A stretch of 64,000 nt of DNA from positions 60,512,001 to 60,576,000 of the forward strand of contig NC_135806.1 in NCBI RefSeq assembly GCF_964213995.1. The letters are read 5' to 3'. Position numbers and translations under genes: made by a program. This document shows positions 1 through 64,000 of the stretch, in pieces (the stretch's first letter is position 1; each line of letters opens with the position of its first letter). The notes under the pieces were generated by a model. That model made no database searches. It was given only the letters and a program-made list of their open reading frames with translations, and was not told the DNA's origin. The DNA is from Mustelus asterias. Lineage: Eukaryota.

Positions 1-161
1 GCATACCTGTCAGGGTTTGCCTGGTGACTTGCCCACATGGTCTAGCTCTCACCACCAGCAGCAGAAGGTAGCCCTTAAGTGGCCCCCAGAGGCCTGAATT
101 AGTTTGTGGGCCAATCCGGGCTTAATCGTGAGGAGTCAGGAAGGCAATGTTGTTTCCACCC

Positions 162-455
162 TGATGCACCTCAATGAGCACCCGGAAACAAGGCTTTAGA
201 ACTGAAGGCTTTAATACATTAACAATGAAACTACTAACACAAATTCACCCGTTCAGACTGAAGGGGTCCTGCCGGAGCAGGGGGTCTTATACCCTGCCAC
301 CGGAGGCGGGACCCCACTGGAGTGTGCCATGATAACACTTAGGACAGGTAAACACCCTATCCCAACAACATAGTACAACCCCCATAACAACAACACCCTA
401 GCCCAACAGTAACACAATAACAACCCCAGTGGTGAACCAACGATGGTTCACCACA
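162..455 (-). repeat. 3' LTR of Gypsy copy 1
   Basis: 294 bp, direct repeat of 4588-4881; preceded on the element strand by the PPT AAAGGAGGGGTGAA (456-469). Confidence 0.97.
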
Positions 456-527
456 TTCACCCCTCCTTTAGGAACCAAAGGTGGCGGGGTGGATGAAAAC
501 AGACAATGACAAAAAAAATAACAGGAT

Positions 528-3500
528 TCACAAGTCCAGACGGTCTGGAGGACCACACCGACGCTGCGATCTTCTCAACACCGGTTGCGAAACCGGAGCA
601 GGTGCTTGCGGTGGCTCTCTCAAAACAACATCTGGCTGTCCCCTCAAAGACTCCTGGGCCGGCCGGCCCTGATGAGGCGATGGTGTAGGGGATCCTGGAA
701 CGTTTGGTGGTGGTGGTGGTGGTGATGATGGTGGCGCCGATCTCCGAGTCTCAGGCAAGCTGTACATGGGAGTAAAAGTGTTATGCACTGGTCCCGGTGC
801 TGACCGCGCCACGTCTGGGGAAGTAATGAGGAGTAGTGGATCTGTGACTGGGGGAATAGGAGCGACAGGAGTTGCTACGTCCCCTGCGGGCGCCAGGTCT
901 CTAATGGAGACAGTGTCCTCTCGCCCGTCAGGATATGCCACATAGGCATACTGAGGGTTGGCGTGGAGGAGTTGGACCGGTTCGACCAAGGGGTCGGACT
1001 TGCGAGCCCTCACATGGCGCCGCAGAAGGACGGGTCCTGGGTACGTCAACCAGGCTGGCAATGAGGTCCCCGAGGACGACTTCCGAGGGAATGAGAACAT
1101 CCTCTCGTGGGGAGTAGCATTGGTTGCCGTACACAGGAGGGAGCGGATAGAATGGAGCGCAGTTGGAAGGACCTCCTGCCACCGGGAGACTGGAAGGCCC
1201 TTGGATTTCAGTGCCAGTAGGACAGCCTTCCAGACTGTAGCATTCTCCCTTTCCACCTGTCCGTTACCCCTAGGGTTGTAGCTCGTGGTTCTACTAGAGG
1301 CAATCCCGAATGAGAGCAGGAATTGCCTCAAGTCGTTGCTCATGAACGACGAGCCCCTGTCGCTATGAATATAGCAGGGGTACCCGAACAGGGTAAAAAG
1401 CTCACTGAATGCCTTGATGACGGTGGCAGTCGACGTGTCCGCACAGGGGAAAACAAACGGAAACCGGGAAAATTCGTCTATTATGTTAAGAAAATAGACA
1501 TTCCGATCCGTTGAGGGAAGGGGGCCCTTAAAATCTACACTCAGCCTCTCAAAAGGGCGAGTGGCCTTGACCAAATGTGCCCGGTCTGGTCGATAAAAGT
1601 GTGGTTTGCATTCTGCGCAAATCCGACAACTTCTAGTAACTGACCTGACCTCCTCCACCGAGTAGGGTAGGTTGCGGGCTTTTATGAAGTGGTAGAGTCT
1701 GGTGACTCCAGGATGACACAGATCATTGTGGAGAGCCTTCAAGCGGTCCTCCTGCATGATGGCGCATGTTCCGCGCGAGAGGGCATCCGAGGGCTCATTG
1801 AGCTTCCCTGGACGATACATAATATCGTAATTATAGGTGGAGAGCTCAATTCTCCACCGCAAGATCTTATCGTTCTTGATCTTGCCCCTCTGCGTGTTAC
1901 TGAACATAAACGCCACGGATCGTTGATCCGTGATCAGGGTGAACCGCTTACCTGCCAGGTAATGGCGCCAGTGTCTGACTGCCTCCACAATGGCCTGAGC
2001 CTCCTTTTCCACCGCTGAGTGCTGAATCTCTGGGCCTTGAAGGGTGCGGGAAAAAAACGCGACGGGCCTGCCTGCCTGGTTTAGTGTGGCGGCTAGGGCG
2101 AAGTCCGATGCATCACTCTCCACCTGGAAAGGGATGGATTCATCCACCGCGTGCATCGTGGCTTTCGAGATGTCGCTTTTCAAAACCTTGAAGGCCAATT
2201 GGGCCTCCGGCGTAAGTGGGAAGGTCGTGGACTTAATGAGCGGACGAGCTTTGTCCGCGTAGTTGGGGACCCACTGTGCATAATACGAAAAGAACCCGAG
2301 GCATCTCCTCAGTGCTTTCGTGCTAGCGGGCAAGGGAAGTTCAGTGAGTGGGCGCATACAGTCTGGATCAGGGCCAATGACCCCGTTTTCCACCACGTAT
2401 CCGAGGATGGCTAACCTATGCGTACGGAATACGCACTTCTCCCTGTTATAGGTCAGATTCAGGCGAGATGCAGTGCGTAGAAAGTGTTGGAGATTCGTGT
2501 CGTGGTCCTGCTGGTCATGGCCGCAGATGGTGACGTTATCCAGGTACGGGAAGGTAGCCCGCAACCCGTTCTGGTCCACCATTCGGTCCATAGCACGCTG
2601 GAAGACCGAGACCCCATTGGTGACACCAAATGGAACCCTGAGGAATTGGTATAGACGACCATCCGCCTCAAAAGCCGTATATTGTCGGTCCTCTGGGCGG
2701 ATGGGGAGTTGATGGTAGGCGGACTTAAGGTCTATGGTAGAAAACACTCGGTACTGCGCAATCTGATTGACCATATCAGAAATGCGCGGGAGAGGATACG
2801 CATCCAGCTGCGTGTATCTATTAATGGTCTGACTATAGTCGATGACCATCCGAGGTTTGTTCCCGCTTTTGACTACCACGACCTGCGCTCTCCACGGACT
2901 AGCACTGGCCTGTATGATCCCTTCCTTGAGGAGCCGCTGAACCTCAGATCTAATAAAGATCCGGTCCTCAGCGCTGTAACGCCTACTTTTAGTAGCGATG
3001 GGCTTGCAGCCAGGTACCAGATTTTTAAAAAGGGATGGTGTCGTGATCTTCAGGGTGGATAGATTGCACGCGGGGCGCTTTGGGCAATTTGGAGGCTGCG
3101 GCTGGTTCCCTACTGCCAGTGAAGGGAGTGGCCCACCGTACTGTAGGATCACACTCCTCATGTGGGCCATAAAGTTTAGTCCGAGGAGAATTGGCGCGCA
3201 AAGGTGAGGTAGCACAAGGAGCCTGTATTGCTCGTAAACTGTGCCCTGTACCTCAAGAGTTACCATACATTGTCCTTGGATCGGTACAGACCGGGACTGT
3301 GATGCCATGGAAATTGTCTGTTTGGCAGGGAGAACCCGGAGTCCACACCTTTTAGCAGTTTCAGGGTGTATGAAACTTTCGGTGCTCCCACTGTCAAACA
3401 GACAATTCACAGTTCTGCCACTAACCTTTACCTCCATCATGGAATGTTCCAGTCTGTAATGCCTGGTCTGATCCAGAGAGATCGACGCCACCGTTGGCCC

Positions 3501-4565
3501 CTGGGCGTCACTGCATGCTGCCGATGTGGATGCTGAGGACCCCTGCTGGTCGCTGCTGCATGCTGCCGATGTGGATGCTGAGGACCCCTGCTGGTCGCTC
3601 CTAGTCGTCGTGGACCATGATGGCCGCCCCCATGAATCGCATGTGGCCGAGGGCTCCAAGCGCAGCGACTCCTGGTGGTCTTCCTCCTCCTCTGTCTGCC
3701 ACGATGGCGCCGTCCTGAGATCGCACGTGGTCGGACCTCGTGGGTACTGCAGCGCCGAAAGAGATGGTCTCCGTTCTGGAGGGTTACAAGCTGCACTGCC
3801 GTTTTTAGGTTTGGACCTGCAGACTTTGCCGTAGTGGCCTTTTTTACCGCACTGGCTGCAGATTGCCGTTCTTGCCGGACACTGTTGCCGTGGATGCTTG
3901 GCCCCACCGCAAAAATAGCATCGCTGGCCACCTGGAGCTGCCGCCGTCGTCGAATCGATCTGGGAGCGCGGGTTCGCGGGGCGAGGAGGGAGCAGAGCTT
4001 GCTCCAACCACGTTGACTGCACGTGGTCCTCGGGGTACAGCGCCAAGCTCTTCGACGCCGCCTCCAACCTCACGGCCATCCCCATTGCCTGGGTCAAGTT
4101 GAGTTTCCCCTTTTCTAATAATTTAAGTCTGATGTACGAGGACCCTACCCCTGCTACGAACGCGTCTCGGGCGAGGTCTTGCATGTACTGCTCGGCGGAG
4201 ACATCCTTACAGTCACAACCCCTGGCAAGCTGCAGGAGTTCATTGGCGTAGTCTTCTATGGTCTCGCCCGACTGCCGACGTCGTGTAGCGAGGAGATAAC
4301 GAGCGTGAATCTCGTTGGGTGGCGTAATGTACCTATTCTTTAGGAGCTCGACGGCACCCTGGTAAGTGGAAGCTGCACGAATGGCTAGGTAAATCGTGTC
4401 GCTTACCCTTGCGTGGAGGACCTGGAGTCTATCACTGTCTGTAGTGATAGCTACCGAGGCTGCCAGGTAGTCCTCGAAGCACTTCCACCAATGTTCGAAC
4501 GTGTTAGCTGCACCGACCGCACGTGGGTCCAGTGTCAGACGATCCGGTTTTAGGATCTGTTCCAT
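528..4565 (-). CDS. Gag-Pol polyprotein, 1345 aa from ATG (the ORF track extends upstream to a GTG inside the LTR)
   Basis: Two CCHC knuckles (CYFCGGAKHPRQQC, CSQCGKKGHYGKVC), protease LFDSGS, RT (IDLKSAYHQ, PFG, YLDN), RNase H (SDASD, EKEA, ITDQ), integrase HHCC and DDE (VDFKG, HSDRG, VEREN). Confidence 0.96.
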   Translation of the reverse strand: MEQILKPDRLTLDPRAVGAANTFEHWWKCFEDYLAASVAITTDSDRLQVLHARVSDTIYLAIRAASTYQGAVELLKNRYITPPNEIHARYLLATRRRQSGETIEDYANELLQLARGCDCKDVSAEQYMQDLARDAFVAGVGSSYIRLKLLEKGKLNLTQAMGMAVRLEAASKSLALYPEDHVQSTWLEQALLPPRPANPRSQIDSTTAAAPGGQRCYFCGGAKHPRQQCPARTAICSQCGKKGHYGKVCRSKPKNGSAACNPPERRPSLSALQYPRGPTTCDLRTAPSWQTEEEEDHQESLRLEPSATCDSWGRPSWSTTTRSDQQGSSASTSAACSSDQQGSSASTSAACSDAQGPTVASISLDQTRHYRLEHSMMEVKVSGRTVNCLFDSGSTESFIHPETAKRCGLRVLPAKQTISMASQSRSVPIQGQCMVTLEVQGTVYEQYRLLVLPHLCAPILLGLNFMAHMRSVILQYGGPLPSLAVGNQPQPPNCPKRPACNLSTLKITTPSLFKNLVPGCKPIATKSRRYSAEDRIFIRSEVQRLLKEGIIQASASPWRAQVVVVKSGNKPRMVIDYSQTINRYTQLDAYPLPRISDMVNQIAQYRVFSTIDLKSAYHQLPIRPEDRQYTAFEADGRLYQFLRVPFGVTNGVSVFQRAMDRMVDQNGLRATFPYLDNVTICGHDQQDHDTNLQHFLRTASRLNLTYNREKCVFRTHRLAILGYVVENGVIGPDPDCMRPLTELPLPASTKALRRCLGFFSYYAQWVPNYADKARPLIKSTTFPLTPEAQLAFKVLKSDISKATMHAVDESIPFQVESDASDFALAATLNQAGRPVAFFSRTLQGPEIQHSAVEKEAQAIVEAVRHWRHYLAGKRFTLITDQRSVAFMFSNTQRGKIKNDKILRWRIELSTYNYDIMYRPGKLNEPSDALSRGTCAIMQEDRLKALHNDLCHPGVTRLYHFIKARNLPYSVEEVRSVTRSCRICAECKPHFYRPDRAHLVKATRPFERLSVDFKGPLPSTDRNVYFLNIIDEFSRFPFVFPCADTSTATVIKAFSELFTLFGYPCYIHSDRGSSFMSNDLRQFLLSFGIASSRTTSYNPRGNGQVERENATVWKAVLLALKSKGLPVSRWQEVLPTALHSIRSLLCTATNATPHERMFSFPRKSSSGTSLPAWLTYPGPVLLRRHVRARKSDPLVEPVQLLHANPQYAYVAYPDGREDTVSIRDLAPAGDVATPVAPIPPVTDPLLLITSPDVARSAPGPVHNTFTPMYSLPETRRSAPPSSPPPPPPNVPGSPTPSPHQGRPAQESLRGQPDVVLREPPQAPAPVSQPVLRRSQRRCGPPDRLDL

Positions 4566-4587
4566 ATTCTCAGTTAATGTATTAAAT

Positions 4588-4881
4588 TGATGCACCTCAA
4601 TGAGCACCCGGAAACAAGGCTTTAGAACTGAAGGCTTTAATACATTAACAATGAAACTACTAACACAAATTCACCCGTTCAGACTGAAGGGGTCCTGCCG
4701 GAGCAGGGGGTCTTATACCCTGCCACCGGAGGCGGGACCCCACTGGAGTGTGCCATGATAACACTTAGGACAGGTAAACACCCTATCCCAACAACATAGT
4801 ACAACCCCCATAACAACAACACCCTAGCCCAACAGTAACACAATAACAACCCCAGTGGTGAACCAACGATGGTTCACCACA
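4588..4881 (-). repeat. 5' LTR of Gypsy copy 1
   Basis: 294 bp, direct repeat of 162-455. Confidence 0.97.
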
Positions 4882-5646
4882 CACCCCACATCTTCCCATC
4901 CAGTTAAGCCCCCCTGCCACCTTCCGGTCCACCTCTGGGAAGGGAATAAAATTGCTAACTGTATGATAAAAATGATACAAGAAGGAACTTTTGAACGGAT
5001 GTTTTGCTGCAAAATCACATTTCAAATATGCTACAATCCATTAGGAAACAAAGTGCCTACAACTGCGACTTTCCAAAGTTAGATGGTTATAGTCATTTAA
5101 TCATTGATATGTTTCTCAACATAATGCACCAAGATGTTTAATGTTTTTTAAACCTGCAAAACATTTGAACACAGACCTACATATTTCATTAGGTGATGTG
5201 ATGCTGATCCTGTGTGATATGCTAAAATGGACTTACCCTGGAGGGAAACATAAAAAGTAAGGTCAGGCTGCTTTAATAAAAACCACATGGTCCACAAATA
5301 ATGAAGAGAGTGAGGCCCCAGAAACCCGTGAGCTGCCACAGGAAGCGAGGAGGAATGGAACCTTCCCCCCTCGTGCTGGTCCCACCAGAAATTTTAAAGC
5401 ACTTGGCAGGGCAAAGGTGCGAGTCCTATGAGCCAATTGACATAATAGGCTTCAGAGACCAGGAAATACATGGTGCAGGGAGGAAGCAACATAAGAGTGC
5501 GCTTGCTACATTTAAAGCTAGATTGCTCTTAAAGCAAACAGACATGCAACACAATGAAGAAATGTCTTCTGTGGGAACAATTTGAAAGAGGGCAACAGAC
5601 TTTTCAGAGAGTGGTGGAAAGATTCTGCTGACCAATTTAGAATTGA

Positions 5647-5963
5647 ATAGAATCCCGACAGTGCAGAAGGAAGTCATTTGGCCTATCGAGCCTGCGCCGA
5701 CAACAATCCCACCCAGGCCCTATCACCTTAACCCCACGTATTTACCCTGCTAGTCCCCCTGACACTAAGGGGCGATTTACCATGGCCAATCAACCTATCC
5801 CACACATCTTTGGACTGTGGGAAGAAACCGGAGCACCCGGAGGAAACCCACGCAGACACGGGGACAACGCACAAACTCCACACACACAGTGACCCGAGAC
5901 CAGAATTGAACCCGGGTCCTTGGTGTTGTGAGGCAGCAGTGCTAACCGCTGTGCCATCGTGCC
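5647..5963 (-). mobile_element. HE1-type tRNA-derived V-SINE with CR1/HER1-like tail
   Basis: A/B-box head, V-domain (GCGTGGGTTTCCTCCGGGTGCTCCGGTTTC), tail ending ATTCTAT. Confidence 0.9.
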
Positions 5964-6849
5964 AGCCATTGGTACTGGAGAAATCGAATACTGCAGGTGG
6001 ATGGCAAGAGTGACACCACCATAGTAAGTAAGGCCATGGGGAAGAGGGTGGGACACAGGCAGAGAATGGCAACTCCCCAACTTGCTGGCTCCTCTTCAGT
6101 GCAGCAAGATGATTAATAAGCTCATATGTCAGAAAACTGGCATTCATACAATTCATATAAAACACTTAATGATATTAACCTGAAAAGTGAGCTGACATGA
6201 TTAAGCATATAAATGCTGACGAACTGTGCAGAGATTATTACAACAAAGAATTACATGATATCGTTGCAGTATTCTGCAATGCAAGCATTCTCTTTACTGA
6301 ATCATTATTTCTATGATAACTCAAAAAGAGTTCTTTTGCAAATTCTCCAAGCATTGCCAAAATAAGCCTTCGTAGCACAAAGAGATTCGCTTAGGTGGAG
6401 TTTCTGATGATTTATTGAACAATAAGCTTTCACTTCAAAGAGCTATGTCTTGTTGCTGGGATTTTATCATTGTCTATCTCATTTCCAAACTCACAATGAC
6501 CGTGGGTAGGTTAAGGGATGGGAGTGTCATGAAATTCTAAATTCTCAGCGCAGGGCAGAGGACGAGGTGGGAACATCTAAACAGAGTGGAGAAATTGGTG
6601 TGCAGGAAGGGAGTGTGTTTGAGGATGCTGGGTGAGTGTCAGGGGAATGGCTGATACTAGGACAATGGTGGGTGACCTGCCCTCAGTCAAAGCTCAACTA
6701 GAAGAGGGCATCACGGAATTCCCTAGGATACAGGTCAACGACACAGAGACACCTCTGAAAGGTCATGCTTCGCAGGCACATGCTCCTGGTTGTCCTCCTG
6801 TCCTAAGGAAACCTGTATGCCCCCCAACCTTTTATACCTGCTCCACTCT

Positions 6850-7660
6850 TCTTTGAAGAGCCAGGTTGTGCAGAGTACAGCACACCACTACTCAGTGTAC
6901 AGCCCTTGTTGGCCCACTTGGGCGGCATGGTGGCACAGTGGTTAGCACTGCTGCCTGACAGCGCCAGGGACCCGGGTTCGATTCCCAGCTTGAGTCACTG
7001 TCGGTGCGGAGTTTGCACTATCTCCACATATCTGCGTGGGTTTCCTCTGGGTGTTCTGGTTTCCTCCCACAATCCAAAGGTGTGCAGGTTAGGTGGATTG
7101 GCCATGCTAAATTGCCTCTTAGTGTCAGGGGGAACTAGGTAGGGTAAATGTATGGGATTATGGGGGTGGGGCCAAGGTGGGATTGTGGTCGGTGCAGACA
7201 CGATGGGCCGAATGGCCTCCTTCTGCACTGTAGGAATATATGATTCTATGATTGTGGAGGACACCCCAGCCAATAGCTTGTTCTATTGTGGCCCTAGTAG
7301 GTAGAAGGTGCCTATTGAACCTGCTCTGTATCTATGTGGCGGGATGATGCGCTGATTTGAGCAACCTGTTTTTGGTGGTACCCATTGCCACCCAGGAATC
7401 ATCCACTGAGGCTGTGCAAAGTTCCAAAGAGCTGAGGTATCCTGAGGTTTGCCAGCAGATAAGAGCATCATGGCAGCTCCCTGGAAAGCTTGCGCACACA
7501 CCTCTTGCTGTGGATTGCATACCAACTGCACCTTGAATGAGTGGAAACTCTTATGATTAATAAATACTCCTGGCCAGTCTACTGGAGCCTTGATTGCCAC
7601 ATGGTAACAGTCGATGACACTCTGAACCTATAGAAAGCCAGCTATGGAAGCATTGTTATC
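6850..7660 (-). pseudogene. Decayed PIF/Harbinger (HARBI1-like) transposase, interrupted by a SINE
   Basis: Frameshifted motifs AIKAP..FINHKSFHSFKVQLVC, FPGSCHDA and, beyond the SINE, VVVCCTLHNLA. Confidence 0.8.
6920..7250 (+). mobile_element. HE1-type V-SINE
   Basis: Full head-V domain-tail structure. Confidence 0.92.
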
Positions 7661-8976
7661 TTGCCATGTTGTCAGCATGACATATGACCCATGTGGCATA
7701 GAGTAAGAACCATTGCACCCAATAAAATGGCTATTTTTGGCTTCTTAATTGCTTTAATAGTTTGCATTTTCCATCCACAGGGGTTCCCAACTTCACTGAC
7801 AATCCTTCCCTAGAAAACCGGAGGGAGGAGGGAAGATATCAGGTTACTGGTCCGATATCTATTTCCGCAATTTTCCCAACATGCCCAACACTGATCCCTC
7901 CTCCAACTGCTCGGCAAAATTCCGCCCATCGCTTTGCCTGTACGACTAACAGATCCTAAGAAAGGTTCCAGGTTTTTTTCTTTTTAAAACAGTGGAGTGT
8001 GTCGACTCATTTGTGTATCAAGACTTCAGGTTTCTATTTTAAATCATTTACCAACTTGAATATTTATATTTTGCAGATAGCAGAGAAAGTTATATGTTTT
8101 TGTTATGTGTGTACATATGATTGTGTGATCTTCCAAATTTGGATCACTTCAGGAAGTACAGCAAACATCCATAAATCACCATTGATTTAAATATTAAACA
8201 GACCTCCTTCCCTCTCAAATTGTGTGCTCCCCATGTAACTTGATACCATTAAAGCTTCTGGAGTGAGATCAGTGATTATGCAGGGCAGGGGAGAGGGACA
8301 GTACTCTTTTTCGCAAATTCCACTTCTTTACTATTACACACATTAATGAATCTGATGACTTCATGAGCAGTTCATCTATGGTATGTGATGTAATTGCAAC
8401 ATATGGAGCCCAGGATTCCTTTATAATTACTTAATGGAGCCTGGAAAGATTCAGCGGTGTCGAAGTTCAGAGTTGCAGTGATCCCCCTCACTACAGGAAA
8501 TGACAATCTAAAGAGACTGATTTCAGTTATAAGTGCAAACTGATTGCGCCGCTTAGGTTCTATGATCAGTTTGATCTAAAAACCTGACTTTAATTAGGCA
8601 CAATTGGGGTTCTCTGCCAATCTTTCATCCCATGGAAGTCTCTGCCAGTACTTTTTTCCCAGAACACATTTGACAATTTCAGACTCTCATAAGTAGGTCT
8701 GGCAGCATTGTGTTAGAAGGCCCAGGAATTACGATATAACCTGGATTTGCTGTGGCCCAGCCTTCATTGCATGTTTCCTTGGGACCTTGTTTGTGGCAGG
8801 AGATGCACCAGGCTAGCAAAACGCAGGACTTCCTACTCTATAAGTTCTGCAAATCTGGATGTCTTAACACCCCCTCTGATACCAGAAAATGTCTTGTTCC
8901 TTTGCTGTAGATCTTCTGAATCTTGGAAGCTGAACTAACTCTCTGCTCAACCTTCCATTAGGCAGCTTATAACTCT

Positions 8977-9918
8977 GGGCCTGATTTTACCATTAAGTTG
9001 TGCCTGTTTTCAGGGACAAAAACTTGGTAAAGTCGAGCGTGAGGCAAGTAGTGTGATCCATGCCCGCCTTCGCGCCGGTTCCCCCTTTACCAAGGCCTGA
9101 AAATGGCCACAATTGGGACTGTGCCCAAAACAGGTGCGATGGCCATTTAAATGCTGCCAACCAACCTTAACGGTACTTTCCCCTTTATCAACACGTTCAC
9201 CCATCCAGAATCGGCGTGAAACAGACATGCTCCACAAAAGTCCGATTCAGGCGCTTCAGTTAGTGAGGAGGTAAGTGCCGAGCATTCAATGGCTCTCTGC
9301 TTGAGATCAGTGGAGGTTGAGGGGGGTGGAAGGGGGGGTCTGCTGCCACTCTGCCTGAGATCAGTGAGGGGAAGGGGTGTTCGCTGCCACTCTGCCTGTG
9401 ATCAGTGAGGGGGAAGAGGGGGTCCGCTGCCACTCTGCCTGAGATCGGTGAGGGGAAGGGGTGTTCGCTGCCACTCTGCCTGTGATCAGTGAGGGGGAAG
9501 AGGGGATCCGCTGCCACTCTGCCTGAGATCAATGGGAAGAAGGGGGAGGGGCCTGCGATTGGTCTGGGTGGCTGGGGGTGTAGGGAATAAGGGGTTCAGT
9601 AATGTTGGAGGGGTGTGGGGCATTGTCTGTGTGGGCCAGGGGGAGGCATTATCCGGCCTGGGAGGGATGTGGCACGGGAACAGCACTCTATCGGTTTTTT
9701 TCGGCGCTTGCGCAGTTGGGGGTGCCGATCGGAGCTGCAGGGTTTCGGGCGCATTAAGCCCCATCCACAGGCTTCTGCAGCATGATTCGGAATCGCTGAT
9801 ATTTTTTCAGGAAGGGTGCCTATGGGGGCGGCTGAGAACGGGTCTAAAAGTCGGATCTGAAACACTCCCAGTTTCAAGTCCGCCCAACACTTAGAATCAA
9901 AATGGTAAAATAGGGCCC
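8977..9918. mobile_element. Non-autonomous PIF/Harbinger-type DNA transposon
   Basis: About 18-bp TIRs (GGGCCTGATTTTACCATT / AATGGTAAAATAGGGCCC); 3-bp TSD TCT at 8974-8976 and 9919-9921. Confidence 0.85.
9340..9530 (+). repeat. Minisatellite of about 41-44 bp, about 5 units
   Basis: Repeating GCTGCCACTCTGCCTG(A/T)GATCAGTGAGGGG with two alternating variants. Confidence 0.9.
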
Positions 9919-12900
9919 TCTGTGTTTCCCTTCTACTCTGAAAGGACAATACTCTTTTGCCACACATCCTGCTGCAGGAACTTCAAGCAATTCTTCCATT
10001 TTCCCAAATGTGTCCATACCTTTTTCCAAAGGGATAGTCACCCGGAATCTGAGAAGAGAGATAACAAAACAATTTTGCCACATCTCAAAATCACTGGTAC
10101 CACCATTTTAGCAATCACAACAACTTGTATTTATATCTGCAATCATAGGCCAAAGTATTTCAAAGTGGAAAATGGGAGAAATGGGAGAATAAGCCATGGA
10201 GGAAAAGACAAGAGTGACTGAAGCTTGAAAAGACCTTAAGTAGATTTTAAAGGTAATGAGAGGAAAGGTGAGGTTTAAGGGAGGGAGTCACAGAAGTAGG
10301 GAGATGGCAACTGACAACTTTATCATAAATGGTGCTTTTGGTTGTGGGCGTCAGACAGAATAACACAACTGACAGAAAAATTTTTGCTTGATTGAAAAAT
10401 TAAGTGAAAGCAAAGTTCTAAAGTTAAACAAAATTTAAATGATTTTGACAATGCCAAACTTTAATAGAGACATGCACCAGAATCTTCTTGTGGCTTCAGA
10501 GGCTTCACTTGCTGGCCTGCCTTGCCTCTCTTTGGGAAGTCCCACTGAACCACATACTAATCTGGCAGTGGCTAGGCTACCAGGGGGCCTTCTACTGAGA
10601 TCGAGGATCCAGGGGCAGAATTCGCACTTAACAAGAGCTGCCAGCCAATCAGAGGCCAGCAACTCTAGAGCTCAGCAGGGTCTCTTGAGGGGTGGTGGCT
10701 GCGGCTGAAAGGACTCCCACCCGCCGAATCCCAAGATTCCGGAGGACCCAGGCTACAGATAAGTAACATGGGATTCTGGCTCATCTCCACAAGGAGAGGA
10801 GGGGGGGGGGAGGAGGCAACAGACTTGGAAATAAGGACAGAGGGATGGCTCCCCTTCCTGATACCCATCTCACAATTATGCACTGATTGCCTTTGACCGA
10901 GGGCTCTCACCCAAGGTGACAAGCAGCCTGCAAATGTTCACCTGTTGTACATGCCGCATGGCGACATCACCACTGGGTTATTGCTAGCAGCGGCGGGGTG
11001 AATGATCTTTAATTGGCCACTTAAGGGCCTCAATTAGTGACGGGGTGGAATGATCACCATTGGCCTTCTGCCCCAGAACTTAATTCTGATGTAGGCAGAG
11101 TTCAGGAACAGTCTGCCTATGAAAATGCCTTTCCAGCCTCCAAGCTCACTAAAATGAGAGCACAAGAAGCAAATAAAATGGAATATGATCTCTGCAGCAT
11201 CAATCTCAGTGCGGTTGAAACAAAATATTTCTTACTTTCTCTTGACAGTTGATCTTAATGAACAGTAATTATCCTCGTATTTTACAGAGAACAGGTTTTA
11301 AACTTGAAAATCAACTGTACTAGTAATATAGAGAGTGCGGCTTTGAAACAATACTTTTACTGCAACAAACTACTGGATGTTTAAAAGAAATTGCCACAGG
11401 GAAGCATTTCTCTCAGGTTGCTCCCACTTGTCCATCATAAGTTTGGCAGAAGATTGTGGATGGCTTGATGAAGCACCGGTTATTGTTTCCGTGGCTCTTC
11501 CTCTGAAGGGACCGACTCCCGCAAAACCTCAAATCTATGAATTTGGTCCAAAGACCCAGAGTGCCAGCGCCATGTTTCCGTTCCAATCCCATCATCTATT
11601 TCAATAAGGATTCATATCATTTATCTGAAATCGATTGAGTTAATTTACCGGTTTATGTATATTCTTGAAAGTCGGTGTAACATGCTGCAGTATTCACTTT
11701 TGATCAATCAGATTTCAGAACCAAGGGCCTCTGTCCCTTTAACCAATCACTTCATCAACCACGTACCATCAAACTTCAACAGATCACATTCCCAAACAGA
11801 AATTAATCCCATTCCAAAAAATGTAACCGGGCAACAATTAGATCCCAAGACAATCTCAATGTCATTTCAGTCATAAAAGCGTCAAACAAATTTTGCTAAA
11901 GTCTATTTCTGCATTACATAAACCTGCATGAACATTTTAAAAATAAGACCATTATATATCCCTAAAAATTAATTTGGAACCAAAAATCCTCAGCTCTTTA
12001 AGTATGTTCTCACCATAACTCGAGGAGTATAACACTGAAGGATTAAACTGGAACCTGAACACTTCCTTCTACCTCTTACACAGGCGTATCGGACAGGGCA
12101 GCATTGACTGAGGGTCGGGGATTCCCATGCTGGGAATCACTACAAATCCGACCCTCAAAGGTTCCTAATGTATCCTTTGTGGCTGGGCATCTGGCAAGAA
12201 TAGGAATGTTGACTGACTCCATATTTATGTATTAAGACCTTCTCAGGGGTCCAGGCTTGCTCATGACTTGGATCCTAAAATTTATGTTGTCCGCCGCCTC
12301 CCCAACCACATTGGGTTTAATGGCGGCTGGAGGTTGGGGGGCAGCGAGATGGGGGGACCGAAAAATCGATATCCCATTGGCATGAAACGATGGATGGAAA
12401 GTGTGGTCTTGTCCATCATGGCGGGTCACCATTCATGCTAGAGGCCAACGTGAAACCATTTTGTATCTCAGCCCAACTAGGATTGTCCCATCGTCATCCA
12501 ATCATTTGCATTACCAGCAGGATATCACACCAGTCCAGAACAGGTCCAGACTGATGTGGCGTGGATATGGAATTCTCAACTGCAAGAAGGGTTGGGGCAT
12601 CCGGCGGAGGTCAGAAGGTGGCAGCCTCCAGTGACCATGGATCCTGGAACATCAGCTGCAGTAGTGAGTGGGTGAAGCATCAACCACATGGATCTTCACA
12701 CCACCAGAGTTTTCTGGAGGTGGATCTTTTCACTGCAGGTGAACGCTGCAGGAGGTGCTGTTGGGAGACGATGGTCTGTGCTGGGGGAGGGGATTAGACA
12801 AGGAAGAAAGGAATGAAGAGCTGGTGCCGGTGTGGAGGCCCAGAATGGGAGGGTGGGGTGGGAGGGGAGCGGGATGTTGGAGGTGGTAGGGGAAAGAGAG

Positions 12901-13080
12901 AGTTGCTGCTGAGGTATTTTGCTGTTTGAATGGGCATGGATCTTTGTTCTTTGAGGTGAAGAGGGGAAAGGAATTCACGTGGACTGCTCTGTGGTGTCAA
13001 CTGATGAGTCCTGAGGGGCATACTGAGAGGACTGGTAATAGGAAGGAATGGTGAGGTTTAAAGCGGGTGGGGGTGGGGTA

Positions 13081-13404
13081 CAGCATGGTGGCACAGTGGT
13101 TATCACTGCTGCTTCACAGCTCTAGGGACCCGGGTTCAATTCTGGCCTCAGGTCACTGTCTGTGTGAAGGTTGCACATTCTCCCCGTGTCTGCGTGGGTT
13201 TCCTCTGGGTGCTCCGGTTTCCTCCCACACGCCAAAGATGTGCGGGTTAGGTTGATTAGCCATGCTAAATTGCCCCTAAGTGCCAGAGAGATTAGCAACA
13301 TAAATAAGTGGGGTTGTGGGGATAGGGCCTTGGTGGGATTGAAGTTGGTGCAGACTTGATGGGCCAAATGGCCTTCTTCTGCACTGTAGGGATTCTATGA
13401 TTCT
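13081..13404 (+). mobile_element. HE1-type V-SINE
   Basis: Full head-V domain-tail structure. Confidence 0.9.
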
Positions 13405-15062
13405 TATAAATCAATGTATTCTAGTGGAAGCCAGTAGGGCAGGAAGGTGAGTGTTCGGGGCGATGATGGGTAAGTGGTGCTGAGAGATGTTGGAGGGGAC
13501 ACGGAAGTAGATGCAGATTTTGGGAGGTTGGCAGGTTAAGGGGGTGCTTGTCTGTTGTAATGGGGTGGGCTCTTTGGGAAGTTAGAGGGTGTGGACATTG
13601 ATTTGCATGGGGCTGATGGGAGCTGGTTGCAGGGTAACTGTGGGAAGGACAAATGTTACATCTGGGGCGTGGGGAGGTCAGTGGTTATGGGGGTGAGGGT
13701 ATGGGTCACAGGGCGATAGGTTAAGATATTTGACTGCATATCAAAGATACCAACAGTTATGGTCATTCACAACCAAGCAGAACCTCATGGTGGAGATCTC
13801 AAGATGCTGCATGGGAGTTGAGTCATCAGGAGTGGGTGAAGATGCAGATCAGCCTCAACTGGACAACTGAAGGACAACTCTGCTATGTAGCAGCTACACT
13901 GCCAGGGCATTGGGACAGGTGAGCGTGTGAAAGGCAAAGACTCACTGGGTGCAGAGACTTCTTGCAGTTGGTTCACAGTGGCCTTGGCAAATACCTTTAC
14001 CTCCATGCACATGCCTGAATCTGGGGCACATAGACCCAGCATGGGGTGTTCCTTGGAAGATGTTGTGGGGATGGGGTGATACCCTCAGAGAGTCCTGTAT
14101 GGAGGTCACATGTGTGTCCAACAGCCATGATTCCTCCCTTTGGGTGTCCAAGCGTCCTTGCCCAAGGGAAAAGAACACCTGGAGGGAGGCTGAGGTGTCC
14201 TCACCTCCCCTCCCAATTAACCGCTGCAATATCTCACCCATGACTACAGCGATGGAATTGAGGTCTGTGCACATATCCGGCAGAAACTGGATGTTCTGCT
14301 GAACTAGGTTCTCCACGACATCAGCCACCTTCCCCGTGGAGACCGCAATGTGTGGCGGTTCTTCAGAAAGCAGATGTAGGGACTCTTCCACCTCACGTGC
14401 CGCTCTGGTGAGGGTCTCGGACACCCCAGCCTGATGTTCCTCTGCCTCTTGCAGCTCCAACATCTCATGCAGGGCCCATCTCTGAGGCTCATCATCTGAT
14501 TGGATGTTGCTGATGCCTCTTCCTCAGGAGTCCTCCGAGTGAGCTTGGCTGACCTTGCCTCCTCCGGCTGAAATGACCACCAAAATGTGAGGAACTGTCA
14601 GGAACTGTGAGGAACTAGATCGAGTACCCACAGAGGTGCGTGTCTCTGTGCTGGTGGAGGGTGCAGGTGATTGCTGTGATGTCTCTACAGGTGAACGTTC
14701 TTCCTCCTCCTCAATGTCCTGGGTGCTCTGTGGGCTGGAGGAACTGCTGGACAGAGGCTTCCTCTTCTTCCCTCCCCTCTTCCTGCTGGCACCTGTAAGT
14801 GAAAGAGGAGACAGCGAGTGACTGCATGAGCTGCCTCCAAAATGGAGGAATAGATGATTCTTAGGTTTCTATGTGACTACATTATGAATGGATCCTTACT
14901 AGATGGAAGCTGCCCACTGACCTCTCCATCACTGCAGGCTCGGTCTGGTTCCTCACCAGCCAGCTGCTCCTTGAATTCAGAGATGTTCTGGAAGTCAGGC
15001 CGGCCCCCTCCTGTCTTCCCTCCCACTCTCAACTTTTCCTGTGCAATAAGAGAAGATGGGGT

Positions 15063-15232
15063 TGATAGAGATAGATAGAGATAGATAGATTGAGATTGAT
15101 AGAGATAGATCGAGATAGATAGAGATAGATCGGGGAATACAGATAGTTAGATAGAGGTAGATAGAGATACATCGAGATAGATAGGTAGAGGTAGATAGAT
15201 AGAGATAGATAGTTCGAGATAGAGATAGATAG
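15063..15232 (+). repeat. Compound (GATA/GAGATA)n microsatellite
   Basis: Directly visible. Confidence 0.95.
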
Positions 15233-16710
15233 TCCCAGATTCAATGACTCATCCCACAAAGTGCTGCTCAAAGCTTTCTCATGTTCCCAGTCTTACAAAT
15301 AACCCACTGGATTGTGTGTCATGTGATCAATACACTACAGGTTGTCCACAAGCGATCTGGGGCAGCACCCTCCAGAGCATGGAGCCCATGCAGATAGAAG
15401 GATAAGGCTCACAGAAGTATGTCATTAGCAGTGCGTGGTGGTGCCCTCAGTACTTAACCATATCCCCCCACCCGCCACACCTCCACACCTCCCAGCCAGC
15501 ATCTGAGCTCTCTGTGTGGAAGGATCAGGGACCACAGTGGCCTCTCCGCCTGCAGACTAGGTGGATGCAGTGGGGCTATGAGGCATCGCATGAGTGGCTC
15601 TTTTATTCTTGGTGTGCATGGATGGTGTCCTTTCCACTGAGGCTCCTGTCCCCTGTACCATTCAGTGGGGTGAGTGGGAGCAGTTGAAGGTTCACTTACT
15701 CTGGCAGAGCAAATGAGGTCATTCATCCATCAGTTTGCGACATTGCAGTGCCATTGGGTGGTGGAGGCCGTGGGCAGTGACCATCCTGGAGATTTCCTCC
15801 CATGTCGGGTTAGTCTAATGGCTCACCCTCCTCCTTCTATCAGCTGGGTAGAGGGCGCCCCTCCCGGCCTCCACTGCTTTGAGCAGCACTTTGTGGGATG
15901 AGTCATTGAATCTGGGGGCCGAGGTCCCTGTGATTGACAGATCATCTCCTCCTTCAATAGTGGGTAAGTTGATATTTGGGCACCTTTTCAATATGGCGCC
16001 AGGATATGATGCTCGGTTGTGTGCCATCCAACTCGGCCCACCGCGTAATGTGTCAGTAAATCCCCAGCTGCATCATTAATTCGGCCAGCATCATGTGATC
16101 CAGTACAAATTCCCACCAGCCTCCGCGGCAGGAAAACTTCCGGTTCCTGCCCCCACCACAGGATTTAATCTCAGAATGGGAAAGTTCTGCCTATAATTAT
16201 CACAAACCTTACAACAGGGACCATTAATGACCAAAAGGTTGTTTATGTTGAGTGAATTCCAGCAACCTCCCCCCCAGACTCTGATGCAATATGCAGCTGC
16301 ACAGAAGGCAGGGAGCTACAGATATATCACCAGTGGTACTGGCACCTACCCAGGGCACATAAATGAGATGTCTTCCCTTCAACCTGCAAATTCCTGCTGT
16401 GTGAAGACCAACTGTCCGTGACAGAGGTCATCAGCTGCTGTGTGCCAGCTGTTACACCAGATGGACATCCTATCAGGTTTTGCTCTCACATAGCTCTCAT
16501 ATAACAACATACTCTTAAAAATCCAGACTTTTAAATCCAGAGTTTACTTTGTTTCATCATATTTTCTGGTCACATATTTGGCAAGAGCCCCCAATGAATT
16601 TAGTTGAGTCAACTTGTAGTTTTAAACTTCGGCTACAATGACTCATGGGAAGAAGTTTTTGAAGTCACTCTACCAATTCCGTTGCTAGCCTCTATTTAAA
16701 ATAAAAACCT

Positions 16711-16835
16711 TGGGTGGAATATTCCGGCCATTCACACCAGCAGGATTTTCTAGTCTCGCTGAAGTGAACGATGATTTTGCTGAGCAACAAATTCTCCGTC
16801 CTCGCTTGTAGCAGCAGCGGGACATGAACGGCCTT
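16711..16835 (+). mobile_element. Harbinger-type MITE of about 135 bp, 3' end degraded
   Basis: Similar to 21088-21224 and 21963-22098. Confidence 0.7.
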
Positions 16836-18499
16836 ATCTTCATTGGTCAAATGTGTCCTTATGCAGGACAATTCACCACTGATGTAATAAACATTTGACA
16901 GAGAAGAAAAATAACCATATCCTTAAACTTACCAATTTTGTTGTTTTTACATAACTGTCAACGGTATCTCCTTCTCAGGCATATCCACATACGTGTCCCT
17001 GGGCCTTCAGAGCTGGTTATTACTCAACCCCTGTTACCAGGCAGCACCAGACAAACTGAGTTACTAAGCTCCATTGTCTGACTTTGAGGTCCAATGTGAA
17101 GAACACTGGAGCAGGAATCCGTATCCCAAATCAGCTTAGTCACAATCTTCTGCAAATCTCCCTCATCCTGCTCCGTACCTGCCCAGTGTGGTCTGCTTTG
17201 AAGTTTTCACTGAGCACTCTATGCTCTTCCCCCAGTACTTAAAAGTGCTCCTCATCTGCTCCAAGTATTCAGTCTAACTACTACTCTCTTTCTGCTCTCA
17301 ACCTCCTTCCCCACTAAGTGAAACTCCAAACAAGAAAAGTTCATATTTATTAAGCACCTTTAATGTGATGGAACTTATGGGTACCTCACAGAGGAAGAAA
17401 AGAAGTAGACATCAAGTCTTTGTGAGTTCGGAGAGGTGACTGAAAGCTTGATGAAGAGACGGATATTTGGAAGGCTTTTAACTGGAGGAGGGACTTCAGA
17501 GAGGAAGTTCTAGACAGTAAGACCACGACAAAAGAGGGCATGGTGAACAATTGTAGAGAGGCACTGGAAGCCAGAGCCAAAGCAGTAGAGTGTATGACAG
17601 GTGATGCAGAAGGCAGTCAATGTTGAGTGAGCAAAGTCATACAGAATGAAAGGATACCTAAATTTGTCCTGCTGGGGATCACTGTTCATTAATGAGGGTG
17701 GAGAGGATAACAAATGTTGGGCAGGATGTGAACACGAAGGTTTGCATATTTTGGAGTGAATGGCTAAGGACATCAGGAATCTCAATAAGGGTTTTGTAGC
17801 AGTGGTGTAAGGCAGAGTTGCTCAGTCTTGCACGAAGCCTAATGTTAAACCCTGGGTTCAGCCTGAGCCTGCAGTCTAAAGGGGAATTCAGTTGTCATCA
17901 AGAATATAACATCCTTTAAAAAAAGTGACAAACCATAACATCACTCATCTTGATGTACCACAAGGGGAACTTGTGGCTGAACTTCAACTTTAATACATTA
18001 AACTGTCTGTCTGATCATCTGGTCAAAGGAAGTGCGGGGACAAAGTGTCAGACGCAAAATGACTGCAATTGATGTCACCATGTTGCAGCAAATGACGAAG
18101 AAAGAATCTTTACTGAATTACAGAGCTGTCTCTGCAGGATCAAGAGGCCAAGCCACAGGTATAGTTACACAAGCTTCACTGGCAGAATCTTGTAGAGACA
18201 GTAACGTGCATGCTGGCTGGTGAAGTGGTTCTGACCTATGCGCACATTAAAAATGATGAAGGTGAATATAACAAAAACCAGGAGAATTTGAGATTACAGA
18301 GCTTGGAATTTGCAGCTTTGCTGAGGATAGTCTTGGCATTGTGGGCAAGGCAGAAATTAAACTAAAGGGATTTGAACACTGAGCGATGAGTTCAAGTGAT
18401 GCTCCCTGATTGGACTTCACCAAAAGATCAGCACAGCAGCTGCGACTCCAGAATTGGCCAAAAGTCTCACTCCCTCCTCTGATAGGCATAGAAATCCAT

Positions 18500-20750
18500 G
18501 GCCAGAGTTTTCCATTCCGGAGGCATAGTGGGAGTAGGAACCAGCAGTGTTTCCTATTGTGAGGCCCGGTGGGAATTTGCACCAAACCGCATGATGCTGG
18601 ACTCATTAACTATACAGTTTTGGGGGTTTCCAATGTGTTGCACGGTGGGGTGGGCTGGATGACATGCACCCCACTGTCATATATGGGTGTCGTATTTAAA
18701 AGGTGCTTGGCCATCAATCTCTTTGTTGCGAACCCACCATTGAAGGAGTTGATGGCCCGACGATCACAGGGATCTCCAGCACCCAGATTCAAAGACGCTT
18801 CCCTCCATGTGCTGCTCAGTGCAATGGAGGCCAGGAATGGCGTCCTGTATCCCAAGGATGGAAGGAAGAGGGCAAGCCACGTGACCAACCCTGCATGGGA
18901 GGATGTCATGATGTGGACGTCACCAGGGTGGTCAATGCCCACATCCCCCACTGGAAGAGAGCCCTGCAGAACCAGAAATGGAAGAATGGCCTCATCTGCT
19001 CGACCAGGGTAAGTGAACCCTCAACTGCTCACACTCACCTCACTGAATGGTACAGGGGACATGAGCCTCAGTGGCAAGGACACCATCCATGCAGCCCACA
19101 TGTAAAAGAGCGACTCAATGTTTTTGTTTACTCATTTACGGGATGTGGGCATCACTTGCTGGGCCAGCATTTATTGCCCATCGTTAACTACCCTCCATTT
19201 CAGAGGGCCTTTGAGAATCAACAGCACTGTTGTGGATCTGGAGTCACATATAGGCCAGACAAGTAAGGACGGCAGATTTCCTTCCCTAAAGAATGTTAGT
19301 GAACCAGATGGGTTTTTACGGCAATCAACAATGGCTTCACGGTTATCATTATACTTTTAATTCCAAATTTTTATTGAATTCAAATATCACCATCTGCCGA
19401 GATGGGATTTGAACACAGGTCCCCAGAGCTTGCCCAGGCTCTCTGGATTACTAATCCAGTGGCAATACCACTACGCCACTACCTCCCACCCATGTGATGA
19501 TACCTCATGGCCCCATTTCAGTCCATCTAATCTGCAGGTGGAGAGTCCACTGTGCTCTCTGAACACAGAAAGCTCAGATGCCGGCTAGGTGGTGGTGCAA
19601 GGGGAAGGTGTTGAGGTCACCAGCAAGTACTGTTGATGAAATGTCTCTGTGAGCCTTATCCTCTATCTACATGTGCTCACTGTACTGGAGGGTGCTGCCC
19701 CAGAACCCTACTGGACAACCTGCAGTATATTAAAGACTTGACACACAATCCAGTGGGTTATTTGTAAGACTTATTGAGGAAGATACATGAAACCCAATTG
19801 CTCTCAACTCCAATAAGGATCCATTCATAATGCAGTCACATAGAAACATTAAGATCAGGCATTTTTCCATTTTGGAGGCAGCACATGCAGTCACTCACTG
19901 TTTCCTCTTTCACTTACAGGTGTCGCAAGAAGAGGGGAGAGGAGAAGAGGAAGCCCCGGTCCAGCAGTTCCTCCAGCCCACAGAGCACCCGGGACATTGA
20001 GGAGGCAGAAGAAAATGTATCTGCGAAGGTGTCCTAGCCGTCACCTGCACCCTCCACCCTCCACCAGCACAGGGACACACACCTCAGTGGGTACTAGATC
20101 TAGTTCAGGCAGGGTCTCATATTCTAGTGGTCACCGCACACTCATGCGTCCACAGCAGGAGGAGGCAGGGTCAGCCAAGCTCATCAACATTCTGAGGACC
20201 GCTTGGGTTGAGGCATCTGCAACATCCAAGTCGGATTACAAGCCTCTGGGATCAACCCTGCACGAGGTTCTGGACGTGCGGTGTGAGCTGGGAGAACATC
20301 AGGCATAAGCTCTCCATGGAGTGGCACACGGGACAGAGGAGTCTGTCCACCTGCTGGCTGGTGAAGTGGTTCTGATCTATGTGCACATTAAAATCTCCAT
20401 AGGGAGGGTGGCGAATGCCATGGAAAACCTGATCCGGCAGAATGGCCGGTTTCTGCCAGAGATGCACAGGGACCTGGACTCCGTCGCTGTAGCCGTGGGT
20501 GAGATTTCACAGTGACTACACGAGAGGCGGAGGGGGCACATCAACCTCCTTCTTCTCCTCAAGGAGTCAGATTGAGGCCTTCACAGACAGAGAGGGCGGA
20601 GGAACAACTGTTGGACAATCCTGGTACCTCCACTCAGGACTCTCTGAGGGTGACCTACCCTTTGGAATCCCCCTTGTCTGTGACCCCTTCAGCTTCATCC
20701 TCTGTGACCACTGAGGGAGCAGGTGCCCCACTATTGCCCCCACCCCCCCC
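18500..20750 (+). mobile_element. Decayed Harbinger element B with Myb/SANT-like gene relic
   Basis: APRFKDASLHVLLSAM...AWEDV motif; GTAAGT donor near 19009 and CTTACAG acceptor near 19919; collinear with the reverse complement of about 14100-16190. Confidence 0.75.
19121..19487 (-). mobile_element. tRNA-headed SINE family B
   Basis: Homologous to 36854-37220; 3' tail shared with the LINE ending at 32400. Confidence 0.8.
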
Positions 20751-21087
20751 CCCCCAACCCATGTTTTTGCTTAATTCAACAAAGGAACAATGCCTGGACA
20801 GGTTCTGTTTTCCTGCAAAGGACATGTGTATGAATATAACTCTGAGCAAGTGTAATTGTGCCACATTGTGAGCCTGACTGATCATATTAAATTAGTTAAC
20901 ATAATTCTTAGGATTGTTCCTTGAGGTTGTTGGGGTTGTTCAGCAAATGCTGTCCAATGACAGAATCATATTTAATATGGGACATTATGCTCTGTGTTTT
21001 GCAGGCACAGGCTGGTTGAGTACAGTCAGTGCTCTGCCTCATGCAAATAACTGAAGGTATAAAATCCTGACAGTCACTGGGACATAT

Positions 21088-21224
21088 GGGCTGGAATTTT
21101 CTGGCCATTCACACCAGCGGAATTTTCTGGTTCTGCTGCAATGAATGAAGATTTGGCTGAGCACCAAATTCTCCTTCCTCGCTTGCAGCGGTGATGGGGT
21201 GTGGACTGCTGGAAAATTCTGGCC
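21088..21224 (+). mobile_element. Harbinger-type MITE
   Basis: Imperfect TIRs GGGCTGGAATTTTC / GAAAATTCTGGCC; same family as 21963-22098. Confidence 0.75.
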
Positions 21225-21962
21225 GTGACCTATGTACCTGGCAGTGCAACAGCACTGGAATTCATATATCCCATTACTAATTTGGGTGGTAGGCAAAAAG
21301 TCTTTTTGGCTTGACAGCAGCATCATGCCAGTAGAACAAAATCACTCATGTTGCTATTGCATAGCAGCAATTCATCTTTTGCTCAAATCTTTGAGGTAAA
21401 CCATGTCCTGTTCAGATGCCTTAAGCCCATTCATGAGTATGTGCAATACACAGTGAGCAATGATCTGGTCGGAATAGCCATTTGCAGAATGGCTTTGATG
21501 GACACTATTATGGCATCAAGCTTGCACAGTGTGCAAATGGCTCGGGCTCTATTTAAGAGATTGCTGATAAAGGCAATCCTATAGCCCATGGAGCTGTAGG
21601 TATCCCAATGCATATATGCTGACCAGTGAAGTAGGCTTGCAGTACAGAGCAGTGGAGAACCCGTTAGCCGATTTCTCAACTAACATATTGAGGGATGGGC
21701 CTCGTTCGTCTGCTCCATTTCAATGCTGAACTTGAGCGTGGGATGGAACCCGTTCAGGTGTGTGAGGAAAAAATATCGAAAATGTATCGTCCAAATATCA
21801 TAAATATGTAAGAGATAGGAGGATAGGAATCCTCCCATCAAAAATGAGTTTCTAATGGAAACCGATGACAATGTTAGTAAGAGGTGAGCCTGGAGGCAAT
21901 TTCCTAGAAACACTATCTTTTTTGGCATACATAATGTCAACTGCATGAGTTGCTAAGCTCAT

Positions 21963-22098
21963 GGCCGGAATTCTCTGGCCATTCACATCCCACCACCGCT
22001 GCAAGTGAGAACGGGGAATTTGGCGCTCAGCCAAGTCTCCGTTCACTGCAGCGGGACCAGAGAATCCTGCTGGCATGAACGGCCAGAGAACCCTACCC
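21963..22098 (-). mobile_element. Harbinger-type MITE
   Basis: Imperfect TIRs; 3-bp TSD CAT on both sides. Confidence 0.8.
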
Positions 22099-23587
22099 CA
22101 TAAATACAGTGAATACAGAGTCACAAAATGGTGGCGTGTCTAGATTGCTACAATATAGTGACAAGGTACAATGTCCATGGCTTCCTTGAATGACATGTTA
22201 ATGAATAGGTTTGCAGTATTGTTCATTAGGTTTGTGTAAGAATGACCAGCTTACTTGTGGCCTATTGGACAGGAATCGTCCTTGTAGTTCACTGCATTCC
22301 TGTATATATGGGCTGCCCAAAGCAAATAAAAATGATGTCTCATTGCACTCTATCTGATCTATGACTGATTCTGCACAACATCAATTGGCCGATTTATTAT
22401 ATGGCAGTCAGTGATTGGAGGCAGGAAGGGGGAAATCAGATATGGGGTAAGGAAGGAGATTGCAGTCCTGGGGTTAGGAGTTGATGGAGGCCTGGAGTGG
22501 CTGGGATGGTGGGGTGGCCAGCGGGAAGGGAGATTGAAGGCTAGTGGATAGGTAGGAAGCTCCTGAAAAGTGAGGTCAGAGGTCAACTGGAAGAAGTCAG
22601 AAGCCAGATCAGGGGCGGGGGGGGTGGTAAAAGTATTAGTGGCAGAGAACAGAGGCTGCGTGGAAAATTGGGATCCCCGGTTTTGGAGGAGATTAAAGAG
22701 CTCATGGCTGGGAGGTTGGGGGCAGATTGGAAGGGGCTGGGATGATGTGTTTGATTGTGGGGGATTGGCCAGACAGGCAAGTGATCCCTTAGCACAGTTT
22801 AACTGATGGTTTTCCTGAGATCTGGGAAACAGAGCCAGCCAAACTTAAATTTCAAAGGGTGAATAAGAATCAGAATGAGGCCTCATTATAATCGTCACAT
22901 TTTTCAACCCACGTCCAGGGAGCAGACTAGCTGCTCATTTCCCCCACCCACCTCCATTAAAACAAGAGGTGGGGGCGGCTTAGAGGTGGGTTGGGATTGT
23001 GATTCAGACTTTTATTACTTTAACGCCCTTTCCCACCAAAACCCCTGACCAAACCCATCCACTTTCCGAAGTTACATTTCTAGCCCCTCTCCCCCTGCAC
23101 GGCCACCTCCCCCCCACCCCCCCCCCCCCCCCCCCCCCCCACTTCCCCCCACCTCCTTCAGCCTCCCCTCCTTATGACCCATGATTCAGGACTCTAAGCT
23201 GAATGTTGTCATGTTCTTGGACTTTAAGCTCTATGCCCTGCTGGAATCTAAACTATGTATCACTTAAGCAGATTGGAATTTCGTGGCAGCAGATCTGCAA
23301 CAATTGGGAGCTCTGGTGAAAAAGAAATCATGATTTATGACGTGACTGTCTTTTCACAAAGTCCCTGGTGCTCCCAGTAACTGTGCGTCTTCTGTGCACT
23401 TTTTGTAAGGAATCCAGAGGAGATGCCTTCACCCACTGAATGGAAATGAAGAGAAACAAGTTTGTAATACTTAATGCTGCCGCATCAGCATGGGCTAAAA
23501 TATAAATACTGCTCAGTAACTTATTATAGAATCGTATCATTAAAAAGCACAGGTGATAATGCAACCCATCATACCTGTGATAGCTGT

Positions 23588-23865
23588 AGTGGCACAGTGG
23601 TTAACACTACTGCCTCACAGCGCCAGGGACCTGGGTTCAATTTCCGGCTTGGGTGACTGTGCAGACTCTGCACGTTTTCCCTGTGTCTGCGTGGGTTTCC
23701 TCTGGGTGTTCCAGTTTCCTCCCAAAGTCTGAAAGATGTGCTGGTTAGGTGCATTGGCCATGTTGAATTCTCCGTCAGTGAACCCAAACAGAGTGTGGTG
23801 ACTAGGTAATTTTCACAGTAACTTCATTGCAGTATGCCTACTTATGAAACTAATAAATAAACTTT
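23588..23865 (+). mobile_element. V-SINE with the alternative (non-CR1) tail
   Basis: HE1-like head and V domain; tail TTTTCACAGTAACTTCATTGCAG...TAATAAATAAACTT. Confidence 0.85.
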
Positions 23866-24014
23866 AGATCTATCCAACCAGACCTACACCCACATTTATT
23901 CCCCATTGCTCTGTATGCTTTTCCCTTCGAGTATTTATCCTTTGGAAACTTACCACTGAATCTGCATCCACCATCCTTTCAGGCAATGTGCTCCAGATCA
24001 GAATTGGTTACTGT

Positions 24015-24421
24015 GGGTGGCATTTTCCAGCCCCTCCCCTCAATGAGGCCCATGAGTATGAGCTCCCTGATTGAGGTCATAATTGCCTACCCAAATAGGG
24101 AACCTCACCTATATATAAGGTCCACTGGCACTCCTGATTCTGGCCTTGTACCTGAAGCAGTCTAGGAGTGGAATAGAGTTGGGAAATAAATGGAATTTGG
24201 TGAAGGGACACCGGCCTCTCAGGAATTATTTCACCCGCGGCATTCTTTCCAGTGGCAGCGGGACCCACCATTGGCCAGTAGCGGGGTCGTTCAGTCCCAC
24301 CAATGTCTATGAAGTGTTTGTGCACCCTCCGCTGCCGGGGAACACTCTGTGAGAGGGAGGGGGATCGCCATCGGTAGGACTGGAAGATCCCACCTGTGGG
24401 AAGGGCTGGAAAATTTCAGCC
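24015..24421. mobile_element. Harbinger-type MITE
   Basis: TIRs GGGTGGCATTTTCCAGCCC / GGGCTGGAAAATTTCAGCC; TSD TGT. Confidence 0.75.
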
Positions 24422-25079
24422 TGTGTAAAATGTGTTCCCTCGTGCCACCTTGAGTCCTTTTGCTGGATAGCTCTTTTGATATATCTTCACAATTAAAATT
24501 GGCAAATACATTGTCAGGACTGAAATGCTGTTTAACCAGATTGCAGTCATCAGAATATATGACAAAATATTTTCCAGAATCATAGAAACCCCTACAAAGA
24601 AGTAATTTATTGAAGGGGTTACATTGATATTATGATGCATAAGTGTAACAGATGGCACCTGAACTTTTTCAGATGATCATCTGAACTTTTCCAGAATATC
24701 ATTTTGTGTCCATATCTATTACTCTTGTCCAAAACAAAGGAAGTTAAATTGCTTTCTGTTACAATAATAACTTACCACTGTTTTCACTATTAAAAAGGCT
24801 ACACTCACTTAATGTACAGAATGTTTCTCGTAGAAACCATAAGATGAGATGCTGTAATGTTAAATGTTAAATCCAACAACAGAGATTGCATCAGAGATTG
24901 AAACAATTTACAGGCATCTGGTCTTAATTTAAACAGGAAATGTACTCCTATGTGTAAAAGAGAATTTCTTCAAGTGGAAGACATATTTAGCACACCATTC
25001 TGCCTCTTACAGCTAAATTTTGTAAAAAATGTTTCAGCCCTTCGTTCGTCTTTGTTTGATAATTGGTGTCAATTGGGAC

Positions 25080-25465
25080 CCGGTTACACTAAGCTCTGAG
25101 TCAGAGGGTGACGAATTCAGGTTCCGATTCAGGACCTGAGTACAATAATCAAGTCCAGGCCAGGTGGTTGGTGCTCTGGATGAGATTTTAAACTGAGGTT
25201 CTGTCTACCTTCTTCAGTGGACTTAAAAGATCCCATGGCACTATTTTGAGGACGAGCAAGGTAGTGTTCTAGCCAATGTTTCTTCTTCACTCACATCGCA
25301 AAATAAACAAGTTACCTAGTCATTATCACATTGCTGATTGTGGGAGATTGCTGTGTGCAAATTGGTTGCTACATTTCCAACATTACAATAGTGACTATAT
25401 TTCCAAAATATTTCATTGTGTGTAAAACACTTTGTGACATCAGGTACTTGTGAAAGGTGCTATAG
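25080..25465 (+). mobile_element. Old DeuSINE (SacSINE1/AmnSINE-like)
   Basis: Recognised Deu-domain-like AAAAGATCCCATGGCACTATTT and L2-like tail GTGAAAGGTGCTATA; from recall, not searched. Confidence 0.6.
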
Positions 25466-25648
25466 GACGGCACGGTGGCACCGTGGTACGGTGGCACTGC
25501 CTCATAGCGCCAGGGACCCGGGTTCGATTCCTGGCTTGGGTCACTGTCTGTGTGGAGTCTGCACATTCTCCCCATGTTTGCGTGGGTTTCCTCTGGGTGC
25601 TCCGGTTTCCTCCCACAGTCTGAAAGATGTGCTGGTTAGGTGCCATTG

Positions 25649-26507
25649 TAAGAAGTTTAACAACACCAGGTTAAAGTCCAACAGGTTTATTTGGTAGCAA
25701 AAGCCACACAAGCTTTCGGAGCTGCAAGCCCCTTCTTCAGATGAGTGGGAATTCTGTTCACAAACAGAGCATATAAAGACACAAACTTAAGTTACATGAA
25801 TAATGGTTGGAATGCGAATACTTACAACTAATCAAGTCTTTAAGAAACAAAACAATGTGAGTGGAGAGAGCATCAAGACAGGCTAAAAAGATGTGTATTG
25901 TCTCCAGACAAGACAGCCAGTGAAACTCTGTGGGGGTTACAAATAGTGTGACATGAACCCAATATCCCGGTTGAGGCCGTCCTCGTGCGTGCGGAACTTG
26001 GCTATCAGTTTCTGCTCAGCGACTCTGCGCTGTGGTGTGTCGCGAAGGCCGCCTTGGAGAACGCTTACCCGAATATCAGAGGCCGAATGCCCGTGACTGC
26101 TGAAGTGCTCCCACAAAAGGAAGAGAACAGTCTTGCCTGGTGATTGTCGCGCGGTGTTCATTCATCCATTGTCGCAGCGTCTGCAAAGTTTCCCCAATGT
26201 ACCATGCCTCGGGACATCCTTTCTTGCAGCGTATCAGGTAGACAACGTTGGCCGAGTTGCAAGAGTATGTACCGTGTACCTGGTGGATGGTGTTCTCACG
26301 TGAGATGATGGCATCTGTGTCGATGATCCGGCACGTCTTGCAGAGGTTGCTGTGGCAGGGTTGTGTGGTGTCATGGTCACTGTTCTCCTGAAGGCTGGGT
26401 AGTTTGCTGCGGACAATGGTCTGTTTGAGGTTGTGCGGTTGTTTGAAGGCAAGAAGTGGGGGTGTGGGGATGGCCTTGGGGAGATGTTCGTCTTCATCAA
26501 TGACATG
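25649..26507 (-). mobile_element. Truncated Penelope-like element: GIY-YIG endonuclease end plus pLTR
   Basis: Reads PPLLAFKQPHNLK...VVYLIRC...WYIGET...EQKLIAKFRTHEDGLNRD; 11-12-bp TSD. Confidence 0.92.
25703..25748 (-). ncRNA. Minimal hammerhead ribozyme motif in the Penelope pLTR
   Basis: Minus strand CTGAAGA-stem II (GGGGC/GCTCC)-GAAA-GCTT, flanked by partly complementary arms. Confidence 0.65.
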
Positions 26508-26864
26508 TAGGTGCCATTGGCCATGCTAATTTCTCCCTCAGTGTACCCAAACAGGCACCGGAGTGTGGCGTCTAGGGGATTTTCACAGTAATTTCATTGC
26601 AGTGTTAATGTAAGCCTACTTGTGACACTAATAAATAATTTCAAAACAAGACTTCTTTTTATCTAAAAAACATTTTTAAGGACGGGAGTCAGAAACTTAA
26701 ACAGAATTGGCACTAAGCATTCCACTGGAGACTGGAGGTGAGGTTTCTCTGACAGAGATATGTTGAAGGATGTGTCTATTGATCAATTCCAGCTCTGCAA
26801 TGTTTCCTACCTATTTACACATTTCCTGACTTTGAAGCAGTGTTGGAGAAAAGAGATCAAAAGT

Positions 26865-26958
26865 CCATAAATCATCGACCTGAAACGTTTACTCTGTTTC
26901 TCTCCACAGGTGTTGCCTGACCTTTTAAGCATTTCCAGAATTTTCTGTTTTTATTTTG
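26865..26958 (+). mobile_element. Short Penelope-derived pLTR fragment
   Basis: GACCTGAAACGTT..CTCCACAGGTGTTGCCTGACC..TTTCCAG; related to 62380-62485 minus. Confidence 0.6.
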
Positions 26959-28084
26959 AAAATCTGCAGTGTGCAATCCCGACAAGCAATCATGCATGTC
27001 GTCAGCTCCCATTATTGTCTATATCACAACTTCGTGAGACCACTGGGAGGGAACCTCATTCGAATTGTACACATGGAAGAAGGTCCATATCGGGTACATC
27101 TCTAGTGCCTGCCAGCTCCACGTTAACAGGAATCCTCCATTGGCCCACTTTTTGATATGGAGGTGGGTGGAGGGAAGGATTGTCCAGGCCCTCTCTGACC
27201 ATGGCCTCATACCCTTATGAACCTCCTGAGCAAGAAATCTGACAAAATTTAAAGACTAAAAAGGACAATCTTCTGAGGCTCAGAACGCTTGCCTCCACTC
27301 TATCAGGAAATAGACAGCCCTCGCTCTTCCTACCGGCTGAAATGTGCCAAGGGAGGGTATGGCAGCTGATTAGCATTACCCTGAAGAATTTTGGGAACAA
27401 GGCCACTTGTTTACACCTTCAATTAAGTGCAGCAGATCTCCTCACAAAGCATTGTTGGGCAAAATTTGAAATCCTAAAAAAAAGCATTAGGTGCATTAGA
27501 TGATAAGAGAAAACAGAGGGTCAAAGCTCCAATATTCGCTCTGAAAGCGTGTGGAGGGACAACAAACAGTCCACTTCCCAGGCTCTTTGGAAGATCCTCC
27601 TCTTCATCTCCTATTGGCTCTGAAAAAGAAAGAGCGAGAGAAAGAGGAAATGGCAACAACATGGAGAAAAACCAAAATGAGAAAACAGAGGAGAGAAAGG
27701 GACAAAAGTGGAGCAACTGAGCTGTATTGTGGTGTGTGCTAGCAGCAATTTCCCACGATTCTTTTTCCAGCCCCCCAGCTTCGTGAGGTCCAGCCTCCTC
27801 AGAGTCCCTCTGCCAGAGCCACCTCTGCCTTTTAGTCACACATACTATTTAAAATAATTCTCCCAGTAACGTCACAGAGGATCCAAGTGTGGTTAAGAAA
27901 ATCCATGTATTTCTGACAAATCAGTTTATGGTTACATTCCAGTCCTCTTTATAATTTGTACCCAGTCATTTCCAAAATATAAACGCTGCCCCATGCTCAC
28001 AAGAGTGTGAGAAACATACCAAAGCAGCTGATGTTGTTTGGATTAAACACTCTTTTTGGGTATTAATCCGAAAATGTACTCACA

Positions 28085-28730
28085 GGGCGTGATTCACCTG
28101 TTTGCACTCTAAGTGCTCCCGTCAGCAGGAAACAGGGAGGGTTTCCCACTGGTGCTGGCAGCGCCTCCCAAGTGGGATTCACTCACCTATAGCATGTAAA
28201 AATAGCAGAATGGGAGGCACACCACCTTAACTGAGATTGGGATGCCATTTTTAAACAGCACCCTGATCTCTGTATTAGAGGGAGGCCCCCCTCCTCCCCA
28301 CTAAGGAAATGGTAACCCCTCCCCTGCTGACCATGGGACCACCAACAACTCAAGAGAGGCATTCTACCCCCACCACTAAAATATAGCGTCACTCCCCCAC
28401 ATTACGCAGGCGTGAGGATGACCTGACCCCCCACCCCCCCTTACAGGCAACCCCCTTCTCCTCCTGGTCCCAATCCAAGTTGATGTATCTGTGAACCCTC
28501 ACATAAAAGGCATCTGTAAACCTCCCGGATGCATTTGTGTGTGGGCGACTGGGAGATGCCACACAGGTTGCCCGTGCTGCCCTGGAATGAGCCACTCACA
28601 TTGGGACGCCGTTCAGAGAAATTCAGAGTGGCTTTGAGTTTAAGGGCCACAGACAGTGGATATCCTCCCGTTCCATGTGGTGCCAGCTCTTGCAGTGGCA
28701 GAGGTGGTCCGCCGTCCCCAGGGGTCCCTG
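28085..28730 (-). pseudogene. Harbinger transposase N-terminal relic with TIR-like end at 28085
   Basis: LSVALKLKATLNF...GSFQGSTGNLCGISQS.THKCIREV is HARBI1-like. Confidence 0.72.
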
Positions 28731-29435
28731 CTGGGCCACATCACAAAATGAAGAGCCAATCACGAGTGTGGGATTTATGGGCAGACCAGAGGTACAGCAG
28801 ATTCTCTTCCTTGGCAGAGATTCTAAAGTTAGTATTTTAGAACAATTCTGCAGTTTTCACAGCCATTTCTATTGTGGTAGTCAGTTTTGAAGGGATGTGC
28901 CTGTCACTTCAATAAAGTTTGAATTTCAGTGGAGAAGCAATTCTCTTGTCTACGAATTTGAACATGTCTGGCTGTCAAAACATTAAATGGCAGTGATGTT
29001 TGGCTGCACAGAATTTATTGGCATTGTCATTCGTGAGGGAGGCTGGGGTGGCTGTTCAGCCGAGTGTCTGCCTCTTGAGGCAGATGAGGCGCAGCTGAAT
29101 TGTGAGGCCAGCAATCAGCATGTCCAGTGCATTCCCAGAGTGCACCCTGTTTCTCCCAGGTAGCAGGAGGTGCAGAGCCCAGCAGCCTTCCATCACCCAT
29201 TGAGATCTACCATTGCAGCAAACACCCCTGTTTGGTTTTGGACTGCTGGGCAACCTCTCCCCCTTGTCCTCACGCTGCTGCCTGAGTGTGGGTTCCAATC
29301 ATACTGTGGAAAATTGCCCAGGTATGTCCTGCACACAAAAGCAGGGCAAATCCAACCCGACCAATTACCGCCCAATCAGTCTACTCTTGATCATCAGTAA
29401 AGTGATAGAAGGGGCATCAACAGTGCTATCAAACA

Positions 29436-29804
29436 ATGGGAAGCATTTTCTGATCAGGGCCAGTGTGATCTCCTGGACTCGTTTCGATCGCCATAGGGGG
29501 TCGGAGAGGAATTTCCCAGATTTTCTTTTTCCCCATATTGGCCCTGGGGTTTTCACTCTGGGTTTTCGCCTCTCCCTGGAGATCACATGGTCTGGAATGG
29601 GGGGGTGGGGTGAGTTAATAGGTTGTGATGAACAAAGCACCGTAGCTGTGAGGGACAGCTCGGTGGATAGGATATTAGGATGTAGATAGGCTGGAAAATT
29701 GGGCGGGGATCCTGGATTCAGGATTCAATCCTGGACCGGGGAACGGCGCGGGCTTGGAGGGCCGAAGGGCCTGTTCCTGTGCTGTATTGTTCTTTGTTCT
29801 TTGT
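29436..29804 (+). mobile_element. CR1 3' end fragment
   Basis: GGGCCGAAGGGCCTGTTCCTGTGCTGTA plus (TCTTTGT)n tail; TSD TCAAACA. Confidence 0.85.
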
Positions 29805-30026
29805 TCAAACAGCACTTGCTCAGCAATAATCTGCTCAATGACGCCCAGTTTGGGTTTCGCCAGGGTCACTCAGCTCCTGACTTCATTACAGTCTTGGTTC
29901 AAACATGGACAAAAGAGCTGAATTCCAGAGGTGAGGCGAGAGTGACAGCCCTTGACATCAAGGCCGTATTCGACCGAGTGTGGTATCAAGGAGCCCCAGC
30001 AAAGCTGGAATCAATGGGTACCAGGG

Positions 30027-30858
30027 TGTAGTACCTGTTAATTCTCAGATACTTTCGACCAGTTTGCTTACTCTAAGGTTTTACCCCGGTGTCCTTATTT
30101 GCAAGATGGACAAAGGACAAACACAAGTAAAGGTTCAACAAGTTTATTAATAATAACACTATTAACCCTTAAATTACCCACATAAAACAAGAGGATACCC
30201 CAGCAGATTCAAGTATACTACCTGCAAAGATGGTTTGGTTGAACTGCAGGCTCGATTCTCTGAGTCACTCTGGTCCGTCGTCACGAAGGTGAGTCTCGAT
30301 GGCAGCTTCTTCCTTCCTTCCTTCTCTGGTCAGTCTTCCGAATGGGCAAGGCCGCCTCCTTCGTCGAGTCTTCGCTCCTGTGTGACTTGAAGTGTGTCCT
30401 GTTACCCCCCAGCCTGCTTGCCTTTACAGAAACTTCTCTGGCTTCCGGCCAGTGAGGTTCCAGGAGGGAGTTCCAATACCCAGTGGGTTTCTTGATGTCT
30501 GCCTGACAGGACACCAGGGTCCGCCCCCAGGTGTCCATCTACATGCTGTTGCTTATGTATAACTTGTTATCAGATAAAGTATCTACAGGAACTCTTGGTG
30601 ACAGAAAGTCTGGCCCGATCTGGGCTTCTAACAATAGGCCGGTGCATTTCAATGAGGTGCAATGATCTCCTGCTACGTCTCGATAGATTGTAACGACCTT
30701 TGATAGGTGGTTGATGGGTCAGGTGCAGACACGTTTGTGTATTTGTACAATTGGCCTGCCTGAGGTTTGACTGTGTTTGATTTTAATATGCCCAATTCTT
30801 TAATTTAGGATATCCAATTTTATCAGCCTTAAAACAAGGCCCTGTTTATATCATCACA
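30027..30858 (-). mobile_element. Solo LTR, 832 bp
   Basis: TG..CA termini, 4-bp TSD AGGG (30023-30026, 30859-30862), cleanly interrupts the LINE RT; AATAAA on the minus strand near 30145. Confidence 0.85.
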
Positions 30859-31537
30859 AGGGGCAAACTCTCCACTGGTTGGAGCCATACCTGGTACATA
30901 GGAAGATGGTTGCACTTGTGGAAGGTCAGTCATCTCAGCTCCACGACATCTCTGCAGGAGTCCCTCGGGGTAGTGTCCTAGCCCCAAAAATCTTCAGCTG
31001 CTTCAACAATGACCTTCCCGCCGTCACAAAGTCAGAAGTGGGGATGTTTGCCGATGATTGCACAATGTTCAGCACCATTCGCGACTCCTCAGATACTGAA
31101 GCAGTCCATGTTCAAATGCAACAAGATCTGGACAATATCCAGGCTTGGGCTGACAAGTGGCGAGTAACATTCACATCACACAAATGCCAGGCAATGACCA
31201 TCACCAATAAGAGACACTCTAACCACTGCCCCTTGACATTCAATGATGTTACCATCACTCAATCCCCCGCTGTCAACATCCTTGGGGTTACCATTGACCA
31301 GAAACTCAACTGGACTCACCACATAAACACAGTGGCTACAAGAGCAAGTCAGACGCTAGGAATACTGGGGCAAGTAACTCACGTCCCGACTCCCCAGAGC
31401 CTATCCACATTGACAAGGCACAAGTCAGGAGTGTGATGGAATACTCCCCACTTGCCTGGATGGGTGCAGCTCCAACAACACTCAAGAAGCTTGACACCAT
31501 CCAGGACAAAGCAGCCCATTTGATTAGCACCACATCT

Positions 31538-32000
31538 GCTACTGGGACTTGATGGATTGAGTTATAAGGAGAGGCTGGATAGACTGGGGCTTTTTTCTCT
31601 GGAGCGTAGGAGGCTGAGGGGTGATCTTATAGAGGTCTATAAAATAATGAGGGACATAGATCAGCTAGATAGTCAATATCATTTCCCAAAGATAGGAGAG
31701 TCTAAAACTAAAGGGCATAGGTTTAAGGTGAGAGGGGAGAGATACAAAAGTGTCCAGAGGGGCAATTTTTTCACACAGAGGGTGGTGAGTGTCTGGAACA
31801 AGCTGCCAGAGGTAGTAGTAGAGGCAGGTACAATTTTGTCTTTTAAAAACATTTAGATAGTTACATGGGTACAATGGGTATAGAGGGATATGGGCCAAAT
31901 GCGGGCAATTGGGATTAGCTTAGGGGTTTTTTAAAAAAGGGGCGGCATGGACAAGTTGGGCCGAAGGGCCTGTTTCCATGCTGTAAACATCTATGACTCT
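31538..32000 (+). mobile_element. CR1 (HER1-like) 3' fragment
   Basis: SYKERLDRLGLFSLERRRLRGDLIEVYK; ATCT duplicated at both junctions. Confidence 0.9.
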
Positions 32001-35000
32001 ATCTACAAACATTCAATCCCTCCACCACCAACACTCAGTAGCAGTAGCGTGTACTATCGTCAAGATGCAATTCACCAAAGATCCTTAGACAGCACCTTCC
32101 AAACCTACGATCACTTCCATCTAGAAGGACAAGGGCAACAGATAATTGGGAACACCACCACCTGCAAGTTCCCCTCCAAGCCACTCACCATCCTGACTTG
32201 GAAATTTATCGCCATTCCTTCGCAGTCGCTGGGTCAAAATCCTGGAATTCCCTCCCTAATGGCATTGTGGGTCAACCCACAGCATGTGGACTGCAGCAAT
32301 TCAAGAAGGCGGTTTGCTACCACCTTCTCAAGTGCAACTAGGGATGGGCAATAAATGCTGGCCAGCCAGCGATGCCCATGTCCTACGAATGAATAAAAAA
32401 AGTCACCCTCCCCCGAGTGTGAGAACCTTCAGGCCGCATGAGGGGAGACACAGCCCATTCCTAAAACTCCACTCTGCCCTTACAACCTGGCCTGTCATGG
32501 GACCTCACCCAGGTAACGCACAGTCGTCCCCAATGCTGAGCCTCTTGTTTTCAAGCCCTTCTACCCTTTTGCCAGCCCCCACTAAGGGAGGGCACTCCCT
32601 CATCTGCAATATGGACAGGAAGGAGGATACAAGAAGCGCAGTCTACATACCAGCCTTCACAACCCCTTTAAAACAAGGAGTTCCCTGACATGAAGGGAAG
32701 GTAAGGCCTGTAAGTGACCTCTCCAAACCCTTCTTCCTGATATGGCAATTCTGGCCCCACCATTCCCGGCACCAAGTTGAACTTATCTGTGTTCCTCATG
32801 TCCTCTTCAGTGCCCCTTGTGACACAAAGAAGGCACATAAACCATTGCATAATGTAGACTGTCATTTCCATTAAGCTGGAAGAGAACATTTATTCTCCAA
32901 AAAGAATCCTTAAAACTCATAAGCTATGAAGCTCTTTTATTCTTCCCAACAAATATAACAAAATGGCTTCCAAAAGAACTAGATAATGTTTGAAATAAAT
33001 CATGTTCCCATATTATTCTGCTCAAACCCGAGGCGATTCTATTTTAGTACCTGTGCAGGTAAAATAGTGATATGAGGGTGGAGGTAAATATTTTAATGTT
33101 TACACTATCTCTGTGTCTCAGTCATAACTGCCAAGCGGATTTAAAGAGTTCTTTGTCACACCAAGAGCTGAACAATATTAAATGAAAGGACATATTGCCA
33201 ACTCAGCAGCTGGTAAGGTCGGTAGCATCATAATATACATGCCTTTTTGGGTAAGTCTTGACTTAATCCGGTCGTGTAAAATGGATGATAAGTCAGCAGC
33301 TCATTTTACATCTGTCTGGATTTTTATTTCTAAGAGTGGCTCTGACCTATATTACACCACATGACACAGGCAAGATTGACTCTTTTGTACTTAAAACCCT
33401 ATTTGTAGCCAAAAAAAACAATGGCCAACTAAAGTTAGAAACAGGAGAGAAAACAGGTCGTGTTTGCATAATTTACAGCATTACTTTGTGCATTATGGCT
33501 TCTTGAAACAATACAAAATTAATAGCTTCTCATTCATTCCATGCACTATAAATAGCTTCCGGTTCCATGTGTTGCAAAATTTGTATTCACTGCACTTTCA
33601 ATCCACTTGGGGCACCTTCTGCTTTTTCAGTAAGTTTGCAGTATTGTTTTCCTTTTTTGTTACCACGATTTCTAGCAATTATTTTAAGGCCGTCACAATT
33701 ACTATTGAGTTCGCAGCTCACAATGCCATGAACTGTATTCTTTCTTCACCACTTTAAAAATTGGAAGAAAGATTCTTCCCTCCCCTTCCCCCCACCCCTC
33801 ATGTTTCTTTATAACATCCTTAGCTGGGAAATTGAACCCTTCTGCAGATGTAACAAATTCATTCCCAGTGATCCGAGAGCTGGCACAGGAAACCAGTGTG
33901 AGGATTTCTGTTTGAGAAGCACTCAGTTGAAACAGGACAGCTGTAATCTTCGGTTGTTCTGGGGCTATTTTATTTGGCTGCAAGCCTGAAAGAATTAATC
34001 TTTCAGGGCTCCTGTACTCACACTGTACATTCATTATTTCAGCCTTTGACAGTCAAACAGATATTTTTAGCAGATAATTATGCCAAGCAAGTTATGAAGA
34101 ACGGGATACCCAGAGAGGACAATAAATTCAAGCAACTTTGCAAGAGAAGGGTCGATTCCTATTTTTTTCCCCCAAAATTGACATTTTGAGATTTTCCTAA
34201 GTAAAAATTTTCTGATAACAAATGAATTATCCATTCATATATTTAAATATTGTTGCCATTAATATTTGTGAGGCTGTCCACAATCATCCGCTGTAGCTCC
34301 GAAAGAATATAATGGTGGAAATCCTGGAGAAACAGCATATTGTGCTGGTCTAGTAGTCCCGATATCGCAGTGATACAGCTGTAGACGGAGAAAGAACGAC
34401 TACAACAACGATTGTAACAACAATAATGGCAATATTGGCTTTATAAAGCAATGGTGTAACTGAGAGTTGAGCATGCTGGGATTTTTGGTCAAGATGTAAT
34501 TAAAAACAGATGCAAGCTGCAGAGTTACTGTGAATCGTAATCTGGTCTGGGAGCTGTGATCTGACACTTCCTGTGTTGACCAAGTATGGAGAGTTGTTTA
34601 GCTGGAGCTAGACTCTATGACATTGAGGTTTATGGGTTCTACGTGAGCTACATGCTATCTGAATCAAGCATTATGGAGTCTTTGACAAGTAATTTCATTA
34701 GCTGTTTGAGCAATGTGATTGGTTTCCAGTTACACCATTGGCTGGGTGCCAGAGAACCTCTTGGAAAAGTTGAAACAATTTGCGGATAGAAGAGACGTTT
34801 CAGTCCTTTACCTCTGGCGATAACTCTGGTGATCAACCATCGCAAGAAGTAGTGCCCTGAAGAGTATCTTCAGACAAGACCACAAAGATAGATCCTACAT
34901 CAGGAGCAGACCTGGCCATTTTGTTCTAAACGATGTAGTATCTATTTTCAGTTAAAGAAATAGAATTAATGTTCAATTAAGAGTTAAAGTATTGTAAATG

Positions 35001-35340
35001 TTGTAAATTTAAGTTTGGTACCTAAAGTGTTAAATAAAGGAAGGTTGTTAAGAGAATTATAAGTCGACTCCTGTCCTTGTTTGTCACATTAAACTGGAAT
35101 GCTTGAAAGAGTTTGAATTAGTAGCCAAATAATAATTTAAATATAAAGCATTGTACTGTACCAACTATGAATATGACTTTGTGTTGAGTTTGGAACATGG
35201 TTTAGAATAAAGCCATATTATCTTCTAAGGTTGTATAATTCACTGGGAGAAATTTTACGGTGCTGTGGCGGTGTGGGCAAGGCCGGACAATGCACTGGCC
35301 GTTCAAAATCCATTGTCTTTGCTGGGAATAAGTAAAATAA

Positions 35341-35617
35341 AGTTTATTTATTAGTCACAAGTAATGCTTACATTAACACTGCAATGAAGCTTCTGTGAAA
35401 TTCCCCTAGTCACCACAGTCCAACGACGCCTGTTCGGGTCAATGCACCTAACCAGCACATCTTTCAGAATGTAGGAGGAAACCGGAGCACCCGGAGGAAA
35501 CCCACGCAGACACGGGGAGAACGTGCAAACTCCACACAGACAGTGACCCAAGCCAGGAATTGAACCCGGGTCCCCGGCGCTGTGAGGCAGCAGTGCTAAC
35601 CACTGTGCTGCCGTGCC
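35341..35617 (-). mobile_element. V-SINE (alternative tail) inserted in a MITE spanning about 35245-35657
   Basis: Head, V domain and tail visible; flanking TIR-like ends. Confidence 0.85.
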
Positions 35618-35846
35618 GGAAAATCCCACCAGTGGGAGGGGCCATAAAATGCCGCCCGCTGTCTGTATTTTTTATGTGCTTCAGTTTATGAAACTAATTA
35701 TAATATCATCAAGAGTAGAAATGTGACATAGTATCGATAATTATTATTACTTGCAATAAACGCTTTCTCCATCTGGACACCAGTCAGCAGGAATTCACCC
35801 AGCATAAAATCTCACAGTTCTGTCATGTAAGAGAATTTATAAGTTA

Positions 35847-36147
35847 AAGTTTATTTATTAGTCACAATTAGGCTTACATTAACACAACAGTGAGGTTACT
35901 GCGAAAATCCCCTATTCGCCACACTCCGGCACCTGTTCGGGTACACTGAGGGAGAATTGAGCACGGCAATCCACCTAACCAGCACGTCTTTCGGACTGTG
36001 GGAGGAAACTGGAGCACCCGGAGGAAACCCCACGCAGACACGGGGAGAACGTGCAGACTCTGCACAGATAGTGACCCAAGCCAGGAATCGAACCTGGTCC
36101 CTGGCACTATGAGGCAGCAGTGCTAACCACTATGCCACTGTGCCGTC
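35847..36147 (-). mobile_element. V-SINE (alternative tail)
   Basis: Head, V domain and tail visible. Confidence 0.9.
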
Positions 36148-36853
36148 CCCCATTATAGTAGAATTCATGGTCTGAGCATGTACGAGGAGTCTGCTAGTTG
36201 AATTAAATTCACACCTTCCCACATTTTACTCCATTGGTCACCTTTTGGTTCCATCACCTAACTGGTCAAGACCTCTTTGGAATATTTTTGCATCCAGCTC
36301 ACAGCTTGCCTTCCCAGCTAACTTTGTATCATCAACCAATACGTGGGCCCTTCCCTTAAAATGAGTATTAGCCTGTAATTTAAATATTTCAATGAATATA
36401 TTGAAGTAAAATTAAATTTAATCCCCAGGCACTTTGTAACAGCATCTCTTGTGCCAACTGTGGTTTTCCTGTTTATTTAGCCTGGTATATGGTCATCCAG
36501 AGCTGAGTGGACTGAACTGCTGTTTCACTGAGATTATTTAAAGACTGGAAGAACAAGTGGACCCTTGAGATTTGGCCACCCTGATCTTTTTCCTTTAAGG
36601 AACCAAGTTAGAGTATTTTCTAAAAGTTATAGCAACATGTAATTGATAAGTGACAAAACAAAATGAATACGTTATTTTCCTTAAGATTTTCATTAGAACC
36701 AAGCATTTAAACCTTTACAATAAAACATGATGTATCCAGTTCCAATTGTCTGATCGTGTTAATTCAAAGTTGTTTTTACACTAAAATGTACCAAATGACT
36801 GATTAACTTGAACTAAATCATTTCATTAAAATAGCATTTTAATTCAGTTATTT

Positions 36854-37220
36854 CGGGAGAGGCAATGCCGTAGTGGTATTGTCACTAGATGAGAATCCAG
36901 CGATCCAGGGTAATGCTCTGGGGACCTAGGTTCGAATCCCACCATGGCAGATGGTGAAATTAGAATTCAATAAAAATCTGGAATTAAAGGTCTAACAATG
37001 ACCGTGAAACCATTGTCAATTGTCAGAAAAGCCCTTCTAATTCACTAATGTCGTTTAGGGAAGGAAATCTGTCATCCTTACCTGGTTTAGCCCACTTGTG
37101 ACTCCAGACCCACATCAACATGGTTGACTCTCAGATGCCCTCTGAAATGGAGGGCAAGAAGGGATGGGCAACGAATGCTGGGCCCAGCCAATGATGCCCA
37201 CATCCCATAAGATGAATAAA
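36854..37220 (+). mobile_element. tRNA-headed SINE family B
   Basis: A-box-like TGCCGTAGTGG and B-box GGTTCGAATCC; tail GGGATGGGCAA..ATGCTGG..GATGCCCACATCCC..GAATAAA matches the LINE B tail. Confidence 0.85.
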
Positions 37221-37379
37221 TGGATTGCATTTTTGTGGTGAACCATCGTTGGTTCACCACTGGGGTTGTTATTGTGTTACTGTTGGGCTAGGGTGTTGTT
37301 GTTATGGGGGTTGTACTATGTTGTTGGGATAGGGTGTTTACCTGTCCTAAGTGTTATCATGGCACACTCCAGTGGGGTC

Positions 37380-37432
37380 CCGCCTCCGGTGGCAGGGTAT
37401 AAGACCCCCTGCTCCGGCAGGACCCCTTCAGT
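37380..37432 (+). promoter_or_regulatory. Putative LTR core promoter
   Basis: GC box CCCGCC near 37380, TATAAG at 37398-37403, Inr-like TCAGT about 30 nt downstream; ATTAAA at 37474-37479. Confidence 0.6.
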
Positions 37433-37549
37433 CTGAACGGGTGAATTTGTGTTAGTAGTTTCATTGTTAATGTATTAAAGCCTTCAGTTCTAAAGCCTTG
37501 TTTCCGGGTGCTCATTGAGGTGCATCAATTTAATACATTAACTGAGAAT

Positions 37550-40500
37550 ATGGAACAGATCCTAAAACCGGATCGTCTGACACTGGACCCACGTGCGGTC
37601 GGTGCAGCTAACACGTTCGAACATTGGTGGAAGTGCTTCGAGGACTACCTGGCAGCCTCGGTAGCTATCACTACAGACAGTGATAGACTCCAGGTCCTCC
37701 ACGCAAGGGTAAGCGACACGATTTACCTAGCCATTCGTGCAGCTTCCACTTACCAGGGTGCCGTCGAGCTCCTAAAGAATAGGTACATTACGCCACCCAA
37801 CGAGATTCACGCTCGTTATCTCCTCGCTACACGACGTCGGCAGTCGGGCGAGACCATAGAAGACTACGCCAATGAACTCCTGCAGCTTGCCAGGGGTTGT
37901 GACTGTAAGGATGTCTCCGCCGAGCAGTACATGCAAGACCTCGCCCGAGACGCGTTCGTAGCAGGGGTAGGGTCCTCGTACATCAGACTTAAATTATTAG
38001 AAAAGGGGAAACTCAACTTGACCCAGGCAATGGGGATGGCCGTGAGGTTGGAGGCGGCGTCGAAGAGCTTGGCGCTGTACCCCGAGGACCACGTGCAGTC
38101 AACGTGGTTGGAGCAAGCTCTGCTCCCTCCTCGCCCCGCGAACCCGCGCTCCCAGATCGATTCGACGACGGCGGCAGCTCCAGGTGGCCAGCGATGCTAT
38201 TTTTGCGGTGAGGCCAAGCATCCACGGCAAGAGTGTCCGGCAAGAACGGCAATCTGCAGCCAGTGCGGTAAAAAAGGCCACTACGGCAAAGTCTGCAGGT
38301 CCAAACCTAAAAACGGCAGTGCAGCTTGTAACCCTCCAGAACGGAGACAATCTCCTTCGGCGTCGCAGTACCCACGAGGTCCGACCACGTGCGATCTCAG
38401 GACGGCGCCATCGTGGCAGACAGAGGAGGAGGAAGACCACCAGGAGTCGCTGCGCTTGGAGCCCTCGGCCACATGCGATTCATGGGGGCGGCCATCATGG
38501 TCCACGACGACTAGGAGCGACCAGCAGGGGTCCTCAGCATCCACATCGGCAGCATGCAGCAGCGACCAGCAGGGGTCCTCAGCATCCACATCGGCAGCAT
38601 GCAGTGACGCCCAGGGGCCAACGGTGGCGTCGATCTCTCTGGATCAGACCAGGCATTACAGACTGGAACATTCCATGATGGAGGTAAAGGTTAGTGGCAG
38701 AACTGTAAATTGTCTGTTTGACAGTGGGAGCACCGAAAGTTTCATACACCCTGAAACTGCTAAAAGGTGTGGACTCCGGGTTCTCCCTGCCAAACAGACA
38801 ATTTCCATGGCATCACAGTCCCGGTCTGTACCGATCCAAGGACAATGTATGGTAACTCTTGAGGTACAGGGCACAGTTTACGAGCAATACAGGCTCCTTG
38901 TGTTACCTCACCTTTGCGCGCCAATTCTCCTCGGACTAAACTTTATGGCCCACATGAGGAGTGTGATCCTACAGTACGGTGGGCCACTCCCTTCACTGGC
39001 AGTAGGGAACCAGCCGCAGCCTCCAAATTGCCCAAAGCGCCCCGCGTGCAATCTATCCACCCTGAAGATCACGACACCATCCCTTTTTAAAAATCTGGTA
39101 CCTGGCTGCAAGCCCATCGCTACTAAAAGTAGGCGTTACAGCGCTGAGGACCGGATCTTTATTAGATCTGAGGTTCAGCGGCTCCTCAAGGAAGGGATCA
39201 TACAGGCCAGTGCTAGTCCGTGGAGAGCGCAGGTCGTGGTAGTCAAAAGCGGGAACAAACCTCGGATGGTCATCGACTATAGTCAGACCATTAATAGATA
39301 CACGCAGCTGGATGCGTATCCTCTCCCGCGCATTTCTGATATGGTCAATCAGATTGCGCAGTACCGAGTGTTTTCTACCATAGACCTTAAGTCCGCCTAC
39401 CATCAACTCCCCATCCGCCCAGAGGACCGACAATATACGGCTTTTGAGGCGGATGGTCGTCTATACCAATTCCTCAGGGTTCCATTTGGTGTCACCAATG
39501 GGGTCTCGGTCTTCCAGCGTGCTATGGACCGAATGGTGGACCAGAACGGGTTGCGGGCTACCTTCCCGTACCTGGATAACGTCACCATCTGCGGCCATGA
39601 CCAGCAGGACCACGACACGAATCTCCAACACTTTCTACGCACTGCATCTCGCCTGAATCTGACCTATAACAGGGAGAAGTGCGTATTCCGTACGCATAGG
39701 TTAGCCATCCTCGGATACGTGGTGGAAAACGGGGTCATTGGCCCTGATCCAGACCGTATGCGCCCACTCACTGAACTTCCCTTGCCCGCTAGCACGAAAG
39801 CACTGAGGAGATGCCTCGGGTTCTTTTCGTATTATGCACAGTGGGTCCCCAACTACGCGGACAAAGCTCGTCCGCTCATTAAGTCCACGACCTTCCCACT
39901 TACGCCGGAGGCCCAATTGGCCTTCAAGGTTTTGAAAAGCGACATCTCGAAAGCCACGATGCACGCGGTGGATGAATCCATCCCTTTCCAGGTGGAGAGT
40001 GATGCATCGGACTTCGCCCTAGCCGCCACACTAAACCAGGCAGGCAGGCCCGTCGCGTTTTTTTCCCGCACCCTTCAAGGCCCAGAGATTCGGCACTCAG
40101 CGGTGGAAAAGGAGGCTCAGGCCATTGTGGAGGCAGTCAGACACTGGCGCCATTACCTGGCAGGTAAGCGGTTCACCCTGATCACGGATCAACGATCCGT
40201 GGCGTTTATGTTCAGTAACACGCAGAGGGGCAAGATCAAGAACGATAAGATCTTGCGGTGGAGAATTGAGCTCTCCACCTATAATTACGATATTATGTAT
40301 CGTCCAGGGAAGCTCAATGAGCCCTCGGATGCCCTCTCGCGCGGAACATGCGCCATCATGCAGGAGGACCGCTTGAAGGCTCTCCACAATGATCTGTGTC
40401 ATCCTGGAGTCACCAGACTCTACCACTTCATAAAAGCCCGCAACCTACCCTACTCGGTGGAGGAGGTCAGGTCAGTTACTAGAAGTTGTCGGATTTGCGC

Positions 40501-41587
40501 AGAATGCAAACCACACTTTTATCGACCAGACCGGGCACATTTGGTCAAGGCCACTCGCCCTTTTGAGAGGCTGAGTGTAGATTTTAAGGGCCCCCTTCCC
40601 TCAACGGATCGGAATGTCTATTTTCTTAACATAATAGACGAATTTTCCCGGTTTCCGTTTGTTTTCCCCTGTGCGGACACGTCGACTGCCACCGTCATCA
40701 AGGCATTCAGTGAGCTTTTTACCCTGTTCGGGTACCCCTGCTATATTCATAGCGACAGGGGCTCGTCGTTCATGAGCAACGACTTGAGGCAATTCCTGCT
40801 CTCATTCGGGATTGCCTCTAGTAGAACCACGAGCTACAACCCTAGGGGTAACGGACAGGTGGAAAGGGAGAATGCTACAGTCTGGAAGGCTGTCCTACTG
40901 GCACTGAAATCCAAGGGCCTTCCAGTCTCCCGGTGGCAGGAGGTCCTTCCAACTGCGCTCCATTCTATCCGCTCCCTCCTGTGTACGGCAACCAATGCTA
41001 CTCCCCACGAGAGGATGTTCTCATTCCCTCGGAAGTCGTCCTCGGGGACCTCATTGCCAGCCTGGTTGACGTACCCAGGACCCGTCCTTCTGCGGCGCCA
41101 TGTGAGGGCTCGCAAGTCCGACCCCTTGGTCGAACCGGTCCAACTCCTCCACGCCAACCCTCAGTATGCCTATGTGGCATATCCTGACGGGCGAGAGGAC
41201 ACTGTCTCCATTAGAGACCTGGCGCCCGCAGGGGACGTAGCAACTCCTGTCGCTCCTATTCCCCCAGTCACAGATCCACTACTCCTCATTACTTCCCCAG
41301 ACGTGGCGCGGTCAGCACCGGGACCAGTGCATAACACTTTTACTCCCATGTACAGCTTGCCTGAGACTCGGAGATCGGCGCCACCATCATCACCACCACC
41401 ACCACCACCAAACGTTCCAGGATCCCCTACACCATCGCCTCATCAGGGCCGGCCGGCCCGGGAGTCTTTGAGGGGACAGCCAGATGTTGTTTTGAGAGAG
41501 CCACCGCAAGCACCTGCTCCGGTTTCGCAACCGGTGTTGAGAAGATCGCAGCGTCGGTGTGGTCCTCCAGACCGTCTGGACTTGTGA
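37550..41587 (+). CDS. Gag-Pol polyprotein, 1345 aa
   Basis: Same domains as copy 1; 8 amino-acid differences seen. Confidence 0.96.
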   Translation: MEQILKPDRLTLDPRAVGAANTFEHWWKCFEDYLAASVAITTDSDRLQVLHARVSDTIYLAIRAASTYQGAVELLKNRYITPPNEIHARYLLATRRRQSGETIEDYANELLQLARGCDCKDVSAEQYMQDLARDAFVAGVGSSYIRLKLLEKGKLNLTQAMGMAVRLEAASKSLALYPEDHVQSTWLEQALLPPRPANPRSQIDSTTAAAPGGQRCYFCGEAKHPRQECPARTAICSQCGKKGHYGKVCRSKPKNGSAACNPPERRQSPSASQYPRGPTTCDLRTAPSWQTEEEEDHQESLRLEPSATCDSWGRPSWSTTTRSDQQGSSASTSAACSSDQQGSSASTSAACSDAQGPTVASISLDQTRHYRLEHSMMEVKVSGRTVNCLFDSGSTESFIHPETAKRCGLRVLPAKQTISMASQSRSVPIQGQCMVTLEVQGTVYEQYRLLVLPHLCAPILLGLNFMAHMRSVILQYGGPLPSLAVGNQPQPPNCPKRPACNLSTLKITTPSLFKNLVPGCKPIATKSRRYSAEDRIFIRSEVQRLLKEGIIQASASPWRAQVVVVKSGNKPRMVIDYSQTINRYTQLDAYPLPRISDMVNQIAQYRVFSTIDLKSAYHQLPIRPEDRQYTAFEADGRLYQFLRVPFGVTNGVSVFQRAMDRMVDQNGLRATFPYLDNVTICGHDQQDHDTNLQHFLRTASRLNLTYNREKCVFRTHRLAILGYVVENGVIGPDPDRMRPLTELPLPASTKALRRCLGFFSYYAQWVPNYADKARPLIKSTTFPLTPEAQLAFKVLKSDISKATMHAVDESIPFQVESDASDFALAATLNQAGRPVAFFSRTLQGPEIRHSAVEKEAQAIVEAVRHWRHYLAGKRFTLITDQRSVAFMFSNTQRGKIKNDKILRWRIELSTYNYDIMYRPGKLNEPSDALSRGTCAIMQEDRLKALHNDLCHPGVTRLYHFIKARNLPYSVEEVRSVTRSCRICAECKPHFYRPDRAHLVKATRPFERLSVDFKGPLPSTDRNVYFLNIIDEFSRFPFVFPCADTSTATVIKAFSELFTLFGYPCYIHSDRGSSFMSNDLRQFLLSFGIASSRTTSYNPRGNGQVERENATVWKAVLLALKSKGLPVSRWQEVLPTALHSIRSLLCTATNATPHERMFSFPRKSSSGTSLPAWLTYPGPVLLRRHVRARKSDPLVEPVQLLHANPQYAYVAYPDGREDTVSIRDLAPAGDVATPVAPIPPVTDPLLLITSPDVARSAPGPVHNTFTPMYSLPETRRSAPPSSPPPPPPNVPGSPTPSPHQGRPARESLRGQPDVVLREPPQAPAPVSQPVLRRSQRRCGPPDRLDL

Positions 41588-41992
41588 ATCCTGTTATTTT
41601 TTTTGTCATTGTCTGTTTTCATCCACCCCGCCACCTTTGGTTCCTAAAGGAGGGGTGAATGTGGTGAACCATCGTTGGTTCACCACTGGGGTTGTTATTG
41701 TGTTACTGTTGGGCTAGGGTGTTGTTGTTATGGGGGTTGTACTATGTTGTTGGGATAGGGTGTTTACCTGTCCTAAGTGTTATCATGGCACACTCCAGTG
41801 GGGTCCCGCCTCCGGTGGCAGGGTATAAGACCCCCTGCTCCGGCAGGACCCCTTCAGTCTGAACGGGTGAATTTGTGTTAGTAGTTTCATTGTTAATGTA
41901 TTAAGGCCTTCAGTTCTAAAGCCTTGTTTCCGGGTGCTCATTGAGGTGCATCAATTTTCTATGTCCTAAACAAATCAAACTCATAGTTAAAT

Positions 41993-43028
41993 GGACCAGG
42001 ATTCTCCCAAAAAAATTCTAAGTCCCCAATTCATGTGAAAACGCGAGTAACACCTACTGATTATTTTAGCGTGGTTTTCAGAATGAATTTCCTGCAATCT
42101 GTGCATCACAGAGTGCCTCAGCGTGATTCACTCTGAAAATCAGTGGGTGGGGCCTAGTCCCGCCCACGAGGCCGGCAGCATAGCGCTGAGCGGGCTACTG
42201 CGCATGCAGTGATCTGTCAGCACAGAGATCGGCGCAAGCATATTGGCCCCGCATTGCTGGCCTCCCGACAGCTGACCTCCAAGGCATCCCCGGGCCAATC
42301 CTTATGTCCCCACTCCCCAGCCAGCTCCGATCTCCCCAACATCCCCCCCCCCCAAAACAGTCCCAACGCCACCCGCCACCACCCTGCAGCCCCAAAACCC
42401 CTTCATCCCGACTCCACCTCATGCCCCCCACCTGGAAGGCCAGCCCCGATTGCCATCCTCTCTCCCTCTACCTGTGATCCCGAATGCAAAATGGCAGCGG
42501 TATTCCTGCACCCCCACCGATCGCCCCCCCACAAGCCCTGTCCCCAATAGCCCCCTGGCTCCGCCCCCTTGGCACTGCCTGATGCCCAGGCGGCAGTGCC
42601 AAGGTTGGGCATTGCCAGTTTGTCTCTTGCAGAGTGCCAGACGGCTAGGCTGGCACTGCCCAAGGGGCACTCCCCTTATCCCTGACCTCCAGGGGGGTCC
42701 TCAATGGCCTCTCTTCACTCCAGCGGGATTGGCCACCTGTTCGCCCGTTAGTGGGGAGGGAGCAAGATTTAATCCCGCTGAAGGGAACCACTCCTGGCGG
42801 GGGGGACAAGATGCTATCCCGGGCCCGCTAATGAAAGTTAAATGCGGATTAGCATATTGAAATCAGCTCTGTGCCGATTTCTGGCGCAGAGCTGATTACT
42901 CTGAAAATTTTGAAATGGGAGACGCGCAGAAGCTGTGGCACCCAGCGGGAAGCCAGCGAAAAGCCTCCGTTGATATCTCCCGGCCCGTTGCGTTGCTGGA
43001 GCAGCGCAGTGGGCTGGGAGAATTGCCC
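41993..43028 (+). mobile_element. Non-autonomous Harbinger-type element
   Basis: Imperfect TIRs (GGATTCTCCCA / TGGGAGAATTGCCC); homologous to 59243-60423 in reverse orientation. Confidence 0.75.
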
Positions 43029-43848
43029 TGATTTTGAATGAAACAAAGTTGTAATCCAATTGAGTTCTGAAAACTTTGGCACAATTTAAATTGCATTTAC
43101 CATTTTGTGCACTATTGCTGCCAGCCTATGTCACTCCTGTCACCAGCCATACTTTATTACATAAACAGGAAAGTCCGTCCTGCGATGGTGCGCCCAGAGT
43201 AATTGGGATGTCCAACGCAGGGACAGCCTCTTAGTTGCATGACACTGATGAACAGCCAGCCAATGCCAGTGAGGTGGGGACCTACTTTTGGTCCACACGC
43301 CAGAAAAATTGCAAAGCCGGGAAGATTCCACCCAAGGTTTCCCGAATCCTAAGATTGGAGCTTGGAAATACAGAAAACGGAATTCTCTTTCTTCTGGCCC
43401 TCAGTTGGATGAGTGGCACATAGGTGCACTAAAAAGAGGTCAGAGATCAGAGGTCTCTATTTGAGCTGTTTATCTGCACTCCCAACAGCATTATAAATGT
43501 GCCAATTGAGCTGGATTTCATAAAGGTCAAAGACATTTCTGTTTATCTCCATTTATCTCCATTATCAGCCGTCACTGTAGAAAATCTGAAATGAGCCTGG
43601 GAATGAGATCTATGTTGCCAGAAGACAAAGGAGGCATAGAATGGAAACATGTAGCAAAACCTGAGAAGGTCAATAGCAACAGAGGATCTAATTTTAACTG
43701 ACTGCCTTGCAATAATGACTGGAAATGTGTGACCTACACATTTATTTATGCTGATGCTTCAGCAGCTGTCACCTTGGGTGAGGTTTTTAGAAGGGTAACC
43801 ACAGCAACTGCCTGGTTCTAGGATGTAGCAAGTTATCTGTTTTTTATT

Positions 43849-44350
43849 TTTCATATACGACTATGTCAGGCTGTTGTTTGGCTAGCGTGTGTGACAGTTC
43901 TCCCAATTTTGGCATAAGACTTCAGATGTTAGTAAGGAGGACTTTGCAGGATCAACAACGCTGGGTGTGCCATTGTTGCCAAGGTCGACGTCAGGTGATC
44001 CAAGTGGATTCAATCCCTTTTGACTTTGTAGAAGTTTGGTACAACTGAATGGCTTGCTAGGCTACTTCGGGGGCCATTTAAAAGTCAACCACTTTGCTGA
44101 CGGACTGAAGTCACATGTAGGCCAGACCAGGGAAGGAAGGCAGATTTCCTTCACTGAAGTCCATTAATGAACCAGATGGGATTTTACAACAATTGACAAT
44201 GGTTGCATGGCCACCATTACTGAGACCAACTTTTTAATTCCAGATTTTTTCATTGAATTTAAATGCTTTTTGAACCCATGTTCCAGAGCATTAGTCTAGG
44301 CCTCTGGATTACTAGTCCAGTGGCATTACCACTTTGCCACCACCTCCCCT
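43849..44350 (-). mobile_element. SINE-B-like tRNA head running into an APE endonuclease N-terminus
   Basis: Family B head followed by LTNI*SLMPKLGELSHTLAKQQPDIVVYE. Confidence 0.7.
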
Positions 44351-44500
44351 CAAATACAATATGCAAATTGATGTCAAATGGCATATTTAGGACCACGATC
44401 GAACTTTGAGATACAATTGGACAGAGAACTGTGCACCCTCCATCCAATTTTGTCTTCTGTTACAATGTCCCTTTAAGGGGCTATCACTTTCTTCTAATTA

Positions 44501-44692
44501 GTTTTCACACAGAGAGTGGTGGACGTCTGGAACATTTAAGGGATATCTGGACAGGTACATGAATAGAAAGGGAATAGAGGGATACAGACTGAGTAAGGGC
44601 AGAAGGTGTTATAGTTCAGTTAGGATATCATGATTGGCACAAGCTTAGAGGGCCTAAGGGCCTGTTCCTGTGCTGTACTTTTCTTTGTTCTT
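44501..44692 (+). mobile_element. CR1 3' fragment
   Basis: TTCACACAGAGAGTGGTG...GGGCCTGTTCCTGTGCTGTA. Confidence 0.8.
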
Positions 44693-46454
44693 AATTTGCT
44701 CATTTGATTTTTATCAAAAGTGTCTAGATAGAAATTGTGCTTAATCAGTCCCCAAAACAACATTTTAATTTAAGTCAGTAAGTTTTCTTTAACGTTTAGT
44801 TTTCTGCTACAATGCCCCTTGGGGCTCTCAACTTATTTATTTAATGTATTTATTTACCCATTTTTGTACTCAAAAGAGTATATAGGCAGAGACTGTGCTT
44901 CATCAGCCCCCAAAACAATATTTTAATTTAAGTCAATAAGTTTCCTTTGGAGCTTATTTCTGTTACAGTTCCCCTTTAAGGGTCTATCACTTTAATTTAA
45001 TTAGTTAATTAGGTTCATCTTTGTTTCATTTGTTCTATTTCCAAAAGAGGTGATGGAGACACTAGGTAAATAGGTAGGAGGCAGACAAATGTACTGCAGA
45101 ATTCTCTAAATTAAGGAACTATCAAGAAAAGGATCTGTGTCTCGTTGCATGCCCTACCATCTGTGTTGGGATCTGTTTATCCTTAAACTGCTACAAGGAT
45201 AAATGTAATCTGAATATTATAACATGAAACATTAGCTTGATCTAACCTATTTTTTTATTTAACCTATATACTATTCTTAAAATAGTGATCTGGTACCATA
45301 TTTTGCAAGTAAATCTATAGAGATATTGCACTTATTCCCCAATAAATATTTCTGAAACATTAAATATAGGAGTTTTCCAAAAAAAATCCAACTCAGACAT
45401 AAGCTTGAAATTGTATCAGACTATGTTTTAGGAAAAAAAAACTGGTTTGTGTTTTCTCATAGGTTTATTTCATAGACAGGGCACTGGGGCCACATAACGG
45501 TAGAGTTTGAGCCAGGGATTGTTTTCACAGCTGGAAATGGGAATGTTCGGAACTGAATGTATTGGTGAACTTCAGTGATTTAGAGACGGAAAGTCAAGCT
45601 ATTTGTAAATGACACAATCACCCCAACTCTACCCATGGGTGAGATGACATTATAATTCATCATCTATCTGAAAATCTCCCAGAATGTTGCAGATCAAGAC
45701 AGTAGTTTGCTTCTTGCTGTAACTTAAAATGGAATCAGCGAAGGTGCCTGTGGAGTGGAAGGAAAAAAAAGAAATTATTCCGCTTTATGAAGGAAAAGCC
45801 CCACGTTGAGTATGGCAGTCAGAGATCAATAACCCTCTGGAAAAGTCCTTACATAGATCCTCCTGCTCCGCTTCCATCAATCCTAACAAACCAATAGTTT
45901 TCACCAATTGTCCATCTACAATGGGCATCATACTTGCTCTCCAACTACTGTCTGAGATTCATTGTGACTTTAACTGTGATGCCAAGAACTGAACATTTTA
46001 TGAGGGTTTATCATAACTACCTTGCTTTCATGTGCTATGGCACTATTTATAAAGCCTATGATCCTTAACACATATCCAGATTTCTGCACTCCCTTTAGAG
46101 TTGTACCCTCTATTGTTTATTACCAATATAAAACATTTCCTACTTCTCTACATTAAACTTCATCTGCCTCTAGTCCGCCCATTCCATCAGCCTGGCTACA
46201 TCCTCTTGAAGGTTATCCTTACCCTTGCACTGTTCCCAACACTTCCACGTTTTAATTGTCATTCTCAAATTTTGACCATGTACACCATGTTTAAGAGTCA
46301 AAGTCGAAATAACATAGCACAGAAAGGATATAAAAGACCAAAATTGTTACAGTGTGCAAGAACATAAGTACGAGAACAATTCAAAGTGAAAGTTGAAAAT
46401 GTTGTCTCAACTGCATTCACAAAAAGGTCCTTAAGACTATGGGTGAGGTTTTTT

Positions 46455-46795
46455 CCTTTAAAATTTCATGCAACATGGGCGTCACTGGCAAGGCCAGCAT
46501 TTTGTTGCACATCCCTAATTGCCCTTGAACTGAGTGACATTTCAGAGAGCAGTTAAGAGTCAAGCGCATTACTGTGGGTCTGGAGTCACGTGTAGACCAG
46601 ACCAGGTAAAGACAGCAGATTTACTTCCCTAAAGGACAGTAGTGAACCAGGTGGAATTTTACAACAATCGAAGGTAGTTTCATAGTCACCATTATTGAGG
46701 CTACCTTTATGTTCCAACTTTTATTATTTCACCAGCGTCCAAGGTGGGAACTGAACCCATATCACCAGAGCATTAGCCAATTACCACTATTGCCC
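46455..46795 (-). mobile_element. SINE family B, degraded
   Basis: Homologous to 19121-19487. Confidence 0.75.
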
Positions 46796-47364
46796 ACATA
46801 TGTAAACATTGCACATGCTTATGTTGTACCCTCCATTAATGGAAGGCAATAGTGAGCAGTCCTATCCGAACTCGCACCAAGTCCCGTTAACTTCTGTGCT
46901 GTTCCCAGTCCAGCAATGGCACACATTTTAAATTCTCATAATGTTCTCAAATGATAGTTGGCCATTCCAAATGTTTCCACCTCGCTACCTCCCTTTCTTC
47001 ACCTTCAGAATCCTCATTTGAAGCTAAGCTCTTCGTCACCGATCCTAATGGATCAGAACTCCTGGTCAGTGGTGGCGCCTGTCACTAACTGTGATTTAAT
47101 CTGCCCACTTACCATTTTACACTAGAGCCTTAGTTTGAATCCAGCTCCAGTTTGAATCCAGCGATGAACAGATTGGGGAAGCCTGACGGTGAAATGTAAC
47201 TACAATGCAGCCCTGATCCCTTTTTCTTCATAAACTGAAGTCTCTTAAGATCTGTCTTCAGTTCATTGAGCAGCAGAGTTTTTAAATGTCACCCACAACA
47301 CTATACAGGCTCCTCCCATGCCCCTTCCACAGTTACTCCCCTCCATCCCAGCTTGACCTCTAGT

Positions 47365-47890
47365 TGTCATTGATCAGAAACTCAACCATATAAAGACTGT
47401 GGCTACAAGAGCAGGTCAGAAGCTGGAAATTCTGTGACGAGTAACTCACTTCCTGACTCCCCAAAATTTGTCCACCATCTACAAGGCAGAAGTCAGGAGC
47501 GTGATGGAAAACTACCCACATTCCTGGATGGGTGCAGCTCCAACAACACTCAAGAAGCTTGATACCATCCTGGACAAAGTAGCTCGCTTGATTGGCATCC
47601 CTTCCATCACCTTAAATAAACATTTACTCCCTCCACCACTGATGCACAGTGGCAGCAGTGTGTGCCAGCTACAGGAAGCATTGCACCAACTCATCAAGGT
47701 TCCTTCAACAGCACCTTCCAAATCTGCAATTTCTACAATCTAGAATGACAAGAGTAATAAATGCATAGGGACACCACCGCCTGCAAGTTCCCCTCCAAGT
47801 CACATACCATCCTGACTTGCAACTGTGTCACTGTTTCTTCACTGTAACTGGGTCAAAACCCTAGACTGTCTTCTTAACTGCACTGTAAGC
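47365..47890 (+). mobile_element. LINE family B 3' fragment
   Basis: STIYKAEVRSVME..WMGAAPTTLKKLDTI; homologous to the LINE portions of 31290-32260. Confidence 0.85.
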
Positions 47891-49073
47891 AAGCTGCATC
47901 AGGGGAGGGAGATTTTCCGAGATGTCTTGGGAGTGCTAGGTTGTGCTGGGAGTGGTTGCAGGGTAGGTGGGTGGGGGGGAGGGAGGGGTGGGTTGGTGGG
48001 GGGGTGTACTAAGCTGTAAAGGATGGGTGCTGAGCTGTGTTATGGAGTATTGAGCAGTATTGGAGCATTGCTGAGCCGTACTGGGACAGTATAGGGGTTG
48101 GTGGTGAGATGATGCTGAACTGGATTGGGAGATGGGTGCAGAATTGTACTGACTTATGTAGAAAAGGTGAAGAGAGAGTCCGGGGTAAGAGTAGGGAGAG
48201 TATCCAAGGAAGGGGGAATTGTTCAGTAAATGGGAGGAAACTTGAGTAAGCGGGGTGGGGGGGAGAATGTTTGGGGAAGACAGAGGAGAAAGTGGCCAGG
48301 GAAGGGAGTGGGCAGAGAGCAAGAGTGTCTTATAGGGCGAGGTTAGTAGTGTCGAAGTGGGGTCCTGGGGGGAGAACATAGGGTATTGGTGATAGGAGGG
48401 AACAGTCACAGTCAGATGGGTGAGTGGAATGCAGTATAGTGGCAAGTCCAGGGTGAGAATGTGGTAGGTGAAAGTCTCATCAGGTGGGTCATGGAGGAGG
48501 ACAAGGCAGGTGGCTTCGATAATGGTAGGGGTCACAAAGGTGACCATCAGGATTAGGGTAATGTTGGGAAAGTTTTTCCCCTTAATCTGAAGGTTTGTCC
48601 ACCCTATTCCCCCTTCCAACCTTTGCCTGCCTCCCTTGTCTAGCCTTGGTGCAATGTTTGCTAACGGCACTTGAGTGAAGTTGTGTGAGATCCCAAGAAG
48701 GAGAAAGCAACATCTATGAACCTCAAAGTTGTGGAAGAACTGAAGCTCACATAGATACAGTCATAAAACTGAATGTTCTAAATTCATACTGGTGGTGAAT
48801 TTAATTTGGAGGGAGAACTTACATCTAACAAGGTGGTCTTTTAATTAGTATTCATGATATTCTAATACAAGTAAATAGGGTTCCTGACATTGTTCATCAG
48901 GTGCCTCACCCAGCCTTGAACGTTGCAAAAACAAAATTCCAACAGTTTATCCCGCCATCGGGAAACAGACTTTTGCCTCCCTCAAAACTAAGTGCCTGTG
49001 CCAGCCATGATTCCCACTGTCGGCCGGAATGGAAAATTCTACCCTGAATGTTTGCCCTTTTAAGCTGTTGCAC

Positions 49074-49526
49074 AGAATCATAGAATCCCCACAGTGCAGG
49101 AGGAGGCCATTTGGCCTATTGAGCCTGCACCAACAGCAATCCTACCCAGGCCCTATCCCTGTAACTCCATGTATTTACCCTGCTAGTCCCCCTGACACTA
49201 AGGGTGGAATTTTACCGGCACATCCGCCCGAGGTTGGTAAGATCCTGCCCAAGGCCAACGGAGAATGCTGTTCTCCGAGCCTCACCCGCCCTCAGAATCG
49301 GGGTGGGCCTGCCAGTAAAATTCTGGCCTAAGGGTCAATTTAGCATGGCCAGTCAACCTAATCCGCACATCTTTGGACTCTGGGAGGAAACCGGAGCACC
49401 CGGAGGAAATCCACACAGACAGGGAGAGAATGTGCAAACTCCACACAGTCACCCGAGACCAGAATTGAACCCGGGTCCCTGGCACTGTGATGCAGCAGTG
49501 CTAACCACTGTGCCACCATGCCGCCC
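49074..49526 (-). mobile_element. HE1-type V-SINE split by a MITE
   Basis: SINE is continuous once 49202-49328 and one TAA are removed. Confidence 0.9.
49202..49328. mobile_element. 127-bp PIF/Harbinger MITE
   Basis: TAA TSD (49199-49201, 49329-49331); TIRs GGGTGGAATTTTACCGGC / GCCAGTAAAATTCTGGCC. Confidence 0.88.
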
Positions 49527-50688
49527 AAACTATTAAATCATGCAGCAAAGTGTGATTGCCACCGAAGGGCACTTTCCCAGTGAGAAGCATTTTCACACAT
49601 TGAACTACCCCTAATATTCTCTCAAATTTAGCACAGGGCGTACGTCCAATGAAAAAATCTTTGTTATTGTGTTGAATAGTGAGTTCTGAAAGGGATCTGG
49701 AGAAGGGCCCCGATTACTCATTCTTACTGTGTGTGTTACCTGCCTGATGATAACACATTTCTATCAAGCAAAAACTTCTAATTGACCTTTCACTTTCAAA
49801 GTACTGCCAGTGACTAGAATCAGACACATATATGCTGTACCTTTAGAATCAGACACTTACACATCCTTTGATTTGAGCAGCTTCTAAGAGATGGTGTTGA
49901 ATTTCGTGGCAGTGAAAATAAACAGTGGGTAACTCGAGAATTATATTCTGCGTTTCCTGTTTAAAAGTTGTTGGTTATGGTGTTCTCCAATGTCTCTTCA
50001 TGGGGTATAGAATTTAAGCAGCTACTAAAAAGAAAGCTAACACAGCTTTAATATGTGTCATAATGAGGCAACATTGCACTTTGCCTCTGTGTAGGACACT
50101 GCACTGACTGATCCTGTTTTCATGATTGTGATGATTGTGTTTTATGCAAACAACAAAATGATTTGGAAATGTGATTGTCCAGCGCAGTACAGCATGAATT
50201 TCTGACCAAAGATCATGAAGAGTTAGATCATGATGAGTTCCCCCTCACCCCACTCCCAGCATTTTACAGGAAGCAAAGGGACGGAGCAATTTTGAGTCCC
50301 ACCTCTCATTTGAACAGAACTGGTGAGCGGCAGAATCTGGTGTTCAAACTGAGATGGTTCAATATCAGCCATCAATCACATTAGTGGTAGTGGTGGGGTG
50401 GGGTTGGTGAAGTGGGTAGGGGAGGGGGGGGGTTAAATCATCGCACGGGTGAACGCCGGAGTGGCATCATCCTAATTTATATTTTTATTCATTCGTGGGA
50501 CATGGGCGTTGCTGGCCGGCCAGCATTTATTGCCCATCCCTAGTTTAATTAATTAATTAATTAATGTGGGGCTTTGGGGACCGCTTTTCACCTTCACTGC
50601 CCATAACACAGGACAAGGGAGGTAGGGCACATGTAGCACTGAGCTCAATTCCACAACAGCTATTGAGGCCCTGTGAATATCAAAGGAC

Positions 50689-50847
50689 AGTAAGAAGTCT
50701 CACAACACCAGTTTAAAGTCCAACAGGTTTATTTGGTAGCAAATACCATAAGTTTTTTGCTACCAAATAAACCTGTTGGACTTTAACCTGGTGTTGTGAG
50801 ACTTCTTACTGTGCTTACCCCAGTCCAACGCCGGCATCTCCACATCA
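50689..50847. mobile_element. Mini Penelope insertion made of inverted terminal sequences
   Basis: 15-bp TSD TGAATATCAAAGGAC (50674-50688, 50848-50862); arms match the Penelope end at 25649-25700. Confidence 0.88.
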
Positions 50848-51630
50848 TGAATATCAAAGGACTCAGGGTTGTATATTAAAAGGAACTTTAACAGGCAGAC
50901 AGTCATGGAGTTAAGACCGCACACAACCTTTGTATGGAATTTAGGAAACACCAGTTATACGCACATCCCATTAATTAACAAAACAATTTGACCACTTAAC
51001 ATCCCAGCACAGGCCTGAAATTAAACCTGTGCCGTCCCTTTGCTTTAAGGCTGTGTGGTGATTGTTTCTTTAAGGGAAACACAGCGGAAAGGAGGTCACC
51101 TGGCTTGAAGGACAAATAGGGATTAAGAGTGAGTAATTGCCCCGAGAGGGTGGGGGGTAGAGTCCTCTCTTAGACAAAAGACATCTAGAAGGCATCTAGA
51201 AAACATGTGGGGACTGGGGCAGTTGGTGGACTGCTCCAGGGCAGCCAGTGGGGGCTACCAGCCTCTGAATGGTTTTTCCTTATTAATAAATATCTTTTGT
51301 GTTCCTGGCGACATCTGTGAGTGTACATCATTACATTTGGCAATGAGGATCGGATGGTTTACGTGAACACAACCTCTGGCCCGACACCTGTGAGTATCCT
51401 GTTTTAATCAAAGTCTGAAGAAAGAGAAAATACTCACCCAAATGCTTGTCTTTGGGTAAATAGACCCAGTGAGATGTTGCCAGACCCTGAGGACATGGAA
51501 TGAACCTGAATTGGCCAGGGCAGTCAAAGATTTAGACTTGTATAGAGAAAAAATTAAGAGGAAATAACCTCAGAAACATGAGCTGTGATTTTGTATTTAA
51601 GGAAAAGTGGAACTTAAGTTAAAAATAAAC

Positions 51631-54181
51631 GTTGTTAGGAGTTTACTATAAGACCCCAAATAGTAATAGAGATGTGGAGGAAGAAATTGCTAAGCAGATT
51701 ATGGATAGGCGTGGGGGTCACAGGGTAGTTGTCATGGGGGACTTTAACTTTCCAAATATTGACTGGAATCTTTGTAGGTCGAATAGTTCGGATGGGGCAG
51801 TTTTTGTGCAGTGTGGGCAGGAGGGTTTCCTGATACAATATGTGGATAGGCCAACAAGAGGTGGGGCCACATTGGATTTGGTACTGGGAAATGAACCGGG
51901 CCAAGTGTTAGATTTGGTTGTGGGAGAGCATTTTGGAGATAGTGACCACAATTCGGTGTCTTTTGTTATTGCAATGGAGAGGGATAGGGCCGTATGGCAG
52001 GGCAAGGTTTATAATTGGGGGAGAGGTAATTATGATGCCATTAGGCAAGAATTAGGGGGCATAAGATGGGAACAGAAGCTGTCAGGGAAAGGCACTAATG
52101 AAAAGTGGAACTTTTTCAAGGAACAAATACTGTGTGTCCTTGATAGGTATGTCCCTGTCAGGCAGGGAGGAAATGGCCGAGTGAGGGAACCATGGTTCAC
52201 AAAAGAGGTGGAATGTCTTGCAAAAAGGAAGAGGGAAGCTTATGTAGAGATGAGGAAACAAGGTTCAGATGGCTCGATTGAGGGTTACAAGTTAGCAAGG
52301 AATGAGCTGAAAAAGGGGCTTCAGAGAGCTAGGAGGGGGCATGAGAAGTCCTTGGCGGGTCGGATCAAGGAAAACCCCAAGGCTTTTTACGCTTATGTGA
52401 GGAATAAAAGAATGACCAGGGTGAGGTTAGGGCCGGTCAAGGACAGTAGTGGGAACTTGTGTATGGAGTCAGTAGAGATAGGAGAGGTGATGAATGAATA
52501 CTTTTCTTCAGTGTTCACCAAGGAGAGGGGCCATGTTTTTGAGGAAGAGAAGGTGTTACAGACTAATAGGCTGGAGGAAGTAGATGTTCGGAGGGAGGAT
52601 GTACTAGCAGTTTTGAATAAACTGAAGGTTGATAAGTCCCCTGGGCCTGATGAAATATATCCTAGGATTCTTTGGGAGGCAAGGGATGAGATTGCAGAGC
52701 CTTTGGCTTTGATCTTTGGGTCCTCACTGTCCAGGTGATGGTGCCAGAGGACTGGAGAGTGGCGAATATTGTTCCTCTGTTTAAGAAAGGGAATAGAAAT
52801 GACCCTAGTAATTATAGGCCGGTTAGTCTTAAATCGGTGGTTGGTAAGTTGATGGAAAAGGTCCTTCGGGATGGGATTTACGACCATTTAGAAAGATGTG
52901 GATTAATCCAGGATAGTCAGCACGGATTTGTGAAGGGCAAGTCGTGCCTCACAAATTTGATAGAATTTTTTGAGGAGGTAACTAAGTGTGTTGATGAAGG
53001 TAGGACAGTTGATGTCATATACATGGATTTTAGTAAGGCGTTTGATAAGGTCCCCCATGGTCGGCTTATGATGAAAGTAAGGAGGTGTGGGATAGAGGGA
53101 AAGTTGGCCGATTGGATAAGTAACTGGCTATCTGATCGAAGGCAGAGGGTGGTGGTGGATGGAAAATTTTCGGACTGGAGGCAGGTTGCTAGCGGAGTGC
53201 CATAGGGATCAGTGCTTGGTCCTCTGCTCTTTGTGATTTTTATTAATGACTTAGAGGAGGGGGCTGAAGCGTGGATCAGTAAATTTGCTGATGACACCAA
53301 GATTGGTGGAGTAGTGGATGAGGTGGAGGGCTGCTGTAGACTGCAAAGAGACATAGATAGGATGCAAAGCTGGGCTGAAAAATGGCAGATGGAGTTTAAC
53401 CCTGATAAATGTGAGGTGATTCATTTTGGTAGGACAAATTTAAATGTGGATTACAGGGTCAAAGGTAGGGTTCTGAAGACTGTGGAGGAACAGAGAGATC
53501 TTGGGGTCCATATCCACAGATCTCTGAAGGTTGCCACTCAAGTGGATAGAGCTGTGAAGAAGGCCTATAGTGTGTTAGCTTTTATTAACAGGGGGTTGGA
53601 GTTTAAGAGCCGTGGGGTTATGCTGCAACTGTACAGGACCTTGGTGAGACCACATTTGGAATATTGTGTGTAGTTCTGGTCACCTCACTATAAGGATGTG
53701 GAAGCACTGGAAAGAGTGCAAAGGAGATTTACCAGGATGCTGCCTGGTTTGGAGGGTAGATCTTATGAGGAAAGGTTTGAGGGAGCTGGGGCTGTTCTCT
53801 CTGGAGCGGAGGAGGTTGAGGGGAGACTTAATAGAGGTTTATAAAATGATGAAGGGGATAGATAGAGTGAACGTTCAAAGACTATTTCCTCGGGTGGATG
53901 GAGCTATTACAAGGGGGCATAACTATAGGGTTCATGATGGGAGATATAGGAAGGATGTCCGAGGTAGGTTCTTTACTCAGAGAGTGGTTGGGGTGTGGAA
54001 TGGACTGCCTGCAGTGATAGTGGAGTCAGACACTTTAGGAACATTTAAGCGGTTATTGGATAGGCACATGGAGCACACCAGGATGATAGGGAGTGGGATA
54101 GCTTGTTCTTGGTTTCAGATAAAGCTCGGCACAACATCGTGGGCCGAAGGGCCTGTTCTGTGCTGTACTGTTCTATGTTCT
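51631..54181 (+). mobile_element. CR1 (HER1-like) LINE, 5'-truncated, ORF2 pseudogenised
   Basis: Endonuclease (MGDFNFP, LDLVL, SDHN) and RT (NYRPVSL, YMDFSKAFDKV, KFADD) with a few stops and frameshifts; (TTCTATG)n tail. Confidence 0.95.
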
Positions 54182-55183
54182 AAAGAGTTGCTGCAAATGT
54201 TCTTTAAAAAAGAGAAGAGAACAGAATGCACTGAGGGACTGCAGGCAGCGAGGTTCCAAAGTTTTTATAAGTGGAGAAGACTTCAACCTGTTTAAAACAA
54301 AGTTAAAGTTAGAAAGTTTTCAAAAATGGCCCCTTGGTCCTCGAGAGTGCTGGATCTGCCAGTGAAAGTGACAAAGGAAATAATTGCACATCAAAAGGAA
54401 GAGAGGAGCAAACTGTTCAAATGGCCAGAGAAGAAAAAAGCTACAGAGCTCGCTGAGAGAGCTTTACATTAGTAAAAAGAAGTGAGGCTTTAAAACTTTA
54501 AAGAAGGTTCAAAGAAGGAGCAGCAGGTTTGCGCCAAACTTCAAAAGCGCAGGAAAACACCGAGAACCAGCAGCTGCTGACAGCAGTAAAAATTGATTAC
54601 ACTCTTAAAGAGGTAATGCATTTAAAGTGGTAATACATTTCATGTGGCAATGAATTTAAAGCAATAACCACAAGCAGAAACCAAGGACAGTGGACAGCAA
54701 AAGTGGAGAAGAACCTGAATAGAGGGCAACTCTCAAAAAAGATCCTTAAGCAACAAAGCCCTCAAGGAAGAGGCAACAGAAGACCTCAGAGGAGGCAATA
54801 GATGACCCCAGAAGGAAAGCACTAGTAGATCCCATAAGGATGGCACTGAAAGGCCCCATAGAGAGGGCACTGATAGACCCAGAAAGAGGGAACTGAAAGA
54901 CCCCAAAAGGAGGACAATGATGAAATACCCCAGAAGAAGGACAACAAAAGGCAATGAACGACCAAATAAAGGGCAATGAGAGAATTGCAGAATGGAAACA
55001 AGTCAACACTTCGTTGGAGACAGACTTGACCATCAGTGAAGCAAAAAGGGTTTGCTGAAGCTAAGACAAGTAGAAATGAAAATTCCATTTGTGAAATGTA
55101 AATGTCGAGTCATAACATGATGGGTTAACCTCAGAAGAAACACAGAAATTAACGACTTCAAAAGAAACCGGGAACCATTGAAC

Positions 55184-55444
55184 ACAGCCTGTGTGGAGTT
55201 TGCACTGCTTGTGTGGAGTTTGCACTGTCTGTGTGGAGTTTACACTGTCTGTGTGGAGTTTGCACTGCCTGTGTGGAGTTTGCACTGCCTGTGTGGAGTT
55301 TGCACTGCCTGTGTGGAGTTTGCACTGCCTGTGTGGAGTTTGCACTGCCTGTGTGGAGTTTGCACTGCCTGTGTGGAGTTTGCACTGTCTGTGTGGAGTT
55401 TGCACTGCCTGTGTGGAGTTTGCACTGCCTGTGTGGAGTTTGCA
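55184..55444 (+). repeat. 20-bp minisatellite, 13 copies, derived from V-SINE sequence
   Basis: (GTGTGGAGTTTGCACTG(C/T)CT)n runs directly into the SINE body. Confidence 0.95.
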
Positions 55445-55577
55445 TGTTCTCAGTGTAGGTTCCCTCTGGGAGCTTCGGTTTCCTCCCACAGTGCAGAGAT
55501 GTGTAGGGTAAGTTGATTGGCCACGCTGAATTGCCCCTTAGTGTCATGGGGACTAGCAGGGTAAATACATGGGATTA

Positions 55578-56155
55578 TAGAACATAGAACATAGAACTAT
55601 TACAGCGCAGTACAGGCCCTTCGGCCCTCGATGTTGCGCCGACCTGTGAAACCAATCTAAAGCCCATCTAAACTACACTATTCCAATATCATCCATATGT
55701 TTATCCAATGACCATTTAAATGCCCTTAATGTTGGCGAGTCCACTACTGTTGCAGGCAGGGCATTCCACGCCCTTACTACTCTCTAAGTAAAGAACCTAC
55801 CTCTGACATCTGTCCTATATCTCTCACCCCTCAATTTAAAGCTATGTCCCCTCGCGCTAGCCATCACCATCCGAGGAAAAAGGCTCTTGCTGTCCACTCT
55901 ATCTAATCCTCTGATCATCTTGTATGCCTCTATTAAGTCACCTCTTAACCTTCTTCTCTCGAACGAAAACAGCCTCAAGTCACTCAGCCTTTCCTCATAA
56001 GACCTTCCCACCATACCAGGCAACATCCTGGTAAATCTCCTCGGCACCCTTTCCAATGCTTCCACATCCTTCCTATAATTCAGCGACCAGAACTGTATGC
56101 AATACTCCAAGTGCGGCCGCACCAGAGCTTTGTACAGCTGCAACATGACCTCATG
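55578..56155 (-). mobile_element. CR1 3' fragment
   Basis: EVMLQLYKALVRPHLEYC...RRRLRGDLIE; (TTCTATG)n tail. Confidence 0.92.
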
Positions 56156-57761
56156 GTCATTATGGGGATAGGGCCTGGGTGGGATTGTTGTCAATGCAGG
56201 CTTGATGGGCCAAATGGCCTCCTTCTGCACTATAGGGATTCTATCATTCTGTGATTCTAGAATTCTATAAAGAGGACTCAGCAGAAAGAATTAAAGTTCT
56301 AGAAAAGACATTAAAACAACAAGATGAAATGACTGACAGCAAATTTGAAAAAAAGTTGCAAAAATTTATAAAATGAAGTTAAGAAGGAGAAATTACTGAG
56401 ACATTGGAGAATAAACTGAACTCCATGAAAAGCAACCAGAAAATAAGAACAAGTCCAGTGAAGAATTGAATCAGGAGAATAAGAACTTGAAGAAGGAAGC
56501 TTGGCAATGAGAAATTAACTGAAGAGGTTAAAAACATTGAAATTAACAGCAGAATCAGCAACTCAGACAGAGAAAGAAGCTGAGATTACGAGCCAGAACA
56601 AGATTGCTGAATTGGTCCCATGAATGGAAAAGCAGCAAGCCTGTATGGAGAGTTCCATGCAAAGCTATATTTGGAGCTGTACGTAGTTAAAGTGTACCAA
56701 TAAAGGTGTTTATGTTTAAAAACACACAAGCTTCAAGATCTCATCAATGAGCCATCACAATTGCAAAAATAAAAAAAACCATATTAAGTACATAATCTGA
56801 CATGGTGCCATAATATGAAACTTCAGGAGTGGATCACGTTTGATCCCTGAAATTATTGTTTCTGAGACCAGACTTCTGTCACACCCAGTAGACATGGAGA
56901 GACGGATCGTTCGTAAACATGTGGGTCACTGAAGGGGTAGAGAGACACTCCAGCAATCAATGTTGCCATCAAGAAATGTTTTAGAACCTGTAAGCACTGA
57001 GATATCTGATCAACCTGTTATAGAAATCCATGATGTCTCCATGGAAACAAGTAATAATGAGCTGCCTGTGCCAGAAGCGGTACCTGTTATTTACAGATCC
57101 TGTTGATGTCGATCCTGTGGAAGCATCTCAGACTACAGAATTACACCATTCTACAAGGTACAAAAAAACCCCTCAAATACTCGATTTATAATTGTTCAAT
57201 GTGTACAATGTTTAGTTAGAGTTTAGGACACAGTAACTTAGCTATTGAAGATTGTATAAAGGAGTTAAAGAGTGAGGGATGTGGTGATTGTGGTGATTGT
57301 TGCTTTAAGGGTAACACAGCAGAAGAAGGTCACCTGGCTTGGGGGACCAATTGGGACTGAGAGTGGGTAATCAATCGCTCCTGGGGCTGGAGTCTCTCTG
57401 AGGCAGAAGGCATCTAGAAGGCCTACAGTAGACATATAGGGACTGAGGCTGCCAGTGGGGGGCAGCTGCCAGCCTCTGTGCAGCTTTCCTTATTAATAAA
57501 CACCCTTTGTGTTCCTGACAGAGTCTATGAGTGTGCATCATTACAGGTGGAATGACACACTAGTGGTTTCACTGACCACTGAACCATTGGTGAACTCACT
57601 AAAGTACTTATCTTAGGTGTTGCAGCATGTGTTACGGACAAGAGGGGGTTTAATTTAAACAGTCCTGATTCCCCCACTCATCACCCATCAGTAAACAGAA
57701 AGGTGGGTTTCGGCATGATCCAATTTCTATTAATAATACTATAGAGGAAATGCTGGACAGG

Positions 57762-58178
57762 TTAGACCTGTAAACCCTGGAGTTTAAAAGAGTGAGAGGC
57801 AATTTGATTGAAAAATATAACATCCTGAGGGGGCTTGTCAGGGTGGATGTTTCCTCTTGTGGGAGAACCTAGAACTTGGGGTAACTGTTTCAAAATAAGA
57901 AGTCGCCCATTTAGAACAGAGATGATGAAAAAACATCTTTCAGGGTGTTGTGAGACTTTGGAATTCTCTTCCTCAAAAGGGGTTAAGGCAGAATGCTTGA
58001 ATATCTTTAAGGCAGAGGTAGATATATTCTTGATAAACAAGAGGGTGAAAGGTTATCGAGGGTAGGCAGGAATATGAGATTGGAATTAAAATCAGGTCAT
58101 CCATGATCTTATTGAATGTTGGAACAGGCTTGAGGGGCCGAGTGGCCTCCTCCTGCATTAATTTGTATGTTTGTATGT
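57762..58178 (+). mobile_element. Old CR1 3' fragment
   Basis: Degenerate ORF2 end, GGGCCGAGTGGCCTCCTCCTG and (TGTA)n tail. Confidence 0.75.
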
Positions 58179-59242
58179 ATGTTCCATCATGGCTACTTTC
58201 CAAAAAATTAAAAACAGGACAAAGACTTTAAGAAGGCTGAAGATTTGTCTGTCTGTATCCCTGAACAAAAGGAACTTTCTAGCAATATCAGAGAATTTAT
58301 GCCTCATTATTTCTGAAGAGATGCTAACGGCACTGTGGTCTGCAGAGACCAAATTCGAAGATACAAATACATTTCATCAGCCCAGCCTGGACAATGGAGA
58401 CTACGGCCAGAATTTTACCGTCACGGGAATCAGAGCGGATGGAGGGGTGGAGCATGGAAAGGTCTGTTGACCTCAGGTGGGATTTTACGATTTTGGGACG
58501 AGCGAGGTGGTAACCCCGCGTCCTACTTGTCTGCAGGGACAAAGGACAACCTGCTTTGGAACTCTTAATAATTGAGAATCAACAACCTGAAGAATCTAGA
58601 CAAAGCAATATACTTCCTTTGTTAAAGCCAAAGTGGAAAGGTGGGATTCGCATGGCACCCCTAGCTGAGAGAACCGTTACAACATCTTGCTGTACAGCTT
58701 GTTATCTTCCATCTAACAAACAGCAGCTCAGAACAAGGATTTGGTTCGGGTGAATGTCTGGCCTCCATCTACCCTGTTTCTATTGGAACTCCTGAACTTC
58801 TATACCGCCTACACGACTCATTCACCCCCACATGCCTACCCACTGTGGAAGTCATCTCCATTGGAGAAGTGAATAATCGAACATCAGTCTTTAGCCTGGT
58901 GCCCTCTGTGAAGGAATTCACCATTGGACCTTTATTTCTGAACTTACAGGAAACAATAATTCTTTGCTCTGTTATCTTTCTTTATCCCCTCTCTTTTATT
59001 GTATGAGTAAAAGACATTCTATATAACGACCCTCCTTTCCTGTTTGAGTGTGTGAGAATAAACTACCCCTCTGAGTTAACCTTTTCTCGGGTTGGCTGTG
59101 GGATGTTAATAGAAAGTGGATCGTACTAAAAACTGAAGGTTGGAAAACATATCTCCGCTTAAAAAGGGGGAAATCAAAATCAAAACATCCTTCTGTTTAC
59201 CGATGGTGATGAGAAATCAGAGCTCTTTAAACTAAACACCCC

Positions 59243-60423
59243 GGGGACGATTCTCCCAGCTCGCTGCACTGCTCGAGCAGCGCAGCGGGCCAGGAGACAT
59301 CAGCGGAGGCCATTTCACAGGCTCCCCGCTGGGTACCACGGCGTCGCCGAGTTTCTCAGCCGAAGGTTACCAGAATAATCAGCTATGCACCGGAAATTGG
59401 GGCGGAGCTGATTACAATATGGAAAACATGATTTCCATTTCATTAGCGAGCCTGGGACTGAATTCTCCGGGTCCATGAGCATCTCCCCCTCCCCCCCCCC
59501 CGCCCCACCCAGGGAGAGGTTCACGGCAGCAGGGTTTACAACTGCTCCCCACTAATGGGAGCAGGCGGCTGACCCCGCTCGAGGGAGGAGAGGCCATTGA
59601 GGCTCCCCCAGGAGGACAGGGGCAAGGGTGGGTGTCCATGGGGAAACCCCTTGCCTGGCACCCTGGCTCTGCCTAAGTTTGCACTGGCACTACCTAGCAG
59701 ATGCAACATATGCTGCAGACACACGGCAGGGATTCTGTAGGCGGTATAGAAGTAGATGGAGGTGGAGCCTAATGGGGGCAACCGGTAGGGGTGGGGGGGT
59801 CTTGCTACCACTCTACAATTGGGATCACAGGGAGAGGAAGGGAGGAAGGAAGTGATCGGGGCTGGCCATCTGGGTTGAGGGGCTTTCGGGACTGCCGGGC
59901 TGGCGGGGTGTAGGGTGGAGGGAGGTCAAGACTGTTAGTGGAGTGTGGAATGGAAGATCAGGACTGGCCGGGTGAGGGGGAGGGGGTCGGAGAGATCATG
60001 GTTGGCCGGTGGGGTGGGAGGGAGGGGTGGTGTGGGGAAGGACATCGGGCCTGGTCATTAGAATCGGGGGCGGGTGGGAGTCAGGGAGATCAGGGCTGGC
60101 CGGGGTGGGGGTAGACAGGAGCTGCTCCGGGGAGATTCAGGAGGCCAGTAATTCGGGAATGGCGGGGTGGGAAGGCTACTGATCAGGCGGGTTGCGGGGC
60201 TGGCCCCCAATCTCAAGGATGGCAATGGGGGACCACTGCGCATGCGCCGCTCTCCACTCCGACAGATCAGCACATGCGCAGTAGTTTTCTGGAATAGGTC
60301 CACCCTCAGATTTCCAGAGTGAATCCCAGTAGGACACTCTGTGATGCACAGAGTCAGAGATTCATTCTAGAGATCATTTTCCCACAAATTGAGAACTTAG
60401 ACTTTTTTTGGGAGAATCCCGGC
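59243..60423 (-). mobile_element. Non-autonomous Harbinger-type element, same family as 41993-43028
   Basis: Both termini homologous to that copy in reverse orientation. Confidence 0.75.
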
Positions 60424-60690
60424 TGTGTGTCTGCAACACATGTTGCATCTGCTAAGGTAAATAGCATCTTGACTTCACAAATAGTTCAGCAGTGAGTGAA
60501 GCTATAGCGTGTCATTTAGCCATAAACAGCAGGGTTAAATTCCTGGTCTGTACTGAGTTAATACAGTCCAAGTGAGGTGTTACAAGGGCCAGTTTTTTTG
60601 TTTATTAATGGGATGTGCAAGTCGCTGGTGTAGTTGTTCAATCATTCAGTGCTTGATTATCTGTGTCTGTTAATTGTTCACTGTGTGCTA

Positions 60691-61006
60691 TTTCAAAGAC
60701 TATTTCCTCGGGTGGATGGAGCTATTACAAGGGGGCATAACTATAGGGTTCGTGGTGGGAGATATAGGAAGGATATCAGAGGTAGGTTCTTTACGCAGAG
60801 AGTGGTTGGGGTGTGGAATGGACTGCCTGCAGTGATAGTGGAGTCAGACACTTTAGGAACATTTAAGCGGTTATTGGATAGGCACATGGAGCACACCAGG
60901 ATGATAGGGAGTGGGATAGCTTGATCTTGGTTTCAGATAAAGCTCGGCACAACATTGTGGGCCGAAGGGCCTGTTCTGTGCTGTATTGTTCTATGTTCTA
61001 TGTTCT
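60691..61006 (+). mobile_element. CR1 3' fragment
   Basis: Nearly identical to 53874-54181. Confidence 0.92.
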
Positions 61007-61189
61007 AAGCCTTGGTGTGGTTACAGAGGGAAACAGAAACTAAAGTGGAAGTAAGAAGCTGTCAGCATGAGAGGGAACAGATATTTTAAACCATTGAGTA
61101 AAACTCTGGTTCAGATATAGAAACTAGTGTCATCTCTTTCTTTCTCCGTGGCATGATTGTTATTATTGTATAGGTACTTTCACTGTTCT

Positions 61190-61850
61190 ATTAGGTCAGG
61201 CGTTCGAGGATTTTGATCCAGCAACAAAGAGCTCCAAGTCAGAATAGTGTGTGGCTTGAAGGGGAACATGCAGGTGTTCCCCATGCATCTGCTGCCCTTG
61301 TCTTTCTCGGTTGTAGAGGAAGATGCTGTCAAAGGAACCTTGGTGAGCTACTGCAGTGCATCATGTACATAGTACACTGCTGCCACTGTGTGTTGGTGGT
61401 GGAGGGAGTGAATTAATAAGGTGATGGATGGAGTGCCTATCAAGGAGGCTGTTTAGCCCTAAATAGTGCCAATCTTCTTGGTTGTTGTTCGAGCTGCACT
61501 CATCAGGCAATTGGAGAGTTTTCCACCACATTCCGACTTGGGTCTGGTTGATGGTAAACAGGCTTTGGGGAGTCAGGATGTGAGTCACTTGTCACAGAAT
61601 TCCCAGGCTCTGACCTGTTCTTGCACCCACAGCTTTTATGCGGCTAGTCCAGTTCAGTTTCTGATCAATGGTAACCCCCAGAATGTTAATATTGGGGGGA
61701 TTCAGTGATGGCAATGCCATTGACTGTCAAGGAGAGATGATTAGATCTTGTGGAGATGGTCAATGCCTGACACCTGCATGGCACAGATGTCACTTGTTAC
61801 TTATCAACTCAAGCCTGGATGTTGTTCCAAATCTTTCTGCATGTGGGTAC
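61190..61850 (-). mobile_element. Degraded LINE family B fragment
   Basis: Homologous in reverse to the LINE portions of 31130-32230. Confidence 0.7.
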
Positions 61851-62379
61851 ATGAATGGATGCAATTTAAGAATAATTTGGTTTGCCTGAAATAATCTGTT
61901 TCCTCATGTCATTATTTAAATCAGCCGCATCATTTGCACCTATGGACTGGTTTTACCGGTAGTGTTTAAATAGTGACACACAGGTACTAACTTGCTACTG
62001 ACAAAGTAACTGACACAGCAAAAGATTCAATTTACATCAACAACAGCAATGTATGTAAACTAATTATCCATTCACTGTGAGTAGGAAATACAAATGCTGA
62101 GACAGGACTGTGACCATTAGATACTCTGGGAAGTTGAACCAGAATTTGTCAAAGTGTCTGTCTGGCAAGAAACCTGGTGTGGAGCTCTCCACTTCAGGAC
62201 CCCTGGCACGGGACCTTGGCAGTTGCACCAGAAAACGCTCTTTGAGGGCATCAGAATTTTGTAGTGAAGAATGTGAATTCCTGTAAGTGATTGCAGCAGG
62301 CAAGAGCTTGTTTCTAAATGTGTATGACCACTCTTCTAGGTTTAAGCATTCAGGACATTCACCAGGGAACAAGTAAGAT

Positions 62380-62640
62380 TGGAACAAAAACAGAAAGTGC
62401 TGGAAAAACTCAGCAGGTCGGGCAGCATCTGTGGAGAGAGAATGGAGCCAACATTCTGAGTCTGGATGACCTTTCGTCAGAGCCAAAGACAAAGAAAATC
62501 AGACGAGATCTATACTGTGAGAGTAGTGGGGGGATGTGGGTTGTAATTGGACAAGGGGAATGTAAATGGTGATGATAAAGGCTGAGGAAGGTGTTAAAAG
62601 CATCCATTAGGATCTCGGAACGTATGAATGGCAGAATAGA
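62380..62640 (-). mobile_element. Penelope-derived pLTR fragment with degenerate hammerhead core
   Basis: Minus strand CTGACGAAAGGTCATCCAGACTC...CCACAGATGCTGCCCGACCTGCTGAG. Confidence 0.65.
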
Positions 62641-62877
62641 GGTATAGATTGTCAGAGGACAACCTGAGAAATGTGGCAGTTGGCCCTGCGGGCTGGGATA
62701 TGCGGGGGTGGCCGGGGGGATGGGGGCGGAGGGGGGGCAGTGGTTGGAAGCCAAGGTGGAGAGCGAGATTACGTAAATGGAACAAAAAAGTGAAATGCAG
62801 CTGACCCATCACCCTAATAATTAGAAAGTATTTAGGAAGATATTGGAAATAAGACCTTTAACTCTCTCTTTCCACAG

Positions 62878-63128
62878 ATGGCCGAGAAAATGGAGCCAGT
62901 GTCCCCTGACCAAGGACAGTCCCAATGTTCAATGATGAACCCTGCAAGCCCTCCCCATGCTGTAAGTGACAGGGGGAGGTCCTCATCGGCAGACAAGCCA
63001 TGCCAGTCAGACAAGGGCACCCTGGAGGAATGTTGCAGTGGAGGTCAGCAGCCTTGGGGTCATTCAGTAAACCTGGCTACAATGCTGCAAGAAGCTCAAT
63101 GACCTTTAGATCCCTGCAAGAGTGAGTA
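62878..63128 (+). pseudogene. Harbinger Myb/SANT-like exon relic
   Basis: PMFND..., WRNVAVEVS, WLQCCKKLNDL followed by a GTGAGT donor. Confidence 0.6.
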
Positions 63129-63342
63129 TATCACCATTCTGGAAATGGATACAGATGGAAGGGTTTTAACGTGGGTGCATTATGGGGTTGTCTTGTGTGT
63201 ATGGCAGAATGGTGCATGCATGGCAATGGGGGTTATGAAGGGGGTAGAAACTGCTACACCTGTTAGCTGGCAAACAACAATGACAAATATGTGCTGCCAA
63301 CAAAGTGCACGCAATGGCTGTAAGTTTGAAGGGATGACTGTA

Positions 63343-63660
63343 GGCGGCATGGTGGCACAGTGGTTAGCACTGCTACCTCACAGTGCTGATGACGCGGGTT
63401 CAATTCCAGGCTTGGGTCACTGCCTGTGTGGAATTTGCATGGTCTCCCTGTGTCTGCATGGGTTTCCTCCGGGTGCTCCAGCTTCCTCACACACTCCAAA
63501 GATGTGCTGGTTAGGTGGATTAGCCATGCTAAATTGTCCCTTAGTGTCAGAGGACTAGCTAGGGTAAATGCATGCGGTTATGGGGATAGGGCCTGGGTGG
63601 GATTGTGGTCGGTGCAGACTCAATGGGCCAAATGGCACTGTAAGATTCTATGATTCTATG
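63343..63660 (+). mobile_element. HE1-type V-SINE
   Basis: Full structure. Confidence 0.9.
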
Positions 63661-63661
63661 G

Positions 63662-63965
63662 TCACATACCAACCAACTCGAGAACAGCTTCTTCCCTGCT
63701 GCCAACAGACTTTTGAATGGACCTTCCATATATTAAGTTGATCTTTCTCTACACCCTAGCTATGACTGCAACACTTTCTGCACTCTCTCCTTTACTTAGA
63801 ACAAAGAACAAAGAAAATTACAGCACAGGAACAGGCTCTTCGGCCCTCCAAGCCTTCTCCCCATGTACTCCAAGAATGGTATGCTTTGTCCGTATAGCAC
63901 GCAAGAAACAATATTTTTCACTGTATCCCAATACATGTGACAATAATAAATCAAATCAAATCAAA
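63662..63965 (+). mobile_element. Rex1/Babar-like LINE 3' end containing a short antisense CR1 tail (about 63798-63856)
   Basis: TNQLENSFFPAANRLLN C-terminal motif; GTGACAATAATAAA and (TCAAA)n end. Confidence 0.7.
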
Positions 63966-64000
63966 AACATGTCCCAATGACACACGTGGTTGCAATGAGA

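Follow-up and report, generated by a model that had tools for sequence, protein, structure and literature searches.

How does a retrotransposon whose 5' LTR is not followed by a recognizable tRNA-binding site prime its reverse transcription? The question is raised by a 64,000-nt stretch of the Mustelus asterias genome (contig NC_135806.1, positions 60,512,001 to 60,576,000; hereafter the window), which carries two near-identical, full-length copies of one element (162-4881 and 37234-41953), 32 kb apart, in opposite orientation and with separate target-site duplications (TSDs). The few bases between the LTR and the gag start codon are complementary to a segment of the element's own LTR, and we asked what this complementarity is for.

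The element and its primer-binding position

The TG..CA LTRs, the TSD, the polypurine tract, and the order of protease, then reverse transcriptase (RT), then RNase H, then integrase identify the element as a Ty3/Gypsy LTR retrotransposon. Its parts in the window are as follows.

37234-37527, plus strand: 5' LTR of copy 2, 294 bp, TG..CA, with the 5-bp TSD just before it (37229-37233)
37550-41587, plus strand: single ORF of 1345 amino acids (Gag, protease, RT, RNase H, and integrase, in that order)
41646-41655, plus strand: polypurine tract
41660-41953, plus strand: 3' LTR of copy 2, 294 bp, TG..CA, followed by the TSD
162-4881, minus strand: copy 1 of the same element, with the primer-binding position at 4573-4586 and the paired segment at 4636-4649

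Copy 1 has its own TSD and differs from copy 2 by 0.25%, and the two LTRs of copy 2 have a single mismatch, located in the poly(A) hexamer, where the 3' LTR carries the variant. The element is young and abundant, its LTR-gag junction recurring in 402 exact copies across the genome, and its family has clearly been active recently. The best solved relative of the ORF is Ty3 Gag-Pol (187 bits), to which the four acidic active-site residues of RNase H align. Two CCHC knuckles are present in Gag, at residues 216 and 236. The first-pass annotation, which was made from the sequence by itself, had seen no evident chromodomain, and indeed none of 26 family proteins matched a chromodomain or an SH3_Tf2-1 module at E 0.05. 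The same annotation had considered the element to look Mag-like. A double CCHC motif is a feature of Mag elements, and the two knuckles together with the lack of a chromodomain would fit that lineage. The SH3_Tf2-1 matches found in this genome (L347-L357) lie in old, broken elements with a retrovirus-like pol layout.

Among the homologues listed, the nearest named ones come from rays and catsharks (74-85%), with more distant relatives (54-68%) in cnidarians, a sea cucumber, a tunicate, spiders, nematodes, and a fluke; no clade name is given for any of the 240 homologues listed. No relative was found in IMG/VR, and a motif search of the available parts of the supplements to PMC6238403 and PMC2774666 returned no comparable sequences. 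The active-site motif of RT reads YLDN rather than YXDD (39569-39580; ORF residues 674-677), and the position of its asparagine is occupied by Asn in 89 and by Asp in 30 of the 120 homologues listed. The LTR start (37235-37260) forms a perfect 11-bp inverted repeat with a 4-nt loop, at which several copies have deletions. Other repeats in the window include a 20-nt tandem array (55143-55521), a GATA-rich array (15030-15254), and a pair of 300-nt sequences without a pol match (53874-54173 and 60692-60991). This pair resembles LINE 3' ends rather than LTRs.

The features around the junction of LTR and gag, several of which are predictions, are listed below.

37398-37403, plus strand: TATA-like box TATAAG, by motif
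37428-37432, plus strand: initiator-like TCAGT, by motif, with the predicted transcript start near 37430
37466-37479, plus strand: paired segment, the predicted 3' part of a self-primer, with the predicted cut after 37479
37474-37479, plus strand: ATTAAA hexamer, forming the end of the paired segment
37480-37523, plus strand: predicted second stem, which begins at the base right after the segment; ~37480-37488 closes with 37514-37523
37524-37528, plus strand: end of the LTR and one-base spacer, unpaired in the predicted fold; the putative first template bases for the primer
37529-37542, plus strand: primer-binding position, complement of 37466-37479

The first-pass annotation had described 37529-37542 as the exact reverse complement of 37466-37479, placed 1 nt from the LTR edge, with only 22 nt between the LTR end and the gag ATG, no TGG-type tRNA site, and the same arrangement in copy 1. 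All of this was borne out. The match is a perfect 14 bp; base 37528 is the sole spacer, and the site is followed by seven bases and the ATG at 37550; the 22 nt contain no TGG; and 4573-4586 in copy 1 is identical. The annotation had also extended the stem by 5 bp past a 2-nt bulge. This extension can be drawn with one G-U pair, but its letters differ in a sister subfamily (B, described below), and we left it uncounted because it is not conserved there. From base composition, the chance of finding such a 14-mer anywhere in the LTR is ~1e-6.

No TGG lies next to the LTR end in register in the host loci, and the TGG at 37551 is ruled out as a tRNA site, being within the ORF and 23 nt past the LTR end. 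When compared with 27 distinct host tRNA genes, a sample that covers only 7 anticodons, the primer-binding position showed pairing of at most 7 nt, and no Rfam match was present within 37100-37800 at E 1.

Covariation of the site with its LTR segment

A search for variant sites returned 48 places, of which 47 share one different site and the remaining one (L319) has a single change. The 47 places form subfamily B, which diverges overall by 2.6-2.9% from the window copy (type A). In subfamily B, 4 of the 14 positions differ in both segment and site, and all four differences are compensated. A matching 5' LTR segment is present in 46 of the 47 copies with a B site, the 47th being the recombinant L323 considered below. 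By independent change, a four-pair switch has a probability of ~1e-12 if the overall rate is assumed, or of 1e-6 with the local rate; it calls for strong selection or for the primer being copied into the site. No intermediate was found at the four searched positions except the single, uncompensated change of L319, and no copy with the primer-binding position alone converted was found among the copies examined. L405 carries an uncompensated segment change in both LTRs and L365 one in its 5' LTR, and these two copies count against a strict need for perfect pairing.

Three further observations concern the two subfamilies. In the predicted R region, A and B differ at 9 of 33 positions (37441-37473), with ~2% difference in the ORF and 0-2 of 48 positions in U5, which reflects either an imported block or fast change. 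Linkage within subfamily B is uninformative, because all four allele combinations occur on both sides of 37463. Four copies (L300, L339, L382, and L411) have matching TSDs and LTR pairs that are discordant at sites where the family is polymorphic, which suggests heteroduplex or two-parent plus-strand products.

For more distant comparisons, the Gag N termini of four relatives were used as queries on the host genome, which, with the focal copies added, yielded 177 loci that fall into 11 clusters. Upstream of Gag, the longest inverted repeat of each locus was then recorded without bias, and repeats of at least 10 bp were counted. Such a repeat is present in 143 of the 177 loci, or in 141 of 174 after three repeated places are dropped, and in 134 of these 141 distinct places its start lies one base past a CA. 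With the focal family set aside, the repeat was found in 82 of 114 host places (75 of them one base after CA), and the pairing is present in all 11 clusters. Likewise, a metagenome set of 80 loci, reduced to 45 with a Gag start and to 44 with enough upstream sequence, contains a repeat of at least 10 bp in 36 of the 44, with the same one-base register in 29; several of these loci share assemblies and hence are not all independent. Shuffled controls reached 10 bp in 9 of 450 cases and never in register. For part of the metagenome loci (e.g., L180, L184, L188, L203, L208, L217, L218, and L223), the LTR ends were confirmed by both LTRs. Most of the 8 loci below 10 bp look degenerate or truncated. 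L193 is an exception and has no self-complementary site in the 118 nt of sequence available upstream of Gag.

We also compared 34 representatives (14 host and 20 metagenome). Since these were picked among stem-bearing and mutually related copies, statistics over them are overstated; with that bias, the stem begins one base after the CA of the LTR in 34 of 34, and stem positions 4-11 vary on both sides. Pairing of one family's site with another family's segment averages 6.8 of 11 positions and is perfect in only 6 of 1122 combinations. Moreover, the genomic A's of the segment are matched by T's in the site, number for number. The first-pass annotation had suggested looking for compensatory change among relatives, and such change is found at three depths: between sister subfamilies, among host families, and in distant metagenome relatives. 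The complementarity is real and conserved, and the position is very probably a primer site.

Natural break points, predicted mechanism, and alternatives

Two genomic copies preserve breaks at the predicted cut. The first, L323, has matching TSDs and two identical LTRs. These LTRs are A-type at 15 of 15 diagnostic sites in U3, R, and the segment (37274-37473) and B-type at 37490 and 37518, and in the internal region the primer-binding position and 5' gag are B-type and the remainder is A-type. The crossover interval, 37474-37489, brackets the predicted cut between 37479 and 37480, and the 3' donor supplied the nine diagnostic sites located from the predicted start to the cut. This mosaic is what would be expected from a particle holding one A and one B RNA, in which strong-stop DNA was made on B, jumped to the 3' end of A, and later switched back. 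It fits a self-priming cut because an outside primer would normally be extended to the cap near 37430, adding the nine B sites, although a premature jump could produce the same pattern. The survey for recombinants covered 48 + 5 + 56 places plus 60 earlier loci, and no U3/R crossover was seen among 91 exact matches to the B-type R stretch and 56 further A copies. L391 is A-type except at 37518, where both LTRs carry the B allele; either it is a second recombinant that crossed over 3' of the predicted cut, or the change arose by parallel mutation.

The second, L372, is one of the 56 further A places and consists of a lone fragment that is 100% identical to 37479-37813, with no other element sequence within 8 kb. 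Its start can be placed within 37479-37485, where it joins a piece of a multicopy host gene inside another repeat through 6 nt of microhomology (37479-37484). The composite (L372:179-680) comprises ~103 nt of the host gene from a splice-acceptor-like site, 335 nt of the element, and 57 nt of the gene reversed. Reverse transcription running off the 5' end of an RNA that began at the cut, with a subsequent template switch, would leave such a fragment, but the break could also have been placed by the microhomology alone; we estimate the chance of a break in that 7-nt window within the LTR at ~2%. Both mapping events are single, with one case each.

That the element primes itself in some form is, on this sequence evidence, very likely. 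For the form, we favor, with a probability of roughly 70%, Tf1-like self-priming in cis in which the RNA is cut internally, directly behind the poly(A) hexamer and ~50 nt from the predicted transcript start. The transcript would start near 37430, as the promoter motifs suggest, and 37466-37479 would fold onto 37529-37542, a partner that is present only behind the 5' LTR, so that the 5' poly(A) signal would be hidden as well. The RNA would then be cut between 37479 and 37480, by analogy with Tf1 probably by the element's own RNase H, and the new 3' end would be extended over the spacer and the LTR end, yielding minus strong-stop DNA that ends at 37480. The first jump would use the short stretch from 37480 to the poly(A) site, and new LTRs would receive U3 and the segment from the 3' LTR. 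In addition, plus-strand copying of the attached primer may rewrite the primer-binding position and thus keep both sides matched. Internal cleavage had been one of several modes offered by the first-pass annotation, and it is supported as the best fit among them, because the site keeps a fixed register to the LTR end, the A's of the segment match T's in the site, and two events map to the segment's 3' end. Two points weigh against parts of this scheme. If the primer carries a 36-nt unpaired 5' leader, plus strong-stop DNA would be left with an unpaired tail, and for copying of the primer into the site there is no direct case, with L319, L405, and L365 all uncompensated.

The predicted fold of 37400-37600 has z = -3.61, and 0 of 200 shuffles were equally stable. 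Directly 3' of the segment, RCCT is present in 29 of 34 representatives. The first four bases of the second stem have a predicted pairing of 0.77, compared with 0.38 in shuffled loops, and are higher in 29 of 33, whereas a cruder test of ungapped runs gave no excess of this stem over shuffles. The equivalents of the unpaired stretch 37524-37528 across families are no less paired than in shuffles.

A closer copy of the Tf1 geometry is one alternative, in which ~37466 is the 5' end of the packaged RNA, whether by initiation or by trimming, and the primer is the 14-nt segment only. The covariation and both mapping events fit it equally well, it would leave no unpaired tail on plus strong-stop DNA, alternative start sites are described for Tf2 in the accessible part of PMC5341516, and one metagenome relative (L225) has a TATA 31 nt upstream of the segment. 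The promoter motifs of the host families argue against it. The first-pass annotation had placed the segment ~36 nt past a predicted TATA/initiator start and ending in ATTAAA; we confirmed the motifs and the hexamer, and the start itself stays a prediction. In the 14 host representatives, a TATA lies 67-72 nt upstream of the segment in 11, an initiator-like TCAGT lies 35-41 nt upstream in 12, and a TATA at 25-35 nt occurs in none; among metagenome relatives, no promoter motif is conserved. Because the TATA and initiator place the start upstream of the segment, we predict a primer of ~50 nt with a 14-nt paired 3' end and consider the shorter one unlikely.

Priming in trans is rated slightly lower still. 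Here the segment would come from a second molecule, which might be the partner genome, the 3' R region of that genome, or a short transcript of an LTR, cut or ending after the hexamer. Solo LTRs and the 3' R region contain the segment's sequence too, so that identical covariation would be expected, and U5 alleles reassort with U3 haplotypes, from which we infer that particles with two different RNAs occur. However, the intramolecular fold is strongly favored, with a predicted pairing probability of 0.99 for the segment in cis, and the conserved second stem begins at the very next base. If a 3' end trimmed from poly(A) served as the primer, the one-for-one match of genomic A's and T's would be needless, and strong-stop DNA could copy the 5' segment, unlike what is seen in L323.

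It is improbable that the duplex serves only to mask the poly(A) signal of the 5' LTR, or to regulate translation or packaging, with a host RNA fragment or another route doing the priming. The first-pass annotation had proposed masking, and as a side function in host families it is probable: AATAAA or ATTAAA forms the end of the segment in 14 of 14 host representatives and in 11 of 20 from metagenomes, the fold would by itself bring masking about because the partner sequence exists only behind the 5' LTR, and the predicted pairing of the hexamer is 0.96-1.0 in the 5' context versus ~0.4-0.7 in the 3' context (copy 2, variant hexamer). As a sole function it is insufficient, because the duplex is kept without either hexamer in 9 of the 20 metagenome representatives, two of which have a hexamer in the loop; moreover, masking does not require the fixed one-base register. 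A host RNA as the primer is unlikely, because no TGG stands beside the LTR end, pairing with the sampled tRNAs (27 genes, 7 anticodons) does not exceed 7 nt, and the sites change with the LTR, such that a host RNA could not track dozens of site sequences or the four-base switch between A and B. This covariation with the LTR also speaks against a primer that pairs through an internal tRNA segment, as in half-tRNA-primed elements.

Comparison with known systems and implications

Self-priming through an internal cut in cis has its closest counterpart in Tf1, whose primer consists of the first 11 bases of its RNA, released by RNase H, as stated in the available part of PMC7175516. A three-duplex structure is needed by Tf1 and is common to Tf1/sushi chromoviruses, according to the accessible portions of PMC10085805 and PMC4600332. 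In what these three sources make available, Tf1/Tf2 of Schizosaccharomyces pombe, Tj1, Tosmo1-3, Tcry1, and the Tf1/sushi group lack a tRNA site, as does the element studied here, and the Tf1/sushi site pairs with 11-19 nt in the 5' LTR of the same element, compared with 14 nt here. Both also have a second duplex beside the central one, a CA at the LTR end just before the site, and an RT-RNase H (PMC7175516, PMC10085805, PMC4600332, in the same portions). However, the present element differs from Tf1/sushi in several respects. It has no chromodomain or SH3_Tf2-1 module (0 of 26) and has two CCHC knuckles; the predicted position of its segment is 35-41 nt into the transcript rather than at the 5' end; and in host families the segment ends in a poly(A) hexamer. 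The equivalent of the third, "pretzel" duplex is no better than in shuffles, at 4.3 nt versus 4.5 nt. The element thus appears, from its sequence features, to work like Tf1 but to lack two defining marks of Tf1/sushi, the chromodomain and the third duplex.

Other systems share fewer features. Self-priming has been predicted for moss Tcn1 chromoviruses and for the plant Ty1/copia TAR lineage (Houba, Osr-1) in the accessible text of PMC6317226. The definition used in that text, a site 0-5 nt behind the LTR that complements at least 10 bp of the 5' LTR, describes the present element too. TAR and Tcn1 belong to another superfamily or clade and to other hosts, and covariation and natural break points are added here. 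Fungal GalEa copia elements, with their Conserved Hairpin Site, and bivalve TRIMs have no tRNA site and a conserved structure in its place (PMC5445492 and PMC6934838, as far as their available parts go). That hairpin lies inside the internal region and its letters are conserved, whereas the present element has its pairing partner inside the LTR, with letters that are free to vary. Hairpin priming has also been proposed as the ancestral state that preceded tRNA priming (accessible part of PMC3601003). The likeness to the Mag lineage and to other animal non-chromovirus Gypsy clades (Cigr-1, MolGy) lies in the animal hosts, the short LTRs, and the lack of a chromodomain. In the full-text literature searched, which most subscription papers lie outside, self-priming in an animal non-chromovirus Gypsy lineage is not described. 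Repbase entries reportedly mention self-priming for some animal Gypsy families.

Self-priming as such is already known from Tf1/sushi, and the present case is a variant of it in another animal Gypsy lineage. New here are the switch of four base pairs between the young subfamilies A and B and the break points that two natural copies show at the predicted cut. We tentatively propose a broader reading, namely that a widespread, non-chromovirus Gypsy lineage of animals evolved self-priming on its own terms: one duplex would hide the 5' poly(A) signal and mark the internal cut, a capped primer of ~50 nt would be copied back into the site, the letters would be free to change, and no host tRNA would be needed.

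The available literature ties self-priming to Tf1/sushi chromoviruses, with a prediction for one plant Copia lineage. If our interpretation is true, the primer need not be the first bases of the RNA, and priming and control of 5' polyadenylation can share one duplex. Self-primed elements would escape targeting by tRNA fragments, and pipelines that demand a tRNA site miss such elements. Moreover, the coexistence of two young subfamilies lets the end point of strong-stop DNA be read from natural genetic variation. The close RT relatives of this element are found in rays, sharks, cnidarians, a sea cucumber, a tunicate, spiders, and parasitic worms, and if self-priming holds for this second large Gypsy lineage, the mechanism would be common in animals.

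Follow-up and report, generated by a model that had tools for sequence, protein, structure and literature searches.

A Ty3/Gypsy family of Mustelus asterias with asparagine at the third catalytic position of its reverse transcriptase

Can a reverse transcriptase (RT) that carries asparagine in place of its third catalytic aspartate still copy its own element? The stretch of 64,000 nt analysed here (the window) raises this question, as it contains two full-length LTR retrotransposons whose RT reads YLDN at motif C, the position at which the canonical triad has the form D...YxDD. To our knowledge, the third RT aspartate is presented in textbooks as invariant. Comparative sequence evidence points, with a probability of roughly 80%, to an autonomous Ty3/Gypsy element whose RT would operate with two carboxylates (Asp612 and Asp676) and Asn at the third site.

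Two full-length copies carrying YLDN

The elements lie on opposite strands. The principal features are as follows, with domain boundaries given for copy 2.

37234..41953 (+): copy 2, full-length Ty3/Gypsy element of 4720 bp
37229..37233 (+): 5' target-site duplication of copy 2, ATTTT
37234..37527 (+): 5' LTR of copy 2, 294 bp, TG..CA ends
37550..41587 (+): gag-pol of copy 2, a single ORF of 1345 aa
38195..38296 (+): two Cys-Cys-His-Cys knuckles in Gag, read off the translation
38681..38950 (+): aspartyl protease, PF13975 (Pfam)
39245..39721 (+): RT core, PF00078 (Pfam)
39383..39385 (+): RT motif A aspartate Asp612, intact
39569..39580 (+): RT motif C YLDN of copy 2, with Asp676 at 39575-39577 and Asn677 at 39578-39580
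39977..40282 (+): RNase H, PF17917 (Pfam)
40361..40843 (+): integrase zinc finger PF17921 (below the cut-off) and integrase core PF00665 (Pfam)
41643..41659 (+): polypurine tract upstream of the 3' LTR, copy 2
41660..41953 (+): 3' LTR of copy 2, 294 bp
41954..41958 (+): 3' target-site duplication of copy 2, ATTTT
162..4881 (-): copy 1, full-length element of 4720 bp, target duplication GGGTG
528-4565 (-): gag-pol ORF of copy 1, equivalent to that of copy 2
2535..2546 (-): RT motif C YLDN of copy 1

Both gag-pol frames extend over 1345 aa without a stop. Across eight Pfam hits, the domains follow the Ty3/Gypsy order of protease, RT, RNase H and integrase, and no envelope or chromodomain family occurs among these eight. 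Further hallmarks of the group are present in the 294-bp TG..CA LTRs, the 5-bp target duplications and the purine tract. The RNase H retains its acidic residues D818, E855 and D880, as well as D927 slightly beyond the Pfam stretch. Compared with solved LTR-type RTs, the RT-RNase H region matched Ty3 most strongly (E 3e-52), followed by caulimovirus (8e-31) and retroviruses (5e-19 or weaker). Judged by its domains and by these solved enzymes, the element is a member of Ty3/Gypsy (Metaviridae).

The codons TACCTGGATAAC stand in frame at both 39569-39580 (+) and 2535-2546 (-) and translate to YLDN, as the first-pass annotation had stated for the two intact copies. Asn677 aligns with the second Asp of Ty3 YLDD and thus takes the place of the third aspartate of the triad, the other two being present. 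In an AlphaFold model of 391 aa (mean pLDDT 81.5; 91 over the motif block), YLDN forms the turn of the motif-C beta hairpin between strands 132-135 and 138-143, with Asn as the first residue of the second strand. The predicted fold matches caulimovirus, Ty3 and retroviral RTs, Ty3 being among the top matches (TM 0.64), and a search of the ESM Atlas returned generic RT/RNase H clusters only.

The 5-bp target duplications differ (ATTTT for copy 2 and GGGTG for copy 1), and the copies are therefore separate insertions. Their LTR pairs show one mismatch in 294 positions in copy 2 and none in 294 in copy 1, in line with the earlier description of independent insertions with identical or near-identical LTRs. 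Between the copies there are 12 base differences over 4720 bp, in 10 codons, eight of them non-synonymous, and the motif is untouched.

Several other features of the element and its surroundings were recorded. Every LTR start (37235-37260 in the 5' LTR of copy 2) forms an 11-bp hairpin with a 4-nt loop, which most older subfamilies retain with a bulge or mismatch. The spacer between Gag and protease (~38516-38605) contains an in-frame 45-nt tandem duplication in both copies. At ORF codon 736 (copy 2 position 39755), copy 1 encodes Cys where 96% of the clade described below has Arg, which looks like a CpG change after insertion. Elsewhere in the window, broken LINE-type RT frames (30804-31436 and 51629-54295) and many copies of a short interspersed repeat (repeat families D3, D4 and D9-D13) are present, which may be CR1-like and tRNA-derived, respectively; no tRNA genes were detected in the 64,000 nt. 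Head-to-tail copies of the element occur at G000:C9:69611140-69619621, where they lie ~4 kb apart, and also at locus L094.

The YLDN family in the genome

A degenerate motif pattern, which overlooks copies mutated at other motif positions, matched 10,352 PYLDN and 19 PYLDD sequences in the genome, and the reversed control pattern matched none. Neighbouring single A-to-G mutants, used as controls, were both more frequent than YLDD (YLDS 31; YLGN 34). A looser pattern gave 10,933 Asn and 25 Asp matches; the six extra Asp matches comprised two further mutated family copies and four distant sequences (21-35% identity, mostly stop-bearing), bringing the YLDD copies of the element's lineage to 21 over both patterns. 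YLDN is the family's normal state in this genome, and YLDD stands at or below the level of sporadic mutation. Over the RT core (150 aa), all 150 scored genome loci are at least 99% identical, 136 of them 100%. Post-insertion decay and assembly error are excluded by the 10,352 matches together with these 136 identical loci. The first-pass proposals that Asn was already in the transposed template and that the lineage tolerates it are supported.

Selection was assessed on 60 full loci, of which 40 came from the list for the first contig (partly chosen by codon variant), 16 were young and four carried YLDD; with the two window copies these make 62, and the 42 with a stop-free RT-RNase H stretch were compared. 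Near-identical copies are uninformative for dN/dS; the ratio for this stretch was 0.05-0.11 in comparisons with every one of the 19 YLDN copies whose dS exceeded 0.03, the most distant reaching dS 1.9. The RT-RNase H is under strong purifying selection across YLDN subfamilies. In a set of 20 young copies, the LTRs of 14 are identical and 17 are flanked by matching target duplications, no two of which are the same; by these marks the family is recently active.

The same change, when engineered, stops transposition of both Ty1 and Ty3, and 21 YLDD copies of the lineage are present in the genome; together these facts give some footing to the idea that YLDN elements are not autonomous but rely on the RT of a YLDD relative, or on another RT, acting in trans. 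A family mostly of YLDD members mobilizing these copies was also one of the cases that the first-pass annotation had named as fatal to its reading, and the 19 YLDD against 10,352 YLDN matches show the reverse. The 19 YLDD loci, rarer than the YLDS and YLGN mutants, are 71-92% identical to the window element and scattered over older subfamilies, with none in the young subfamily, and only 1 of the 19 has an open frame over the whole 3-kb locus. The four distant YxDD matches are the divergent, mostly stop-bearing sequences noted above, and the cartilaginous-fish branch of the tree described below holds Asn in 14 of 14 rows. Moreover, activity in cis is made likely by the conservation of the enzyme, since a passenger RT would not hold dN/dS near 0.06 out to dS 1.9. 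A YLDD helper was therefore rejected as very unlikely, and copying in trans by any RT appears highly improbable. The searched viral contigs contained no relative of the element. Taken as a whole, the genomic copies argue strongly that the Asn enzyme itself makes new copies in cis, and that it very probably works.

Two further observations concern individual contigs. One contig joint across the element was considered as an empty allele, but its two sides are separated by 27 unrelated letters and it was not accepted as such. In four contig runs, no variant at the Asn codon appeared among the 40 listed of 83 rows, which carries no weight on the question of editing discussed below.

Asp and Asn at the third site across an animal clade

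The nearest named homologues of the element belong to rays and catsharks (81-84% identity), which points to a cartilaginous-fish host. Outside the cartilaginous fishes, named homologues come from a sea anemone, corals, a tunicate and nematodes, both nematode proteins carrying Asp. Within the best 120 of 1255 homologues, 94 have YxDN, 25 YxDD and one YLNK. Among 150 cluster representatives, Asn extends down to ~43% identity and is found in 0 of 71 rows below 40%. A FastTree tree of 252 rows was built with the motif column removed, after exclusion of 19 of 270 proteins for short coverage. All 117 Asn rows fall inside one animal Ty3/Gypsy clade of 187 rows (support 100), in which the site is N in 117, D in 68, Y in one and K in one. 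Outside the clade, 64 of 65 rows have Asp and the remaining one a gap.

The tree requires 20 changes of state at the site, of which 10 are forced by well-supported branches, compared with 82.8 for shuffled labels; an IQ-TREE analysis of 50 hand-picked rows, including mixed pairs, gave 14 changes, nine of them forced. Since Asp predominates on the deepest branches of the clade, and support for many of these is weak, direction and number are minimum estimates. In six clusters at 90% identity, the members that cover the motif all agree, on Asp in five clusters and on Asn in one. Each state is therefore fixed by lineage, and lineages fixed for Asp are nested in Asn branches. The other two aspartates are nearly invariant in the clade (183/187 for Asp612 and 185/187), and the third site is itself constrained to Asp or Asn, since only 2 of 187 rows have anything else. 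As far as these alignments and trees indicate, Asn is a stable, reversible clade trait of an otherwise ordinary-looking Ty3/Gypsy element with a non-canonical active site.

Two sets of sequences in the wider collection call for comment. Clade elements inside five bacterial metagenome-assembled genomes (L215-L219) are most likely misbinned animal DNA. In two full-length relatives (L159 and L160), the LTRs are 93% identical and the primer site is self-complementary over 16 bp; their motif reads YLNN, which is probably the product of decay.

The restriction of the site to Asp or Asn, and the fact that a single A-to-G change turns AAC into an Asp codon, could also be read as a sign that Asp is restored after transcription or translation, through A-to-I editing of that codon or deamidation of Asn677. 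Edited genomic RNA would enter new insertions, yet YLDD lies below background. Val or Ile follows the site in 180 of 187 clade rows, and next to such residues spontaneous deamidation is slow. Restoration of Asp is therefore scarcely credible.

Work on yeast elements provides a measure of what an Asn enzyme has to overcome. According to the accessible text of PMC2148107, Ty1 D211N polymerizes in vitro and D211E does not; D211N has a 223-fold lower kpol and a preference for Mn2+, it does not transpose unless RNase H suppressors restore 5-10%, and the third residue is linked to the A-site metal and to pyrophosphate release. The first-pass statement that the Ty1 change allows polymerization and blocks transposition agrees with this account. 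For Ty3, the accessible part of a review (PMC5371799) reports that D214N is active with reduced processivity, that D151N and D213N lose activity and that D214E is active, all triad mutants being lethal for transposition; the third residue is judged to stabilize the activated complex. Activity of D214E means that a short Asx side chain is not consistently preferred in the yeast data. Some compensation must exist in the clade, because the same change abolishes transposition in both yeast systems and lowers the Ty1 kpol to the extent given above.

No single compensating residue was found. Among the top Fisher-ranked columns listed, none tracked Asp/Asn significantly in independent pairs, and a given directed change was shared by at most seven of the 18 nearest Asp/Asn pairs, a set that is not independent; on these two comparisons the single-residue solution was rejected. 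Where columns correlate with the Asp/Asn state, the correlation is attributable to relatedness. Clade and outgroup differ at 57 columns, including motif B (GVTNGV), an Arg-to-Ser change in the fingers, Gly682 and, at 40187-40192 in the RNase H, TDQ (176 of 187 clade rows) for TDH (59 of 65 outgroup rows). Members with Asp and members with Asn have these differences, TDQ among them, in common. The differences are candidate contributors to a permissive background, which is not attributable to any one residue because as many as 57 columns differ.

In the mechanism we favour, that of an RT with two carboxylates and Asn, Asp612 and Asp676 would hold the catalytic metals in the manner of Ty3 D151 and D213. 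The third site would probably still need a short side chain with a carbonyl oxygen, which Asn would provide close to the catalytic metal and the primer end, as an uncharged ligand or through a hydrogen bond. With somewhat less assurance, we lean towards tolerance arising from a clade-wide permissive background that predates Asn, and not from one paired residue, so that Asp and Asn would be near-equivalent. The clade enzyme would be free of the kinetic penalty that is lethal to the yeast mutants.

Near-equivalence may be set against active preference for Asn in some lineages, for example if an RT that works more slowly or with different metal tuning does less harm to the host or keeps RNase H in balance. 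Asn-to-Asp mutants arise in the genome (~0.2% of copies) and the copies counted include no Asp subfamily that has spread; in addition, the suppressors of Ty1 D211N map to RNase H, the domain in which the clade has TDQ. TDQ is, however, shared by Asp and Asn members, the Asp-fixed lineages inside Asn branches indicate that Asp is viable, and a dN/dS near 0.06 predicts long stasis at one site in any case. We consider such preference unlikely.

Self-complementary primer site and comparison with known systems

The 5' end of copy 2 contains two complementary segments.

37466..37479 (+): LTR arm complementary to the primer-site position and with a poly(A)-signal-like hexamer at its end; candidate self-primer
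37529..37542 (+): primer-binding-site position, 1 nt past the LTR, with no TGG and a 14-nt perfect complement of the LTR arm

The predicted fold of 37430-37580 pairs arm and site with modest support (z -2.2). The 55 genome loci compared yield 26 distinct arm/site pairs, of which 15 are perfect across 13 nt, each with a different sequence; only 4 of 644 cross-pairings are perfect, hence arm and site co-vary across subfamilies. Among metagenome loci with a located gag start, several of which share an assembly, an arm of at least 11 bp was present in 24 of 30, compared with 1 of 600 shuffles. Such co-variation would fit self-priming in which the primer is recopied in every cycle. The arm lies 68 nt past a TATA-like box and may, as a primer, be internal to the transcript. 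It also overlaps the likely poly(A) signal, and pairing could mask this signal in the 5' LTR. The A run at the end of the arm is followed, in most clade members (37466-37484 here, and L110-L218), by a brief conserved gcc/acc at which cleavage may occur.

The co-occurrence of Asn with this unusual site had been taken in the first-pass annotation as a hint of a distinct replication mechanism. A link of this kind, in which an intramolecular RNA-RNA duplex start favours Asn or relaxes the need for a third carboxylate, would account for the restriction of Asn to a clade with the self-complementary site, for the pair in 18 of the 21 YxDN loci from metagenomes in which the gag start was located and for the co-variation seen in the genome. 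Nevertheless, the same arrangement occurs in the YxDD members L123 (14 bp), L217 (15 bp), L147 (14 bp) and L185 (11 bp), and the clade shows no fewer than 10 flips between Asp and Asn. Sampling of the Asp side is sparse, with the pair in 4 of 19 YxDD loci; of the 15 without it, six lack the upstream region and nine have mostly decayed upstream DNA. All Asn rows belong to a single clade, so the shared distribution amounts to one independent co-occurrence, and in the present sample the two traits are found in one clade without segregating together within it. The proposed distinct mechanism is thus unsupported, and a dependence of Asn on self-priming seems quite unlikely. The self-complementary site would instead be a separate clade trait for which Asn is not required. 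A broader scenario, also doubtful, is that the RT palm and RNase H of a Gypsy clade spread across animals were remodelled along with a switch to internal self-RNA priming, that this remodelling freed the third aspartate, and that Asn is a recurring, sometimes favoured tuning of a tRNA-free, two-carboxylate RT.

Among solved enzymes, Ty3 of Saccharomyces cerevisiae (PDB 4OL8) is the best sequence match and has the same domain order, Asn677 aligning with D214. Ty3 is primed by a tRNA and its wild type is YLDD, whereas here Asn is the wild type of a family of about ten thousand copies. Ty1 D211N carries the same substitution at the same motif position and also polymerizes, but it is engineered and belongs to a different superfamily (Ty1/copia). 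By motif alone, the element may be likened to the RNA polymerases of Mononegavirales and birnaviruses, in which GDN or ADN at motif C places a natural Asn at the equivalent third position; these are RNA-dependent RNA polymerases with an unrelated life cycle.

Tf1/Tf2 and Tj1 of fission yeasts resemble the window element in having a primer site complementary to their own LTR and not to a tRNA, which is the 14-nt, co-varying arrangement described above and a defining feature of the Tf1/sushi group. That group also has a chromodomain integrase, the basis of chromovirus placement, which does not appear among the eight Pfam hits here, and Tf1 retains both motif-C aspartates. The Tf1/Tj1 primer is the 5' end of the mRNA, in contrast to the possibly internal arm of the present element, and the accessible text of PMC4600332 implicates self-priming from fungi to vertebrates.

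The substitution itself has a published natural precedent in nematode BEL/Pao elements (Belpaoviridae), where Cer7-Cer12 and Atlas virus carry YVDN, as stated in the accessible text of bioRxiv 10.1101/2021.11.23.469668; the first-pass annotation does not mention it. In the accessible portion of their paper, Copeland and colleagues (2005) left activity with Asn in the nematode YVDN elements to be determined and cited Bowen and McDonald 1999 (PMC554778). The two cases are alike in having a natural Asp-to-Asn change at the last motif-C position of intact LTR elements. They are unlike in that Atlas has an env gene, with none found here, and in that both states persist and flip within one clade here. 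The window element also has two knuckles in place of the triple Cys-His box of BEL/Pao Gag (hallmarks as given in the accessible part of PMC554778), together with a Gypsy-type Pfam set. Its Gypsy affinity places it in a different superfamily, and the BEL/Pao Asn would therefore be of independent origin.

Our literature search, which lay outside most subscription journals, Repbase and GyDB, found no published report of Asn in a Gypsy RT; the Gypsy occurrence extends the substitution to a second superfamily. The copies described here offer what appears to be strong population evidence that natural Asn supports the full replication cycle in a very abundant family of that superfamily. If YxDN elements were annotated as inactive, a family represented by about ten thousand RT-bearing copies in this genome would be misclassified. 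Close natural pairs of Asp and Asn enzymes (86% identical) allow the role and dispensability of the residue to be asked directly, which the dead yeast mutants do not.
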